A stretch of DNA of 64,000 nucleotides from Candidatus Latescibacterota bacterium (GCA_965204745.1 OZ242010.1:2688001-2752000), one strand, 5' to 3'. Positions 1-64,000 are shown, counted from the first letter of the stretch. The notes: generated by a model not told the origin, from the sequence alone. Numbers and translations: made by a program.

Positions 1-195
1 GCCCTGCGCGGGGAGATGCGAGGGGGTGACAACGCGGCCCTGGATGGTCACGCGCACCCTTGCAATGCGCGCGCCGCGCCTGGGAAAGTCCCCTGCCTGC
101 AATCGCATGCCAACGGGCACTGCTTCCCCTTCGGGCACTTCGGCGTGAAGATGCCCGGCGAACGAGAAGATAAGCAAAAGACAAAATGCGTTCAT
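1..195 (-). CDS. 5' part of a probable exported protein (runs off window edge)
   Basis: Open frame MNAFCLLLIFSFAGHLHAEVPEG..., signal-peptide-like N-terminus, GAAGGA RBS upstream. Confidence 0.5.
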   Translation of the reverse strand, partial: MNAFCLLLIFSFAGHLHAEVPEGEAVPVGMRLQAGDFPRRGARIARVRVTIQGRVVTPSHLPAQG

Positions 196-323
196 GTCGT
201 CGCATCCGTTCCTTCAAATCGTAAAAAAAGGTCATCCAGCTCATCGCCCTTAGGAACAGGCCCCCGTGCCTGTCCTCGCGCCCGGCATTTACAAATGCGA
301 ATAAAGCGTTGCATCCATTTATT

Positions 324-510
324 GGGACCTACCCCCCTAGCCCCCCTTCCTGTGAGGAAGGGGGGAATGGCGAGAGGTTGTGCGAGGGATTTGGGTTTCC
401 AGGGCGTGATCTATTCGCTCAAAGCCATCAGAACAGCTAGGGAGACAAACCTTCAAAAAGCCATGCGCTCCCCCTTTCCTTGTAGGAAAGGGGGCCGGGG
501 GGATAGGTCC
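324..510. repeat. Inverted REP doublet / MITE-like element
   Basis: GGACCTACCCCCCTAGCCCCCCTTCCT at left is inverted to AGGAAAGGGGGCCGGGGGATAGGTCC at right; each arm has an internal hairpin. Confidence 0.65.
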
Positions 511-552
511 TACGAGGAAGGGGAAGAACATCTCTCGTTGCGGAGAGGCGCC

Positions 553-628
553 GGATGACTCGTCCCTGTCTTTGGGCGATTGGTCTCGGCTTGCTTCCTA
601 CTCGCTTTCTACTCTTAATTCGCATTAC
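553..628 (+). mobile_element. IS982-like right-end remnant
   Basis: Near-identical to the reverse complement of 27991-28065 (...CTCGCTTTCTACTCTTAATTCGCATT). Confidence 0.7.
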
Positions 629-668
629 AATCAGATTTGGAATACCTAATGCCTCGTCTTGGCAATTA

Positions 669-1397
669 TCAATATCGCCAAGTTTCATGCGCGAGCGGCG
701 CGCGGTTGAGTTCGTCTTTGTACAAGCGCCATTGCGGCATCAAGGCGTCCATCAATGCGCGAAAACGCTCGTTGTGGTGTCGCTCCAAGAAGTGGATCAT
801 CTCGTGGACGAGAATGTACGCCAAGCACGAGGGGGGCTTCTTGACCAGTTCGAGATTCAGCCAAATGCGCCCGGCACCCGCGTTGCAGGACCCCCAGCGA
901 GTCTTCATCTTTTTGATCCGCACATCATTGACGATGACGCCGACCCTCGGTTGCCACTTGGCGACGAGCGCGGGCAATTCAGCGCGGAGTTGGTGGCGGT
1001 ACCAGCGATGCAGTACGGCCTCGCGCACCTCTTGGTCGCTGCCCGGGCGCACGCGCAATTCCATCGTGGTGTTGTTGGGCAACCGCACCGCCGGTGGGCC
1101 ATTATGTTCGATCATGTCGATCCGATAGCGACGGCCCCAAAAATAATGGCTTTCGCCGGTCACAAACTCCCGTTGGGATTGGCGATCCTGTTGCGCGAAC
1201 TCGGCCTGTTGCCGGCGAATCCATCCCAAGCGCGAAATAACGGCCAAGCGCACCGCGTCATCGTCGAGGCGCGACGGCGAGGCCACCCGCACGCGACCGC
1301 TTGGCGGATAGACGCCCAGATGCAGATGCTTAATGTCCTTGCGAACGATCTCCACGGATATGCCGCGCACAGTGATGTGTCGTTGATCAATAGTCAT
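669..1397 (-). CDS. M48/YgjP (DUF45) metallopeptidase-like protein associated with type I RM
   Basis: KTRWGSC and YILVHEMIH (HExxH) motifs; directly downstream of hsdR. Confidence 0.9.
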   Translation of the reverse strand: MTIDQRHITVRGISVEIVRKDIKHLHLGVYPPSGRVRVASPSRLDDDAVRLAVISRLGWIRRQQAEFAQQDRQSQREFVTGESHYFWGRRYRIDMIEHNGPPAVRLPNNTTMELRVRPGSDQEVREAVLHRWYRHQLRAELPALVAKWQPRVGVIVNDVRIKKMKTRWGSCNAGAGRIWLNLELVKKPPSCLAYILVHEMIHFLERHHNERFRALMDALMPQWRLYKDELNRAPLAHETWRY

Positions 1398-4300
1398 CGC
1401 GTGCCTTTGCGATCCCAAATATCGCGGTTGTGAGTTCCTCGTCTCCTCCGAGCTCCGACTTGATGGCGTTTTGGATCTCGCGCTCTTTGAATCGGTTGTT
1501 CCGCCAGTCCGCTTTTTTCACGCGGCGAATCGCCTGATCGACGGCCAAGGCGGCTGTTTCGGCTTTTCCCTCTTTGAGTTGTTCCCCGCCATGAACGTCC
1601 TTCAAGTTGTCGTACAGGGCGCGTTGGGCCGGACTTTTGATCGCGATGGGATACTGCGCGTTTTCCGGGTGATCGACCCGTTTTGCCAACGCGACAATCC
1701 GTTCCAGATAGGCTTTGTAGTCTATGGTCGCTCGCTTGCGTTGCAGAACCAGGGCGTCGAGCAAGGCCGACATTTTCTCGTAGTACCTGGGGTTGACAGC
1801 CATCTCGTCGATGATGATTCGCCGGACATTGTTTTCGATAGTCTCGGCCATGGCTTCCGGATTTGCGCGAATGCCCGCGGGCAGGGATGCGAGCGAGCGC
1901 TCCCCGCGCTTGGCGATCAGTTGCACGAGCGTCTGATTGTCGAAGGTGGAGATCCGTTCGCTCTCTGCGGCTCGGATGTACGCGTCGAGCAGGTGCCGCA
2001 TGGCCGGCTCGTACATTTTCAGGTCGATATAGTCGCCGCTGGCGAGTTTGACCTCTGCGCGCACGTTTTCGTAGTAGGCCACTTCGTCTTTGATGGCCCG
2101 CGCTTCGGCGGCGGCGTAGCCGGCCTCCTGCATCTCGTTGGCCAAATTGGCGTACGCACGCAGAAACGATCCGACGAGTTTGTAGAGGGTTCCGCGCTTG
2201 CGCTCGTCGTTCTTGCGTTGATCGGGGTCGCCTTCCGCAGCGCAGAAGAAGTGCAGATAGGCCGCTGTATCGCACGGGGGCGCAACCGGCTCGCACAGGG
2301 CAGCGATCTCCTCGCGGAGGTCTTCGAGTCGCTCTCGGGCCTTTTGCAAGCGATTCTCGAGCAATCCGCTGATGTCTTCCGCGTCGTACCCGTCAAATGC
2401 CTCGCCGGTATAATCGTCAATGGCCTGCGACAGGGATCGGAACAAATCCTTGTAGTCGATGATGTAGCCGTATTCCTTGTCCTCGCCGTGGAGGCGGTTG
2501 ACCCGGCAGATCGCTTGGAACAGGCGGTGGTCGCGCATCTGCTTGTCGATGTAGAGATAGGTCGCGGGCGGGGCGTCAAAGCCGGTCAGCAACTTATCCA
2601 CCACGATCAGGAGTTTCATCCGCCTCGGCTCTTCGACGAATCGCTTTTTCACCTCTTGTTCGAATCGCTCCACCTCGTGCATTACTGCGTCTTCCGGCGC
2701 GTTGAAGTGCGCCGCGAGCATCTTTCGGTAAATGTCGTATTGGCGCAATTTCTCGGTGAGGCCCTCGCCGGACACCTCGCCCTTGATGTCCGATACGGCC
2801 GGTTTGTAAGACGTGATGATGGCGCATTTGCCCGCCAAGTCGGTTCGCTGAAATATGTCGAAGAGGCGGCAAGCCGAATAGATGCTGTTCGAGACGAGCA
2901 AGGCGTTGCCGCGACCGCTCTTGAGCCGATCTCGCGTTTCCATGTCGAACTGGATGTCCGCGCCGATCTTCTCCAGCCGGCCCCGTGAACTCATCACCTT
3001 TTGCATCGTGCCCCAGCGTTGCTTGAGTTGGGCCTTTGCACTATCGGTCAATCCCCGGGTCTTGCTCTCGAACCACTGATCGATCTTGGCCTGCGAGGCG
3101 ATGTCCTGATCGATGTCGCGTGCCTCGTAGCGCAGGTCGAGGACGACGCGATCCTGCACGGCCTCGTCGTACTTGTACGTGTGGATGTACGGTCCGAAGG
3201 TCTCGATGCTGCGTTGCTTCTGGTCCTTGAGCAATGGCGTTCCGGTGAAGCCGATCAACGTCGCGTCCGGCAACAATTCTTTCATCGCCGCGTGGAGTTT
3301 GCCGGATTGGGTGCGGTGGCATTCATCCACAAAGACGAATATCTCGCCTTTGGCGCGAAACCCCGCCGGCAAGTTGCTGCGAATTTCTTTGAAGAAGGCG
3401 TCGATGTCGGCATCTTCCGACGCGCCAAACTTGTGAATCAGCGAGCAGATCAGCCATTCGCTGCCCGCGTTGAGCACGCGCGCCAAGTCGCCGCCGCTCG
3501 TCGTGCGATAGATGTTCTCGCTGACGCCCTTGAAGACCTTTTCGATCTGCTCGTCTAATTCCGTGCGGTCCGTGACGATCAGCACCCTGCCATCGGTTAC
3601 GCGCTCGCGGATCCACTTTGCCAACCAGACCATCGTCAGGCTTTTGCCACTGCCTTGGGTATGCCACACAATGCCGCCCTCGCGGCGCAGAACGCGCTGT
3701 TGTGCGGCCCGCACCCCGAAGTACTGATTGTGGCGGCAGGTCTTTTTGGTGCCCGAATCAAAGACGATGAAATAGTGCATGATCTCCAGCAACCGCTTTT
3801 TGTTGCAAAGCTGGCTCAGTTCCCGCAACAACGGATTGTCGCCTGCGTCTAAGTGGGCGTCTGCTTCTTTCCAGCGCAGATAGTATTGCTCCAGCGTCTC
3901 GATCACGCCGTAGCGCAACCCTTCGGTGTCATTGCCGGCCAGCAGGAGTTGAACCGTTGTGTAGAACGGGCGAATAAATTCTTTTTTTTTGCTGTCGAGG
4001 TGTTGCCGAATGCCCTCGGACACCGACACTGTGGACCGCTTCAACTCCAGCACGCCCAAGGCGATGCCGTTGACGTAGAGCACGATATCGGGCCGTCTGG
4101 CGTTTTCCCCGGCAATGCTAACCTCCTCGGCGATGGCAAAGTCGTTGTTGCCCGGGTTCGACCAGTCGATCAGATAGACGGTCTGGGTTTGCTCCCCGAT
4201 GTTTGGACGCACCTTGACGCCGTAGCGGAGGAGGCCATACACCTCGCGGTTCGCGTCGTAGAGCGTTTTGTTGCCGCCGAGCGCGGCGGCCTTGTCCAGT

Positions 4301-4494
4301 GTGTCGAGTGCCTTGTCTCTGACTTTGGCGCCATGCCCTTGCCTCGCCAGCCAGTCGCGGAGCGATTCCTTCTCGACATTGGCGTTGTCGCGCCGCCTCT
4401 GCCAGTTGCCGAGGTACGCATAGCCGAGCGCGTCTTGAAAAAACGCGACCACGCGCTGTTGTGTAAAAATCTCTTTTTGACCGACTGCACTCAT
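1387..4494 (-). CDS. hsdR: Type I restriction endonuclease subunit R
   Basis: RPDIVLYVNG..LELK nuclease motif, HTQGSGKS Walker A, DECHR, FTGTP, LLTGFDAP. Confidence 0.97.
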   Translation of the reverse strand: MSAVGQKEIFTQQRVVAFFQDALGYAYLGNWQRRRDNANVEKESLRDWLARQGHGAKVRDKALDTLDKAAALGGNKTLYDANREVYGLLRYGVKVRPNIGEQTQTVYLIDWSNPGNNDFAIAEEVSIAGENARRPDIVLYVNGIALGVLELKRSTVSVSEGIRQHLDSKKKEFIRPFYTTVQLLLAGNDTEGLRYGVIETLEQYYLRWKEADAHLDAGDNPLLRELSQLCNKKRLLEIMHYFIVFDSGTKKTCRHNQYFGVRAAQQRVLRREGGIVWHTQGSGKSLTMVWLAKWIRERVTDGRVLIVTDRTELDEQIEKVFKGVSENIYRTTSGGDLARVLNAGSEWLICSLIHKFGASEDADIDAFFKEIRSNLPAGFRAKGEIFVFVDECHRTQSGKLHAAMKELLPDATLIGFTGTPLLKDQKQRSIETFGPYIHTYKYDEAVQDRVVLDLRYEARDIDQDIASQAKIDQWFESKTRGLTDSAKAQLKQRWGTMQKVMSSRGRLEKIGADIQFDMETRDRLKSGRGNALLVSNSIYSACRLFDIFQRTDLAGKCAIITSYKPAVSDIKGEVSGEGLTEKLRQYDIYRKMLAAHFNAPEDAVMHEVERFEQEVKKRFVEEPRRMKLLIVVDKLLTGFDAPPATYLYIDKQMRDHRLFQAICRVNRLHGEDKEYGYIIDYKDLFRSLSQAIDDYTGEAFDGYDAEDISGLLENRLQKARERLEDLREEIAALCEPVAPPCDTAAYLHFFCAAEGDPDQRKNDERKRGTLYKLVGSFLRAYANLANEMQEAGYAAAEARAIKDEVAYYENVRAEVKLASGDYIDLKMYEPAMRHLLDAYIRAAESERISTFDNQTLVQLIAKRGERSLASLPAGIRANPEAMAETIENNVRRIIIDEMAVNPRYYEKMSALLDALVLQRKRATIDYKAYLERIVALAKRVDHPENAQYPIAIKSPAQRALYDNLKDVHGGEQLKEGKAETAALAVDQAIRRVKKADWRNNRFKEREIQNAIKSELGGDEELTTAIFGIAKARDDY

Positions 4495-6251
4495 GTTCTC
4501 GCACTCCTTTCCGCACGTTCCGAGATAGCTACCGCGGCCCGCCCATCGTCCGTCAGACGGTATTTTTGCAAAGGGCTTCGCGGCTTGTCCGGGATGGTCC
4601 TTTCCAGTAATCCGTCGTTTAGGAGGCGTGCAAGCCGCTTTCTGAAGTCACCCGTGCGGCGCGAGTAGCCCGCGGCTACCAACAGTTTCTCACTCGGGAC
4701 GGCTTCTTGATCGCACGCCCGCAACATGGCAATCTCTCTGTCTGACAATACAACTTGGCCCTCGTCTTGACCAGCTTGGCCTCGGCTTGGCCCTGGCTTG
4801 GCCTCGGCTTGGCCCTGGCTTGGCCTCGGCTTGGCCCCAGCTTGACCAGCTTGACCTTCAGCTTGGCCCCATCTTGGCCCCATCTTGGCCCCATCTTGAC
4901 CAACTTGGCCTTCAGCTTGGCCCTCGTCTTGACCAGCTTGGCCCTGGCTTGGCCCTGGCTTGGCCCCAGCTTGACCAACTTGGCCCTTGTCCTGCCCCTT
5001 CTCTCCTCCCAACTCTGGCTCCTCCATAACTCGTCCTGCGAGTGCCTTCCGCCGAACCGTTGTGACGAATCCATCGGTGACGGCAAATTCCGGTTCTGGT
5101 AAACCGGCCCCAAAGCAACGGTGGATCATGTCCAGCGTTCCGGTTCCCATTCGTTCAATGTATTCGGCGAGATACAGGGATTCGGCCAGCAAGGAGTTGA
5201 CCGGTAGAGAGTTGTGCGGCTCGCGCAACTTTTCGAGGGTCAGCGGGGGCAACAGCCGGCCGGGATTTCGGACCTCTAAGCGGTCCGCGAACAGCATCAC
5301 TTGTACGCTGCCGTTGCTCGTGTAGTCGCGGTGCGCCACGGCGTTGACGATGGCCTCGGTTACCACTTCCTTGGGCATCTCGTAGGTTACGGGTGCGCGG
5401 ACGCTCTCGGCACGGGTGCCGACGTGCAACGCGATCTTGCTCAACACGAAATCCACCGCTTGATCGACCAACTCAAAGACCGTGCCTTTATAGACTTGGT
5501 AGGATGGAATCGGCTTGGCGACTTCTGTTCCGTGGAAGTGGGCGCATTTGACCTCAGAGGAGATCAGAAACCGCTGTGGCGATTTCCCGAATAACAACAC
5601 CGCAGCATAGGTCAGCCGCCCGTTGTTCAGCAGGTTCAGATGGGCCAGCAATTCCTCGGGCGATGCTTCTTCGGCCAAGGGGAACTGCCGTGCCCTGCGC
5701 GCTCGGCGAATGAACCAATGCACGCGCTCGCTGTCGAGATCGTCCAGTGTTGCCCTTGGGCAGGTAGCCGCGTCGAATGGCCCCCTGCGGATCAATTCCT
5801 CGTTCTTCAGATATTCCACCAACGCGGCGTAGAGTTCGGCTTTCAGTTCTTCGGTAGTGTTGAACCGCTTTCGGATCAGCCCGGCTTGGGCCTTGCCGAG
5901 CAGTGCCTGCATTTTGGGGTGCCGGGCACTGTCGTCCTCGCCCTTGACAAAGATCAACCGGTGGACGCCGAGGGCACTCGCCCGGTCAAACTCTCGTTCT
6001 GTCGGCGCGACACCGGCTTCATCCTCGTTGCCATAGCCAAAGCCGAACAAGCCTACATAGACGTCGCACCGCTCGACTTCGTCCAGATAGAGCGCGTCCG
6101 GCCGTCGGTTTAAGGCCGGGGCATCCTCGAACAGGAACACATCGAAAAATCCGCTCAAAAGCGCGTCGCCGCAAACATAGTCGCGCAACGCCGCCCGCTC
6201 TTGGACGAACTCGCTTTGCACGCTGCTGATGAATAGACGGAGTGGGGTCAT
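4491..6251 (-). CDS. DUF4062 + RecG-C-like (HATPase_c_4) ATP-binding protein with repeat linker and C-terminal HTH
   Basis: LFISSVQSEF..ER N-terminus; EAIVNAVAHRDY, DRLEVRNPG, ERMGTG; C-terminal TIPDKPRSPLQKYRLT; stop overlaps hsdR start. Confidence 0.8.
   Translation of the reverse strand: MTPLRLFISSVQSEFVQERAALRDYVCGDALLSGFFDVFLFEDAPALNRRPDALYLDEVERCDVYVGLFGFGYGNEDEAGVAPTEREFDRASALGVHRLIFVKGEDDSARHPKMQALLGKAQAGLIRKRFNTTEELKAELYAALVEYLKNEELIRRGPFDAATCPRATLDDLDSERVHWFIRRARRARQFPLAEEASPEELLAHLNLLNNGRLTYAAVLLFGKSPQRFLISSEVKCAHFHGTEVAKPIPSYQVYKGTVFELVDQAVDFVLSKIALHVGTRAESVRAPVTYEMPKEVVTEAIVNAVAHRDYTSNGSVQVMLFADRLEVRNPGRLLPPLTLEKLREPHNSLPVNSLLAESLYLAEYIERMGTGTLDMIHRCFGAGLPEPEFAVTDGFVTTVRRKALAGRVMEEPELGGEKGQDKGQVGQAGAKPGPSQGQAGQDEGQAEGQVGQDGAKMGPRWGQAEGQAGQAGAKPRPSQGQAEAKPGPSRGQAGQDEGQVVLSDREIAMLRACDQEAVPSEKLLVAAGYSRRTGDFRKRLARLLNDGLLERTIPDKPRSPLQKYRLTDDGRAAVAISERAERSART
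4754..4990. repeat. Intragenic composite tandem repeat of 9-, 11- and 12-bp CTTGRCC units
   Basis: CTTGGCCTCGG/CTTGGCCCTGG/CTTGGCCCCAT 11-mers interleaved with CTTGACCAG 9-mers and 12-mers. Confidence 0.9.
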
Positions 6252-6409
6252 GCCTTGAGCCTTTCATCTCCGGGGCGCGGGGGTTCATCGCCAGCCATTT
6301 TCAGAAGGCGATCAAAGGCCGCCAAGTCAGCGCGGGCCGCCCGCTCTTGGAAATAACGTGCCATCCGCAAGGCGGCTAATTTCTCCGCCACTGTCACATT
6401 GATAAACAT
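6248..6409 (-). pseudogene. C-terminal fragment of HicB/RHH-type antitoxin
   Basis: FINVTVAEKLAALRMARYFQERAARAD...PPRPGD; N-terminus missing; second copy at 18803-18938. Confidence 0.6.
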
Positions 6410-6427
6410 GGAAGCGTATCCATTCAT

Positions 6428-7024
6428 TTATGAGTTAGCCCGTCTCATTGGGCGGCTCAAGTCATACACACAGCGGGCCCGATCTTTGAAAGCTACATCT
6501 ATCAGGAACTTCAGTGTCGTCTCGTTGATCCTATTTCAGGGTGCGACGGAAATTTTAGCTTCCGGCTCAAGAAGGTTGTCGATAATCCGATCAGGCATAT
6601 ACGGATACCTACGCTCATACTCTGCCCTAGTGTTGATCGATGTCCATGACTTGATGTTAGGATAGACTATTTCTTTTTCGTAATCGTGCGCCACCGAACA
6701 GCGATCGGATACTCCCGGCAGATTAATTATTAGAATCCCCGACTTCTTGTTGACGGCGCCATCGTACATACTGGAGTAAATCTCCCAGTCAATGTGTTTT
6801 CGACGTTTCGTCTCGGTTCCAACCAAGACAATCGTCACCGTGGAGTCCCTCAGATATTTGTCTCTGATAATTTCTCGAATACGTTCGTCGGGGAGATAGT
6901 CAGGGATATCTCCTGTATCGACGGACGCATCAATGAATATCGAGTTCGTAGTGCCGATTTTTACCAATTCATCTTTATACCGTTGGTCATCCTTGTGGTA
7001 ATAGCTAATGAATACCTTGTGCAT
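6428..7024 (-). pseudogene. ThsB-like (DUF1863) TIR-domain protein with internal TGA at 6536-6538
   Basis: HKVFISYYH, STVTIVLVG, IDWEI motifs; frame continues 35 codons past TGA (NRINETTLKFLID...RPMRRANS). Confidence 0.75.
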
Positions 7025-7865
7025 TGATTCCTCCTTTGGAGTCTATGTTGGTCGGTTCATTGAATATCCGCCGAAGACCGCGCGATACGAGCGTTACCGC
7101 CTGATGGATATGCGGCGTCCGAGCGAGAATGGCGTTATCTTCGGCAGATAATCCGTTGTGCAGATCGCATGGCGAGTAACTTTCAAAGCATGGGCGGCCA
7201 TCCCAGTCAGAACGGGAACCGGCCCAAGGCTCTACAAGCCCGATAGTTTCAGCGATGTCGCGGGCACATCCGCCGAAACCGCCGAGCAAGAATACCGGCT
7301 GATGCGACTGAAGGGACAAGAGCGTTTCCTCGGCGATACCCGGCATACATCCTTTGTAACCGTCCACTCTTCCGCCGAGCACAATGCGCGCCTGAGTTTT
7401 TTCTTTTATGACGGCGCGCATTGTCGTCAGTCCTTCGGTCCATTCGTCGTCATTTGGCTCATGCGTCGGAAATTCCAGTCGTCGTTCCCAATCCAACTGA
7501 GAGCCATCCTGTGCGAGAAAGACGAGGTGCGCGGATTTTTCGTGCCCGGCGGAGAACGCAGCCAGTTTATTCGCTGTCATCCGAATATGCACGGGCCACG
7601 CCAAATAGTCGGTCACAGTGATCTTTCCGCTGTGAGAAGGATGGTCCTGATACCGCACGATCAACTCAAACAACAATTCGGTAAAGCCGTAAAGGCGCAG
7701 ATCGCCGCCGTAAGCCAGACTCGTCCCCGAGGAGAGCAGATGCGATGCGAGTGCGGCCATTGCATCTCGCAGGTGTTCATCGCTCAGTCCGAGCACGGTC
7801 ATGTCAGGGCTTTCCGATATCGAAATCGCCACAGTGGGTGTCATTTTGGTCTTTTGAAGGGTCAT
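7005..7865 (-). CDS. SLOG-family (TIR-associated cluster) protein
   Basis: VAISISES, LAYGGD, ARIVLGG..YKG.MPGIAEE, PVFLLGGFGG. Confidence 0.8.
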   Translation of the reverse strand: MTLQKTKMTPTVAISISESPDMTVLGLSDEHLRDAMAALASHLLSSGTSLAYGGDLRLYGFTELLFELIVRYQDHPSHSGKITVTDYLAWPVHIRMTANKLAAFSAGHEKSAHLVFLAQDGSQLDWERRLEFPTHEPNDDEWTEGLTTMRAVIKEKTQARIVLGGRVDGYKGCMPGIAEETLLSLQSHQPVFLLGGFGGCARDIAETIGLVEPWAGSRSDWDGRPCFESYSPCDLHNGLSAEDNAILARTPHIHQAVTLVSRGLRRIFNEPTNIDSKGGINAQGIH

Positions 7866-9040
7866 TGGTTTTCCTCCATCCACTTCGTCAGTGTCAGGGT
7901 ACGCACGTTTGGCGCGATTTCCGAGAATAACCGAGCCTCGTCAGTGCCTAGCAGTGGTTCAGGATATACAATTGTAGAATCCGTCTTACTCTGGCGATCC
8001 GGTAGCGTCGCCAGCAAGATCAATTCGGGGGGCCGGGCCGTGAACAGCACGTTGGGGTATGTCGCACGAAAAGGCTCGACGCGGCAGTGCCACAGGTAGG
8101 TTCGGAAAACTTCGTCAAGCAGGCATTCCGTGACTGCACCAATCCGATCTCGCTGATCTGAGCTCATCCTAACGATAGGCACATTGCCCATGTATGGGAT
8201 ACTGCGCGGATCAATGTCGCGGAGGCAATCCACGACTACCATTGGCACATGCCGTCGTTTGGCTTCAATTACCTCTATACGGCACCAATCGCGGGACGAG
8301 TAGGAGTCCGTGTGCAACGCCACGAAGGCACTGGTTTCGATCTGATGCAGTATAACCTCCTGAAAGGATAATCCAGGCGGAATGTCATAGACATCAAAAA
8401 AGCTCGACAAAACACTGTTTTGGTGTAGCCAATCGCGGCTACTGCGTGCGACAGATTCACCGTCATCGTCGTGCTTTGAGTGACTGATAAATACTTGGAA
8501 TTTCTTCAAGTATTCGGGAAAAGGTTCCTCTGCTACTTCTGGCCGGCGGAACAGGTCGAGACGATACCTCAGCATTCGGCTAAATTCATTGGTGAGATCG
8601 CGAACGAGACGCCGCTCCCGTTCCGCATCTGGGCCTTCCCAACGATCCCAGCGCAATGCCTGCTCTTCAAATTGCAGTTCACGATCTCCAGCTTCCATTA
8701 CAACGGGGAAGAGTCGAGTGAGTAGTCGGCCTTTAGCCTGTGCGTTTTGGGAAAGTTCCTGAACGTAGTTCGACCATGCTTGGTCGCTGTCGAGTGCCGA
8801 GTCCACCAGCACGACGACTGCGGTAATTTCTGCTTCGTCCCAGTCAATCGGTAGGGGCACAAGATCGCCAGGCACCGCTTCACTGCGGTAGAGAATGCTC
8901 AAGCCTAGATCGCCGGCAACATTTTGATGGAGGTCTCGGCCGAATTTCGAGTGGAGCAAATCAGCCACCTTGCGACCACTTTTATTTGAGGGGTGCCAGA
9001 CGACATAGAGAGCGAAAAATGGGCGCGTTGTTGTTTCCAT
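7862..9040 (-). CDS. TIR-domain protein
   Basis: VFISHSKHD, FFDVYDIPPG, SYSSRDWCRIE (catalytic Glu). Confidence 0.85.
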   Translation of the reverse strand: METTTRPFFALYVVWHPSNKSGRKVADLLHSKFGRDLHQNVAGDLGLSILYRSEAVPGDLVPLPIDWDEAEITAVVVLVDSALDSDQAWSNYVQELSQNAQAKGRLLTRLFPVVMEAGDRELQFEEQALRWDRWEGPDAERERRLVRDLTNEFSRMLRYRLDLFRRPEVAEEPFPEYLKKFQVFISHSKHDDDGESVARSSRDWLHQNSVLSSFFDVYDIPPGLSFQEVILHQIETSAFVALHTDSYSSRDWCRIEVIEAKRRHVPMVVVDCLRDIDPRSIPYMGNVPIVRMSSDQRDRIGAVTECLLDEVFRTYLWHCRVEPFRATYPNVLFTARPPELILLATLPDRQSKTDSTIVYPEPLLGTDEARLFSEIAPNVRTLTLTKWMEENQ

Positions 9041-9153
9041 ATCGTGTCAAATGCTCCTAAGTGAGTGCGTTACCTCTGAAAGTCAGTTGGCAAAGGCTTG
9101 CGTTCCTGTACCAACGACGCAATGTCTTGGTCTGAGTACGTGACTGCCAGGCG

Positions 9154-10383
9154 TTACTCCGGTTTGACCAACCGCACCCGTCCCGTGAGAAGTTGTTGCA
9201 TCATCCCCTGCTTGATGGCACTGGTCTTATCCCGGCGTCGTTCCAGCGCGGCGATCTCGGCGTCCATGTCGGAGAGGATGGTGGCGATGGCGCGTTGCTC
9301 TCTGATAGGCGGTATCGCGATCACGAGGGGGGCTAAATCTTTTCCATGAACATGTGGTTGAGCACCGCCGGTTTGAGCGCGATAAATTTGTTCTTGTCTG
9401 AGTAGCATCTGATAGAAGATATATTTGATCGAATAGTTTGGAGCATCGCTGATAGTTGAACAGTCCGAAGCGAAAATTGGCCTGTCCCAATAAGCTACAT
9501 AGCCGGCATAAGCACCTGATGCGCTCACCGTTATCGTTTTGCCAGCGCGGTTCGCGTAATTGTGAAAGTAGGCGGGTTTCTTTCCTCCGGCTACAACTGG
9601 CACGATACCGGGCGTTAGAGAGCTTTCGGTTATCGGTTGCCCTTTCCTGATAGAGACTATCTCTCCCAACCGCTTCGTCTCCCACGCCCCGCTGAACCCC
9701 GGCAGGCGCGTCTTGCCGGTGAGGAGTTGTTGCATGGTGGCCTGCTTGATGGCGCGCTTCTTGGCGATCAGCGCGTCCAATGACTGGATTAGGCCATCCA
9801 CATCTGACAACACCTCGGCGATGGCGCGTTGCTCGGAGAGAGGCGGTAGTGGTATGCGAATATCCCTAAGTGCTCGCTTCGATATGCCAAAGACTTTTAG
9901 ACCGGTAGCAAGCCGACGCAACTGTATCTTCACGGGTGTTTTTTCCAGAAGATAGCCGCGATAGCCGGCACGAGTTTTCTCGTTCTTTGCCCTCAAAAGG
10001 AAAGTGTGGAGTCCTGAAACTGCTTCAGTCGCTCCGAGATTGCGAATTTCCACGCTTTTTCCGACACCTGCTTCGTCTTCGGAAGCATCCGCGACAATTA
10101 GATCGCCATCACGAAGGCGAGGAACGGTGACATTTTTATTTGCCAAAAGACGCGGCACTTCGTCAGAACAAAAATCTATGAAGTGATGAAAGCGGGTATG
10201 GATGTCACCGTAATGCACATACGATACAGTGCCAGTATGGCCCAGGTCGGCTCTTGAATTAGAAGCGGTGGGCAAATAGTCGAAAAGCTCGCCAATGGAG
10301 AACACAGACCAATCAGTTGGAATCACCCCAACCTCAGTGTGCTTATATCCTATCGGTGCGGGTTTTGTCGTATCCGCGTTCAT
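9154..10383 (-). CDS. hsdS: Type I RM specificity subunit (copy B)
   Basis: GYKHTEVGVIP.DW, two TRDs, PPLSEQRAIA and MQQLLTG conserved helices. Confidence 0.95.
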   Translation of the reverse strand: MNADTTKPAPIGYKHTEVGVIPTDWSVFSIGELFDYLPTASNSRADLGHTGTVSYVHYGDIHTRFHHFIDFCSDEVPRLLANKNVTVPRLRDGDLIVADASEDEAGVGKSVEIRNLGATEAVSGLHTFLLRAKNEKTRAGYRGYLLEKTPVKIQLRRLATGLKVFGISKRALRDIRIPLPPLSEQRAIAEVLSDVDGLIQSLDALIAKKRAIKQATMQQLLTGKTRLPGFSGAWETKRLGEIVSIRKGQPITESSLTPGIVPVVAGGKKPAYFHNYANRAGKTITVSASGAYAGYVAYWDRPIFASDCSTISDAPNYSIKYIFYQMLLRQEQIYRAQTGGAQPHVHGKDLAPLVIAIPPIREQRAIATILSDMDAEIAALERRRDKTSAIKQGMMQQLLTGRVRLVKPE

Positions 10384-10432
10384 GTATGTAACTGTACCTT
10401 TCAAAAAGAAGAACAGGCCGATTTATATTAAA

Positions 10433-11512
10433 TAGGACTTACGCAAAAAAGAACGGGATCGACCCCCCATCCTCACATTGGAGGTCTGTATGGCGAAACC
10501 AACGCGCCTGGATTACTGCCAGTATCTGCTTAGCAGTCCGCTCAATTATACCCTGACTCATTTCGCAGATCACAGCGACCGGTTCACGCATGATATGCTC
10601 AACCGCTATCTGGGTGGGGATCGCGTCTCGCCGCGTGTGATCTGGAAAAACGTCAAACCCCACCTCACGTCGACCGCAAAGGGCGTGATTCTCTTTGATG
10701 ACACGGTCTTAGACAAGCGCTATGCGAAAAAGATGGCCCTCGTGCGTCGGCAATACAGTGGCAATGCGAAGGGGGTCATCAATGGGATCGGTGTGGTGAC
10801 GTGTGTGTATGTCAATCCGGTTACCGATCAGTTTTGGTTGATTGACTATCGCATTTACGACCCAGAAGGGGATGGAAAAACCAAGTTAGACCACGTCAAA
10901 GAGATGTTGTCGCTCTTGGTCTATCACAAAAAGCTGCCTTTTGATCGGGTCGTGATGTTGACTTGGTATGCCACCAAAGCGGTCATGCTTCACATTGAGC
11001 ACTTACAAAAGATCTATTCCTGTCCTATCAAAAAGAATCGCCTCGTGGACGATTCGTCAGGTGAAAACCCCTATCAACGGGTCGATGCCTTAACTTGGAC
11101 AAAACGCGAACAGGCCACAGGAAAACGCATTAAACTCAGAGGGTTCCCTAAAAACCACAAGGTGAACGTATTCCGGGTCGCGTCTGCGACGAGACGCACG
11201 GCGTATATCGTAACCAACGACTTGACTCAAACCGACCCGTCAGTGGCACGAGCAGTGTGTCACTTGCGTTGGAAGATTGAGCAAGTTCACCGGGAAGCAA
11301 AACAGGTGACGGGACTTGAAAAGTGTCAATGCCGATTGGCACGCATTGTGCGAAACCACATCGGGTGTGCCTTCCTCGTTTGGGGACGACTGACCCAAGT
11401 CGCCTATCAGACTGGACAAACCATCTATCAAGTCAAACATGGCTTATGGGAGGACTATTTGAGACAACAACTCAAAACACCGGCGATACCAATGACCCTG
11501 GCGTAAGTCCTA
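10433..11512 (+). mobile_element. IS701-family element
   Basis: TIRs TAGGACTTACGC / GCGTAAGTCCTA; 5-bp TSD TTAAA at 10428-10432 and 11513-11517. Confidence 0.92.
10490..11506 (+). CDS. IS701-family DDE transposase (second Asp appears substituted)
   Basis: FDDTVLDK, RQYSGN, RWKIEQVHRE; MLTWYA where MD(S/T)WY is expected. Confidence 0.88.
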   Translation: MAKPTRLDYCQYLLSSPLNYTLTHFADHSDRFTHDMLNRYLGGDRVSPRVIWKNVKPHLTSTAKGVILFDDTVLDKRYAKKMALVRRQYSGNAKGVINGIGVVTCVYVNPVTDQFWLIDYRIYDPEGDGKTKLDHVKEMLSLLVYHKKLPFDRVVMLTWYATKAVMLHIEHLQKIYSCPIKKNRLVDDSSGENPYQRVDALTWTKREQATGKRIKLRGFPKNHKVNVFRVASATRRTAYIVTNDLTQTDPSVARAVCHLRWKIEQVHREAKQVTGLEKCQCRLARIVRNHIGCAFLVWGRLTQVAYQTGQTIYQVKHGLWEDYLRQQLKTPAIPMTLA

Positions 11513-11528
11513 TTAAAGCCTGCGTTAA

Positions 11529-11655
11529 ATATAATAGACAAAGTAAAACGCCCGTGTTCCATTAGATAGGCCAGTGCTTTAGAAAGCACGACTGGATCCT
11601 CTCGCATGATGGCAGAAATAATGTCTGTATCCAGTACTACAGGTCGTAGAGCCAT
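11529..11655 (-). pseudogene. VapC/PIN toxin 5' fragment truncated at the palindromic site
   Basis: VVLDTDIISAIMR PIN start; PIN-like sequence stops at FTLSII where the site begins. Confidence 0.7.
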
Positions 11656-11888
11656 CAGATGTTTGCCTGTTCAAAGAAATCCCGGCGGCGAGCTATGGCC
11701 TCGATCTCATCGATATCCTGCTCAGAAAGCCCTTGGTACACTTGGGCGGCCAGTTTCAGTATATCCTCGGCCGATGGTTCGGTTAGAGGCTCTATTTCCA
11801 AACGGACTTGCTGTCCTTGGGGAATCTCTGGTGCCTTTACCGGTTTGAAGACGCCATTTTCATAGACGGCTTTCACGATAGGTTTCAT
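11655..11888 (-). CDS. DUF104 (AF2212-like) antitoxin
   Basis: KAVYENGVFKP motif; upstream of PIN fragment. Confidence 0.85.
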   Translation of the reverse strand: MKPIVKAVYENGVFKPVKAPEIPQGQQVRLEIEPLTEPSAEDILKLAAQVYQGLSEQDIDEIEAIARRRDFFEQANI

Positions 11889-12043
11889 GCGTTTCTCCTC
11901 GTCTTAATGTCGCGAGTCTCGAAAAAAAATAAATGGCTGGCTTTCGCGCCATTGGCAACTCATTTCTCCTCCGAGATCAACTGCAAAATTTCCGGTGTCA
12001 GACCGCGCTGGAGCGAGGGCCAAATCGGCATTATTGGCTCGCA

Positions 12044-13180
12044 TTACTTAAAGGCAAGCGCATCGCGGTCATCAAAAGGAATCTCGCGGCGGGATTCCCG
12101 GCGGTTGGCTATCTCCAAGTCCGCGAGCTCTGCTAGAATCTTTCTGGCGACTTGCTTTGCATAAAGTGGTGGTACTGCGTTGCCGATGAGATTACATACG
12201 GCCTCCATCTGATTCGTGATAAAGTGGTAATTCTCTGGAAACGTTTGAAGCAAAGCCGCCTCCCGAACAGAGATAGTGAACCGTCGCTTGTCCGGGTGTC
12301 CGAATCGGCCTTTGCTCGCTGTCGTACATCCGCCCGTGATCGTAGGGGATACGCGATCCCACACCATTCTGCCGTAAGTGTTTGTGAATCCCTTGTATCC
12401 ATTCTGGTGGCAGCGTGGACGCACGGACTCGTCAATTCCCAACCAAGTTTGTCCAGGCTCTGCCGCTTGCAGTCGTGCCTTCACTTGCGGCTGGAGGTCT
12501 CTAACCACATGCCAGTTGTACGCTTGGGGGTTGGCGCGTGCTGTCTTTAGTGTGATGGGTTCTCCCATGTGACCGATGGTTTCCCTCACTGTATTCCAGG
12601 GTTGCAAGGCGGAACCTTCCTCTGGCGACTGAGCGTAGGTCGGTTCAGGGAATGGAATCTTGAATCCAAGCCCGGCCAAGAGGACCAAACGCTGTCGGGA
12701 TTGCGGAACGCCAAAGTCGGCCATCTGCTCAATGCGCCACTCACATTGATAGCCACTCCGATGAAGGATTTTTAGAAACGCATCGAAAACGGGCTTTCCG
12801 CGACTTACAAGGCCAGAGACATTTTCCATCATGACGGCCTTGGGCCGAATAGCCTCAATGAACTCGGCCATGATGAGAAGGAGTGCATTGCGCGGGTCGT
12901 CCTTCTTGTACTTGGTCGTTAGGGAACAGAAGCCCTGGCAGGGCGCGCAACCGGCCAACAATGAGATTGGCTCGCTACCGGTTGTCTGTAAGAGCTCCGC
13001 TGTGTTGACCTCATAGATATCCTTTTCGATCATAAAGGTTCGCCGGTTGTTCCATTTATACGTTCGCGCCGCGATGGGATCGTTTTCCACCGCTGCCGAG
13101 ACATGAAAGCCCGCGTCACGCAAGCCCTTGGTAAGACCGCCACAACCGGCGAATAGATCTATTGCAAAGGGTTTGTTCAT
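12044..13180 (-). CDS. DNA (cytosine-5)-methyltransferase
   Basis: [37 protein letters not shown]. Confidence 0.95.
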
Positions 13181-13182
13181 TT

Positions 13183-15126
13183 TTATTCGCCTCCGTTCCG
13201 TAACTCAAGGATTCTCGGGTCGTTCTGTGGGGCACGTTGCGTAACGGCATCGAGAAATTCTTTGTGCATAGATTCAGCGGTTGTCAACAAATTATCCCAA
13301 GTTCGGATATCGAACGTTCCCGCATTTTGCATGGTATTGGCGTGCTCTTCGTCGCCCGGACGAATTCGGTCTGCGATGATTAGCAGTCCCTTTACAACCG
13401 TTCTCTTATATGTGTTGTCCGTTGATCCGTCTTGAAGTGGTTTACGCAAAAAAAGGACATAGTCTTCAAGCTGGCGAAATTCATCCCGCCCCACAAGAGC
13501 ACCCGGACGCTTTACTTCCACTACATGAGCTGTCTGATAGAGATCTCCAAGACAGAAGAAATCAAGGCGTCGCCTACCTTCTTTGCTCTTTGGGACAGAA
13601 ATATTAAATTCGTTGCATATCAGGTTATCTAGAGACTGCTCATGCGTCAACATCGTCCACTTAGGGTCGATGAGCCAGGGATGATCTCGGAGGTAATCCT
13701 GCATGTCCGGCTTCTCTGGAACTCTATCTTTGATCATCTGCGCGAACTTTTGGATGATCTCCACGCGCCCCTTGACGAGATGTGCGGTATTCACGGCTTC
13801 GATGATGTCCCATTCAGAAAGGACTTCTTCGAAATGCTCAATATCGTCTGGCGAGGCCGTGTTTAACCTTCTTATCGCGTCGAGGAAACTCCGATTCGTC
13901 AGCGCGTTATAGGCGAACTCGACGAGTTCATCCGTAATATCCTTGCCATCTTCATGCTTATCGAGTTGAGGGATAGCGCAAATGCGGTCGACGACCGTCT
14001 TGAAAATTTTGCGCTCTTTTTCGGGTAGATTCTCCGCTTGTTCTAGGTAATGCTTTACCTTGGAACTTTTGGTTTTGGCTTCGCGCCTCTTGTCCGCCCA
14101 TGTCTCCAGCAACTCTCTGATCGTCTTGCGTCCCCATTCTTTCAGAGGTACTGCCGTGGGGTCTTCCCATCTAACTGTGCCCCTGTCGGTGGCGATCAGA
14201 TCCTCCCTTTCGTCGAGAAAATCCGCTTTGATTTCGCCTGTGAGATACTGCATTCCGTGCTGACCCCACACGCCACCGCTCAGGTCAAAGAACCAAGGTG
14301 CCTGAGCCAGTTTGCCGCGCACATACACCACAAAGCCGCGCTGTTCTTCCTCTGGGATCGTATCCTTGCAGAAACCTACCCACCATTGTATCTCCTGACC
14401 GTTCGATAGCTCGGCTACTGCCCAACCGCCGGTATTTTCTGGAAACCGAAATTGAAATGGAATCTCTTGTCTCGATATAGGGATTCCATTTACGTGGACC
14501 GTAAAGTTCTGATCGAGCACCAGCAGTCTTCTGGCGATACTCCGTTTGAATTGCTCCTCGTTAATAGCGCGGCTGATTTTCAGACGGGACAGCGTTATCG
14601 TCGTGCCGTTCCCGTCCGCAGTGCTTTTGCCATCATCAGATAGCGTGTCAGCCTCGTATCCTGCGTCATCTGCTAAATTGGGGTTTTTAGTCAACTTCTC
14701 GTAATCCCATGCGAAGTGCTGAATCTCCTGCTCATTGATGGATCGGACCTCAATGAGGTCGGCGATGCCGAATCCAGCGAGTTTGCCGATGCCTTTTCGG
14801 CCTTGGACTTTTCGAGGACTCATGCCGTTATATTCCTGGGTCCACCCAGTTGCCCCTGAGCGTCGATCTCTCCCCACTGCTAGGTAAAGTGAATTGCAAT
14901 CAACGTAATTCATGCCGTGGCCATCGTCTTTGACGACGATTTTATCAGTTTGCTGAATTGGGCGTCCCGTTGGAATCTCGATCCTTATGTTCCTTGCCAT
15001 TGCGTCGTAAGCATTTGAAATAAGTTCAGAAATGGCGGGAACGGCCCCAGAATACATCTGTAAGCCGAGGTGTTTGAAAAGTTGACCGGCCACGGTCGTC
15101 TTATATACGCGGCGGTTATTTTGCAT
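13183..15126 (-). CDS. GHKL/MORC-type ATPase with C-terminal PD-(D/E)XK-like nuclease domain
   Basis: [26 protein letters not shown]; C-terminal RLDF...VVEVKRP...QLEDY. Confidence 0.8.
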
Positions 15127-15137
15127 CTTTGCTCTCC

Positions 15138-15527
15138 TTAGAAATGCTGGACATTCGCAACTCGCCACTGATTCGTTGCGGAAAGGACAGACGCGATACC
15201 CGGGGAAGTCAGAAGAGAAGCGGCAGACGCTGTCTGTTGAATCTCCGGGTAGGCGCGATAGAACTCCCGGAATTTCCGCAAATTTGTGGGCGAGCAGCCT
15301 TTCAATCCACTGGCCTTGAGTTCGGCGGACAGCCGCACAATCAGTTTTTTGCCGTAGAGCCTGCTACGATCTACCCCGCCTTCCTCGTACTCGACGATGT
15401 ACCAGCCGAACAGCCAGTTGCGCGTCACCAAGTACGTGTCCATGACACGGGCGGCAGAGCGTTGGCTCTCCTCGTGGGTCCGCCGACATAAATCGACGAG
15501 ATGCCCAAAATCAAATTCCCGACTCAT
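15138..15527 (-). pseudogene. DUF1016 (YhcG) N-terminal domain, truncated
   Basis: NWLFGWYIVEYE..G.DR..YG, GCSPTNLRKFREFY; nuclease C-terminal domain absent. Confidence 0.75.
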
Positions 15528-15564
15528 GGTGTCACCTCCATTTTTTTTTGTTGGTCATCGTCCG

Positions 15565-16740
15565 CTATTCCGCATCTTCTATTGGCTTGTCGATAAATAG
15601 ATTGACGTAATCCGTGTACTCGAATCGACGGTTGCGTTTTCGCCCGGTGATCTCTTGGAGGATGCCGTGCTCGATAAGTTTGGTTACGATATTGTTGGCG
15701 ACGGGATATGTTGACTCAAGCAGGCCCTGAACCTCGGCAACCGAGATAAAGGGTTTTTGGTAGAGATGTTCGAGCACGCGATGTCCATTGGCAGCGGTGC
15801 GCCCAAGTTGATCGGTAATAATCTGCCGGTGGTTCTCGCGCATTGTGAGAATCCTTTGAGCAGTATGCGTGGCTTGTTGGCTAACCAAAAAAACACCTTC
15901 GAGAAAAAAAGTAAGCCAGGACTCCCAATCACCTTGGTCGCGTACATATTGAAGGTGGTCGTAATACTCTTGGCGATACAACTTGAAGAAGTACGAAAGG
16001 TAGAGCACGGGCCTGATCAAGGCTTTCTGATCACATAGCATCAAAGTGATGAGCAGGCGCCCAAGGCGACCGTTGCCATCGCGGAAGGGATGGATAGTCT
16101 CGAATTGTGCGTGGACAAGGCCGACCCTAATCAAGAGCGGGAGCGATGTGTCCTCCTGAAGGAAGCATTCCAACTCGTTCAGGGCATTTGGTACCTCGTG
16201 AGGCGGAGGAGGAACAAAGATGGCATCGGACAAGGGGCCGGGAGGGCCGATCCAGTTTTGTAACAAGCGCAACTCTCCAGGCGTCCTGTCTTGTCCACGA
16301 GTGCCAGTTAGCAACTCCTTGTGGATTTCCCGCAGGAGACAAATAGAGATTGGCCGGCCATCCTCAAGGCATTTGAGACCGTGATTCATGGCGCGAACGT
16401 AGTTGATTACCTCATCGACATCCCGTGGCCGATCAGGGGAGAAAATGCGGGCTTCGGCGGCGAGAACATCATGTAATGAACTCTGGGTGCCTTCAATCTG
16501 GCTGGAGAGCACGGCTTCCTTGCGGACGTACATGGCGACAAAAAGATCGGGATGTGGTAGCGTCTGGATCGAGCCATCGAGACGGCCCAAGGCGTGGTCG
16601 GCCTGCGAGAGCAGAATTTGCATTTTGCCCTGAAGATTGATCGGCGGGTTCGGCGGTAGCGGCTTGGGGATAAAAGCTCGGTAGCCTCTGGCCTGAGCGA
16701 CGTACCGGCCAGCCCGAGTCTGCATTTGCGTCGTTTTCAT
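15565..16740 (-). CDS. Fic family protein
   Basis: HPFRDGNGRLGR Fic motif, EAVLSSQIEGT, C-terminal HTH. Confidence 0.95.
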   Translation of the reverse strand: MKTTQMQTRAGRYVAQARGYRAFIPKPLPPNPPINLQGKMQILLSQADHALGRLDGSIQTLPHPDLFVAMYVRKEAVLSSQIEGTQSSLHDVLAAEARIFSPDRPRDVDEVINYVRAMNHGLKCLEDGRPISICLLREIHKELLTGTRGQDRTPGELRLLQNWIGPPGPLSDAIFVPPPPHEVPNALNELECFLQEDTSLPLLIRVGLVHAQFETIHPFRDGNGRLGRLLITLMLCDQKALIRPVLYLSYFFKLYRQEYYDHLQYVRDQGDWESWLTFFLEGVFLVSQQATHTAQRILTMRENHRQIITDQLGRTAANGHRVLEHLYQKPFISVAEVQGLLESTYPVANNIVTKLIEHGILQEITGRKRNRRFEYTDYVNLFIDKPIEDAE

Positions 16741-16778
16741 AGGTAACCGTACCTTTCCAAAAAAAGAACAGGCCGATT

Positions 16779-16805
16779 TATATTAAAGCCTGCATAAAAT
16801 ATAAC
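16779..16805. promoter_or_regulatory. Palindromic 10-7-10 site, copy 2 (TTATATTAAA-GCCTGCA-TAAAATATAA)
   Basis: Part of a ~65-bp block repeated upstream of hsdS-A, fic and hsdS-B. Confidence 0.7.
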
Positions 16806-17060
16806 CGAAGTGAGGGCCAAATCGGCGGGCATGCCGGGAGCCGATAAGCCTCGTCCAAATTTGTGCATCCTGTGGGCGAGAAGCCGGTCAGAGGCGGCCA
16901 GTTCGTCCTGATCAATCTCATAAGCTCCGGTCTCGATGTCGATAACGACGAATTTACCTTCGTCGTTAGGGCCAACATGGGGGCTTATATCTCGGTCGTA
17001 AATCTCATCGCCACGGCGAGCAAATTCCTCTTTGCTGTACCGAGGTTTTGGTACGGGCAT
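16785..17060 (-). pseudogene. Small antitoxin-like protein, frameshifted
   Basis: PRYSKEEFARRGDEIY..GKFVVIDIETGAYE; the likely C-terminus DAQIWTRLIGSRHARRFG lies in another frame. Confidence 0.55.
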
Positions 17061-17136
17061 TTTGTTTCTCCTTTGCATGACAGGCGGCCAAAATCACTCG
17101 CCTCAAGATACTGAACGCAACGGAACGAATCCCTCC

Positions 17137-18402
17137 TCACGGCGAAGTACCCCTCGGACTCGGCGCCGAACCTCGGTGCAACGTCAACCGCAAGTAGTCC
17201 TCGGTCGCCTCAAACTCCGGGTCGACGCCGTTGTGCGCCCGCATCAACGGAACGATCTTGTTCCGCACCCCCATGCCTCGGGCATCAGAATAGCCATAGT
17301 CCCGCAAGGTCTCGGAGATGAGCGGATTGCGGGGAACCCGCTGCCCAGCGATCATCTTTTTGACCGTCATGCCGTTTTGCAGCGCGCCAGGGCTGAGTAT
17401 CTCTATCCGATCCGCATAACGGACTACCTCGATTTCCTCATACCGCGTCCAGTCCCGATGCGTCAGCGCGTTGACAACGCCTTCGCGCAACACTTCCAAC
17501 GGATAGTGCCAGTGTCGCTCCCGGCGCATAGACGCTTCCACTCGACCGGCCTCCTCGGATACAAACGGCCGCATCGCATCGGCAAGGCGTTCGATCAGCC
17601 CCTTTTCCACCCGTTCACGGCCCCCTGACAGCACCTGATAAAGATCGACGAGCGGCCCTTCAATCACTTGGTCGTCAAGGGCCTCGTAGGTTTTCTCCGG
17701 CCCCTCAAAGCACATCCAGCGGACGCCAGCATGGCGCAACAGGCGGCGCGGCCGATAGCCGAACAGGATCAACCCGGCGATCGTACAGGCAGGTGGGCCG
17801 TCTTCCCGCTCGGTCATGAATCCCAGCGCGCAAAGCCGCTCGTTCCAGGCCTCGTCGGTTTCTGGCACTTCCCAGTCGCCGACAATCGCGGTGAGGTAGT
17901 CCATCAGCCGTTCTCGGCTCAAATCGCACAAGCCGCTGCCGGAAACGGGCAATAGCTCCGTGTGAATCAGCCCGCCGGCCGCGAAAAGCCGCGCCTGTTG
18001 CTCGCGCGAGGCCAGCCGCGAGGTGCTGCCAATCCGTATGTAGATGTCTTCCCTGCCGCGATGCCGGACGACATAAGGTTTGGTCGTACCTTGCGTAACG
18101 GTGACAACCGCGACGCGGCGTCCATCATCTATCGGAACTTCCTCGTAAAACGGCAGGATCATGGGATGCACCACGCGCCCAAACACGGCATCCATCACCC
18201 GCTGTTCGAGATCGTCTCGCTGTATGCCGGTGATGCTACCGTCGTCTTCCACGCCAAGCAGGACGCGCCCCCCCTGAAAGTTGGCGAGCGCCACCACCTC
18301 CCGCGCCAGTTGCTCTGGACGCAAATCATCCCGCTTGAACTCCACGCCAGAGTTCTCGCCGCCAGCGATCAGTTCGAGAAGTTCCGCACGTTTCATAACC
18401 AT
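17137..18402 (-). CDS. AlbA_2/Schlafen + RecG-C ATP-binding protein
   Basis: GENSGVEFK, ALANFQGG..LGVEDDG, REGVVNALTHRDW, RNPLI, GMGV. Confidence 0.9.
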   Translation of the reverse strand: MVMKRAELLELIAGGENSGVEFKRDDLRPEQLAREVVALANFQGGRVLLGVEDDGSITGIQRDDLEQRVMDAVFGRVVHPMILPFYEEVPIDDGRRVAVVTVTQGTTKPYVVRHRGREDIYIRIGSTSRLASREQQARLFAAGGLIHTELLPVSGSGLCDLSRERLMDYLTAIVGDWEVPETDEAWNERLCALGFMTEREDGPPACTIAGLILFGYRPRRLLRHAGVRWMCFEGPEKTYEALDDQVIEGPLVDLYQVLSGGRERVEKGLIERLADAMRPFVSEEAGRVEASMRRERHWHYPLEVLREGVVNALTHRDWTRYEEIEVVRYADRIEILSPGALQNGMTVKKMIAGQRVPRNPLISETLRDYGYSDARGMGVRNKIVPLMRAHNGVDPEFEATEDYLRLTLHRGSAPSPRGTSP

Positions 18403-18404
18403 CT

Positions 18405-18940
18405 CCTTTGGAGACCGTCATCCGTATCGGCGGCAGAGCGTTGGCTCTCCGCGTGGGTCCGCCGACACAGATCGACGAGATGCCCAAAATCAAATTCCCG
18501 ACTCATCGCGTTCTCCCATCTTTTTGTGGTTGGTCATCGTCCGCTATTCCGAATCTTCCATTCTCGGTTTGAGTACGTGACTGCCATGCGTTACTCCGAT
18601 TTGACCAACCGCACCCGCCCCGTAAGAAGTTGTTGCATCATCCCCTGCTTGATGGCACTGGTCTTATCCCGGCGTCGTTCCAGCGCGGCGATCTCGGCGT
18701 CCATTTGGGCCATACGAACTTTTTGCCTCGCAACTGTTGGACGGACCGCCCGCTCTTGGACGAACTCGCTTTGCACGCTGCTGATGAATAGACGGAGTTG
18801 GGTCATGCTTTGAGCCTTTCATCCCCGGGTCGCGGGGGTTCATCGCCAGCCGTTTTCAGAAGGCGATCAAAGGCCGCCAAATCAGCGCGGGCCGCCCGCT
18901 CTTGAAAATAACGCGCCGTCCGCAAGGCGGCTAATTTTTC
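18405..18940 (-). pseudogene. Patchwork of fragments of DUF1016, fic, hsdS, DUF4062 and antitoxin genes
   Basis: Segments match 15450-15580, 9132-9265, 20585-20620 and 6191-6385. Confidence 0.85.
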
Positions 18941-19823
18941 ATCTATTGGCTTGCTTCTTGGAATTGGTTTCATAAAGAGTGTCCGTAATGGCTCCCCGAA
19001 AAACCTCCTCATTGAGGAACTGCAAGAGCTTTTTCGCTTTGGCCTTATCAGCCGGAAAAACTATCCTGTCCTGTGAAATAGCAATCTCGACACCATGCCC
19101 TTTAGAACTCGATTGAATCTCTTGGGCGGAAAAATTATCGAGAACGCAGGAATCTCTGAGCATGGCGAATCGCTTGCGGGACCATTGGTCTGCCCCGGTT
19201 ACCTGTGACTCAATGTCTTCAGGCGCGAGCAACGCATGAGTCAATACCTCTCGAATCTCTTTATTCGATGCATCCTTATAGAAGTCGGATAATGGCAGGA
19301 AGGTGTTGACGTAGCGAAAGTTTTGGAACAACAACTTGCCTTCGTCTGGATCATACACAGCACTCAATTTTCTACCTAGCGTCAAAATCGGACGTTCTAA
19401 ACTTTTGTAGGTATCGCTACTCAGGATCAGAAAATTCCCCGGATGGATAACGTGAGAACGAGTAAAATTCTGGAAGAGCATCAACTCTTTGTTCTGAGTA
19501 CTTCGCGCAAATGCCACAATACCTTTGACAGAATGGTTGGACAACTCATCGTCGCCGAGAGCATCAAGATTCAAGATGGACAGGCTATCTTCATTTTCTA
19601 GCCAGTCAGGTAGTTTGTAGTTCGACAAGCAAAAACGCTCATGTTCCTCTGGTTGGTACCCGGCGTTGAACTCAATCTCGTCTATTTCGCGAATGAATTC
19701 GTCATATTGGCTCTGCCAACTTTCAGCAAGGCTGTCCTGTAACTCTCCACTAAGCGGGATTTGTAACAGGCATGTTTCTGTACGATCCTTGACTATCGCC
19801 GCAAGGTGAAAGTTTTTAAGCAT
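18939..19823 (-). CDS. kwaB: Kiwa KwaB-like (DUF4868) protein
   Basis: LFQNF, KLLFQNF, LLQFLNEEVFRGAIT..YETNSK pattern; follows a TM partner gene. Confidence 0.7.
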   Translation of the reverse strand: MLKNFHLAAIVKDRTETCLLQIPLSGELQDSLAESWQSQYDEFIREIDEIEFNAGYQPEEHERFCLSNYKLPDWLENEDSLSILNLDALGDDELSNHSVKGIVAFARSTQNKELMLFQNFTRSHVIHPGNFLILSSDTYKSLERPILTLGRKLSAVYDPDEGKLLFQNFRYVNTFLPLSDFYKDASNKEIREVLTHALLAPEDIESQVTGADQWSRKRFAMLRDSCVLDNFSAQEIQSSSKGHGVEIAISQDRIVFPADKAKAKKLLQFLNEEVFRGAITDTLYETNSKKQANR

Positions 19824-20352
19824 TGGAATTTCCTTTGTGTAGATAAATGTTCTGAGAGAGTGCTACTGTTTGGATTTCTACTCTGGGCCGCCGCAAATCT
19901 TTTTTGCTAATCAGAAGGTTGGACATTCCATGCTGATCCTTTACAGCATAGAACCGATAACGAAATAATAAACGCATTACCGGATTAAAATGAAAGGCAC
20001 GGGCATGGACAAGGGCTATGATAATGATAATAAGTACATACCCGCTCGTGATCGGCTCGCTAGCAAATGTTGAGCCTCCTGATCGGATAAATGGAAGAAG
20101 GTAGATGAATAGGAACGTTAGCACCTCCTGATCTTTGCGTTCAAATTCTTGGATATAGATCATGTGGCTTTGTGCCTTCTTTGACATATGCTTCAACAGT
20201 ACCCAGCAGACAACCACCATTAAAAATGCTATGCCTAGCCATATCCAGCCCTTCCGCGGCTGACCACACTCGAACTGACTGATGGCTATAGCAATCAGTA
20301 CTGGAGACAAGGACGTCGTCACGAAAAAAAATTGGGCGAAGTAATTCATCAT
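19816..20352 (-). CDS. kwaA: Kiwa KwaA-like membrane protein
   Basis: About 4 TM segments, FLFIYLLPF and FNPV motifs; overlaps the kwaB-like gene. Confidence 0.65.
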   Translation of the reverse strand: MMNYFAQFFFVTTSLSPVLIAIAISQFECGQPRKGWIWLGIAFLMVVVCWVLLKHMSKKAQSHMIYIQEFERKDQEVLTFLFIYLLPFIRSGGSTFASEPITSGYVLIIIIIALVHARAFHFNPVMRLLFRYRFYAVKDQHGMSNLLISKKDLRRPRVEIQTVALSQNIYLHKGNSNA

Positions 20353-20353
20353 G

Positions 20354-21634
20354 TCAAAAACTCCGTGACACAGTTGGTTTGCCCAACCGCACCCGCCCCG
20401 TGAGGAGTTGTTGCATCATCCCCTGCTTGATGGCACTGGTCTTATCCCGGCGTCGCTCCAGCGCGGCAATCTCGGCGTCCATGTCAAAGAGGATGGTGGC
20501 GATGGCGCGTTGTTCGGCAAGTGTGGGAAGGTCGATCTGCACCTGTGCGAGGTTTCGGCTATTGATATGGACGACCGCGTCGCCTTGGGCCATACGAGCT
20601 TTTTGCCTCGCAACTGTTGGGTGATTCATCAGGTAGCCGAGGTAGAGCGAGTTTTGACTCAATGGGGTCAATACTACAACATCGCCACCGACATAGACTT
20701 GCTCTTCACCAAGATATGCGGCACAGCGACCTATTTCTTCTGAAGTTTCACCCGACCCGGCAAAAAGGAGATCGCCCGTCTTGATTGGCAATGACTTCGA
20801 GGCAACAGACAAAGGAATCCGTGCAACTGGATTCAAAACATGATCTTTGTATCGTGTATATAGCTCTCCATAACGGATACACGGAACGCCTTCGTCAGAA
20901 ACATCATCTCGCTTAATTCCACGGCCCTTTGAAAAGGGGCCAATCTCTCCCAACCGCTTTGTCTCCCACGCCCCACCGAACCCCGGGAGGCGCGTCTTGC
21001 CGGTGAGGAGTTGCTGCATGGTGGCCTGCTTGATGGCGCGCTTCTTGGCGATCAGCGCGTCCAATGACCGGATTAGGCCGTCCACATCTGATAACACCTC
21101 GGCGATGGCGCGTTGCTCCTCAACACTCGGTGGACAAGGAATCTCGATCATTCGCACATCGTTGGTATTGATTGCCGGATAATTTGATCCCGCAAGTATC
21201 TTGCTAATTTGTTTGTTCACGACATGACCAAACAGATGGGCAAATAAGAAACCAGGATCGGATAGGTTGGGCTTACTTCTGATGACAGCGAATCCAGTTG
21301 AGCAAACCGCATTTGCGATTTGTCCTCGAAAGAAGAGGTGAGCCATTAGATTTGGGCGAACCGTTGACATAAGGATATCGTTTTCGCGCAGTACTCGTCG
21401 AGCTCTTGAAGGGGCCGTCCGAAAAACAATTTCAGTAAAACCAAGAAGTTGTCCTGTATCCACTTGCTCGAGCGATATATAGTTAAATTCGTAATCTGGG
21501 TCGGTATTATTTGGAAGATTCTCGGGGTCAATATCTGCGATATCTCCCAACCGCTTCATTTCCCATTCCCCATCGAGATCCGGCAAGTCTTCGGTGTTGC
21601 CCTGATCTTGAGGGCGAGTCGTTTCCGCGTTCAT
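20354..21634 (-). CDS. hsdS: Type I RM specificity subunit (copy A)
   Basis: Two TRDs (APSRARR...STGF; IRYGELYT), conserved helices nearly identical to copy B. Confidence 0.95.
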   Translation of the reverse strand: MNAETTRPQDQGNTEDLPDLDGEWEMKRLGDIADIDPENLPNNTDPDYEFNYISLEQVDTGQLLGFTEIVFRTAPSRARRVLRENDILMSTVRPNLMAHLFFRGQIANAVCSTGFAVIRSKPNLSDPGFLFAHLFGHVVNKQISKILAGSNYPAINTNDVRMIEIPCPPSVEEQRAIAEVLSDVDGLIRSLDALIAKKRAIKQATMQQLLTGKTRLPGFGGAWETKRLGEIGPFSKGRGIKRDDVSDEGVPCIRYGELYTRYKDHVLNPVARIPLSVASKSLPIKTGDLLFAGSGETSEEIGRCAAYLGEEQVYVGGDVVVLTPLSQNSLYLGYLMNHPTVARQKARMAQGDAVVHINSRNLAQVQIDLPTLAEQRAIATILFDMDAEIAALERRRDKTSAIKQGMMQQLLTGRVRLGKPTVSRSF

Positions 21635-21668
21635 GTAACTGTGCCTTTCTAAAAGAAGAACAGGCCGA

Positions 21669-21736
21669 TTTATATTAAAGCCTGCGTTAAATATAACCGA
21701 ATTGTCACGCCATATTAAACGCTGCGTTTAATATGG
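21669..21736. promoter_or_regulatory. Palindromic site copy 3 plus adjacent palindrome CCATATTAAA-CGCTGCG-TTTAATATGG with perfect 10-bp arms
   Basis: Two 10-7-10 inverted repeats between hsdM and hsdS-A. Confidence 0.75.
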
Positions 21737-21770
21737 AAAAGAAATGCTTCCATATTATTCGCTCGCATTA

Positions 21771-24212
21771 CTATGTCCATGCCAACCCCATTTTTTGCAA
21801 GTGCCCCGCGACCTTGTCGCCAAACGTTGCCACTTCTCGCGCCAACTCGGGCAGAGGTTGCGCGTATCGCTCCTCCAATTCCTTCACCCGCGCGGCGAGT
21901 TGTTGGGTCAGCCGTTGCCCCTCGCTGTCGATCAAGGTCTGGATATCGGCAAACCATTTGTGCTCGATGACCAGCGTCTTGATCTCGGTCTCGGTCAGCG
22001 CGGCGTAGTGTTTCAGGGTTTGCTCGTCCAACTCGGTTTGGGCGTCCTTCACGGCTTTGTCGGCTTTGGACTTGGCTTGGAACAAGGCGAGGCAACACGC
22101 GAGGGCGGCGCGTTCTTCGTCGCTCTCGGGTTCGTCCCGAATGGCCTTGAGGCGGTTGACGACGTTGGTTTTGCCGACCGTCCCCTTGTCGTTGACGACG
22201 TCCTCTAACAGACCGCCCTCGCCGGTATGTTCCTCGACAAACTCCTCCAACTCGCGGGCCGCGTCCTCTTGGGCCACGCGCAACACAGCGAGAGCGGCTT
22301 GGTCCGCGGCAAAGTAGCGGGCGACAATTAGGGCCGGGGGGACCAAGTCCATCTTGTACTTCTCGCGCTTGATGGTCAAGTCCGGGGTTTCTTTGATCTT
22401 CTTTGCCTTATCCTCGATGATCCCGCGCGGCGCGGCTGCCTCGAGCCACCCGTCTGCTGCGATGAGATACACATCGTCCTGCATAGTCTCGTCCCAGTAA
22501 TCCATCAGGCATTGGTACACGTCGTAGCGGTCGAGCAGCGGAAGGTCGGCAAAGCGCGTCAGCAGATCCTCCGACAAGTCGTGGATGACCCCTGCGGGAC
22601 GGGCATCGACCGCAAGTGCCCAAAGGCGCGGTTTGTGGGCCTCGCGCCAAGCCGTGAAAACATCGGCAACGCGCCGCTGATAGGACTTGAACTCCGCGTG
22701 CCCGAGAATGACGGCCTTGACCCGTGCGGTCTCGACGCGGGCATCGCTGTAGCCGGCCCGACCGTTGCTTTGGAACAACACCCGGCGCAACGAGGGGAAG
22801 ACGGCCCAGTAATCGCGCAGGGCGTCGAGATCCCGGTCGGGAATGCCGCCGTTCAGATGCGCGTGGAGATCGTGCATGTCCTCTATCTCGCTGGCGTCGA
22901 TATAGCGCGGAATGTTGAGGTTGTAATCATTGGCCGGGCTACCGATCTCCGCGACGGACACCATGCGCGCATAGCCCGGTTGTTCGATCTGGTTGTTGAA
23001 CACATCCACAATCCGGTGAATGTCCTGCGCCCGCAGGCGGTTTTTGTTCCCCTCCTTGAGAAAGCCCCGGCTCGCGTCGATCATGAAAATGCCCTTGCGC
23101 GCATGGGCGTCTTTCTTGTCGATGACCAAAATGCACGCGGGAATGCCCGTGCCGTAGAACAGGTTGGCGGGCAGGCCGATGATACCCTTGATGAACCCGC
23201 GTCGGACGAGGTTTTTGCGAATGTCCGCCTCCTTGTTGCCGCGAAACAACACGCCGTGCGGCAGGATGATCGCGCCCTTGCCCCCGCGCTTGAGGGACTT
23301 GATGAGGTGCAGGAGAAAGGCGTAGTCCCCGTTCTTGGCTGGTGGGATGCCGTACTCGAACCGGCCAAATTCGTCATGTGCCGGATCGAATCCATTCGCC
23401 CATGCCTTGGCTGAAAACGGGGGATTGGCGATAGCAAAGTCGAAGGTCTTGAGCCCGTTGTCCGGGTTCTTGTAATAGGGCGATGCCAAGGTGTTGCCGC
23501 GCCACAACTCGGCGGTCTCGTGACCGTGCAAGATCATGTTCATCCGCGCCAAGGCCCAAGTGGCGTTGTCCATTTCCTGACCGTAGATGCTGATGCCGCG
23601 CGGCGCGATGTCCGCGGCTTTGAGCAGCAAGGAGCCAGAACCGCACGCGAGGTCGTAAATGGTCTGGTCTTGGCGCGTATTTTGGTCGATGCCGAGCACC
23701 TGCGCCATGACGCGCGAGACTTCGGCCGGGGTGTAGAACTGCCCCTTGGCCTTGCCGGACTCGGTGGCAAAGTGCCGCATCAGGTACTCGTAGGCGTCGC
23801 CCAACAGGTCGTCGTCCTCGGCGCGGTTGGCGCGAAAGTCGAGGCCCTCGAAAATGGCGACCAACTTGGAGAGGCGGTCTTGCATCTCCTTGCCCGTGCC
23901 GAGTTTGCTCTCGTCGTTGAAGTCGGCCTGATCGATAACGCCCTTGAGGTCGTTGGCCTCTGCGAGCTTGCCGATGATCTTGTTGATGCGGTCGCCGATC
24001 TCCTTGTCGCCCTTGAGCGCGGCCATGTCGGCAAAGCCGCCTCCTTCGGGCACTTCGATGAGCGCGTCCTGCTTGCCGGCCTTGTCCGAGACATATTTCA
24101 TGAACAACAAGGTCAGCACGTAGTCCTTGTACTGCGAGGCGTCCATGCCGCCGCGCAATTCGTCGCAACTCTGCCAAAGCGATGCGTAGATTTGGGATTT
24201 CTTCAGCGCCAT
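21771..24212 (-). CDS. hsdM: Type I RM methyltransferase subunit M (long form)
   Basis: GQFYTP, YDLACGSGSLL, ANPPF, YNLNIPRY. Confidence 0.97.
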   Translation of the reverse strand: MALKKSQIYASLWQSCDELRGGMDASQYKDYVLTLLFMKYVSDKAGKQDALIEVPEGGGFADMAALKGDKEIGDRINKIIGKLAEANDLKGVIDQADFNDESKLGTGKEMQDRLSKLVAIFEGLDFRANRAEDDDLLGDAYEYLMRHFATESGKAKGQFYTPAEVSRVMAQVLGIDQNTRQDQTIYDLACGSGSLLLKAADIAPRGISIYGQEMDNATWALARMNMILHGHETAELWRGNTLASPYYKNPDNGLKTFDFAIANPPFSAKAWANGFDPAHDEFGRFEYGIPPAKNGDYAFLLHLIKSLKRGGKGAIILPHGVLFRGNKEADIRKNLVRRGFIKGIIGLPANLFYGTGIPACILVIDKKDAHARKGIFMIDASRGFLKEGNKNRLRAQDIHRIVDVFNNQIEQPGYARMVSVAEIGSPANDYNLNIPRYIDASEIEDMHDLHAHLNGGIPDRDLDALRDYWAVFPSLRRVLFQSNGRAGYSDARVETARVKAVILGHAEFKSYQRRVADVFTAWREAHKPRLWALAVDARPAGVIHDLSEDLLTRFADLPLLDRYDVYQCLMDYWDETMQDDVYLIAADGWLEAAAPRGIIEDKAKKIKETPDLTIKREKYKMDLVPPALIVARYFAADQAALAVLRVAQEDAARELEEFVEEHTGEGGLLEDVVNDKGTVGKTNVVNRLKAIRDEPESDEERAALACCLALFQAKSKADKAVKDAQTELDEQTLKHYAALTETEIKTLVIEHKWFADIQTLIDSEGQRLTQQLAARVKELEERYAQPLPELAREVATFGDKVAGHLQKMGLAWT

Positions 24213-24283
24213 GTGTGTTTCTCCGTGGTTATACCAATACCAAACAAAAGCATGCCTACAACGCAACAAATAATAGACGGAAT

Positions 24284-24418
24284 GGGGTACAACTGGCCGG
24301 TTCCCAGTCCATCGTAGGGACAGGCACAGGGGCCTGTCCGAGTAGGATTGCTCCGCGGCACCACGCAAGCCTCCCGCCAGTTGAGTATAACTGCGATAGT
24401 CCATCGTAGGGACAGGCC
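24284..24418. repeat. GTAG-type REP cluster
   Basis: GTAGGGACAGGCACAGGGGCCTGTCC; relatives at ~251, 27762, 44010, 46811, 51766, 51891, 52291. Confidence 0.7.
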
Positions 24419-24461
24419 GAAATTCTCCTCATGTACTTGAAGTTGAAAACCGATAGCTCCC

Positions 24462-25223
24462 CTACCATTCATTGCCGTGATACCGCTTGCCGCGCAACTT
24501 TAATTTTCGTCGCTTCTGGGATTCTTCTTCTCGCTCTCGCATCGCATTGAGAATCCGCGCTGCTTCCTCGGGCGTCATCTCCTCGGGCTGTGCTTGTCGT
24601 TCCTCTCGCTGCTGATCTTCCCGATTGTCATCCGCATTCTGGTCTTGCTGGCCTTGCTGTTGTTGATCTTGCTGATTCTGCTGTTGCTGATCCTGCTCAT
24701 CCTGTCCATCCTGATTTTGCTGGTCTTGCTGGTCTTGCTGGTCTTGCTGGTCTTGCTGTTGCTGATCTTGTTGATCCTGTCCCTTCTGTTGCTGTTTGTC
24801 CCGATCTAGTTTTTCCAACGCCAATTCCAGATTCGCTTTGGCATCCACATCCCCCGGATTCAGTTGTAGCGATTTTTTGTACGCGCCGACAGCTTCTTGA
24901 AATTTCTCCTGCCGAAACAGCGCGTTGCCCAAATTGTAGTACGCGGACGCGGCCAAATGCGGGTGATCGCCCTCCGCAGCGCGGCCTAGTTCCTGCATGG
25001 CCTCGGCGTACTTGCCCTGCTTGTAGAGCGCGTCTCCAGCATTAAAATGCAGTGCCGGACGATCTCGCGCCTCTTGTTGCGCTTCCAAATACCGGCGCAA
25101 CGCGGCTTCGTACTCGCCCTTTTCAAACAGGGCATTGCCCTCTGCGTTCTTTTTTGCCACGGGATCGAGAAACGTCCATCCCAACAACGGCAATGCCAGC
25201 AGAATCAACAAAAATCGTTTCAT
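24462..25223 (-). CDS. batC: BatC-like TPR protein with Gln/Asp-rich linker
   Basis: TPRs (HFNAGDALYKQG, YYNLGNALF), ANLELAL, QDQQ repeats, EEAARIL; downstream of a VWA gene. Confidence 0.75.
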   Translation of the reverse strand: MKRFLLILLALPLLGWTFLDPVAKKNAEGNALFEKGEYEAALRRYLEAQQEARDRPALHFNAGDALYKQGKYAEAMQELGRAAEGDHPHLAASAYYNLGNALFRQEKFQEAVGAYKKSLQLNPGDVDAKANLELALEKLDRDKQQQKGQDQQDQQQQDQQDQQDQQDQQNQDGQDEQDQQQQNQQDQQQQGQQDQNADDNREDQQREERQAQPEEMTPEEAARILNAMREREEESQKRRKLKLRGKRYHGNEW

Positions 25224-25419
25224 AATTTTCTCCTTTAGCGTCTCATCCCCGCCGCCGCGCCGCTACCCAAGTGCGTGCCCCGCTATGTCCGCACCGCCAC
25301 CCGTGCGTGCCCAGCCCTGCATCCACACCGCCGTGTGCGTTGTCCCGGCTCATATTCCCCGACCTCTTGTATCTTCGGGCGAGCGCGGTGGCCTTCTCCC
25401 CTCTTGTATCTTGGAAGTA

Positions 25420-25650
25420 AGGGTTAATTAGGAGTTGCGCCCTCGTATCGAGATAAGCCATCTTGATGCCCGGCTCGGGGAAGGCCGGCCCCTCTTGAAG
25501 GCGATGACCTTGTAGGTAAGATAGGCCCCCCGACCGCCGGGTCTATGCCGAAGAGTATCTAAGCCCCTTGAGGCTGCATATACAAGACCGGTAGACTTGG
25601 CGTCAATGGTCGGGACGCGACCCCGAGCGCGCACCAGATCCCTTACAACC
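25420..25650 (+). ncRNA. Predicted IS110 bridge RNA (boundaries approximate)
   Basis: Two stem-internal-loop-hairpin modules whose loop strands match the target (25489-95, 25514-21) and donor (25552-60, 25580-87). Confidence 0.75.
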
Positions 25651-25671
25651 CCCTCATCACAGGAGGCCCCC

Positions 25672-26679
25672 ATGTCGAAATCTCACCCCGCTTTTGCCGG
25701 CATTGATGTCAGTGCCCGCACGTTGTCCGTTGCCCTGTCCAGACCCGGACAAGCTGTCATGCAAGCGACCTTTGCCAATGATCCCCAAGCGCATAAGCGG
25801 TTGCTGAAGTGGCTCACGAAGGGCGGGCACATGGTCTCTGTGTGCCTCGAAGCGACCGGGCTTTACAGTTTGGGGGTGGCCTTGGCCTTGCATCGGCATC
25901 GCCACACAAAGGTCATGGTCGTCAATCCCAAAGCGATGAGCAAGTACGCCCAAGCCTGCATGCAACGGGCGAAGACGGATGCGAAGGATGCGTTGTTGAT
26001 CCTCGACTATGCCGAGCGCATGCCTTTTGTGCCTTGGCAAGCGCCGAGCGAGCAACGGCTTCAACTGCAAGCCCTCACCAGACGCATTGACCAACTCAAG
26101 CAGGAGATCATCCGCGAACAGAGCCGCAACCACGCGCAGAGCTACCACATCCGCAGCACACGTCTCATCGCACGCGATATTCAGGTGAATATTCGACACT
26201 TCAAACGCCGGATTGCATACTTGGAAAGCCAAGCCCTCGATCTCGTTTTGCACGATGAGCCCCTCAAGCGTGCCTACCAACGCCTCTGCTCGACGCCTGG
26301 CATCGCGCAAACGAGTGCCTTGCGGCTCTTGGCCGAGTTGACCCTTTTGCCAGAGGAGATGCAACCGCCCCAGTGGGTCGCACATGCAGGCCTGGATCCC
26401 AAACCCAAACAATCCGGAACCGCCAATCCACAAAGACGCATCTCGAAAACCGGGAATAAGTACCTCCGCCATGCCCTCTATATGCCTGCCTGGGTGGCCA
26501 TCAGACACGAAGGCCATGTCAAAGCCTTCTATGACCAACTCATCGCCCGCGGCAAGAAACCTTTGCAGGCTATCGTTGCGGTGATGCGAAAGTTGCTCCA
26601 TTCGATCTGGGGCATGTTGCGCCATGACCAAGATTTTGAGGGCGAAAAATTCTATCGAATCACCCCGAAAACCCCTTGA
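25672..26679 (+). CDS. IS110-family DEDD recombinase/transposase
   Basis: AGIDVS, CLEATG, KTDAKDA, AGLDP...QSG, GNKYLR, AVMRKL. Confidence 0.95.
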   Translation: MSKSHPAFAGIDVSARTLSVALSRPGQAVMQATFANDPQAHKRLLKWLTKGGHMVSVCLEATGLYSLGVALALHRHRHTKVMVVNPKAMSKYAQACMQRAKTDAKDALLILDYAERMPFVPWQAPSEQRLQLQALTRRIDQLKQEIIREQSRNHAQSYHIRSTRLIARDIQVNIRHFKRRIAYLESQALDLVLHDEPLKRAYQRLCSTPGIAQTSALRLLAELTLLPEEMQPPQWVAHAGLDPKPKQSGTANPQRRISKTGNKYLRHALYMPAWVAIRHEGHVKAFYDQLIARGKKPLQAIVAVMRKLLHSIWGMLRHDQDFEGEKFYRITPKTP

Positions 26680-26711
26680 CCTTTTAAGAGAGTATCTTGC
26701 CTCTCCCCCTC

Positions 26712-27737
26712 TTACCCCTCAAATCGTCCGCGCCACGCTTCGCGTTCTCGGCGGCGGTCGGACAACAGGGCCTCGCTGGCAAAGCACAGCAGGGCGAGCG
26801 CGAGGGGCCATTGAAATCGGTGGATGTATTGGGCGTAACGCTGCGTGCCCAAATCGCGCTTCTCCATCTCGGAAATCCGGTCGTACACGGCTTGCAAGCC
26901 AATGCCCCCACTGCTAGCGCGCACGTACAACCCGTCGGTGATGCGGGCGATCTCCTTCAAAGTCGCCTCGTCCAAGCGCGTCTTCACGATCTTGCCCTCG
27001 GCATCCTTCAAATAATCCACGCGGTCGCCATCGCGCAGGGGAATCAACTCGCCCTCTGCCGTGCCCACGCCCACGGCAAAAATTCGCACGCCTCGTTCAG
27101 CGGCGGCCCGTGCAGCGGCGATGGGATCATCCGCGTGATCCTCGCCATCGGTAATCAAAATCAACGCCTTGTACTTGCCCTCGGTTGCCCCAAATCCCCG
27201 AATGGCCGTGCGAATGGCCTCGGCAACCGCTGTGCCCTGTTCCGCGATGAGGCCCACATCGGCCTGTCCCAAAAACATCTTGGCCGCGGCGTAATCCAAC
27301 GTGAGCGGGCAGAGCACATGGCTATACCCAGCAAATGCCACCAACCCGATGCGGTCGCCTTCGAGGCGGTCGATCAGCCCTTCAATTTCAAATCGCGCGC
27401 GGTCGAGGCGGTTGGGCTTGATATCCTCGGCCAGCATGCTCAAGGACGTATCCAGCACGATCACCAAATCCACGCCCTTGCGGTGAATCACCTCCAACTC
27501 CGTGCCGAACTGCGGTTGCACCAGTGCCAGCACCAAAAACGCAAACCCCACGCACATCAGCGCGGCCTTGATCCCCTGCCGAACCCGGCTCACGCCCGAC
27601 GCGAGTTTGTCCATCAACGCGGGCGCGCCAAATGCGTGCAATGCCTTCCGCTTGCGCCAAAACGCCCACCAGTAAAACAGCGCGAACACCGGCACCCCGA
27701 TCAAAAAATAAAACGCCTGTAGATCGCCAAATCGCAT
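26712..27737 (-). CDS. batB: BatB-like VWA-domain protein
   Basis: MIDAS DTSLSM, PNRLDRA, PLTLDY, LITDGED; N- and C-terminal TM segments. Confidence 0.85.
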   Translation of the reverse strand: MRFGDLQAFYFLIGVPVFALFYWWAFWRKRKALHAFGAPALMDKLASGVSRVRQGIKAALMCVGFAFLVLALVQPQFGTELEVIHRKGVDLVIVLDTSLSMLAEDIKPNRLDRARFEIEGLIDRLEGDRIGLVAFAGYSHVLCPLTLDYAAAKMFLGQADVGLIAEQGTAVAEAIRTAIRGFGATEGKYKALILITDGEDHADDPIAAARAAAERGVRIFAVGVGTAEGELIPLRDGDRVDYLKDAEGKIVKTRLDEATLKEIARITDGLYVRASSGGIGLQAVYDRISEMEKRDLGTQRYAQYIHRFQWPLALALLCFASEALLSDRRREREAWRGRFEG

Positions 27738-27844
27738 CTCATCACCTCTCGTATCTTCGGACGAGCACAGGGGCACCGCCCCTACGGGTCTCACCTCTCG
27801 CCTCTCCTGTCTTCCCTCTTACCAAAGGGGGTTGGGCGGGGCGG

Positions 27845-27990
27845 ACTGACCACTGACCACTGACCACTGACCACTGACCACTGACCACTGACCACTGACC
27901 ACTGACCACTGACCACTGACCACTGACCACTGACCACTGACCACTGACCACTGACCACTGACCACTGACCACTGACCACTGACCACTGAC
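27845..27990. repeat. Heptamer tandem repeat (ACTGACC) x ~21
   Basis: Direct reading. Confidence 0.97.
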
Positions 27991-28229
27991 AATGCGAATT
28001 AAGAGTAGAAAGCGAGTAAGAAGCAAGCCGCGGCCAATCGCCCAAAGACATGAACGAGTAAGCCATCCTCTGATCGTACCCGAGACGCCATCGAGATGTT
28101 TGTCTTTTGTTCAATCCAACTAAACAAGGCCGCTATCGGCTGTCGCATGCTCGAAACCGCTGAGGGTGAAATTGGTTGCGCCCTCAAGAAAAGACAAGTA
28201 CGCGATGGATTCAACGCTTAATTCGCATT
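27991..28229 (-). mobile_element. Internally deleted IS982-family element (MITE)
   Basis: TIRs AATGCGAATTAAG / CTTAATTCGCATT; residual transposase C-terminus RQPI..LFSWIEQKT...VRS..GLLVHVFGR. Confidence 0.75.
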
Positions 28230-28395
28230 GTTTATTGACCCCCATGAAAATGCCCTTCTCCCGATTCAGTGACCCCAACACAGGGATTCCTACTTGGGAG
28301 AAGGGCACATGACCTCGGGTCACCCTTTGCCCGAGACCATAAATTTGGGTTGTAAATATCGTTATATTTTTACCCCTGTGTCAAGAAAAATTTAT

Positions 28396-28722
28396 TCACG
28401 GAGGCATTCCCGCTTGCACGACCACATAGTCGCGCTCGATTTCTCGGTGAAAACACTCGGGCAGTCGCGCCCAGTCGCGGGCATCCATCAGAAATGGGAT
28501 GGTCGATGCTGTGAACGCCGCTTTGAAGGCCATGAGTTGATCGATGGGAATGGGCTCGAGGGTTGGGCCACGCAAGACCAGATCGAGATCGCTCCCCGGA
28601 TGGCTGTTGCCATTGACCCTGCTGCCGTAGGCCCACACTGCAATGCCGGGCAAGTGTTTTTGCAACAGGCGCTCGAGTTGCTTTCTATGCCTCGGCAACA
28701 GGTCCAAACGCTCAGTTCTCAT
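28396..28722 (-). CDS. Minimal nucleotidyltransferase (MNT)
   Basis: YGSRVNG...SDLDL. Confidence 0.9.
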   Translation of the reverse strand: MRTERLDLLPRHRKQLERLLQKHLPGIAVWAYGSRVNGNSHPGSDLDLVLRGPTLEPIPIDQLMAFKAAFTASTIPFLMDARDWARLPECFHREIERDYVVVQAGMPP

Positions 28723-29143
28723 CGTCCTCTCCAATGATCTTCGCAAGCTCTTGGGCGTCGGCGATGAACCGGGGCAACAATTCCAATGTTTGCTCGGCGA
28801 AATCCCCGCCGTATTGATGCGCGGTGTCGTTGCGATTGTCGCGGTATTTCAGCCAGCGTTCGCAACTTTCAGCGGAAATCAACCCGTGCTTGACAGCATA
28901 CCGAAAAACGTCTCTGAAATTGAGGCGGTCAGCCTGACGGTTGGAGGCGAAAAAGGGTTGTAGCCGCTTTTTCAACAGACTGCCGCACTGCTCCAAGACG
29001 ATTTCAAACTCCTTGACACAGGCAGCGCGGTAAATGTCGTAGATGATCTCGTCCGAATCCTGCTGCTGGATCTCCTCAAATGCAACGATCAGGGTTTGGA
29101 TGCACCGGTTGAGGTAGTCTGTGTTGATGGTCATGGTCGGCAT
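28712..29143 (-). CDS. HI0074-type HEPN (NTase substrate-binding) protein
   Basis: KEFEIVLE, RNDTAH (Rx4H) motif; paired with the MNT gene. Confidence 0.9.
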   Translation of the reverse strand: MPTMTINTDYLNRCIQTLIVAFEEIQQQDSDEIIYDIYRAACVKEFEIVLEQCGSLLKKRLQPFFASNRQADRLNFRDVFRYAVKHGLISAESCERWLKYRDNRNDTAHQYGGDFAEQTLELLPRFIADAQELAKIIGEDDEN

Positions 29144-29171
29144 TTTTGATGTGGGGGCGTATCGCTTGACT

Positions 29172-30116
29172 TCAATACCCCTTTTGTTTGTCGATCACGC
29201 TGAGCATTTCTTCGCCCTGTCTGAAACGCCGCAAGTTCTCGCAAAACAGGTTCACGATGCGATCTTGTCTGTTGGGCGACCCGCCTGCGGTGTGCGGCGT
29301 GATGATGACATTGGGCATGCGCCACAGGGGATGATCGTCTAACAGGGGTTCTTCGGGCGTCACGTCTAGACCCGCGCCTGCGATCTGTCCCTTTTCCAAT
29401 GCCGCGAGCAGTGCGTTTTCATCCATGATTTTGCCCCGCGTGACATTGATCAAAAGCGCGTGCGCCTGCATCTTGGCAAAAGCCATGCGATTGAAAAGCC
29501 CGTGCGTTTCTTTTGTCAATGGGCAACAGACCACCACGACATCGGATGCGGATAACAGATCGTAAAAGCGATCCATGCGCCAGCAGGCCGATACGCAATC
29601 GGGCACGGCGACCGCTTCGGGATCTGCTGCGATAATTTTCATGCCAAACGCATGCGCGCGCACGGCCACCTCTTGCCCGGTGCCGCCCAATCCCACAATG
29701 CCCATGGTTTTGTCGATCAATTCCCACGATGCGCGGCGAATGGGCATGCGCTCGTTCCAATCGGGTGTTCTAATCGCGCGTGCGATGCCTCGGGTCAACC
29801 CGAGCAACAGGGCCATCGCGTGTTCGGACAAATGGACGCCCACCGTGCCCTTCGCGCTGGTCAAGATGACCTCGCTGTGGACAAATTCGGGATACATCAT
29901 CCCATCCACGCCCGCGCCCCATGTTTGCACCCACTTCAGGCGTTCGGCGCGTTTGAACATGTCGCGGCTCATGCCTCCAAAAATGATGTCGATCTCGGGC
30001 ATCACCGCCAGCGCATCGCCCTGCGACGCGGGGATGATCAGGTCGATATCCCCAAACGCGGCTCGAATCTGCGCGACGTGGTGATCGTCCAAGCGGTCAT
30101 TGATCAAAACTTTCAC
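29172..30116 (-). CDS. D-2-hydroxyacid dehydrogenase
   Basis: GLGGTG, INVTRG, LDVTPEEP, TPHTAG. Confidence 0.93.
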   Translation of the reverse strand: MKVLINDRLDDHHVAQIRAAFGDIDLIIPASQGDALAVMPEIDIIFGGMSRDMFKRAERLKWVQTWGAGVDGMMYPEFVHSEVILTSAKGTVGVHLSEHAMALLLGLTRGIARAIRTPDWNERMPIRRASWELIDKTMGIVGLGGTGQEVAVRAHAFGMKIIAADPEAVAVPDCVSACWRMDRFYDLLSASDVVVVCCPLTKETHGLFNRMAFAKMQAHALLINVTRGKIMDENALLAALEKGQIAGAGLDVTPEEPLLDDHPLWRMPNVIITPHTAGGSPNRQDRIVNLFCENLRRFRQGEEMLSVIDKQKGY

Positions 30117-30290
30117 GACAACCTCCTATACAAATCTACGGAACGGGGTACAACTATCCGTTAGCGGTCAGAAATCAATACGGCCGGATGGCTTTTCACG
30201 CCTTCGGGCGGCTGGGCGGTCTTCTTCCCTCTCGCGTCTCACCTCTTACCGCTTTGGGCGGCTGGGTGGGGACTGACTACTGACCACTGA

Positions 30291-31295
30291 CTACTGACCA
30301 CTGACTCTTGCGTCTGCCATCTTACTTTTCTTGTACGCCGCGGACTTGAGGCCGTGCTCGGCCATACGCAACTGAAAATACTGTCGGCCAATGCCGCATT
30401 GGCGCGCGGCCTGCGTGACATTGCCCCGGGTTCGCATCAACGCTCGGTGGAGGTACGCCCGCATGAACCTACGCATCGCGTTCTGGCGGGCCTCCTTAAA
30501 CGGCTGCTCAAAAACATCTTTTTTTTTCATTGCACCGCGAATGCGCGGGGGTAGATCAGACACATGGATCAGGTCGCCATCGCCCATCAGCAACAACCGG
30601 GCGACCTCGTTTTGCAACTCGCGCACATTGCCCGGCCAGGGATAGCACGCCATCTGTTGCATGGTTTCCGAGGAAAACGTGCGCGTGCGTCCATTGTTCT
30701 GTTGGGAAAAGTGCGCGACCAAAAGGGGCAGGTCGCTCTGCCGCTTCCGCAGGGGCGGTATGTAGATGGGCACCACATTTAAGCGGTAAAACAGGTCTTC
30801 TCGAAACGTCCCCTCGCGCATCATTTGCCGCAAATTGCAGTGCGTTGCGGTGATCAGGCGCACATTGGATTTGTGGATGGTGGTCTCGCCCAAGCGGCGA
30901 AATTCCCACTCTTGAATGAGGCGGAGAAATTGCAACTGGAGATCGGTTGCCAACTCGCCTATTTCATCGAGAAATAGGGTGCCGCCCTGGGCGGCTTCGA
31001 CCAAGCCAGAGCGCGTTTCACTCGCGCCGGTAAACGCGCCGCGCACATAGCCGAACAACTCGCTACGCCCCAAATCAGACGAGAGCAACCCGCAATCCAC
31101 CGCGATAAATGGCCTCTTGTTGCGGTGGCTGATGTCGTGAATATAACGCGCGAGCAACTCCTTGCCCGTGCCGGTTTCACCCGTGATATTGACGGGCAGT
31201 TCGCTATTTGCCACGCGACACGCCCGCCTCCGCACTTCCAAAAGCAAGGGGTGCTCTCCCGTAAAGGGCCATTTATTGCGTTTGGATTTTTGCAT
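30291..31295 (-). CDS. Sigma-54-dependent Fis-family activator lacking a sensor domain
   Basis: [30 protein letters not shown]-terminal HTH. Confidence 0.93.
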
Positions 31296-31489
31296 GCTAT
31301 CCCTCCCGTTGCAAAAGATCATAATGAGAAATCGCCACGACACAAAGCGAAACATAGCATCCACTATGCCTCAATGAATGCCATGGATCGCGCCGCGCAA
31401 CAGTGCCGCTGGCGTAATCAAACGAGATATTACAGCGGGAATATTACAGCAAAATTAAGTCCATGTAAAAAGGGCGTTTCTTCTTATTT

Positions 31490-31714
31490 TTACCCATTGT
31501 CCGATGAATTGAATTGAACGATCTTCTTCCATAAAATTTGCCCTTCCGAATCGCAGAACGCTTTCATAAACGCCATCGTAAATTTGTTGATGACCTTGCT
31601 GTACTCATTCAAAAACCGATCATTTTTTTCCTTTGCCCGATGTCCAAGTGGTTCAATAATTTCAGTATATAAGGACTCATTCGCGGTGATTTCATGTTGT
31701 GTGATGGGCTTCAT
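31490..31714 (-). pseudogene. Internally deleted type II restriction endonuclease (PmeII-like) remnant
   Basis: LYTEIIEPLGHRAKEKN...INKFT..F...G.I.W.KIVQFNS; overlaps the MTase stop. Confidence 0.6.
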
Positions 31715-32555
31715 AGGGAGTCTTTTCTTCAAAGAGGGTGTATTGGGCGGGCGTGGTATTTTTTATGGCCAGTTCGTAATTTTCCGGCAAGACTTCGATT
31801 CCCACCGAGTTTCTGCCCATCTCGCGGGCCACCTGACAGGTCGTGCCCGAACCGACAAATGGATCGAGTACCCAATCGCGCTCTTGCGTGAAAAGTTTAA
31901 TAAACCATGCGGGTAGTGTTTTGGGGAACACTGCGCTGTGTTTTTTATTGCCGCATTCCGTTGCCAGATGGAGCACATTGGTCGGATAAACCATGTCGCG
32001 GCCAATCCAGTTGGATACCTTTTTTCCAAAACCACTTTGAGCTTTGGATTCATCTCGGATTTTGTCCGTCTCGCTCAATTTGCTTAACCGGCCTTCTGCC
32101 CACTCGCCCACGGGCAACATGACCGCCTCTTGATACATGTTGAATTTCCGATTTTTGTTGAATTGCAAGCAACGTTCCCATGCGTCGCGGAATCGATTGG
32201 GCCATTTCCCGGGGTAACAGTTTTTTTTGTGCCAGATAAATTCCTCGGTCCACAACCACCCCTGTTCGCGCATCGCCAAAATGAGTGCCAAGACATAGGT
32301 GTGTCGCTCCCCATTGACCGCTTTCTCCTTGATATTCAAAATGAATGTGCCCGTGGGTTTCAAAACCCGGATCATCTCTCGCGTTCTGGGCAAAAACCAC
32401 GCCACATAATCATCCGGCTTAATACCGCCATAAGTATTTTCACGGCTGTCGGCATACGGGGGAGAGGTGACGATCAAATCAAACCGGTTGTCTGGCATTT
32501 CCGAAAGCACGTCCAGACAATCCCCCAAGCGAATATCGGTCTTCAATTCTGCCAC
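31692..32555 (-). CDS. Beta-class N4/N6 DNA methyltransferase
   Basis: VTSPPY, HSAVFP, VLDPFVGSGTT. Confidence 0.93.
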   Translation of the reverse strand: MAELKTDIRLGDCLDVLSEMPDNRFDLIVTSPPYADSRENTYGGIKPDDYVAWFLPRTREMIRVLKPTGTFILNIKEKAVNGERHTYVLALILAMREQGWLWTEEFIWHKKNCYPGKWPNRFRDAWERCLQFNKNRKFNMYQEAVMLPVGEWAEGRLSKLSETDKIRDESKAQSGFGKKVSNWIGRDMVYPTNVLHLATECGNKKHSAVFPKTLPAWFIKLFTQERDWVLDPFVGSGTTCQVAREMGRNSVGIEVLPENYELAIKNTTPAQYTLFEEKTPYEAHHTT

Positions 32556-32584
32556 CAAAACCTCCTTGAATCGCACCGATCTAC

Positions 32585-34705
32585 TTAGACGAACCGCAAC
32601 AGATTTAACGGATGCCAGACCGCGTGGGCCGTGCCTTCTGACAGGTGGAGGGCGCACACGCTGCTTTCCGTGACAATGGCCTCCACGTCCGCGTCTTTGA
32701 ATCCCTCGAAGAGCGGCTCGCCAACGGCCTGTGACAAGTCGTAGCCGAGGGGCCCGGCTTTTAGGCCAAATGTGCCCGCCATCCCGCAGCAAGTGCCGGT
32801 TTCGATGAGCGCGACTTCTGCGCCGCGGGCGCGCAAAAATGCCATCGCGTGTTCGCCCGCGCCCAAGGGCCGTTGGTGACAAGGGATGTGGAAGCCAAAT
32901 TTGCGCCCGGCCAGGGCATCGCGTTCACCTGCGGCAACATCGCCTTTGAGCAGGGATAAAAACTCGAAAAACTCAAACGTGTGATCGGCAACCGCAACCG
33001 CGTCTTCGGCTTTGTCGAGCAACTTGGGATATGAAATTTTCAGGCAGTACGCGGCGGTCGGCTCCGTGGCGACCACCTCGTACCCCTGTTCGACATAAGG
33101 CGCGAGAAAATCCACATTCTCGCGTGCGACCTCGCGCGCCTTTTTCAGATCGCCATATCCGATATAGGGATACCCACACCCCTGTTGCCGCGGGATAATG
33201 ACCTCGCAACCGCGTGCCTCCAAGCATTCAATCGCGGCCATGCCCAAATCGGGGTCATTGTAATTGGCGAATAAATCCGTGAAAAACGCCACCTTTCGCA
33301 CCGGATTTGCAACGGGCGACGGCCCGCGCTTTGCAAAGCGTTTCACGAGGGTCTTGCGGCTGAAGTTGGGCAACTGCCGCCGCCGGTCGATCCCCATCGC
33401 CTTTTCCATTGCCCAGCGCACCCAGGCATTGCCCATCAGCCAGTTGGACACGGGCGCGGTCAAACTGCCCATCTTCGCCGCCCTTTCCGCGGCCATCAGC
33501 ATCTTGTTCACGCGCGGATGCGGATTGACTTCGCTGTCTCGGTCTTTGACCCCGGCGATCATCATCGGGATGTCGATCTCGGCCGGGCAGATCTCCTTGC
33601 ACAACCCGCACGAAATGCACAGGGGCGCGAAATCGCCCGCCTTATCCAAGCCGTGAACCTCGGATGTCCAAGGTATGCCGATGGGGCCGGGATAGATGTG
33701 CCCAAACGCATGCCCGCCCACCACGCCATAGGTCGGGCAGATGTTCATACACGCGCCGCAGCGAATGCAGTTGAGCGCGTCTGAAAACAGGGGGTCTTCC
33801 TGCATCGCGGAACGCCCATTGTCCAAAATGATGATGTGCGATTCCCGCGGCGTTTTGCCATCGATCCCCAACGGCGACCTGCCCCCCATCCACGTCACAT
33901 AAGTCGTCGTGTGCTGCCCGACCGCGCTGACCGGATGCGCCAACATCATCATGATGGCATCGTCTGTGGTCTCCACCACTTTTTCGCGCCCCATAATGCA
34001 GATATGCACATCCGGAATGCTCGACACCAGACGGGCATTGCCCTCGTTGGTCTCGATCAAAATCGCGCCGGATTCGGCAACGCCCACATTCGCCCCGGTC
34101 ATGCCGATATCCGCAGTCAAAAAAATCGGGCGCAGGTATTGGCGCACCACTTTCATAATCGCATCCACGTCGTGGGGCACGCCCTCGCCGGTCTCTTTCT
34201 CGAAAATCTCGGCGACTTCGACCGCGGTCTTATGCACGGCGGGAAAGACGAGATGGAACGGTTTTTCATGCACCTTTTGGATGATCAACTCGCCGAGATC
34301 CGTCTCGATGACCTCCATGCCCGCGTCCTCTATCGGGTGGTTGACCTCGATCTCCTCGCTCGTCAGGGATTTTGATTTGGCCACGGTCTTGGCGTTCTTC
34401 TCCGCGGCGAGTTTCAAAATATAGTCGATAGCCGCGGCCCCGTCTTCTGCGAGAAAGACCTTGGCCCCGCGCGCCTCGACTCGCGCCGCGAATCGATTGA
34501 CCAAATCGTCCAATGTCGCGGTGCATCGCACTTTGATCTCGCGCACCGCTTTGCGAAACGCCTCGCCTTGGGGCAACATCCCAATCGCTGCCCGCCGCGA
34601 ATCCCGCGCCCGCTTGACCGCGTTGTAGAGCTGATCGCGCTTCGGCTTTTCCCGCAACGCCGTTTCTATCTTCGCGTACAAATTTTCATACCGTCGACTC
34701 GCCAT
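32585..34705 (-). CDS. LutB/LldF-like LUD-domain Fe-S protein fused to GlpC-like CCG domains
   Basis: KSKS.TSEE, ETDLGE, TNEGN, CIRCGACMNICP, CISCGLCKEICP, TCCGMAGTFG. Confidence 0.88.
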   Translation of the reverse strand: MASRRYENLYAKIETALREKPKRDQLYNAVKRARDSRRAAIGMLPQGEAFRKAVREIKVRCTATLDDLVNRFAARVEARGAKVFLAEDGAAAIDYILKLAAEKNAKTVAKSKSLTSEEIEVNHPIEDAGMEVIETDLGELIIQKVHEKPFHLVFPAVHKTAVEVAEIFEKETGEGVPHDVDAIMKVVRQYLRPIFLTADIGMTGANVGVAESGAILIETNEGNARLVSSIPDVHICIMGREKVVETTDDAIMMMLAHPVSAVGQHTTTYVTWMGGRSPLGIDGKTPRESHIIILDNGRSAMQEDPLFSDALNCIRCGACMNICPTYGVVGGHAFGHIYPGPIGIPWTSEVHGLDKAGDFAPLCISCGLCKEICPAEIDIPMMIAGVKDRDSEVNPHPRVNKMLMAAERAAKMGSLTAPVSNWLMGNAWVRWAMEKAMGIDRRRQLPNFSRKTLVKRFAKRGPSPVANPVRKVAFFTDLFANYNDPDLGMAAIECLEARGCEVIIPRQQGCGYPYIGYGDLKKAREVARENVDFLAPYVEQGYEVVATEPTAAYCLKISYPKLLDKAEDAVAVADHTFEFFEFLSLLKGDVAAGERDALAGRKFGFHIPCHQRPLGAGEHAMAFLRARGAEVALIETGTCCGMAGTFGLKAGPLGYDLSQAVGEPLFEGFKDADVEAIVTESSVCALHLSEGTAHAVWHPLNLLRFV

Positions 34706-34792
34706 ATCGAATCCTCCAAAGAACGGAACGGACCACTGACCGCTTATTATACCGATTTCAATCCCCAGTTGGAAGTCAAAATTTTTCACTGT

Positions 34793-35857
34793 TCAGCGCA
34801 GGCATTCGGAGAGAACCGAGAGGATTTCCGCGACTGCGTCTCGGTCGCGCCACTCGGCCATGGATCGGCAAAGCACATCGCTTTGTGCGCGGAGATCGCG
34901 GATGGCTTTGCAGAGCGTGGCGGCCGTGAGATCGCCTTCCGAGAGCACGAGGCTGTAACCTGCGCGTTGAAATGCTCGGGCGTTTTCGATTTGATCGCCG
35001 CGACTGGCTTGGCGGGACAAGGGGATCAAGAGCGCGGGCTTTTGCAACGCGAGGAGTTCAAAGAGGGTGGTCGCACCTGCGCGCGAGACGACCCCCTCTG
35101 CTGCGGCAAAAAAATGGGGCAGGTCGTCTGTGGCGTATTCAAATTGCGCGTACCCCTCGGTCTTGCCGAGGGCCGCATCGAGATTGCCCTGCCCACACAG
35201 GTGACAGATTTGGTACTCGGCGAGCAAATCGGGCAGTGCAGCGCGCACCGCCGCGTTCACCGCACGCGACCCCAGGCTGCCCCCCATGATGAGCACAATG
35301 GGTTTTGCCGATGTAAAGCCGCACAGGGCGCGGCCCTTTTGGGCCTTGCCTTGCATGAGTTCTGCGCGCACGGGAATGCCCGTATGAACCGCTTTTTCCG
35401 CGGGCAGGTATTGGGCGGTTTCGGCAAAGGCATGGCAGATGCGGCGGGCAAACGGCAAGGCGAGTTTGTTCGCCAACCCCGGCGTGAGGTCAGACTCGTG
35501 GATGACGACCGGAATGCGCTGCAACCACGCGGCCCATATCATCGGCGGGGTGACGAAGCCCCCCTTGCTAAAGACGATGTCGGGTTTGATGCGGGACAGG
35601 AGGAACAGGGATTTGAGAAATCCGAGTTTGATGCGAAAGATGTCCGTAAAATTTTGCCAGGCGAGATAGCGGCGGAGTTTGCCTGCGGGCACGGCAGAAT
35701 AGGGAAGGCCTTCGCGGGCGATCAGCTTTTGCTCAATGCCGTCTCGCGTGCCGATGTAGTGCATGTCATAACCGGCCGCGCGCAACCTTGGCAACAACGC
35801 GATATTGGGGGTAACGTGCCCGGCCGTACCCCCGCCAATGAGAACGATAGTCGGCAA
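34793..35857 (-). CDS. murG: MurG glycosyltransferase
   Basis: GGGTAGHVTPN, SKGGFV, MGGSLG, SRAGA, RGDQIENA. Confidence 0.93.
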   Translation of the reverse strand: MPTIVLIGGGTAGHVTPNIALLPRLRAAGYDMHYIGTRDGIEQKLIAREGLPYSAVPAGKLRRYLAWQNFTDIFRIKLGFLKSLFLLSRIKPDIVFSKGGFVTPPMIWAAWLQRIPVVIHESDLTPGLANKLALPFARRICHAFAETAQYLPAEKAVHTGIPVRAELMQGKAQKGRALCGFTSAKPIVLIMGGSLGSRAVNAAVRAALPDLLAEYQICHLCGQGNLDAALGKTEGYAQFEYATDDLPHFFAAAEGVVSRAGATTLFELLALQKPALLIPLSRQASRGDQIENARAFQRAGYSLVLSEGDLTAATLCKAIRDLRAQSDVLCRSMAEWRDRDAVAEILSVLSECLR

Positions 35858-36017
35858 AAATGCCTCCTGTGCGCGATTTGAAAATGACAAAAAATATAGC
35901 GAGGATGCGAAAAATGTTCCACGACGATATTGCAAAAAATCCGATTATACGCTATATTTTGTTTGAAAACGCAATCCCATGTGAACCCATCGCTATTTTA
36001 AAAGAAAGGAGCGATCT

Positions 36018-36809
36018 ATGGTGACATTCAGCGATGAAGAATTGATTGACGTGTTCAGCCGGCAATTACCCGATCTATTAGAACGCCGCCCAGAACTCGA
36101 GCCGGTGATTTTCCAGGGGTTCTTGAAAGCGTTCGTGCGCCGCGAAGAACTGGCCGTGATCTTGGACGAATTGCGCGAGTTGCGCGCTGAGGTCGATCAA
36201 CGCTTTGAGCAAGTCGATCAACGTTTCGAGCAAGTCGATCAACGCTTTGAACAAGTCGATCAACGCCTTGAGCGAGCAGAGGGAGCGACAAATGCCTTGC
36301 GCGCAGAGATGAACCAACGTTTCGAGCAAGTCGATCAACGCTTCGAACAGATGGAAAAAAAGATAGAGGCGTTTCGCAAAGAGATGGATCAGCGTTTCGA
36401 GGAGGTGGAAGCGCGTATGGTTGACCTCGAGTTCGGACTCCATCAGGCCATTGATCGACTGGGATCGCGCTGGGGAATCCGCAATGAAATCGTGTTTCGC
36501 AAGACCATTGCCACATTGCTTGAGGAATCCTTTGGGGTTGAGGTCGAGCAACGCGTCATCGAGGGCGAACAATTCGACGTCGTCATTTACGACCATCAGC
36601 ATATCCTTATCGAAATCGCCGCGAGCGTGGGGCGCACCATTGGAGAGCGTCTGGAACGCAAGCGTCTTCTGTACACCAAGTCCACCGGAATCGAACCCAC
36701 GCGGATCATTCTGGCCACGGCGGATATCCACAGCCACCGGGCGCAAGTCCTGCGCGATAAGGGCATTGAGGTCATCGAACCCGAAGAACCCGACTATAGC
36801 AAAATTTGA
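36018..36809 (+). CDS. Coiled-coil heptad-repeat protein with DUF3782/PD-(D/E)XK-like C-terminus
   Basis: (EQVDQRF)n 21-bp repeats; LGSRWG..E..FR; FDVVI...IEI. Confidence 0.7.
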   Translation: MVTFSDEELIDVFSRQLPDLLERRPELEPVIFQGFLKAFVRREELAVILDELRELRAEVDQRFEQVDQRFEQVDQRFEQVDQRLERAEGATNALRAEMNQRFEQVDQRFEQMEKKIEAFRKEMDQRFEEVEARMVDLEFGLHQAIDRLGSRWGIRNEIVFRKTIATLLEESFGVEVEQRVIEGEQFDVVIYDHQHILIEIAASVGRTIGERLERKRLLYTKSTGIEPTRIILATADIHSHRAQVLRDKGIEVIEPEEPDYSKI

Positions 36810-36944
36810 CGGGGATATACTCGCAACGTTGGGATATTTATGTCCAATGGCGGATAGAGACACCCGAAGTCATCACCGTATGGCTTCGGGTGTTTTGCTT
36901 TTATCGTCATATCGGCGAATCGACGGAAAGGTGTACAGCGGATC

Positions 36945-37155
36945 GCCTTTTGGGCGGCTGGGCGGCCTTCTTCCCTCTTGCGTCTCACCTCTTACCGCTT
37001 TGGGCGGCCCTCTTCCCTCTTGCGTCTCACCTTTTGTGCCTTTTGTGCTTTTGAACTGGCTATCGCCAGTTGTACCCCGCTCGTGGCTAAAATCCCATCT
37101 TGTATCTCACGTCTCACCTTTTACCGCTTTGGGCGGCTGGGCAGGGACTGACCAC
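36945..37155. repeat. Composite intergenic repeat cluster
   Basis: TTCCCTCTTGCGTCTCACCT, TTTGGGCGGCTGGG and CAGTTGTACCCC modules shared with 30205-30305 and 51660-51870. Confidence 0.75.
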
Positions 37156-37253
37156 TATTCTCAGTTGCTCGATCGTCGTTTTCGCAAACGTCTCTGTGGG
37201 GTCAAAGATGCGTTGTTTTGAGAGAATTTCGCCCGCGAATATTGAAGACCCAA

Positions 37254-38828
37254 TTACCCCCGCTTTTGCGCGATGAGCAGAAAATTCCACGCATCGCTCT
37301 CCACGCGGTGCAAGCGATCTAAAAACGACGCGCCGAGTTGGATAAAGAAAAAGCCAATTCGCACAAAAGGGATGAGAGGCCCGCGGTCAAATCGCGCCAA
37401 ATAATAGCAGAATCGCGCCCCGGCCGTGACCCAAAATCCCGCGAGTGCGTGGGTTTTGCAGATGGCGAGACCCGCCCGTTCCGCGAGATGGCGCAGGCCG
37501 TAGGGCGTAAAGCGAAAATAATCGTGCGGGACTTCGTGCAAGCCCCAAATATGCGGCGCGGTGACGATGAGGTAGCCCCCGGGGCGCAACACGCGCGCCA
37601 TTTCATCCATTGCGACTTGCGGCTCGGGAACGTGTTCCAAAACCTGATTGCACAATGCGGTATCGAAGGCGCGGTCCCGAAACGGAAGGGCGAGCGCATC
37701 GCCCCACACATCGACCTGTTCGTATCGCCCGCGACTTTTTTCCAAGCCGATGTAGTGTTGCACATACCCCTCAAAGATGGCGGCATAAGGTTTGTTGCCG
37801 CATCCCACATCGAGCAATCGTCCGCTCGCCAGTCCCTTCACCTCGTCCATCGCCTGCCGCATGATGCGGTGGATCAACCAGTTTTTCCCGAAAACCGGGC
37901 GCCCATCGCGTCTATCGCCTTCCATAGCCACGCGGGAGAGGCCGAGCCACGCGACGCTTGCGAGGCATAACGCGCCGAGGCACGCGAGCCAATACCCAAA
38001 GGCGACCGCAATGCTCAACGCGCATACGACGAGGCCCGCCAACCACATCAGGGCGACCGCAACGCGCACGGACAGGCCGCATTGCACCAACCGCTGGGCG
38101 ACGTGATCGCGGCTCGGTCGTACAATAGAACGGCCTTTGGCAAATCGCATCGCGCTGATGAACAATGCCTCAAAAGTGGGGACGCCCAGCGCGATGAACG
38201 GCGCGACAACGCCGCTGATACCGCCCGCCCGATTGACGACTGCAACGCCCATGCTGCTCAACAAAAAGCCGAACAACAGGCTTCCGGCATCCCCCATGTA
38301 GATGCGTGCGGGGTGGATGTTGTGCGCCAAATAGCCCCACAACGCGCCCGCTACCACCAGTGCCCAATGGCCCGCGCCCATCAGGTACAAGGTCAGGGAT
38401 GCAATGACGCCGATGCCCGCCGACAGGCCGTCTGCCATGTCCAGCACATTGAACGCATGGCACATCCACACCAGCCACAGAACGGTCAACGCGCCATCGA
38501 TCCAGACGACCTCGGCGAGATGGATGCGATGCCCTAGGCCTGTGGCGATGCCCGCAACCGCGAGGGTCAAAGCGAATTTGTGCAGGGGAGGGAACGGGCG
38601 CCAGTCGTCCACGAAGCCGATCAGGGCCATCCCCAAGGCGCCCACAGCGAGCCCTTGCGGGAGCGCGGCAAAGGGAAAAACACAAAAAAGAGCGGCCAGC
38701 AAAGCTGGACCGCCCAACGTGGAGACCGGCACCCCAAACCGGCGCGTGCGTTTTGCAATCAGACGCGCGAGTGCCACAAACAAAATCGCCAGAATCGCAG
38801 AAACGTGAAATATGATATTGGGCGTCAA
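37254..38828 (-). CDS. MraY/WecA-family phosphotransferase fused to class I SAM methyltransferase
   Basis: GFVDD, FNVLDMADGL, YMGDAGS; then LLDVGCG, VLEHV, VLRPGG. Confidence 0.82.
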   Translation of the reverse strand: MTPNIIFHVSAILAILFVALARLIAKRTRRFGVPVSTLGGPALLAALFCVFPFAALPQGLAVGALGMALIGFVDDWRPFPPLHKFALTLAVAGIATGLGHRIHLAEVVWIDGALTVLWLVWMCHAFNVLDMADGLSAGIGVIASLTLYLMGAGHWALVVAGALWGYLAHNIHPARIYMGDAGSLLFGFLLSSMGVAVVNRAGGISGVVAPFIALGVPTFEALFISAMRFAKGRSIVRPSRDHVAQRLVQCGLSVRVAVALMWLAGLVVCALSIAVAFGYWLACLGALCLASVAWLGLSRVAMEGDRRDGRPVFGKNWLIHRIMRQAMDEVKGLASGRLLDVGCGNKPYAAIFEGYVQHYIGLEKSRGRYEQVDVWGDALALPFRDRAFDTALCNQVLEHVPEPQVAMDEMARVLRPGGYLIVTAPHIWGLHEVPHDYFRFTPYGLRHLAERAGLAICKTHALAGFWVTAGARFCYYLARFDRGPLIPFVRIGFFFIQLGASFLDRLHRVESDAWNFLLIAQKRG

Positions 38829-39949
38829 GACATACCTTCGGGTTGAAAGTCTCGTACCGCGGCGATGACGCGCTCGAGTTCGCTTTGGGTCATGCTCGGG
38901 AACATGGGCAGGGTTATCAGTTGGGGCCACAGCGCGTCTGTGACCGGCAACGCCGTGCGGTAGGGGCGATACACGTCGAAGAGGTGGCAGGGTTTGTAAT
39001 GCACGCCCGAATCTATGCCGCGCTGTTCCAAGTGGTCGATGAGGCCGTCGCGCTGGGATGTGCGCGCTACATAGGCGTGCATCGCGCTGCGAACATCCGC
39101 TCGTTCCGTGGGCGTTTGCAACCAGTCGAGCGCGGCAAAGGCGCGTTCGTATTGCAAAAAGATCTCTCTGCGCTGGGCATTGGCGGATTCCAATTTGCCG
39201 AGTTGCACCAAGCCGATAGCCGCGTTGAGGTCGTTCATGTAGCATTTGTACCCGAGCTCGCCCACCTCGTATTCCCACCGCCGTGCCGTGCCGTTTTTCC
39301 GAAACCGGTCGTACGTGCCGCGGGAAATGCCCATCCAGCGCAATTTGCGTGCGCGATCCGCCAGGGCCGGGTCATTGGTGGTCAGGATCCCGCCGTCGCC
39401 GGTGGACAGGTTTTTGCGCGCGTCAAAGCTGAAGCACGTCAGGGTGCCCATGCCGCCGATCATGCGGTCTTTGTAGCGCGCCCCGCAGGCGTGTGCCGCA
39501 TCTTCCACGACGGGAATCCCGTGCGAATTTGCGAGGGCTAAGATCGCGTCCATGTCGCAGGGGTGTCCGGCAAAATGCACGACCATGATGGCGCGGGTGC
39601 GCGGGGTGATGCGCGCCGCTATGGCTTTGGGGTCGATGTTCAGGGTTTGCGGGTCGATGTCGCAAAACACGGGCGTGGCCTGATTTTGCAAAATGGCGTG
39701 GTTGGTCGAGACAAAGGTCATGGGCGTGGTGATGACCTCGCCACCTGCCACGTCGAGCGTTTTTAGGGCCAGCAAGAGCGCGGCAGAACACGAATTGACC
39801 GAGACCGCGTGGGACGCGCCGACGTAATGGGCAAATCGGGCTTCGAGTTCTTCGACCTTTTGCCCGGGGCCGACCCAGCCGGACAACAAGACCTCGCGCA
39901 CGGCTTCGACTTCTGCTTCGTCAAACCAAGGACGAAAAATGGGAATCAT
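38825..39949 (-). CDS. DegT/DnrJ sugar aminotransferase
   Basis: VEDAAHA, FSFDARKNLSTGDGG. Confidence 0.93.
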   Translation of the reverse strand: MIPIFRPWFDEAEVEAVREVLLSGWVGPGQKVEELEARFAHYVGASHAVSVNSCSAALLLALKTLDVAGGEVITTPMTFVSTNHAILQNQATPVFCDIDPQTLNIDPKAIAARITPRTRAIMVVHFAGHPCDMDAILALANSHGIPVVEDAAHACGARYKDRMIGGMGTLTCFSFDARKNLSTGDGGILTTNDPALADRARKLRWMGISRGTYDRFRKNGTARRWEYEVGELGYKCYMNDLNAAIGLVQLGKLESANAQRREIFLQYERAFAALDWLQTPTERADVRSAMHAYVARTSQRDGLIDHLEQRGIDSGVHYKPCHLFDVYRPYRTALPVTDALWPQLITLPMFPSMTQSELERVIAAVRDFQPEGMS

Positions 39950-40865
39950 GGACTTCCTCCACTGCACCGCGAGTCAAAACAAACCAATAGGCCCGCAAGC
40001 GCGCACGCGCCTCTGTGCGATAGCTGCGGACGATGAGAAATGCGCCTGCCCACAGCGCGGCGCGCAATGTCATTTCGATGGGGCGCAACGCGAGGAGCAC
40101 GCGCGATGCCCAGTGCCCCAGGTGTTTGCGAATAAAATAGGCATAAGACGCCTCGCTGACCACCAGCATGCGCGCCAAGGCGTGTTTGGCACTCTCGCCG
40201 CCGATGTGCGTGCCCGAGGCGTGTGGCAGGTACACGACTTGCCAGCCCGCGCGGTTGAGGCGCAGGCCCAGATCGACGTCTTCGTAATACATAAAAATGG
40301 CCTCGTCCAATCCATCGACCGCGGCGATGGCGCGGCGTCGCGCGGCAAAACACGCCCCGGTGACCCAATCCACGGGTTCGGGTTTGGCGGGGCTTCGGCG
40401 GCGAAAGTTAAGCAAGGGAAATAGCTTATGCAATAGGAATTTGCGGCAAATTTCACAAGCGAGCTTGGGCGCGTCCCCGCACGAGGCGATGGTGCGGCCG
40501 TCCGCGTCTTTTAGGCGCGGGCCGACCATGCCCACGGCGGGATGCGCGTCTAAAAATGCGATCATCGTTTTGACCGCGGCGGATTGCAGCGCGACGTCCG
40601 GGTTGAGGGCGATGACGATCTCGCTGTCGGACGCGACCAATCCCCGGTTGATGGCGCGGCCAAAACCCAGGTTTTCCCCGGTTTGCACCACGCGCACGCG
40701 ATCCCCGTCCGCGGCGAGGGCTGTTAGACTGTTGTCTGACGAGGCATTATCCACGATGAGGATGTCGAGTGCCACGCCGCGCTGATCGCGCAGGGCCGCG
40801 ACGCATTGGGCGAGACGCGCCCCGGCATTCCAGTTGACGACGATGGCTGTTGCGCGTTTAGGCAT
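39921..40865 (-). CDS. GT2 glycosyltransferase
   Basis: VDNASSD, NLGFG, LNPD, FMYYEDVD. Confidence 0.92.
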   Translation of the reverse strand: MPKRATAIVVNWNAGARLAQCVAALRDQRGVALDILIVDNASSDNSLTALAADGDRVRVVQTGENLGFGRAINRGLVASDSEIVIALNPDVALQSAAVKTMIAFLDAHPAVGMVGPRLKDADGRTIASCGDAPKLACEICRKFLLHKLFPLLNFRRRSPAKPEPVDWVTGACFAARRRAIAAVDGLDEAIFMYYEDVDLGLRLNRAGWQVVYLPHASGTHIGGESAKHALARMLVVSEASYAYFIRKHLGHWASRVLLALRPIEMTLRAALWAGAFLIVRSYRTEARARLRAYWFVLTRGAVEEVHDSHFSSLV

Positions 40866-42243
40866 GGTCGTTCTCCTGGGCGAACGCGCGGGCGACGAGT
40901 CCCAAAAATGTCGCGTGGATGAAGATCAGCCGATTGGAAAAGAGCGTGGAATCGGCCATGCCGTGGACGAGCAAGGCGGAGTAGATCGCGATAAATGCCG
41001 CGCAAAACAGGCGCGTGCGGGCATGGGCACTCCGTTGAAACAAGCGGTACGCGCAGCGCAGTGCCGCGACATAAACCCACAAAAACGCGGCGATGCCGAT
41101 GACGCCCATTCGCATGCCAATGGTCAAATACACATTGTCAACCCCGCCCACAGTCATCACCTCGGCCCTTGGAAACGTCACCAAAAACGTCACGGTTTGG
41201 CCGTGCCCGCCGCCGAGCAGAGGTCGTTGGCGAATATTTTCCACTGCCTTGCCATACGGCAACAACCGCCCGGCGATGGCTTCCGCGCTTTGCGTCACGC
41301 GATACCCCGCCACATCGCCCAAAGCCGTGCGCGTCTGGCGCTGAAAGACGTAGCCCATGGTCAGCAACAGCAGGGGAATGGCAGATACGACGACAAACCG
41401 CGACAGACGGCGGCCAGTTGCGCGCTCGTCCAACGCGATCAACCCGCCGAGAGCCATCAGCCCCACGAAGATCGAAATCCACATGCTACGCCCCACGGTC
41501 AAAAGCGATGCCAAGCCGATAGGCAGCATGGCGACGCAGGCCCATGCCCGTTTGTACGCGCGCGGTTCATAGGCCAAAATGGTCGCGACGAGCAGGACGC
41601 CCATGGGAAAGACGATGCCCTCGATGCGCGCGACGCGCACAAACCCACCCGCGATATCGGTATCCACCTCGAGAAAGAACTCGACCAAGTACTCGATGCC
41701 GACTATGGCGGCGATGAAGGTGAACAAGTACAAGAAGGTGGAAACGCGGCGCGAATCGAAGAACCACGTCACCGCAAAGAACAGCGCGTAGTACAGGGGA
41801 TAGCGCACGTCTCGCAGCATCTGCGAAACCGATTGCCCGTATATCAGGCCGATTACGCACGAGAAGACCACCAGGCCGAGCAAGACGCACATCGGGCGAT
41901 CCAATGCGGTGTGCTGTCGCCAATTCCATCGGCCTTCGGAGAAATACGCGAGGCCGGCCAGGCCCATGACGAGCGCGAAAAGCCCCTCGTAGAATTTGAA
42001 ATCCAGCGGCAAGAGGAGATAATCTTCGTAAAACCAGGTGGGCACGACCGCGGCCACAAAGCACAAGTAGAGTACGGACAGGGTGATCGACCCGAACAGC
42101 GCGACCAAAGAGATCAGGGCCAACACGCAGATCACCGGGAGGATTGTCGAGATGAAAAAGGACGCGGCGATCAATGCGAGTTGCAAGGCACAGACGGCCC
42201 ACAACAAGGGCGCGTGGCGCGGATGGATGGCTTCAGCACGCAT
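40858..42243 (-). CDS. O-antigen ligase/polymerase-like membrane protein
   Basis: Multi-TM; GRSMW, RPLLGGG.G, DNVYL. Confidence 0.75.
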   Translation of the reverse strand: MRAEAIHPRHAPLLWAVCALQLALIAASFFISTILPVICVLALISLVALFGSITLSVLYLCFVAAVVPTWFYEDYLLLPLDFKFYEGLFALVMGLAGLAYFSEGRWNWRQHTALDRPMCVLLGLVVFSCVIGLIYGQSVSQMLRDVRYPLYYALFFAVTWFFDSRRVSTFLYLFTFIAAIVGIEYLVEFFLEVDTDIAGGFVRVARIEGIVFPMGVLLVATILAYEPRAYKRAWACVAMLPIGLASLLTVGRSMWISIFVGLMALGGLIALDERATGRRLSRFVVVSAIPLLLLTMGYVFQRQTRTALGDVAGYRVTQSAEAIAGRLLPYGKAVENIRQRPLLGGGHGQTVTFLVTFPRAEVMTVGGVDNVYLTIGMRMGVIGIAAFLWVYVAALRCAYRLFQRSAHARTRLFCAAFIAIYSALLVHGMADSTLFSNRLIFIHATFLGLVARAFAQENDHA

Positions 42244-43414
42244 GTGGTTTTCCCATTCGGTTGACCAAGACCCAGGCCGCAGGCGCGCACAGGATCGCAT
42301 CTATGGGCAGGCGAAAGCGCGTGTGGGCAAAAAATACCATGTGCAGGGCGGACATGCAAATCACCAGCGAGACGATGCCCATACCTGCAACCGTGCGGCG
42401 TTGGCAGTACGCGCCTGCGAGGCCGAGTAACAGGACCGGGCCGCAGGACAGCGCGGCGACCACCGTGCGTACTGGCGATTCGCCCGGTACCCAGGGGCAC
42501 CAAAAATAGAAGAGTTTGTCGATGCACAAGCGCAGGTAGTGCAGGGGATTGTGCGCGATCCAACCCAAGACGATGCCCGCCACTTTGCGGTCCGCGGCTA
42601 CGGCGTGAGACGTATCGGCAAGGGTGTGATACTGTGCCAAATAGTCGATCCGATTGTCGTAATACCCGCGGCCTTGGGGATGCGCGCCCACGAGCAAGTT
42701 GATCCCCAGATTGGCGGAGATGGGCACTATATCGCCGGACAGGGCGTCGTTGCGCGCGGTCCACGGCGCGATGACCGCGATGACCGCGCCGATGACGACC
42801 GCGACGCGCGCGGCTTTTTGGACGTGGGGCAGGTGAGAGTGCCATGCCCATACCGAGAGCACGGGCAAGAGCCACGGCAATAAGACCGGTTTGCACAGCG
42901 CGGATAAGCCCACCGCGCCGCCAAATGCCATGGCCCGCAGGTGTGTGCTTTGCTGCGAAAACCGGAGGTAGCCCACGAAGCTAACGGTGGTCAAGAAGAC
43001 CAACAGGGTTTCGGCCATGAGCACGGCAGGGAAGAATACGAACAGGGGATAGATGGCGAACAAGGCCGCGCCCACGAGTCCGACTCGGGCATTGCCCCGG
43101 CCCATTTTGCAACCGATGAGGAAGATGAGCCAGCAGGTTATCGCGCCTATGACCGCTTGCGCGATCCGCACGATAGCAGGCGCGTGCCCGAACATCCGAT
43201 AGATGCCCGCGAGGAACAAGCCGTATAGCGGCGGGCGATACATCCCGGTATCCGGATGCAAGACGCCCAGCGCGAGATAGGCTTTTCCCAAGGCATCCCA
43301 ATGCCGCTCGTCAGATGCCTGCGTCAAATCGGATTGCGTCAGGCCAAATCCCACGCGCAAGAGCAACGCGACAGCGAGGATGAGATACAGGCCCTGGCGA
43401 TGGGTCATTGTCAT
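42233..43414 (-). CDS. ArnT/PMT (GT-C) family glycosyltransferase
   Basis: DERHWD, RPPLY, PWTARN, RFRLP; multi-TM. Confidence 0.8.
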   Translation of the reverse strand: MTMTHRQGLYLILAVALLLRVGFGLTQSDLTQASDERHWDALGKAYLALGVLHPDTGMYRPPLYGLFLAGIYRMFGHAPAIVRIAQAVIGAITCWLIFLIGCKMGRGNARVGLVGAALFAIYPLFVFFPAVLMAETLLVFLTTVSFVGYLRFSQQSTHLRAMAFGGAVGLSALCKPVLLPWLLPVLSVWAWHSHLPHVQKAARVAVVIGAVIAVIAPWTARNDALSGDIVPISANLGINLLVGAHPQGRGYYDNRIDYLAQYHTLADTSHAVAADRKVAGIVLGWIAHNPLHYLRLCIDKLFYFWCPWVPGESPVRTVVAALSCGPVLLLGLAGAYCQRRTVAGMGIVSLVICMSALHMVFFAHTRFRLPIDAILCAPAAWVLVNRMGKPHAC

Positions 43415-43444
43415 GTCCTTCCAAAGAACGCCGACTGCTCGCGA

Positions 43445-43498
43445 GTCAGTTGTCAGTTGTCAGTTGTCAGTTGTCAGTTGTCAGTTGTCAGTTGTCAG
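43445..43498. repeat. Heptamer repeat (GTCAGTT)n
   Basis: Direct reading. Confidence 0.9.
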
Positions 43499-43997
43499 TA
43501 GGTTGTGTTGACATTTACGAGCAGAGCAACTGGCTTGAGCGGTTTATCGAGAAAATCAAGCCCTATCGCAGAATATTCTCTCGGTTTGAGAAACTCGGAC
43601 AGTCGCTCCTTCATCTTTCTCGCTTTTGCTACCACGCTCATCGTATTCACGGACGTTCCGCAGTTCAAAGAAGCCATGGCAACCATGCCCTCGCAAAAGA
43701 CCATTCGATAAAGCCATCACGCACAGCGCGCAAGTCCGTTTCGCAACCAACATCCATTATGCAACCCACTTTGCAGGCTGGCGCATGTCGTGCGATTACA
43801 AAAGCGCTTTGCGCTGTGCAAGCCTCTCGGCGTTTGAGAGCGGCATTTTTTGCTTACTTTTTTTTGCTGTTGAAAAAAAGTAAGTCGCCGAAGGCATCGG
43901 AGGCAACCAACGAGGCTGTAGGACCAAACGCATTAAATGAGCAAGCAACACATTTGCTAATCTGTGCATAATGTCAAAAAAATGTCAACACGACCTA
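43499..43997 (+). mobile_element. IS5-derived non-autonomous element
   Basis: TIRs TAGGTTGTGTTGACATT / AATGTCAACACGACCTA; transposase remnant ERFIEKIKPYRRIFSRFEK; partial copy at 53790-54170. Confidence 0.75.
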
Positions 43998-44059
43998 GTC
44001 AGGCGCGACCAGGCACGGGGGCCTGTCCCTACAAGTTGATGGGGCAGTTCGTCGATTCG

Positions 44060-45682
44060 TCAATAAAAATTCACATCCACCGTCGCCACCCACTCGTGGC
44101 CCACTGCATTGCCGCGTCCGCTGGGCAGAATGATATTTTTCCCCGCTTGGCGCGTATAGCGCGTTTGCAAAACCCAATTCCTCACCGGCGCGTATTCGAT
44201 GCGGATGGTGATTTTTGTGCGCGTTTCCACATCGCCGGACAGGAAGGCCCGCGTCTGGGCGTCTTGTAGTCGCCGTCCCAGTTGGGCGTCGCCTCCCACA
44301 TTGACCACTGTGCCATCTGGGTTGACGGGATTTTCGCCTTGGCGTTCGCGTTCAAACGCGAGGGATGCGCGCAACGATGGGGAAAACCGATGGGTGACTT
44401 GCCCAAACCAGCGGTCCGCATTTGGCCCGGTGGGATAGCCCAACAGGGCATCGTGGTGCTCATACGTGTTGATGTCGAAATTGTGGGCGTACACAAATGG
44501 CTCGACGCGGGCGTATTCAGCGCGTAGATCCGTGTCGCGCAGGCCCGGGGGATCGACCCAGAACGCGCCCAGTTGCAGGGCGAATTGGTTGGCAAACGCG
44601 CTGGGATCAAATTTGACCATATCGTCCAAAAACCACGCGGCATAGACTTCCAAGCCCGGGCGCGGGCGGGCGGATATGTCGCCGCCGATGACGAGATTGT
44701 CTCGGTTGCCCAAGTGATTTTGCGCGCCTGCAAACACGGTCACCGGCAAAACGTAGAGCGGTTCAAAGCCCCGGTCCCCGTACACCACAGCCTCGTGCAA
44801 CCCGATGCGTAGCTTTGAAAACGCGATCTCCAAGCGGTGCGCGGCCAGTCGCTTTTGGCGCGGAAAGATCCGCACATGCCCATTGTCGATCCACCGGCGC
44901 GTGGTGTCGATCAGCCCGTCTCGCGCTCGCAATGACGCCGCGACATGCGTGTAGTGCAAGCGGCGGTAGGATGCGCGCAAGCGAAAGAGGCCGTAAGACG
45001 GCGCGCGGTTGGAGAGCAGCAAATTGCCCGTGCGCCCGGGGCCCCAGTCCAGGCTACCCTTGCCCGCGTCCAAGCGGATCCAGGAATTGGCCCATGCGAG
45101 TTGAAACGCGCTTTCGCGGAAGTCCGCTTTGTTGCCCTTGAGTTGCGCGTCTTCAATGGGTCGGGCGAGTACGTGTTCGCGGGTCAGGCGCGGGTGGTCG
45201 CTCCATTCGCGGGCTTCGTAATGCCGTGCGTAAAATCCCAAGGCGTGGAATCGCCCGCGCACTGCGCCGCCCAAATAGGTCTGTGACGCGGTTTCGTTGA
45301 CGAATGCCGCGCCCCTGCGCGCGATCACCCGTTGCCTCATCAGGGGTTCGAGAATGACCGCGACCGCTGAATCGCGCCATGCCCAGCGGGGTTCGCGTGC
45401 AAAGGCCGCGTGCCCGGCCAATTCGGCAATGTACCGCTCGACCGTGCCGCGCTCGGTGGTGGACAGCGGTTGGTGAGACGCGGTTGCGAGCAGGCGTGCG
45501 ACCTGCCTTCGGGTCAGGGGGCGCGTATCGGGCACGGATATCCACCCCCGTGCGTCCATGCGATCCAGCAGGCGGTACGCGGGATGGTGCAATGGGAGAT
45601 CGGGCGATGCGCCCAGCGCGGGGCTGACCGCGCAAAAAAACAGCGCGATGCGCGTGAGGAGATGGGATAAGGATTCGGACAT
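44060..45682 (-). CDS. Capsule assembly Wzi-like outer-membrane beta-barrel protein
   Basis: Signal peptide, WGPG..GNLLLSN.AP, LAAHRLE, terminal aromatic residue. Confidence 0.75.
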   Translation of the reverse strand: MSESLSHLLTRIALFFCAVSPALGASPDLPLHHPAYRLLDRMDARGWISVPDTRPLTRRQVARLLATASHQPLSTTERGTVERYIAELAGHAAFAREPRWAWRDSAVAVILEPLMRQRVIARRGAAFVNETASQTYLGGAVRGRFHALGFYARHYEAREWSDHPRLTREHVLARPIEDAQLKGNKADFRESAFQLAWANSWIRLDAGKGSLDWGPGRTGNLLLSNRAPSYGLFRLRASYRRLHYTHVAASLRARDGLIDTTRRWIDNGHVRIFPRQKRLAAHRLEIAFSKLRIGLHEAVVYGDRGFEPLYVLPVTVFAGAQNHLGNRDNLVIGGDISARPRPGLEVYAAWFLDDMVKFDPSAFANQFALQLGAFWVDPPGLRDTDLRAEYARVEPFVYAHNFDINTYEHHDALLGYPTGPNADRWFGQVTHRFSPSLRASLAFERERQGENPVNPDGTVVNVGGDAQLGRRLQDAQTRAFLSGDVETRTKITIRIEYAPVRNWVLQTRYTRQAGKNIILPSGRGNAVGHEWVATVDVNFY

Positions 45683-45785
45683 TTTTTTTTAATTTGCCAC
45701 GGAAAGCACGAGTGGGGTACAACGGACCGCTTTTCAGATCAGTTCATCAACGAAGTGCATCGGGTTTTGGGGCAAATGGGCGGGG

Positions 45786-45871
45786 ACTGACTACTGACCA
45801 CTGACTACTGACCACTGACTACTGACCACTGACTACTGACCACTGACTACTGACTACTGACCACTGACCAC
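45786..45871. repeat. Heptamer repeat (ACTGACT/ACTGACC)n
   Basis: Direct reading. Confidence 0.92.
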
Positions 45872-46047
45872 TTGTTCGTCCATTCGCACTTTTTGTCGCG
45901 TATTCTGATCTGTTCTGAATTTGGGTCAAAGCGCGGGGATTGTCAAGTATCATGACTTTTTGGGCCTTTTAATCCCCCTTGACTTTGCACGGGCAATGGG
46001 CTATTTTCCGTGCCCTGTAAGCGGGATTTGACACGGAATTAGAGACG

Positions 46048-46746
46048 ATGCTTGCGATAGTAAAAAACGCCTCTGCGTGCGAGGATTGCGGCCTGTGTTC
46101 TGCCGGGCAAAATGGCGATGCCATCGACCGCATTGCGCGAGAAGTCGCGTGCCAGATACGCGGGCAGACCGGGGAGGAGATTCCCATTTCCGTGGGGGTT
46201 TCGGCGCGGCATGCCCATGTGAACGATGAGACGCTCGATATTCTCTTTGGGCCGGGGCACGCGCTAACGCCCTACCGCGAACTCTACCAGCCCGGCGCGT
46301 TTGCAGCCGAGGAGGTCATTGCCGTGGTCGGCCCTCGGTTGCGTGCGATTGAGCGCGTGCGTATTCTCGGCCCCAGCCGCGGCTACAATCAGGTCGAACT
46401 CGCCAGAACAGACGCGATTTTTCTCGGGGTTGATCCACCGGTGCGCGATTCGGGAGATCTCGCAGGGGCCGAGTCCGTCACGTTTATCGGCCCCAAGGGC
46501 GCGGTGACGGTCGATGCGGCCATTCGCGCGACGCGCCACATTCACCTGCGCCCAGAGGATGTTGCGAATTTTGGCTTTGAGGGGCGAGCGTCCGTGCGCG
46601 TGAGCGTGAGGGGCGAAAAGGGCGTTACGTATGAGAATGTGCGCCTCAAAGTCGACGCGAGCTATTTGCCCGAACTCCATCTGGATACAGACGACGCCAA
46701 TGCCGCGGATCTCGTGTGCGGCGATACGGTGTATATTTTGACATAG
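46048..46746 (+). CDS. pduL: Phosphate propanoyltransferase (BMC phosphotransacylase)
   Basis: VSARHAH, LYQPG.FA, RILGP.R, RHIH, LHLDTDDANA. Confidence 0.93.
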   Translation: MLAIVKNASACEDCGLCSAGQNGDAIDRIAREVACQIRGQTGEEIPISVGVSARHAHVNDETLDILFGPGHALTPYRELYQPGAFAAEEVIAVVGPRLRAIERVRILGPSRGYNQVELARTDAIFLGVDPPVRDSGDLAGAESVTFIGPKGAVTVDAAIRATRHIHLRPEDVANFGFEGRASVRVSVRGEKGVTYENVRLKVDASYLPELHLDTDDANAADLVCGDTVYILT

Positions 46747-46900
46747 ACTGAAACGCACATGCGAATCGACGAATTAGCTGACCACTGCTTTGGGGTTGGG
46801 TGCGAAGACGAGCACAGGGGCCTGTCCCTGCGATTGATGAGGCCGGGCGAGGGAACTGACCACTGACCACTTGGTGGTCGGGTCGGGCGAGGGCTATCAC

Positions 46901-48478
46901 ATGTCCATGATGACCAAAAGTTTGGTGGCAGTATGGGATTCGCTTCGGAGCAGAAAAGCCCAGCAAAGCGACTTCCTCGACGAAGTTCGCCTCAACAATT
47001 TGCGCGGCATCAGGGGCCTTCGCGTGCCTTTTGACTACCCGGTTTCCGTGCTCGCCGGCCCGAATGGATGTGGCAAATCAACCGTTCTCTTTGCCTGCGC
47101 CGCAGCCTACAAACCGAAAGACCAGGGGGTGCGCGCTTTTACGCCCGCCACTTTGTTCCCCGGTTTTACCGATACACGCGACGGCGTGCGCTCGGATATG
47201 AGGGGCGAAACTTCCCTCGAGTTCTACTATTTGGCCGGAGGCAAGCGGTATGCCATGGAGTGGAAAAGGAGAAAGACATGGGGGAAAAACTTCATGGGAC
47301 GCAAGGGCGTCAGGCAACCCGAAAGAACGCTCTATCTCCGCACCTTGACCACCTTGACCAACCCTTCTGAAGTGAGAGGCATTTTGCAACTGAGCCGAAG
47401 GCAGTTTGAGGCCGAGGAAATCACTGCCGAACAGTTGCTTTTCGCCCACCGCATTCTACCGCAACGCTACCGCGATGTCTCGTTGATTCGCGCAAAAAAC
47501 CGCGACTTGCTCTTTGCGGGCCTCGAAGGCCACCAGGCGGTGAAATACTCGGAGTTCCACATGTCGGCGGGAGAAAGGGCCATCTTACGCATATCCAAGG
47601 ACATATCCCACCTGAAGGGCGCGCTGATTCTCATTGACGAAGTAGAAGCCGGGCTCCATCCCTATACGCAACAACAGATCATGTTGGAACTTCAGCGCAT
47701 TGCCCTGCGGAACGATTTGCAGATTATTGTGACTTCTCACAGCCCTGTCGTGTTGGATAGCGTCCCACCAGAGGCCAGGCTTTTTTTTCAACGCGATGCA
47801 CAAACCTTGGATGTCGTGCGCCTGCCCGCGTATCGAGATATTTTTCAAAAAGCCCTGTACGGACAGTCCACAGATCGGCTCTCCATTCTCTGCGAAGACG
47901 AGGTCGCCGAGGGGGTGATCCTCGGCGCGCTAGATGTATTGAACCACAAAATCGGCACGCGCCACGACGATTTCAGCATTGGAAGAGATACGGGAAGCGA
48001 TGAATTTAAGGCGCACATCCACACCCTCGGGAAGATCAAAGCACTGGCCGACTTCGTCTTTGTGTTAGACGGAGATGCACGCGCCCACGCGCCCGCCTTG
48101 CAAAGCATCGCGACGCAATACGGTCACAGCATAGAGCCGATTTTCCTTCCCGGGATATCCTCCCCGGAAAATTGGCTGTGGGAGACCATCCAAAGAAATT
48201 CCGAAACCTACGCCAGTGAATTTGGCCTGCCTGCAAATGCTTTGGATCAGAGGTTGTCGGCTATCGAACAGACCTTTTCGGGAGATCCAAATGTGCGGTC
48301 ACAGGATATTCCAAAAGCGAAATTGGCGATCCTCGCCGATGAATTGAATCGATCCGCGCCCGAGGTCGCGAGGATCGTCGGAAAATTGGAAACGGAGCAG
48401 AATGGGAAAACGATCAGCGAGTTCCGCATTGGGCTCGAAGAACAGATCAATTCATGGCGACAGCTCGGGACGCGCTAA
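46901..48478 (+). CDS. ABC/AAA_21 ATPase fused to TOPRIM-like domain (OLD/PARIS-like)
   Basis: GPNGCGKS, MSAGE, LIDEVEAGLHP, TSHS; CEDEVA and VLDGD TOPRIM motifs. Confidence 0.8.
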   Translation: MSMMTKSLVAVWDSLRSRKAQQSDFLDEVRLNNLRGIRGLRVPFDYPVSVLAGPNGCGKSTVLFACAAAYKPKDQGVRAFTPATLFPGFTDTRDGVRSDMRGETSLEFYYLAGGKRYAMEWKRRKTWGKNFMGRKGVRQPERTLYLRTLTTLTNPSEVRGILQLSRRQFEAEEITAEQLLFAHRILPQRYRDVSLIRAKNRDLLFAGLEGHQAVKYSEFHMSAGERAILRISKDISHLKGALILIDEVEAGLHPYTQQQIMLELQRIALRNDLQIIVTSHSPVVLDSVPPEARLFFQRDAQTLDVVRLPAYRDIFQKALYGQSTDRLSILCEDEVAEGVILGALDVLNHKIGTRHDDFSIGRDTGSDEFKAHIHTLGKIKALADFVFVLDGDARAHAPALQSIATQYGHSIEPIFLPGISSPENWLWETIQRNSETYASEFGLPANALDQRLSAIEQTFSGDPNVRSQDIPKAKLAILADELNRSAPEVARIVGKLETEQNGKTISEFRIGLEEQINSWRQLGTR

Positions 48479-48519
48479 GATGCAACGCGAACAGGGACAT
48501 AATGCAACTGGAGTTGAAA

Positions 48520-48795
48520 ATGGCTTCAGCACTTGGCATGATCGAAACACTCGGGGTTATTGGCACAACAGAGGCGGCGGATGCGATGGTCAAGACCGCG
48601 GGTGTCGCCATTGAAAGATACGAAAAAATCGGCGCGGGATATACGACCACGCTCGTGCGCGGGGATGTGGGTGCGGTTCGCGCAGCCATTGAAGCGGGCA
48701 CAAACGCGGCCAAACGGGTCGGGGATCTCGTGGCCGTTCACGTCATTCCAAATCTCGACCCACAAGTCGATGCGGTTGTTTTTCAGACACGATAA
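48520..48795 (+). CDS. BMC-H shell protein
   Basis: ALGMIET.G...[17 protein letters not shown]. Confidence 0.95.
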
Positions 48796-48812
48796 TCAGG
48801 AGGAATTGCAAC

Positions 48813-49100
48813 ATGGGTGAAGCCCTCGGCATGATCGAAACCAAAGGTCTCGTCGCGATGATCGAAGCGGCAGACGCGATGGTCAAAGCCGCCAATGTCC
48901 AATTTGTCAACTGGGAGCGCATTGGCGCGGGATATGTCACCGCGATGGTGCGCGGCGATGTGGCAGCGGTGAAAGCCGCGACCGAAGCAGGCGCCGCCGC
49001 GGCCGGCAAGGTTGGCGAACTCGTTTCCGTTCACGTCATTCCAAGGCCGCACGGCAGTCTGGAAAATGTGCTGCCCATTGGCGCGTCTTCAGACGATTAG
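48813..49100 (+). CDS. BMC-H shell protein (EutM/PduA-like)
   Basis: [25 protein letters not shown]. Confidence 0.97.
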
Positions 49101-49103
49101 ACC

Positions 49104-49394
49104 ATGACCCTCGGCAAAGTGGTGGGAACAGTGGTCGCCACGCAAAAAGACAGTGGTTTGGACGGGTTTAAGCTCCAAATCGTCCAAACCCTGGATTTGC
49201 CCTCGCTCGAACCCAAAGCGAGTTTTGTGGTGGCCGTGGATGCCGTGGGCGCAGGCGATGGAGAAGTCGTGCTCTGTTGCAGCGGGAGTTCTGCGCGCAT
49301 GACGAGCGCGACTGAAAATCGCCCTGTTGACGCGGTCATCGTGGCGATTGTTGACGCGGCGGAAATCGAAGGCGAAGCGGTTTATCGCAAGTAG
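49104..49394 (+). CDS. BMC-P (EutN/CcmL) vertex protein
   Basis: GKVVGTVVATQK, AVDAVGAG.GE, DAVIVAIVD. Confidence 0.95.
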   Translation: MTLGKVVGTVVATQKDSGLDGFKLQIVQTLDLPSLEPKASFVVAVDAVGAGDGEVVLCCSGSSARMTSATENRPVDAVIVAIVDAAEIEGEAVYRK

Positions 49395-49427
49395 GGGTCC
49401 GCAAGACGAACCGAAAGGAGGCGCGCT

Positions 49428-49916
49428 GTGGCAAAACAAACTGACTGGCCTCTCGATGCGGAGGTGCAGGCGATTGGCGAGGTGCGGGCAGTGGCGTTGC
49501 AGGCAGGCGGCGGTGGTTCGTTTGAGTTGTTGCTGGAGAACGGTGACATCCTGACCGCTGCCTTTACTGACAGAGAGGAGATGATCGTTACCAATGCCCT
49601 GCGCCTGCATAACAGTGTTTGGCTCGAGGTCAAGGGACTGGGCGCGTTTGACGACGCGGGCAAATTGAAGCACATCTCGCATTTGAAGCATTGCCAACAG
49701 GTCCCTGCGCTAGCTGTTCACTGCGAGGGGGATCAGCCGCTGAAGGACAGCCCGTCAAAAAAGGGAAATCCGCCTGTTTCCACGGGGCGATCAATTCTGA
49801 AAATGGTTGAAAAAATCCATCGATCCTCACCGAAAGGCACATGGGACGATGTGCCAATAGACCTCGGTCAAAATTGGCATGATTACAAGTATGGCAGGCG
49901 GGCTTTACCATTTTGA
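49428..49916 (+). CDS. Hypothetical protein with antitoxin-like C-terminus
   Basis: GTG start with AGGAGG RBS; ends WDDVPIDLGQNWHDYKYG. Confidence 0.5.
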   Translation: MAKQTDWPLDAEVQAIGEVRAVALQAGGGGSFELLLENGDILTAAFTDREEMIVTNALRLHNSVWLEVKGLGAFDDAGKLKHISHLKHCQQVPALAVHCEGDQPLKDSPSKKGNPPVSTGRSILKMVEKIHRSSPKGTWDDVPIDLGQNWHDYKYGRRALPF

Positions 49917-49936
49917 TGTGAACGGGATTATCATCC

Positions 49937-51373
49937 ATGAACTTAGACGAAATGCAAATCCAGTCGGTGGTCGAGCAGGTGGTGCGAAATCTCGTGGCAG
50001 GTGGCGCGCCGCCTGCGGTTATTGCACCGCCTGTGCGTTGTGAGAGCAAGGGCGATGAGGGCATCTTTGACGATCTCGAAGAAGCCATTGCCGCTGCGGT
50101 GGAAGCACAGCGTGCGTTGGAGGCCATGAGCTTGGATCAACGCCGGGACATCATCGCTGCGATTCGCCGCGAATCCCTGGCGCATTCAAAGGGCTTGGCG
50201 CAAAAGACCGTGGAAGAAACCGGCATGGGCAAAGTGCCGCACAAAATTCGCAAATTCGAGGTCGTGGCACAGCACACGCCCGGGGTCGAAGACCTGCATC
50301 CCATCGCTTGGACCGGGGACAATGGGCTGACGGTCGTGGAGATGGCGCCCTTTGGGGTGGTTGCAGCGGTCACGCCATCCACGCATCCGGTGCCCACGAT
50401 AGTCAACAATGCCATCAGCTTGATCGCAGCGGGCAACAGCGCGATTTTTGCCCCGCATCCGAGCGCGAAAAACGTTTCGCTGTTGGGTCTGCAAATGCTC
50501 AACCGCGCCATCGCAGGGGCCGGGGGGCCGCCCAATTTGCTCGTTGCGGTGCGCGAACCGAGTATCGAGACCGCGCAGGCCCTGTTTGTGCATCCAAGTG
50601 TGGATCTCGTGCTCGTCACCGGCGGGGGCGGCGTTGTCAAGGCGGCGATGCAGGCCCCCAAGCGCGTGATCGCCGCCGGGCCGGGCAATCCCCCGGTGGT
50701 GGTGGATGAGACCGCGGATATCGAAAAAGCCGCGCTCGGCATTGTCGAAGGCGGTGGTTTTGACAACAATATTCTCTGCATTGGGGAAAAGGAAGTTTTT
50801 GTGGTGCAATCCGTGGCCGACGAACTGACGCGCCACTTGAGCGCGAACCAGTGCGTGGTGCTCGACCGCAATCAGATCGATGCGCTGACGAAGATCGCGT
50901 TTCCCCGAGACGCGAAGGGCGATTGGTCGCTCAACCGCGAGTTGGTCGGGCGCAGTGCCCATGTGCTCGCAGCCCATATTGGGCTTAACGTGGCGCCGGA
51001 CACGGCGTTGTTGATCGGCGAAGTCGAAAACGAGTGCGATTTTGTGCAACACGAGCAGATGATGCCGTTCATCCCCATCGTTCGCACGCCGGATGTCCAC
51101 ACGGCGATTGATTGGGCGATCCGCGCGGAACAGGGGTATCGGCACACCGCGGTCATGCACTCGAAAAACGTGGAGAATATGACCATGATGGCGCGCCGCT
51201 GCAAGTGTACGATCTTCGTCAAAAACGGCGCGTCCGCCGCGGGATTGGGCGCCGGAGGCGAGGGTTATACGTCGTTCTCTATCGCCACGCCCACCGGCGA
51301 GGGTTGCACCTCTGCGCGCACCTTTACCCGCCAACGCCGCTGTGCCCTCATCGACTATTTCCGAATCGTATAG
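49937..51373 (+). CDS. CoA-acylating aldehyde dehydrogenase (EutE/PduP-like) with N-terminal encapsulation peptide
   Basis: TPSTHP, VTGGGGVV, AGPGNPP, NNILCIGEK, EQMMP, TPTGEG. Confidence 0.95.
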   Translation: MNLDEMQIQSVVEQVVRNLVAGGAPPAVIAPPVRCESKGDEGIFDDLEEAIAAAVEAQRALEAMSLDQRRDIIAAIRRESLAHSKGLAQKTVEETGMGKVPHKIRKFEVVAQHTPGVEDLHPIAWTGDNGLTVVEMAPFGVVAAVTPSTHPVPTIVNNAISLIAAGNSAIFAPHPSAKNVSLLGLQMLNRAIAGAGGPPNLLVAVREPSIETAQALFVHPSVDLVLVTGGGGVVKAAMQAPKRVIAAGPGNPPVVVDETADIEKAALGIVEGGGFDNNILCIGEKEVFVVQSVADELTRHLSANQCVVLDRNQIDALTKIAFPRDAKGDWSLNRELVGRSAHVLAAHIGLNVAPDTALLIGEVENECDFVQHEQMMPFIPIVRTPDVHTAIDWAIRAEQGYRHTAVMHSKNVENMTMMARRCKCTIFVKNGASAAGLGAGGEGYTSFSIATPTGEGCTSARTFTRQRRCALIDYFRIV

Positions 51374-51388
51374 CCCCGCGAGGAAGCT

Positions 51389-51652
51389 ATGTTTCTCGGT
51401 CGCGTTATCGGCAAAATTTGGGCCACGCGCAAAGACGCCGCGCTCAACGGAGTTCGGTTGCTCATCGTCGAACCCATCGACCACACGCACACACAGACCG
51501 GGGATGCGTTTGTGGCCGTGGCTGTGGTCAATGCCAGCGATGGCGAGATCATCTATTGGGTCGGTTCGCGGGAAGCGCCTAATGCCTTGCCCGATAAGTA
51601 CGGCCCGGTGGATGCCGCGGTTGTCGGCATTGTGGATCGGGTCAATGTATGA
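51389..51652 (+). CDS. BMC-P vertex protein
   Basis: GRVIGKIWATRK, PVDAAVVGIVD. Confidence 0.92.
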   Translation: MFLGRVIGKIWATRKDAALNGVRLLIVEPIDHTHTQTGDAFVAVAVVNASDGEIIYWVGSREAPNALPDKYGPVDAAVVGIVDRVNV

Positions 51653-51954
51653 GGGGTGAGATGGATAGCCACAAAAGGCACGAGCGGGGTACAACTGGCG
51701 ACAGCCAGTTCAAAACACAAAAGGGGTACAACTGGCGACAGCCAGTTCAAAGGCGAGCGATATGTGTAGGGGCGATGCCCTGTGCTCGCCCAAAGATACA
51801 AGACGTAAGACGTAAGACGTAAGACGTAAGAGGTGAGACGTGAGAAGGCCACCCAACCCAAAGGGCGATCACAGATGACGGGCGAAGAATGTAGGGGCGC
51901 GGCTCCTGTGCTTGCTTGAAGATACTGAGAGGTTGGCAAATAGGAGGCCACGCG

Positions 51955-52227
51955 ATGTTTTTGGCGCGCGTGCTCGGCAGTGTGACATCGACCATTAAGC
52001 ACGGGGATTACAACAGCGCGAAACTCATGGTCGTGCAACCCATCACGCCGGATGGCAAAGACGATGGCGCGTCTGCACTCGCAGTGGATTCCGCAGGCGT
52101 TGGGCGCGGCGAGACCGTTCTCGTGCTTCGACAAGGTGCTGCCGCGGCCCTGGTGCTCAATGTGGAATTGCCCGCCGTGCGTTCTGTGATTGTGGGGGTT
52201 GTCGATAGGATTGATTGGGTGGGGTAG
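51955..52227 (+). CDS. BMC-P vertex protein
   Basis: ARVLGSVTSTIK, AVDSAGVG.GE, IVGVVD. Confidence 0.92.
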   Translation: MFLARVLGSVTSTIKHGDYNSAKLMVVQPITPDGKDDGASALAVDSAGVGRGETVLVLRQGAAAALVLNVELPAVRSVIVGVVDRIDWVG

Positions 52228-52424
52228 TCAGTTGTCAGTAGTCAGTAGTCAGTTGTCAGTTGTCAGTTCCCTCGCCCGGCCCCATCAATCGTAGGGACAG
52301 GCCCCCGTGCTTGTCTTCGCACCCAATCCCAAAAGCAGTTGTCAGTCCGCACCAAGCCTTGCTTTCGTCCGCTTTTATCCGTTTTTATTCGCGTTCATCT
52401 GTGGTTGCTTTTCAGGACTTTATC

Positions 52425-53249
52425 ATGAATCTGCATCGAGCCAAAATGGATATTGTCGAAGCCGGTCGCCGCGTGTACGAGCGCGGTTTTGTCGCTTCTA
52501 ATGACGGCAATATCTCGTGTCGAATTGAAGAAGACCGCATTCTCACCACGCCGACGGGCATGTCCAAGGGCTTTCTCAAACTCGAAGACCTGTGCATCGT
52601 GGATATGGATGGCGCGCTCGTCAGCGGTCAGCGGCGTCCGTCCTCTGAGATTGGCATGCACATTTTTTTGTATTGCCAACGTCCGGACGTGCGCGCTGTG
52701 GTTCACGCACATCCGCCGACCGCGACGGGTTTTGCAGTTGCAGGCGTGCCCCTGACCGCGTGCGTGTTGCCCGAGGTGGTGATTACGCTCGGCGCCATTC
52801 CCATTGCGGAATACGGCACCCCGGGCGGGCCGGAGATTTCCGAACCCATCCGGCAATACGTCATGGATTACGACGCGTATTTGCTGGAAAATCACGGCGC
52901 GACCACCATTGGCGCGGACGTGATGAACGCCTATTACAAAATGGAGACGTTGGAACATTTTGCGAAGATTCTGTTTGTGGCAAAACAACTCGGGGGGTAC
53001 AACGAGCTCGATGCAGAACAGGTCGCCAAACTGGTCGCCATCCGCGACCGCATGGGCCTGCGCGGCCCGGATCCTGCTTGCGATATTCCGGATGCGTCGC
53101 CAACGCAACCCGCATCTGACGACGCCATTCCCACGATTCGCACGTTGAGCGCGGGCGGATCCCCCCCTGACCAAACACCACAAGCCGATCTCGTCGCGGA
53201 AATCACGCGCAGGGTTATGGCAGAATTAAAAACCGGAGACGCACGATGA
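52425..53249 (+). CDS. Class II aldolase (FucA/RhaD-like) with C-terminal encapsulation peptide
   Basis: DGNIS, TPTG, PSSE..MH, VVHAHP, LLENHG; C-terminal LVAEITRRVMAEL. Confidence 0.93.
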   Translation: MNLHRAKMDIVEAGRRVYERGFVASNDGNISCRIEEDRILTTPTGMSKGFLKLEDLCIVDMDGALVSGQRRPSSEIGMHIFLYCQRPDVRAVVHAHPPTATGFAVAGVPLTACVLPEVVITLGAIPIAEYGTPGGPEISEPIRQYVMDYDAYLLENHGATTIGADVMNAYYKMETLEHFAKILFVAKQLGGYNELDAEQVAKLVAIRDRMGLRGPDPACDIPDASPTQPASDDAIPTIRTLSAGGSPPDQTPQADLVAEITRRVMAELKTGDAR

Positions 53250-53515
53250 CAAAGGATGCAATCTGGAGAGATCGAATCGTCAAAGACCCGCTGATACTGG
53301 CCGGCAAACCCACGGTAAAAGGCACGCGAATCTCGGTGGAACTGATCGTGGAACTGCTGGATGGGGGCCGAAGCGAAGCCGACATCATTCGCATGTATTC
53401 GCACATTACCCCGGAAGACATCCGGGCGTGTCGAGAGTACGCCGCCACCGGCGCGAAGTTGTCCAATGTGACTTGGGCAGATATTGACGCGATGATGGAT
53501 GGCAGGCGAAAATAA
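53246..53515 (+). CDS. DUF433 antitoxin-like protein
   Basis: GKPTVKGTRISV, ITPEDIRAC..YA. Confidence 0.9.
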   Translation: MTKDAIWRDRIVKDPLILAGKPTVKGTRISVELIVELLDGGRSEADIIRMYSHITPEDIRACREYAATGAKLSNVTWADIDAMMDGRRK

Positions 53516-53541
53516 AAAATTGAAGAAAGGAGAACCCCGAA

Positions 53542-53772
53542 ATGGCTATGGCAACAATCTCGATTCAAGTGGATGAAGAGGCCGCGAAAGCCTATACCGA
53601 GGTGTCGCCCCAAGAGCGACGCAAAATAGAGTGTCTGCTACGCCTTCGCCTCCAAGACCTCACGCTTAGGCCGAGACGATCTTTGAAAGCAGTGATGGAT
53701 GAAATCGGACAACAGGCAGAAGCCCGCGGGCTGACCCCGGAACTTGTGGAGTCTTTACTCAATGACGAGTGA
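53542..53772 (+). CDS. Small antitoxin-like protein
   Basis: MDEIGQQAEARGLTPEL; followed by a truncated PIN-like start (MTSDLRIVF). Confidence 0.7.
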   Translation: MAMATISIQVDEEAAKAYTEVSPQERRKIECLLRLRLQDLTLRPRRSLKAVMDEIGQQAEARGLTPELVESLLNDE

Positions 53773-53789
53773 TTTGCGGATCGTTTTTA

Positions 53790-54170
53790 CTGACGTTCCG
53801 CAGTTCAAATAAGGCATCCCAACAAGTGCCCTCGCAAAACACCCTCAGATCAAACCATCACGCACAGCGCGCAAGGCCGTCTCGCAACCAACGTCCATCT
53901 GGCAACCCACCTTGCAGGCTGACGCATGTCGTTCTGTTACAAAAGCGATTTGCGCTGTGCAAGCCCCTCGGCGTTTGAGAGCGGCATTTTTGAACTGCTG
54001 GGGCAGTTGTACCCCGCTCGCTTACTTTTTTTTGCTGTTGAAAAAAAGTAGGTCGCCGAAGGCATCAAAGGCAACCAACGAGGCTGTAGGACCAAACGCC
54101 TTAAATCAGCAAACAACACATTTGCTACTCTGTGCGTAACGTTAAAAAAATAAAATGTCAACACACCCTA
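53790..54170 (+). mobile_element. Partial second copy of the IS5-derived MITE
   Basis: Colinear with 43630-43997, same right end AAATGTCAACAC..CCTA. Confidence 0.75.
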
Positions 54171-54224
54171 GTATAAGACCTGTATCGGATTCCTTTTTGA
54201 TCGGTCAACAGGAGGTCAAAATTC

Positions 54225-55520
54225 ATGGCTGAAAAATCCTTGCCGAATATCATTTACATCCTGTCGGACGATCTCGGGTATGGGGATTTGGGGTGTTTTG
54301 GTCAGGAGTTGATTTATACGCCGCATATCGACCGCATTGCCGCCGAGGGCATTCGCTTTACGGATCACTACGCCGGATCTTCGGTTTGCGCGCCGTCGCG
54401 GTGCGTGCTCATGACCGGGTTGCACACGGGGCATTGTTATGTGCGCGACAACCGCAGATTGCCGATTGAGGGCAATGTCCCCATCCCATGCGACACGCAG
54501 ACGACTGCCAAGTTGCTCAGAGGGGCCGGGTATGCCACCGCTTGCATTGGCAAATGGGGATTGGGGTATCCCGGTTCGGAGGGCGATCCCAACAATCAGG
54601 GCTTCGATCACTTTTTTGGGTACAACTGCCAGCGCGAAGCCCACACGTATTACCCGCAGCACCTGTGGCGAAACGATAAAAAAATCATGCTCTACGGCAA
54701 CTCGTATTCCCACGACTTGCTCACGAGCGAGGCATTGCAATTTGTGCGCGACCAACAGGCCAATCCGTTTTTCCTGTACTTGGCGTACACCATTCCGCAC
54801 ACGCGGTTTGAAATTCCATCGCTCGACATTTACAAAGACAGGCCCTGGACGGAAGATCAGAAAACGCAGGCCGCGATGATCACGCGCATGGACCGCGACA
54901 TCGGCACGCTGTTGGAGATGCTGGACGAACTCGGCATTGCCGAAAACACGCTGGTGATTTTTACGAGCGACAATGGGCCGCACGGCGTTGGCAACACGCT
55001 CGAACACTTCACTGCGGCCGGCCCGTTGCGCGCGAGAAAGGGCAGCCTGTATGAGGGCGGCATCCGCGTGCCCTTTGTCGCACGGTGGCCGGGGACGATC
55101 TCACCCGGCACGACGAGTGCTCATCCATCGGGATTTCAGGACATGCTACCCACGTTCTGCGAACTGGCCGACGCGTCCATTCCCGAACCCGTGGATGGCA
55201 TCTCGATGGTGTCCGCGCTTACGGGCCGCGATGACCAGCGCGAACGCGATTTTCTCTATTGGGAGCGGCGCGGTGCCAGCGCGGTTCGCCTGGGCGATTG
55301 GAAGGCGTATTTGCCCGAGGGCCATACCAATCCCGAAGGGCGCGTTGAACTCTACGATTTGGCAACGGATATCGGCGAGCAAAACGACCTCGCAACGGAC
55401 CATCCCGATCTCGTTTCAGAAATCCGAACCATCGTTCGAGAATCACATCGGGACACGCCTTGGGAAACATGGGCATACACCGGCCCGATTCCCAATGAAT
55501 ACGGCACCGTGGTTTATTGA
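54225..55520 (+). CDS. Arylsulfatase-family sulfatase
   Basis: SDDLGYGD, CAPSR (CxPxR), GKWGLG, FTSDNG, YEGGIRVP. Confidence 0.95.
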   Translation: MAEKSLPNIIYILSDDLGYGDLGCFGQELIYTPHIDRIAAEGIRFTDHYAGSSVCAPSRCVLMTGLHTGHCYVRDNRRLPIEGNVPIPCDTQTTAKLLRGAGYATACIGKWGLGYPGSEGDPNNQGFDHFFGYNCQREAHTYYPQHLWRNDKKIMLYGNSYSHDLLTSEALQFVRDQQANPFFLYLAYTIPHTRFEIPSLDIYKDRPWTEDQKTQAAMITRMDRDIGTLLEMLDELGIAENTLVIFTSDNGPHGVGNTLEHFTAAGPLRARKGSLYEGGIRVPFVARWPGTISPGTTSAHPSGFQDMLPTFCELADASIPEPVDGISMVSALTGRDDQRERDFLYWERRGASAVRLGDWKAYLPEGHTNPEGRVELYDLATDIGEQNDLATDHPDLVSEIRTIVRESHRDTPWETWAYTGPIPNEYGTVVY

Positions 55521-56014
55521 TCAGGTTCAGGTGAGGCATCGTCATTGGCTTCGCGCAAGGCTTCTAACTCGGGTAAAATCAGGTGATCCTTTGGGCGGTC
55601 AGCAGCGCGTTTGGCCTCGATCAATGCTTCGAGGGAAAGCACGGCGCACGCCACCCCAAAAAGCGCGACAGAGATAGATGAAGCCGACACCTGTTCAAAA
55701 TCTCCAAGACCTGCGACTTCGCCCAATAGGTCTATATCGCCTAGATCTGTTTTGAGCGTAAAATTCAAACCGCGGCGCAGGGTTATTGCATCCCAAAAAA
55801 ATGGCACGGCGTCCGGTACACCTCGCAACGCGGGATGGTATGGCGCCAATGCTTTTACCAACCGCGCCAAATTCTCTCCATCGCGGCGATAACAAATGTC
55901 GAGATCGTAAGTCACATAAGCCGAACCGTGAATTGTCGCTGCCACGCCTCCAATGATCACAAATTCGACTTGATTATTTGCGAGGCAGAGGATGAGTTTT
56001 TTGAGATTAACCAT
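55514..56014 (-). CDS. Nucleotidyltransferase (AbiEii/DUF6036-like)
   Basis: IIGGVAA..HG...T.DLD, KRAADRPKD. Confidence 0.8.
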   Translation of the reverse strand: MVNLKKLILCLANNQVEFVIIGGVAATIHGSAYVTYDLDICYRRDGENLARLVKALAPYHPALRGVPDAVPFFWDAITLRRGLNFTLKTDLGDIDLLGEVAGLGDFEQVSASSISVALFGVACAVLSLEALIEAKRAADRPKDHLILPELEALREANDDASPEPDQ

Positions 56015-56023
56015 GGGATTTTC

Positions 56024-56212
56024 CTACTTTTCTGCGCTACCGCGGATTTGATCGAGGGCGATCATCTCTCGTTGCAGGCGCGACACCCGTTCTTCGGCCG
56101 TGAGGCGCAATCGCTCGATGAGCAACGTGAGGTCGATGCCAAAATCGCGTGCTCGCGCAATCGCGCTGTTTGGCCGAGGATTTCGCAACCGTTCTTCTGC
56201 TGAAGGGTTCAC
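56024..56212 (-). CDS. Small partner protein of the nucleotidyltransferase
   Basis: GIDLTLLIERLRLTAEER. Confidence 0.65.
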   Translation of the reverse strand: MNPSAEERLRNPRPNSAIARARDFGIDLTLLIERLRLTAEERVSRLQREMIALDQIRGSAEK

Positions 56213-56329
56213 CGTTCGCTCCTTTTGTTGGGGCGAATAATTGCCCCAACAATATATCCCCGCGCCCTAAAAGGGCAAGGGTCTTACGGGCTATTTAGAT
56301 AACAAGGCAGAGTAGAAAACGAACAACCG

Positions 56330-57538
56330 ATGTCTCATCACAAAGCGACCATCGTTATCTTTTGCAGTGCCCTCATCGTGTTCATCAGCATGGGCATTCG
56401 TCAATCCTTTGGCCTTTTTTTAACGCCGATCAGCCGAGACCTCGGCATTGGGCGCGAAGTGTTTAGCCTTGCCATCGCTTGGCAAAACCTCATTTTCGGC
56501 CTGCCCGTATTGGGCATTGTCGCCGATTATTTTGGACCGCGATGGGTCGTTGCTGGCGGCGCGTTGCTCTACGCCATTTGTTTCTATTTGCTATCTTCGA
56601 TCAGCACGCCTTGGGGCCTCTACGCTGTGCTCGGCGCGCTGATGGGCATTGCCCTGAGCAGCATCTCCTATGTCGTAATCCTCGGCGCGGTCGCTCGGGT
56701 TGTGCCCCCGGAAAAACGCGCCTCGCGGTTTGGGCTTATCACGGCGGCCGGTTCTTTTGGCACTTTCGCGCTCGTGCCCGGCGTGCAAGGGCTCATTTCC
56801 CACTTGGGCTGGCAATCCTCATTTGCTTTTATCGCGCTGATCGCGGGCGCGATTGCTTTTTTGTGCGTGGGGCTTCCGCAGGGGAACAGCGCGCAAAATC
56901 GGCACGCCACCACCGAATCCGGCGGCCTGCTTCACGCCCTGCATCAGGCGCGCGCCCATTCGGGATATTGGTTGCTCAATGCGGGCTTTTTTGTGTGTGG
57001 ATTTCACGTCGCATTTATCGCCACCCACCTGCCCGCATTTTTGACGGATCACGATCTTTCAAAAATGGCCGGCGCGACCGCGTTATCCCTCATTGGCCTG
57101 TTCAACATTTTTGGTTCCTATCTTTCGGGCGTACTCGGCGACAGGTACCGCAAAAAGTACCTTTTGAGTTTGCTCTATTTGGGGCGCGCCCTCGTCATCG
57201 GCGGGTTCCTCGTCGTCCCTGTCACCACCACTTCTGCCCTGGTATTTGGCGGGTTTATTGGCTTCTTGTGGCTCGCAACCGTTCCCCTGACCAGCGGCAC
57301 TGTCGCGCAGATTTTTGGGGCGCGCTATCTCTCCACCCTGTACGGCATTGTCTTTTTTAGCCACCAGATCGGTAGTTTTGCAGGCGTGTGGCTAGCAGGG
57401 CGCGTGTATGACGCCACGGGTTCTTACGACATCATCTGGATCGCCGCCATTCTGTTGAGCCTGACGTCGTCCCTCGTCCATCTGCCCATTGCCGACAAAC
57501 CCGTTCAAAAGCTCGAACCCGTTGGGGCGTTCTCATGA
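56330..57538 (+). CDS. MFS transporter
   Basis: About 12 TM; GIRQSFGLF, FFVCGFH, SHQIGSF. Confidence 0.92.
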   Translation: MSHHKATIVIFCSALIVFISMGIRQSFGLFLTPISRDLGIGREVFSLAIAWQNLIFGLPVLGIVADYFGPRWVVAGGALLYAICFYLLSSISTPWGLYAVLGALMGIALSSISYVVILGAVARVVPPEKRASRFGLITAAGSFGTFALVPGVQGLISHLGWQSSFAFIALIAGAIAFLCVGLPQGNSAQNRHATTESGGLLHALHQARAHSGYWLLNAGFFVCGFHVAFIATHLPAFLTDHDLSKMAGATALSLIGLFNIFGSYLSGVLGDRYRKKYLLSLLYLGRALVIGGFLVVPVTTTSALVFGGFIGFLWLATVPLTSGTVAQIFGARYLSTLYGIVFFSHQIGSFAGVWLAGRVYDATGSYDIIWIAAILLSLTSSLVHLPIADKPVQKLEPVGAFS

Positions 57539-58734
57539 AAATTCTCATTGCAAATGCCGGCTCCACGTCGTTTAAGTACCGCTTGTTTGACATGGGCGAC
57601 GAGTCGGTTCTCGCGGAGGGGCGTCTCGAGCGGATTGGCGATGCAATGTCGCCGGTTGCCCATCGCACAGCCGAAGGCGCGGTTGAGACCGAGCAACATT
57701 TGCCGAACTATGCTGCTGCGGTGCGCGCGGTGATCGCCCGCCTCACAGATGCCCGCACAGGCGTACTCGCGGATTTGTCCGAGCTCGACGCGGTCGGATT
57801 TAAGACCGTTCACCTGCGCGGCAAAGCGGGGACGCATCTCCTCACCGAGGAGATTTTGCAGCGCATGGCGGACTACAACACCCTCGCGCCGGCGCACAAC
57901 CCGCCCTATATCCAAGCCATTCGCATTTTCGCCCAAGACCATCCCGACCTGCCCCTCATCGGCCTGTTTGAATCCGCGTTTCACAACACCATCCCGGACT
58001 ACGCCTATATTTACAGCACGCCCTACGCCTGGTACGAAAAATACGGGGTTCGCAAATACGGATTTCACGGCGCGTCCCATCGCTATGTGGCCCAACGCAC
58101 AGCGCAGTTGCTCGACCGGGATGATCTGCGCCTCGTATCGTGCCATCTCGGGGGGAGTTCCTCTCTGTGTGCGATTCGCAACGGGCAGTCTATCGACACG
58201 TCTATGGGCTTTTCGCCGCAACACGGGATTATCAACAGCACGCGCATTGGAACGATTGACGCATTCGCGCTTCCCTATATTATGGAACGCGAAAACCTGT
58301 CGCCCGAGGAGATGGCGCACGTCCTATCCGAAGAAAGCGGCCTGCTCGGGATTTCGGGCATCAGCGGGGATGTGCGCGACCTTGAAGCCGCGGCGCAAAG
58401 GGGGCACGACCGCGCGCGCCTGGCCCTCGAGGCATTTTGTTATGGCGTCAAAAAAGAGATCGGCGCGTGCGCGGCAGCACTCGGCGGCCTCGATGCCATC
58501 GCGTTTGCCGGAGGCATTGGGGAACGCGGCGCGAACGCACGCCAACGCATTTGCACGGGCCTCGAATCCATGGGCGTTCACCTCGACCCATCGACAAATG
58601 CCAATCCACCCGCAGAGGGCATGATTTCAACGCCCAACAGCGATGTCGCCATCCTGATCATCCAAACCGACGAAGAACGCATCGTCGCCCGCGCAACGGT
58701 GGAATACTTGAAAGAGAGAAAGGATCACCCATGA
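57535..58734 (+). CDS. ackA: Acetate/propionate kinase
   Basis: NAGSTSFK, APAHNP, YGFHGASH, CHLGG, AGGIGE, TDEE. Confidence 0.93.
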   Translation: MKILIANAGSTSFKYRLFDMGDESVLAEGRLERIGDAMSPVAHRTAEGAVETEQHLPNYAAAVRAVIARLTDARTGVLADLSELDAVGFKTVHLRGKAGTHLLTEEILQRMADYNTLAPAHNPPYIQAIRIFAQDHPDLPLIGLFESAFHNTIPDYAYIYSTPYAWYEKYGVRKYGFHGASHRYVAQRTAQLLDRDDLRLVSCHLGGSSSLCAIRNGQSIDTSMGFSPQHGIINSTRIGTIDAFALPYIMERENLSPEEMAHVLSEESGLLGISGISGDVRDLEAAAQRGHDRARLALEAFCYGVKKEIGACAAALGGLDAIAFAGGIGERGANARQRICTGLESMGVHLDPSTNANPPAEGMISTPNSDVAILIIQTDEERIVARATVEYLKERKDHP

Positions 58735-59852
58735 AAATCACTGATATTCGCACGATTCCGCTGTTTGGGGAAACGCCGATGACGGGCTGGACGCATGAAC
58801 CCGGGCCGGATGAGAATATGCACACCTTGGTCGAGGTGCAGACCGATGAGGGCATCAGCGGGGTAGGCAGTGTTTTTACCAGCAAGGCGTTGGTCGATGG
58901 GGCGATGGGGTTGTTGCGCCCCAAGCTGATGGGGGAAAACGCGCTGGAGCCAGAGCGCGTGGCTGAAAAACTGCACCAGATGACCTTTTGGCAAGGGCGC
59001 GGAGGCGCGATCACGCATGCGATCAGCGGTATTGACATCGCGCTGTGGGATATTTTCGGCAAAGCGGTCGGGCAACCGGTGGGGCGCTTGCTCGGCGGGT
59101 ATTACCGGGAGCGGATCAAGCCTTATGGATCGATTCTCTTTGAAGATCCAGAGACATTTCCCACTACATTGCAAAACGCGCTCGACCGAGGATTCAGGGC
59201 ACTCAAGTTGGGTTGGGGAGCGTTTGGGCGCATCGACCGGCGCGTGGATGAACGCTTGGTCAAAATCGCCCGAGACACCTGTGGCCCGGAGGTTGAACTC
59301 ATGGTCGATGCGGGTGGGAGCGATGCGTTTTGGCCGCACAATTACAAATGGGCGATAGAGACCGCGCGCATGCTCCGGGATTACGATATCACCTGGTTTG
59401 AAGAAGCCCTGCCGCCCGACGATATCGAAGGCCATATCGAGTTGCGCGAACATTCGCCCGTTCCCATTGCCGGGGGCGAAGTGTTCACCCGGCGGCAGAG
59501 TTTTATGCCGTGGATCGAACGCGGCGCGTACGATATCATCCAGCCCGATGTCACCAAAGTGGGGGGCATTTCCGAAGTGCGGCGGTTGATTTGGTATGCG
59601 TATGACCACAATGTTTTGGTCGTCACGCACGGGTGGAATACCGCGATTGGCCTGGTCGCCGATCTCCACTTGGCGGCGGCGCATCCGATTGCGCGCTGGG
59701 TGGAATACATCACCCCATCGCCCTATATCGAGGACATTGTCACCACGCGGTTCGCGCTCGACGCGGATGGCCTACTCGCCATTCCCACTGCGCCGGGCTT
59801 GGGCATAGAACTCGACTGGGATGCGGTGCGCCATTACGCGGAAAAAAAATAA
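58731..59852 (+). CDS. Mandelate racemase/enolase-superfamily dehydratase
   Basis: ISGIDIALWD, KLGW, MVDAG, WFEE, GGE, QPD. Confidence 0.92.
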   Translation: MKITDIRTIPLFGETPMTGWTHEPGPDENMHTLVEVQTDEGISGVGSVFTSKALVDGAMGLLRPKLMGENALEPERVAEKLHQMTFWQGRGGAITHAISGIDIALWDIFGKAVGQPVGRLLGGYYRERIKPYGSILFEDPETFPTTLQNALDRGFRALKLGWGAFGRIDRRVDERLVKIARDTCGPEVELMVDAGGSDAFWPHNYKWAIETARMLRDYDITWFEEALPPDDIEGHIELREHSPVPIAGGEVFTRRQSFMPWIERGAYDIIQPDVTKVGGISEVRRLIWYAYDHNVLVVTHGWNTAIGLVADLHLAAAHPIARWVEYITPSPYIEDIVTTRFALDADGLLAIPTAPGLGIELDWDAVRHYAEKK

Positions 59853-59916
59853 ACGAATCCCGACCAACCCGACCATAGCCCCAAAATCCGATGCACTTTG
59901 ATTTGAGGAGGAAGTT

Positions 59917-60867
59917 ATGAGAACAGCGTTGATGAGTCTGATCGTCGCCAGTCTCTGGTTTGGATGCGAGTCGTCACCACAGATAGAAGATCGCGGGAAA
60001 CCCTTCAAGTTTCTCCTCGATTGGCAGGCAGAGCCGACGTATCTCGGCATTTACCTCGGCAAGGCCCGGGGCGGGTTTGCGCGTCTTGGTTTGGATGTGG
60101 AGATCGTGCAGTCTTGGGGGGCGAATGCCGCGGCGTCTGCTGTGGCCGCGGGCGAATACGAGATCGCAACCGCTTCGGGGGGCGCGACAGTGATTGCGAG
60201 TAGCAATGGTGCGCGCTTGGTTTCGACCGCTGTGTTGTATCCGCGGTTGCCCACGGTGATCTACGGGCTTGCGGTGCAGGGCGTCCACGCACCGGGGGAT
60301 TTGGTCCGCAAGAAGGTGGGCGTCTATGAACAGAGCATCAACAAGAACGAGTTTGAGGCGTTTTTGAAACTCACGGGCATTGCGGCAAACGATGTTGAAC
60401 TCGTTTCGATCAGCGGCCCGGACATTCCAATATTGCTCGACGGGCAGGCCGATGCGGTGCTGCATTACTTCGAGATGAGTCCGACCCGCCTTGCCCTTGA
60501 GCGGGAGACGTTTCAACTTTCGCTGGACGAGTACGGGGTGAAGGGGTATAGCTTGAACCTGATCACGTCGGCAGAGACGTACGCACGCGAGCGGGAGTTG
60601 ATCGACAATGTGACGGTTGCGGTGCTGGACGGGTACCGCGAGGGTTGCGCGGATCAGCCCGCGGCAGTGCGGACGTTTTTGGAGATTTTCCCAGACAAAG
60701 ACGCGCGGTATGTCGAGAAGAGTTGGGCGAGCGTGTGCGCGTTTATCGGCGAGGATGTCGGGCAACAGACCGCAGAGGGCTGGCAGACGACGATTGATCT
60801 CTATGGTAGCGTGGGCCTGCTCGGCAATACCCCGGTCACGCCTGCGGATATCCTGCCTCCAAAGTAG
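59917..60867 (+). CDS. NMT1/THI5-like ABC substrate-binding lipoprotein
   Basis: Lipobox-like WFGC, LDW, GLDVEI. Confidence 0.8.
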   Translation: MRTALMSLIVASLWFGCESSPQIEDRGKPFKFLLDWQAEPTYLGIYLGKARGGFARLGLDVEIVQSWGANAAASAVAAGEYEIATASGGATVIASSNGARLVSTAVLYPRLPTVIYGLAVQGVHAPGDLVRKKVGVYEQSINKNEFEAFLKLTGIAANDVELVSISGPDIPILLDGQADAVLHYFEMSPTRLALERETFQLSLDEYGVKGYSLNLITSAETYARERELIDNVTVAVLDGYREGCADQPAAVRTFLEIFPDKDARYVEKSWASVCAFIGEDVGQQTAEGWQTTIDLYGSVGLLGNTPVTPADILPPK

Positions 60868-60900
60868 TGCTATAACTGTGTATTTTCGGTGGAGTTGACG

Positions 60901-61680
60901 ATGGCAAATATCCTTTCCCCATACCGGCCCGATCCGAAAGCCTGCGCGGTTGCCCGTGCGGTTGAGGAGGCGATTCATCCGGATAGGGTCATCCTGTTTG
61001 GATCGCGTGCTCGGGGCGACTTTAACGCGGATTCCGACATCGATCTGCTCATCATCACAGACGCTGAGCGGCGGGATAAGTGGGAATCTGAACGGAACCG
61101 AGTGGTGGCACATCGCAAGATCGAGGAAGTGTATGACCATTGGGTCGGCGTGGACTTGGTTCACATGAGCGAGGCTGCGTTTCACTATGGTCGCCGTGCG
61201 CGCAATCACCTAGCAGGGCAAGCCGTGCGCGATGGCTTTGACGCGAATGGAGATAAGGTGAATTACGATAATCCTGAGCCAACGAATTGGCCCGACATCC
61301 GGCAACGCATTGCAAACGCCGAGCGAGAACTCAAGGCTATGGAAGTGTTAGTTGAAGGAGAAGGCCCTCAAGAAGCCATTGGCTTTCACGCACAGCAGGC
61401 GATAGAAAACGCGCTGAAGGGGTGGATTTCCGCGCTGGATGCCGATTATGGGAATACCCACGATTTGGGCACATTGATGGCGATAGTGCGCCGGCATCCC
61501 GACGAGAATGACACGTACGCTGGCGAACGATTGATGTGGTTGAGCGACTATGCGGTTGAGTACCGCTATGAGGGCGCGAGGGTGGAGATGGACGACCGCT
61601 TTGGGTTGCTCGAAGGCGTCACCGAGACCGTGCATGCCATCATTGATCGCATCCGTGCGCTGACCGGTAAGCGTGAATAG
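60901..61680 (+). CDS. MNT-HEPN fusion protein, copy 1
   Basis: LFGSRARGD...SDIDL; FHAQQAIENALKG, THDL. Confidence 0.9.
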   Translation: MANILSPYRPDPKACAVARAVEEAIHPDRVILFGSRARGDFNADSDIDLLIITDAERRDKWESERNRVVAHRKIEEVYDHWVGVDLVHMSEAAFHYGRRARNHLAGQAVRDGFDANGDKVNYDNPEPTNWPDIRQRIANAERELKAMEVLVEGEGPQEAIGFHAQQAIENALKGWISALDADYGNTHDLGTLMAIVRRHPDENDTYAGERLMWLSDYAVEYRYEGARVEMDDRFGLLEGVTETVHAIIDRIRALTGKRE

Positions 61681-61726
61681 ATCGGGTAGATGAGGACATG
61701 ATATGTACCAAATCGGGAAATTGACC

Positions 61727-62506
61727 ATGCCAAGTATTCTATTTCCATGCCGGCCCGATCCGAAAGCCTGCGCGGTTGCCCGTGCGGTTGAGGAGGCGAT
61801 TCATCCGGATAGGGTCATCCTGTTCGGCTCGCGCGCTCGGGGCGACTTTAACGCGGATTCCGACATCGATCTGCTCATCATCACCGACGCTGAGCGGCGG
61901 GATAAATGGGAATACGTGCGGCACAGCGAGGTGGCGCATCGCAAGAGCGAGGAAGTGTACAAGCAGTGGGTCGGCGTGGATTTGGTTCACATGAGCGAGG
62001 CTACGTTTCACTATGGTCGGCGCGCACGCAATCACATAGCAGGGCAAGCCGTGCGCGATGGCTTTGATGCGAATGGAGACAAGGTGAATTACGATAACCC
62101 CAAACCGACGAATTGGCCCGACATAAGGCAACGCATTGCAAACGCCGAGCGAGAACTCCGCGTTTTGACTATCCTCGTTGAAGCAGACGCCGACCAAGAA
62201 GCCATTGGCTTTCACGCGCAACAAGCGATAGAGAACGCGCTGAAGGGATGGATTTCCGCGCTGGATGCCGATTATGGGAATACCCACGATTTGGGAACAT
62301 TAATGGCGATAGTCCGCCAGCATCCCGACGAGAACGATACACCGGCCGGCGAACGATTGACGTGGTTGAGCAAGTATGCGGTCACGTACCGCTATGAGGG
62401 CGCGGTGGTAGAGATAGAGGACCGCTTCGCGTTGCTCGAAGGCGTCACCGAGACCGTGCATGCCATCATTGACCGCATCCGTGCGCTGGCCGGTAAGCGT
62501 GAATAG
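61727..62506 (+). CDS. MNT-HEPN fusion protein, copy 2
   Basis: Same motifs as copy 1. Confidence 0.9.
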   Translation: MPSILFPCRPDPKACAVARAVEEAIHPDRVILFGSRARGDFNADSDIDLLIITDAERRDKWEYVRHSEVAHRKSEEVYKQWVGVDLVHMSEATFHYGRRARNHIAGQAVRDGFDANGDKVNYDNPKPTNWPDIRQRIANAERELRVLTILVEADADQEAIGFHAQQAIENALKGWISALDADYGNTHDLGTLMAIVRQHPDENDTPAGERLTWLSKYAVTYRYEGAVVEIEDRFALLEGVTETVHAIIDRIRALAGKRE

Positions 62507-62561
62507 GCCGTGTAGATGAGGACATGAGATGAGCAGTATGTACCAAATCGGGAAATTGACC

Positions 62562-63341
62562 ATGCCAAGTATTCTATCCCCATACCGCCCTGATCCGAAA
62601 GCCTGCGCGGTTGCTCGCGCGGTTGAGGAGGCGATTCATCCGGATAGGGTCATCCTGTTCGGCTCGCGCGCTCGGGGCGACTTTAACGCGGATTCCGACA
62701 TCGATCTGCTCATCATCACCGACGCTGAGCGGCGGGATAAATGGGAATACGTGCGGCACAGCGAGGTGGCACATCGCAAGAGCGAAGAAGTGTACGAGCA
62801 GTGGGTCGGCGTGGATTTGGTTCACATGAGCGAGGCTGCGTTTCACTATGGTCGGCGTGCGCGCAATCACATAGCAGGGCAAGCCGTGCGCGATGGCTTT
62901 GACGCGAATGGAGACAAGGTGAATTACGATAATCCTGAGCCGACGAATTGGCCCGACATACGACAGCGCATTGCAAACGCCGAGCGAGAACTCTCGGACC
63001 TGGAAAAGCTGATCGAAGTGGGCGGTTCGCAAGAGGCGATTGGTTTTCACGCACAGCAAGCGATAGAGAACGCGCTGAAGGGTTGGATTTCCGCACTAAA
63101 TGCCGACTATCGGAACACCCATGATTTGGGAGCGTTGATAGCGATAGTCCGGCAACATCCCGACGAGAACGATACACCGGCCGGCGAACGATTGACGTGG
63201 TTGAGCAAGTATGCGGTCACGTACCGCTATGAGGGCGCGGTGGTAGAGATGGACGACCGCTTCGCGTTGCTCAAAGGCGTCACCGAGACCGTGCATGCCA
63301 TCATTGACCGCATCCGTGCGCTGACCGGTAAGGGTGAATAG
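62562..63341 (+). CDS. MNT-HEPN fusion protein, copy 3
   Basis: Same motifs as copy 1. Confidence 0.9.
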   Translation: MPSILSPYRPDPKACAVARAVEEAIHPDRVILFGSRARGDFNADSDIDLLIITDAERRDKWEYVRHSEVAHRKSEEVYEQWVGVDLVHMSEAAFHYGRRARNHIAGQAVRDGFDANGDKVNYDNPEPTNWPDIRQRIANAERELSDLEKLIEVGGSQEAIGFHAQQAIENALKGWISALNADYRNTHDLGALIAIVRQHPDENDTPAGERLTWLSKYAVTYRYEGAVVEMDDRFALLKGVTETVHAIIDRIRALTGKGE

Positions 63342-63393
63342 ATGGTATAGATGCGGAAAGGTGAGCAGTATGTACCAAATCGGGAAATTGACC

Positions 63394-64000
63394 ATGCCGA
63401 GTATTCTATCCCCATACCGCCCTGATCCGAAAGCCTGCGCGGTTGCCCGTGCGGTTGAGGAGGCGATTCATCCGGATAGGGTCATCCTGTTTGGCTCGCG
63501 CGCTCGGGGCGACTTTAACGCGGATTCCGACATCGATCTGCTCATCATCACAGACGCTGAGCGGCGGGATAAATGGGAATACGTGCGGCACAGCGAGGTG
63601 GCGCATCGCAAGAGCGAGGAAGTGTACGAGCATTGGGTCGGCGTGGACTTGGTTCACATGAGCGAGGCTGCATTTCACTATGGTCGGCGCGCGCGCAATC
63701 ACATAGCAGGGCAAGCCGTGCGCGATGGCTTTGACGCGAATGGAGATAAGGTGAATTACGATAATCCCAAACCGACGAATTGGCCCGATATACGACAGCG
63801 CATTGAAAACGCCGAGCGTTGTCTCACTGATATGGAAGTTCTCGTTGAGGATTCCCGTTCTTCCCAAGAAATTATCGGATTTACCGCACAGCAGGCGATA
63901 GAGAACGCGCTGAAGGGGTGGATTTCCGCACTGGATGCCGACTATCGGAATACCCACGATTTGGGAACATTGATGGCGATAGTCCGCCGGCATCCCGATG
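63394..64000 (+). CDS. MNT-HEPN fusion protein, copy 4 (runs off window)
   Basis: Same frame and motifs; no stop before the window edge. Confidence 0.88.
   Translation, partial: MPSILSPYRPDPKACAVARAVEEAIHPDRVILFGSRARGDFNADSDIDLLIITDAERRDKWEYVRHSEVAHRKSEEVYEHWVGVDLVHMSEAAFHYGRRARNHIAGQAVRDGFDANGDKVNYDNPKPTNWPDIRQRIENAERCLTDMEVLVEDSRSSQEIIGFTAQQAIENALKGWISALDADYRNTHDLGTLMAIVRRHPD

Follow-up and report, generated by a model that had tools for sequence, protein, structure and literature searches.

Tandem genes for fused MNT-HEPN proteins in a Candidatus Latescibacterota bacterium: homogenised backbones around one short island of old versions, possibly a dimer pairing code

Among the described systems closest to the genes considered here, the VirD2-binding protein (VBP) of Agrobacterium tumefaciens likewise has a nucleotidyltransferase and a HEPN domain in one chain. 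According to the part of PMC3953389 available to us, VBP dimerises through an antiparallel contact of HEPN helices 1 and 2, in which D173 of one monomer bonds K184 and N186, in the helix 1-helix 2 loop, of the other, and each single substitution of these three residues breaks the dimer. VBP and the array proteins are about 15% identical, and both are without the Rx4-6H histidine in the aligned motif. VBP is linked to conjugative transfer, whereas no conjugative transfer or relaxase genes were found among the flanking neighbours of the array that were scanned, and the available part of that paper describes neither a tandem array nor a conserved island among homogenised paralogues. A second relative is FhepTA, the fused MNT-HEPN toxin-antitoxin of Shewanella, which resembles the array genes in being one gene with MNT, a short linker and then HEPN, and in its conserved MNT motif; its HEPN dimerisation is reported to be important for function (PMC13000451, in the portion accessible to us). 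In the same portion, the HEPN of FhepTA is of the HepT type, its R-phi-xxx-H motif being intact and the neighbouring tyrosine oligoAMPylated, where the array proteins have a HEPN of the PF05168 type with V or R at the histidine position and no tyrosine after the motif; FhepTA is placed there as a single gene on prophages and islands, not in arrays.

The best sequence and fold match of the array HEPN domain is the HEPN-T protein TT1696 (1ufb; E 2e-7, Z 14.5, 25% identity), which keeps RYPDAH, whereas the array family has lost the histidine. Fusions of HEPN-T (PF05168) to MNT are already known from PMC3710099, and in the part of that paper at hand no arrays with a conversion-resistant island are described for HEPN-T proteins. 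ANT(4') (kanamycin nucleotidyltransferase), ANT(9)/AAD(9) and AadA also join a pol-beta-type nucleotidyltransferase to a helical HEPN-like domain, and match our structural model at Z 9.9-10.2 over 203-218 residues, although with an rmsd of 4.8-5.7 A, another domain orientation and Foldseek TM scores of 0.40-0.47. As to the evolution of such genes, the accessible text of PMC6053082 gives 26 genes with long-lasting concerted evolution in prokaryotes and terms it exceedingly infrequent, and that of PMC2077338 describes the long-lasting concerted evolution of the mammalian paralogues TLR1 and TLR6. In those cases, as here, paralogues within a genome are closer than orthologues between species through recurrent gene conversion; unlike them, as far as those texts describe them, the array keeps one sharply bounded 23-codon island, with the same versions in three families. 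"HEPN" and "nucleotidyltransferase" have 0 occurrences in the text of PMC6053082, and in literature outside the subscription journals we found no report of tandem fused MNT-HEPN arrays or of a conversion-resistant island in them. Proteins that fuse MNT to HEPN have been described before; the part that appears to be new is the evolutionary arrangement, long-homogenised tandem paralogues with one surviving island, which adds a case to the few long-lasting concerted evolutions of prokaryotic protein-coding genes.

The window that we analysed is a stretch of 64,000 nucleotides (GCA_965204745.1, OZ242010.1:2688001-2752000), and the array lies at its end (Table 1). A reading made from this DNA by itself had described head-to-tail units with spacings of 826, 835 and 832 bp and four divergent patches; four plus-strand open reading frames with matching spacings are present, and the patch coordinates and peptides all translate exactly as they had been written. 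The fourth gene ends 176 bases past the end of the window, and protein and DNA searches of the whole genome, a single contig of 5.48 Mb, put the number of copies at exactly four. Gene starts were set at the start codon common to the homologues (M-[AP]-x-I-L), giving proteins of 259-260 aa. Further start codons stand in frame upstream, a GTG at 60889 for copy 1 and an ATG at 61703 for copy 2. The conserved leader that had been noted before the later copies, ATGTACCAAATCGGGAAATTGACC, is present, but it is more likely intergenic, with a ribosome-binding site, than coding, because most homologues are 259 or 252 aa long and in a relative's array the next start is 4 codons past the preceding stop. 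The GGGAAA purine run or leader would probably be the ribosome-binding site. Private differences had also been ascribed to copy 1, which indeed shows 50 singleton sites where the other three show 18-28. Tandem Repeats Finder returned 0 rows, its longest period being 500 against a unit of about 830 bp, and a promoter/terminator scan gave counts no higher than shuffled sequence (1 vs 2.6; 4 vs 3.3). In the flanks scanned, the neighbours of the array are metabolic and transport genes (an NMT1-type binding protein, an enolase-superfamily protein, an ABC auxiliary protein, a CARDB/LDL-repeat protein and DUF4340). The sensing, defence or detoxification repertoire that had been put forward as a possibility draws no support from these results. 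The locus is common only to this genome (G000) and two others (G016 and G018); elsewhere no conserved neighbour was found, and the gene adjoins LRR proteins, PhoX, Lon or SelA/SelB.

Table 1. Coordinates of the array features, counted from the first base of the window
Feature	Position	Strand	Basis or remark
Copy 1, fused MNT-HEPN, 259 aa, version D	60901..61680	+	ORF; Pfam HEPN 3.6e-14, NTP_transf_2 2.8e-10
Patch of copy 1, version D, KAMEVLVEGEGP	61333..61368	+	translation; version D also in proteins P0001, P0006, P0011
Spacer 1, intergenic, with conserved leader and GGGAAA purine run 5' of ATG	61681..61726	+	putative ribosome-binding site
Copy 2, fused MNT-HEPN, 259 aa, version A (subtype A2)	61727..62506	+	ORF, Pfam
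Nucleotidyltransferase motif G-S-X10-D-X-D, copy 2, GSRARGDFNADSDID	61826..61870	+	identical in 4/4 copies
Full divergent island of copy 2, RELRVLTILVEADADQEAIGFHA, codons 150-172 (267-aa numbering)	62150..62218	+	core patch 62159-62194
Degenerate HEPN Rx4-6H site, copy 2, RYEGAVVE	62390..62413	+	aligned to RYPDAH of TT1696 (1ufb)
Spacers 2 and 3, similar to spacer 1	62507-62561; 63342-63393	+	
Copy 3, fused MNT-HEPN, 259 aa, version B	62562..63341	+	ORF, Pfam
Patch of copy 3, version B, SDLEKLIEVGGS	62994..63029	+	version B also in G018, G016, G001, G148
Copy 4, fused MNT-HEPN, 260 aa, version C	63394..64176 (window part 63394..64000)	+	ORF, Pfam, genome search
Full divergent island of copy 4, version C, one codon longer, RCLTDMEVLVEDSRSSQEIIGFTA	63817..63888	+	core patch 63826-63864

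The identification of the products as MNT-HEPN fusions holds for all four copies, each of which encodes a single polypeptide with the Pfam domains NTP_transf_2 (PF01909) and, following it, HEPN (PF05168), both above their gathering scores. The HEPN matches score 46.6-53.4 bits (34.7 for the window part of copy 4) against a gathering score of 22, and the NTP_transf_2 matches of the four copies 40.9-41.1 bits against 21. In an 82-sequence family alignment, G42, S43 and S53 of the MNT motif are invariant, and D54 and D56 nearly so. At the Rx4-6H site the arginine is kept while the histidine position holds V, or R in copies 1 and 4 (RYEGA[V/R]VE), and no tyrosine of the AMPylated RX4HXY kind follows the motif in the translated copies. 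With neither the RNase histidine nor the adjacent tyrosine in the HEPN domain, the proposal of a toxin-antitoxin-like module is weakened, and the absent histidine makes a classical type VII toxin unlikely. An intact MNT motif beside a HEPN domain missing its RNase histidine suggests instead that these proteins are more likely dimeric nucleotidyltransferases or adaptors, of the VBP or kanamycin-nucleotidyltransferase kind, than toxin-antitoxin RNases. Scores against curated family models stay below the cut-offs: 34.3 bits for NCBIfam MntA_antitoxin (cut-off 60), 20 bits for NCBIfam ANT_9 (cut-off 340), and 32 bits for the Hailong HalB model (cut-off 190), the last over 27 residues only; the HEPN match in Pfam is PF05168 and not DUF86, the HepT type. 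PADLOC gave weak matches of the MNT region to the candidate family PDC-S09 (best E 2.9e-11, residues 36-103), which we do not read as a defence system. A conserved tyrosine stands four residues ahead of the conserved H195 (YGNTH, 62273-62287 in copy 2).

The four genes are about 91% identical in DNA, while one stretch of 12-13 codons is about 48% identical. When a 36-nt window is slid along the four copies, mean pairwise identity is lowest, at 0.50, in the window whose first base is exactly 62159, against 0.796 for the lowest non-overlapping window and 0.912 for the median window, and 31 of the 39 patch columns are variable, as compared with 149 of 780 coding columns (hypergeometric P 5e-17). 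A contrast this far outside chance bears out the claim that the otherwise near-identical copies are told apart by a single segment with sharp edges where the HEPN domain begins, and the segment is probably a specificity surface. In pairs of genes that are 98% identical, the divergent part extends over codons 150-172, and here the island differs synonymously too, at conserved residues. Its roughly 23 codons run from the last part of HEPN helix 1 through the loop into the first part of helix 2, with the variable residues on the non-hydrophobic helix face and in the loop. Columns that discriminate between versions fall only in 149-171 and nowhere else in the protein, which fits a patch contacting its own counterpart.

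The segment had been called hypervariable and diversifying, a description that does not survive comparison with other genomes, since it comes as a few discrete versions (A, B, C and D) that recur in other species, genera and families, about 4 or 5 in total among 61 typed copies and 120 database homologues. The order is D-A-B-C in this genome, B-A-C-A-A in G018, A-B-C in G016 and B-C-A in G148, a member of another family. Versions A and C are both present in all 17 genomes with at least two typed full copies, which represent three genera and three families, and two of these 17 have A and C genes that share 98% identity everywhere but in the 23-codon island. Other typed genomes hold a single version, only A in 12, only C in 5 and only B in 1, and so no version needs another and one version suffices; an obligate A-C heterodimer was set aside on account of the genomes with only A or only C. 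Version C accounts for 23 of the 61 typed copies, and its loop, [DNS][SP]RSS, is conserved even across genera with backbone identities of only about 70-75%. Versions A and C are older than the split of the three families, and B and D are narrower. Version A is held three times in G018, showing that whole-island replacement occurs, and conversion edges erode the flanks, as in G016 copy 3 and several version C copies of genus g7 with an A-like QEAIGFH on the right. A single genome can evidently mislead in this respect, and "hypervariable" patches seen in one may be old conserved alleles.

The proposal that the scaffold evolves in concert fared better. Among the three syntenic arrays, copies of different version in the same genome have a backbone DNA identity of 0.911 (16 pairs), and between genomes the value is 0.858 for the same version (13 pairs) and 0.854 for different versions (34 pairs); patch identity behaves the other way, at 0.849 for the same version across genomes vs 0.516 between versions within a genome. 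In the 17 genomes with both versions, A and C have backbone identities of 0.826-0.982 and patch identities of 0.405-0.571, and in 130 of 136 genome-pair quartets the within-genome A-C backbones are closer than those of the same version between genomes. Between genera, backbone identity is the same whether the versions agree or differ (0.749/0.749, 0.697/0.695 and 0.759/0.759). On a backbone tree of the 61 copies with the island taken out, versions change 22 times (minimum 3, shuffled mean 23.8), while genome labels change 21 times (minimum 16, shuffled mean 34.4), a count as low being found in 0 of 200 shuffles. Tandem copies form clades with support of 99 in G018, 97 in G000, and 99 each in G141, G132 and G143. 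An AU test rejects version C as a single clade (delta lnL 775.7, p 2.8e-9), the C group having been named after the first tree was seen. Since the backbone goes with the genome whichever version a copy carries, the copies are evolving in concert through gene conversion, which recurs and holds the genes of any one genome nearly identical. The four G000 copies are themselves mosaic, with 38 informative sites split 21/10/7 over the three partitions and clustered (runs test p 0.012). In genus g7, where the copies are 2-4 kb apart, same-genome copies are mostly not monophyletic and five C copies group together; homogenisation is slower there.

Selection within versions appears to be purifying, contrary to the ongoing diversification that had been proposed. 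Within-version dN/dS, from few codons and non-independent pairs, ranges over 0.11-0.33; it is 0.109 in the island vs 0.196 in the backbone (9 pairs), with 0.222 vs 0.164 for version C and 0.109 vs 0.171 for version A, and it comes to 0.24-0.33 when only the ten exposed discriminating codons are counted. For the backbone, dS is 0.245 between copies of one genome and 0.442 between genomes, whereas island dS between versions is about 1.1 and saturated, which argues for old lineages rather than fast change.

An AlphaFold2 model of copy 2 (267-aa form; pLDDT 93.3, pTM 0.88) puts the patch at the end of helix 138-160 and in the loop 161-164. The modelled HEPN domain has the four-helix fold, matching sacsin HEPN at Z 13.7 and 2hsb at Z 13.4 after 1ufb, and superposes on the VBP HEPN domain (4nqf_A) with Z 12.7 and rmsd 3.2 over 133 residues, model residues 130-267 lying on VBP 151-294. 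Single-sequence PDB searches matched the MNT part only and gave nothing relevant for the HEPN part alone; the HEPN matches come from profiles. VBP D173, K184 and N186 align to copy 2 positions 150, 162 and 164, in or beside the island, in a HEPN-only profile whose weak score (E 0.24) may leave the register off by a residue or two; the alignment is anchored by a conserved helix-2 motif and by the fold match.

Conversion spares one island of about 23 codons, which is kept as a few old conserved versions. We suggest that this island may be the surface through which two HEPN domains form a self-complementary, antiparallel dimer, as they do in VBP, with helix-1 residues of one subunit meeting loop residues of its partner. 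On this view a version would find its best partner in a second subunit of its own kind, a half-converted island would give poor pairing, and conversions entering the island would be eliminated by selection, so that the cell would keep several dimeric enzymes or adaptors that do not mix although their genes are almost the same. We give this statement as a whole, homogenised backbone, old versions and island as dimer pairing code, a probability of roughly 0.55. Its evolutionary part alone, the old versions and the homogenised backbone, is very probable. The dimer-code part alone, argued by analogy with VBP, may come just short of an even bet, and we hold somewhat more tentatively that the island has been a natural self-complementary dimerisation code since before the three families split, each version pairing only with itself or a permitted partner. 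The island would in this case pinpoint the residues making the paralogues functionally different, residues that align with a proven dimer contact of VBP. Several insulated nucleotidyltransferase or adaptor dimers would come from genes converted to up to 98% identity, an unusually clean insulation of paralogues written in one short cassette, with a bearing on how near-identical paralogues avoid cross-talk.

Alternatively, the island might be a surface that recognises some external partner, whether protein, nucleic acid or small molecule, with one target per version, much as VBP binds VirD2 and coupling proteins and the helical domain of aminoglycoside nucleotidyltransferases helps in drug binding. 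The joint presence of A and C in every multi-copy genome suggests non-redundant roles, and purifying selection within versions, the resemblance of the whole-protein fold to ANT(4'), AAD(9) and AadA, and the location of the variable residues are all consistent with such a surface. We nevertheless regard it as unlikely, as the copies stand among different neighbours in different lineages and no partner gene has been duplicated along with them, the homologous VBP positions are dimer contacts and not the partner site described in the available part of PMC3953389, and the island probably lies at the bundle end far from the MNT linker, judging from the helix topology of the model.

It is less probable still that the island is a neutral relic with no role in specificity, in which a tolerant loop diverged long ago and stays divergent only because a 50% sequence difference keeps conversion tracts from starting inside it or passing through. 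In distant homologues no part of the HEPN domain is more variable or more prone to indels than this region, as might be expected of any tolerant surface loop, and the eroded flanks noted above are what such a relic could show. Within-version dN/dS is not near 1, however, even at exposed codons, A and C survive in 17 of 17 multi-copy genomes despite whole-island replacement, and the version C loop is kept between distant backbones, all of which speaks against a relic.

Very little probability attaches to the view, along the lines of the sequence-only reading, that the segment is hypervariable through diversifying selection still at work or through targeted mutagenesis and yields an open-ended repertoire: the four patches do look unrelated within this genome (identity 0.48), but the small set of versions recurs in three families, selection within them is purifying, and there is no template copy elsewhere in the genome. 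As a candidate, a diversity-generating retroelement target was also rejected, only the four copies matching the region in the genome and the differences involving all four bases and an indel. Slighter again is the chance that assembly stacked strain variants of a single-copy gene in tandem, an idea that the metagenome-type organism and the breaking of short-read contigs inside the array might invite, since the genome is one contig, two other complete genomes have arrays of 3 and 5 copies with the same genes on either side, further tandem arrays occur in another family, and a contig of another study (run X9, record 26, 61527-61742) runs from the last part of copy 1 across to the first part of copy 2. 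Individual patches are also covered by public-run contigs of other studies.

Four fused MNT-HEPN genes lie head-to-tail on the plus strand at the end of the window. A search of the whole 5.48 Mb single-contig source genome (G000) found exactly these four copies. The Pfam matches of all four to HEPN (PF05168) and NTP_transf_2 (PF01909) are over the gathering scores, and the unit spacings, divergent coordinates and peptides reported in the sequence-only reading were reproduced exactly. The "leader" which that reading placed before copies 2 to 4 is present, but it is more likely a spacer with a ribosome-binding site than coding. Mean identity of the four coding sequences is 91.2% outside the divergent stretch of 12 to 13 codons (the patch) and 48.1% inside it; the lowest-identity 36-nt window (0.50) starts exactly at 62159, the lowest non-overlapping window being at 0.796, and 31 of 39 patch columns are variable against 149 of 780 overall (P 5e-17).

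Genes of the array and its neighbours, in window coordinates
Feature	Coordinates	Strand	Remarks
MNT-HEPN copy 1	60901-61680	+	ORF; start codon common to homologues
MNT-HEPN copy 2	61727-62506	+	ORF; start codon common to homologues
MNT-HEPN copy 3	62562-63341	+	ORF; start codon common to homologues
MNT-HEPN copy 4	63394-64176	+	ORF; start codon common to homologues; 3' end 176 bases past window
NMT1-type binding protein			5' of array
Enolase-superfamily gene			5' of array
ABC auxiliary (GldG-like) gene			3' of array
CARDB/LDL-receptor-repeat protein, 1309 aa	65716-69645 (locus L011 5716-9645)		3' of array, 1.5 kb; beyond window
DUF4340 gene			3' of array

The locus is not a defence island. The 1309-aa neighbour, a eukaryote-like repeat protein, combines five CARDB domains with LDL-receptor class B (YWTD) repeats and has about 20 consecutive glycines.

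The patch occurs in discrete versions, and copies 1 to 4 carry D, A, B and C. Version A reads RVL..LVE[AG]D.. and version B SDLEKLIE[VI]..S; version C,.D[ML]EVLVED[SP]RSS, is one residue longer and has coupled changes at E151, A167 and H171 (numbered on the 267-aa form of copy 2), while version D, KAMEVLVEGEGP, was seen in G000 and three database proteins. Two other complete genomes of the genus have arrays between the same flanking genes, G018 with five copies (B-A-C-A-A) and G016 with three (A-B-C). The patch had been called hypervariable, a description that does not survive this comparison: the patches of both relatives belong to the same few versions, which are found again when the 120 closest database proteins are compared. 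A third family has tandem arrays too, reading B-C-A (G148) or holding A with C (G141, G132 and G143). Across the phylum, the family was found in 44 of 168 genomes and 5 of 49 genera (g1 15/20, g7 14/15, g8 1/2, g23 1/3, g27 12/31). Because this spread is patchy, and single-copy genes of the same genus lie at other loci and match this array no better (67-73% identity) than do genes of another family (70-76%), horizontal transfer among co-resident lineages is suggested.

A 148-aa rhodanese-domain ORF (locus L012, 4591-5037) interrupts the G018 array between its first two copies; copies 2/3 and 4/5 abut, with four codons only from stop to next start. In relatives (L014 in G033, L022 in G010, L024 in G014) the MNT-HEPN gene often adjoins very large leucine-rich-repeat proteins of 505-1276 aa, some of which also match EF-hand or dockerin models weakly, below threshold; four such genes alternate with the copies in G033. 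The proximity may reflect linkage or simply how abundant leucine-rich-repeat genes are in these genomes.

Outside the island, a divergent stretch of about 23 codons around the patch, the backbone DNA of the three syntenic arrays tracks genome and not version. Identity is 0.911 for different versions in the same genome (16 pairs), 0.858 for the same version in different genomes (13 pairs) and 0.854 where both differ (34 pairs); the patch shows the opposite trend, 0.849 for the same version across genomes versus 0.516 between versions within a genome. Versions A and C are both present in all 17 genomes with at least two typed full copies, their identity within a genome being 0.826-0.982 in the backbone and 0.405-0.571 in the patch. 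The A-C backbones of one genome are closer than same-version backbones between genomes in 130 of 136 genome-pair quartets; the six exceptions are same-genus pairs, including G147 and G142, with an identity of 0.976 between backbones of the same version. No version signal at all remains in the backbone when genera are compared (0.749 vs 0.749, 0.697 vs 0.695, 0.759 vs 0.759). With island columns left out, a tree built from the backbones of 61 copies requires 22 version changes, about as many as with shuffled labels (23.8), and 21 genome-label changes against a shuffled mean of 34.4, with none of 200 shuffles as low. Tandem copies form supported clades, and a single clade of version C is rejected by the AU test (delta lnL 775.7, p 2.8e-9), the C group having been named after the first tree was inspected but defined from columns excluded from the tree. 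The four G000 copies are mosaic: each of the three partitions has support among the 38 informative sites (21, 10 and 7), and the sites fall in clusters (p 0.012). In g7, with copies 2-4 kb apart, homogenisation is weaker and one genome's copies are mostly not monophyletic. These patterns show concerted evolution of the backbone with one protected island.

Between Y and N of a conserved Y-x-N-T-H motif (62273-62287 and equivalents), copies 1 and 2 have G, and copies 3 and 4, as well as G016 copy 3, have R; the residue sorts cleanly by neither genome nor version.

In the backbone, copies within genomes differ by a dS of 0.245 and copies from different genomes by 0.442; in the island, dS between versions is about 1.1. 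Within-version dN/dS is 0.109 in the island versus 0.196 in the backbone for the arrays (9 pairs), 0.222 versus 0.164 for version C, 0.109 versus 0.171 for version A and 0.24-0.33 for the ten exposed, discriminating codons alone, all from few codons and related, non-independent pairs. Tandem A and C genes are 98.2% (G132) and 97.7% (G143) identical outside the island, and nearly all their differences, including synonymous ones at conserved residues, fall in codons 150-172. The island is thus old and selected, neither fast-evolving nor neutral.

An AlphaFold2 model of copy 2 from an 82-sequence alignment (pLDDT 93.3, pTM 0.88) shows MNT as an alpha/beta domain, joined through a linker to a HEPN domain made of helices. 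The sequence-only reading had placed the patch at the start of the HEPN domain; mapped on the predicted structure, its core (residues 153-164) covers the final turns of HEPN helix 1 (138-160) together with the loop leading into helix 2 (165-186). L152, L/M155, L158, V/I159 and E160 are kept and versions differ at 151, 153, 154, 156, 157 and 161-164, as is typical where one face of a helix is exposed and a loop follows. Version-discriminating columns occur only at 149-171, with none elsewhere in the protein.

The HEPN domain resembles TT1696 (1ufb; Z 14.5, 25% identity, profile E 2e-7), sacsin HEPN (Z 13.7), AF0298 (Z 13.4) and the HEPN domain found in VBP, Agrobacterium's VirD2-binding protein (4nqf; Z 12.7, model 130-267 onto VBP 151-294); ANT(4'), AAD(9) and AadA match the whole protein at Z of about 10 but with an rmsd of about 5 A. 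The G-S-X10-D-X-D motif is intact in all four copies. The HEPN Rx4-6H histidine is lost (RYEGA[V/R] here, RYPDAH in 1ufb) and the tyrosine after the motif is absent, so the protein lacks defining features of type VII HepT/MntA as well as of Shewanella's fused FhepTA (PMC13000451); scores with the NCBIfam models for MntA, HalB and ANT(9) are all far under cut-offs. Our best guess is that it works as a dimer, either a nucleotidyltransferase or an adaptor, resembling VBP or KNTase.

VBP, like the array protein, is a fused NT-HEPN. Its HEPN is described as the dimerisation domain, whose antiparallel monomers are held by helices 1 and 2, D173 bonding K184 and N186 of the other monomer, which border the helix 1-helix 2 loop; a single substitution at any of the three abolishes the dimer, and the ATP analogue and partners are bound by the dimer only (PMC3953389). 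A Legionella HEPN is likewise reported to build its dimer interface mainly from helices 1 and 2 plus a loop (PMC11586414). The three VBP residues align with copy 2 positions 150, 162 and 164 in a weak HEPN-only profile match (E 0.24), its register anchored by a conserved helix-2 motif. We propose that the island holds both halves of a two-fold contact, one subunit's helix-1 end packing against the other's loop; each version would prefer its own kind, keeping paralogous dimers apart. Such a contact would restrict version identity to a single uninterrupted stretch without sites that co-vary in the rest of the protein, give sharp bounds that are the same in independent arrays, and explain why no half-converted islands are seen in the core, flanks being sometimes eroded.

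A recognition surface for an external partner would agree with the selection data as well, although it comes without a co-duplicated partner and fits the VBP homology less well than the two-fold contact does. A neutral relic, shielded by a mismatch barrier, would agree with how tolerant the loop is in distant homologues but conflicts with the dN/dS values and with retention of A and C in 17 of 17 genomes. Ongoing hypervariation is contradicted by the recurrence of versions in the database, a retroelement target is also contradicted, and an assembly artefact is contradicted by the syntenic arrays and by public contigs on the array.

These contigs come from public runs of four studies, including sponge metagenomes. 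All four versions are covered in run X1, the best cover, which may be the source sample and so is not independent support; contigs of X3, X7 and X9 cover D too, and those of X7 also cover C. The patch-covering contigs listed have 0-4 differences, and one contig spans the junction of copies 1 and 2. A sponge-metagenome contig of X3 joins the left flank of the copy 2 patch (62168) to the right flank of the copy 1 patch (61369) with 26 other letters between, which encode an A1-type patch (A1 being a subtype of A; NDLVEADSA) lacking in G000. A strain whose backbone is nearly identical but carries another version is thereby indicated, and an A1-type patch between array-matching flanks suggests reshuffling of versions among close strains.

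Fusions of PF05168 HEPN to MNT are already catalogued (PMC3710099), and in 2026 a fused toxin-antitoxin form was characterised. For prokaryotic protein genes, long-lasting concerted evolution is described as rare, with 26 genes and, in the text of that source, no HEPN or nucleotidyltransferase among them (PMC6053082). Among the papers listed by our literature searches, none describes MNT-HEPN genes in tandem in which a conserved island resists conversion; it is this arrangement, not the fusion itself, that is new here.

On the minus strand of the window, a 62-aa ORF (56024-56212) directly upstream of a 166-aa ORF (55514-56014) has, like the latter, no match in Pfam, NCBIfam or PADLOC; their layout resembles that of a toxin-antitoxin pair. 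Outside the window, the source genome also holds a split MNT and HEPN gene pair of the classical two-gene form (4641343-4641973, minus strand), with 34-35% identity to the fused protein's two halves.
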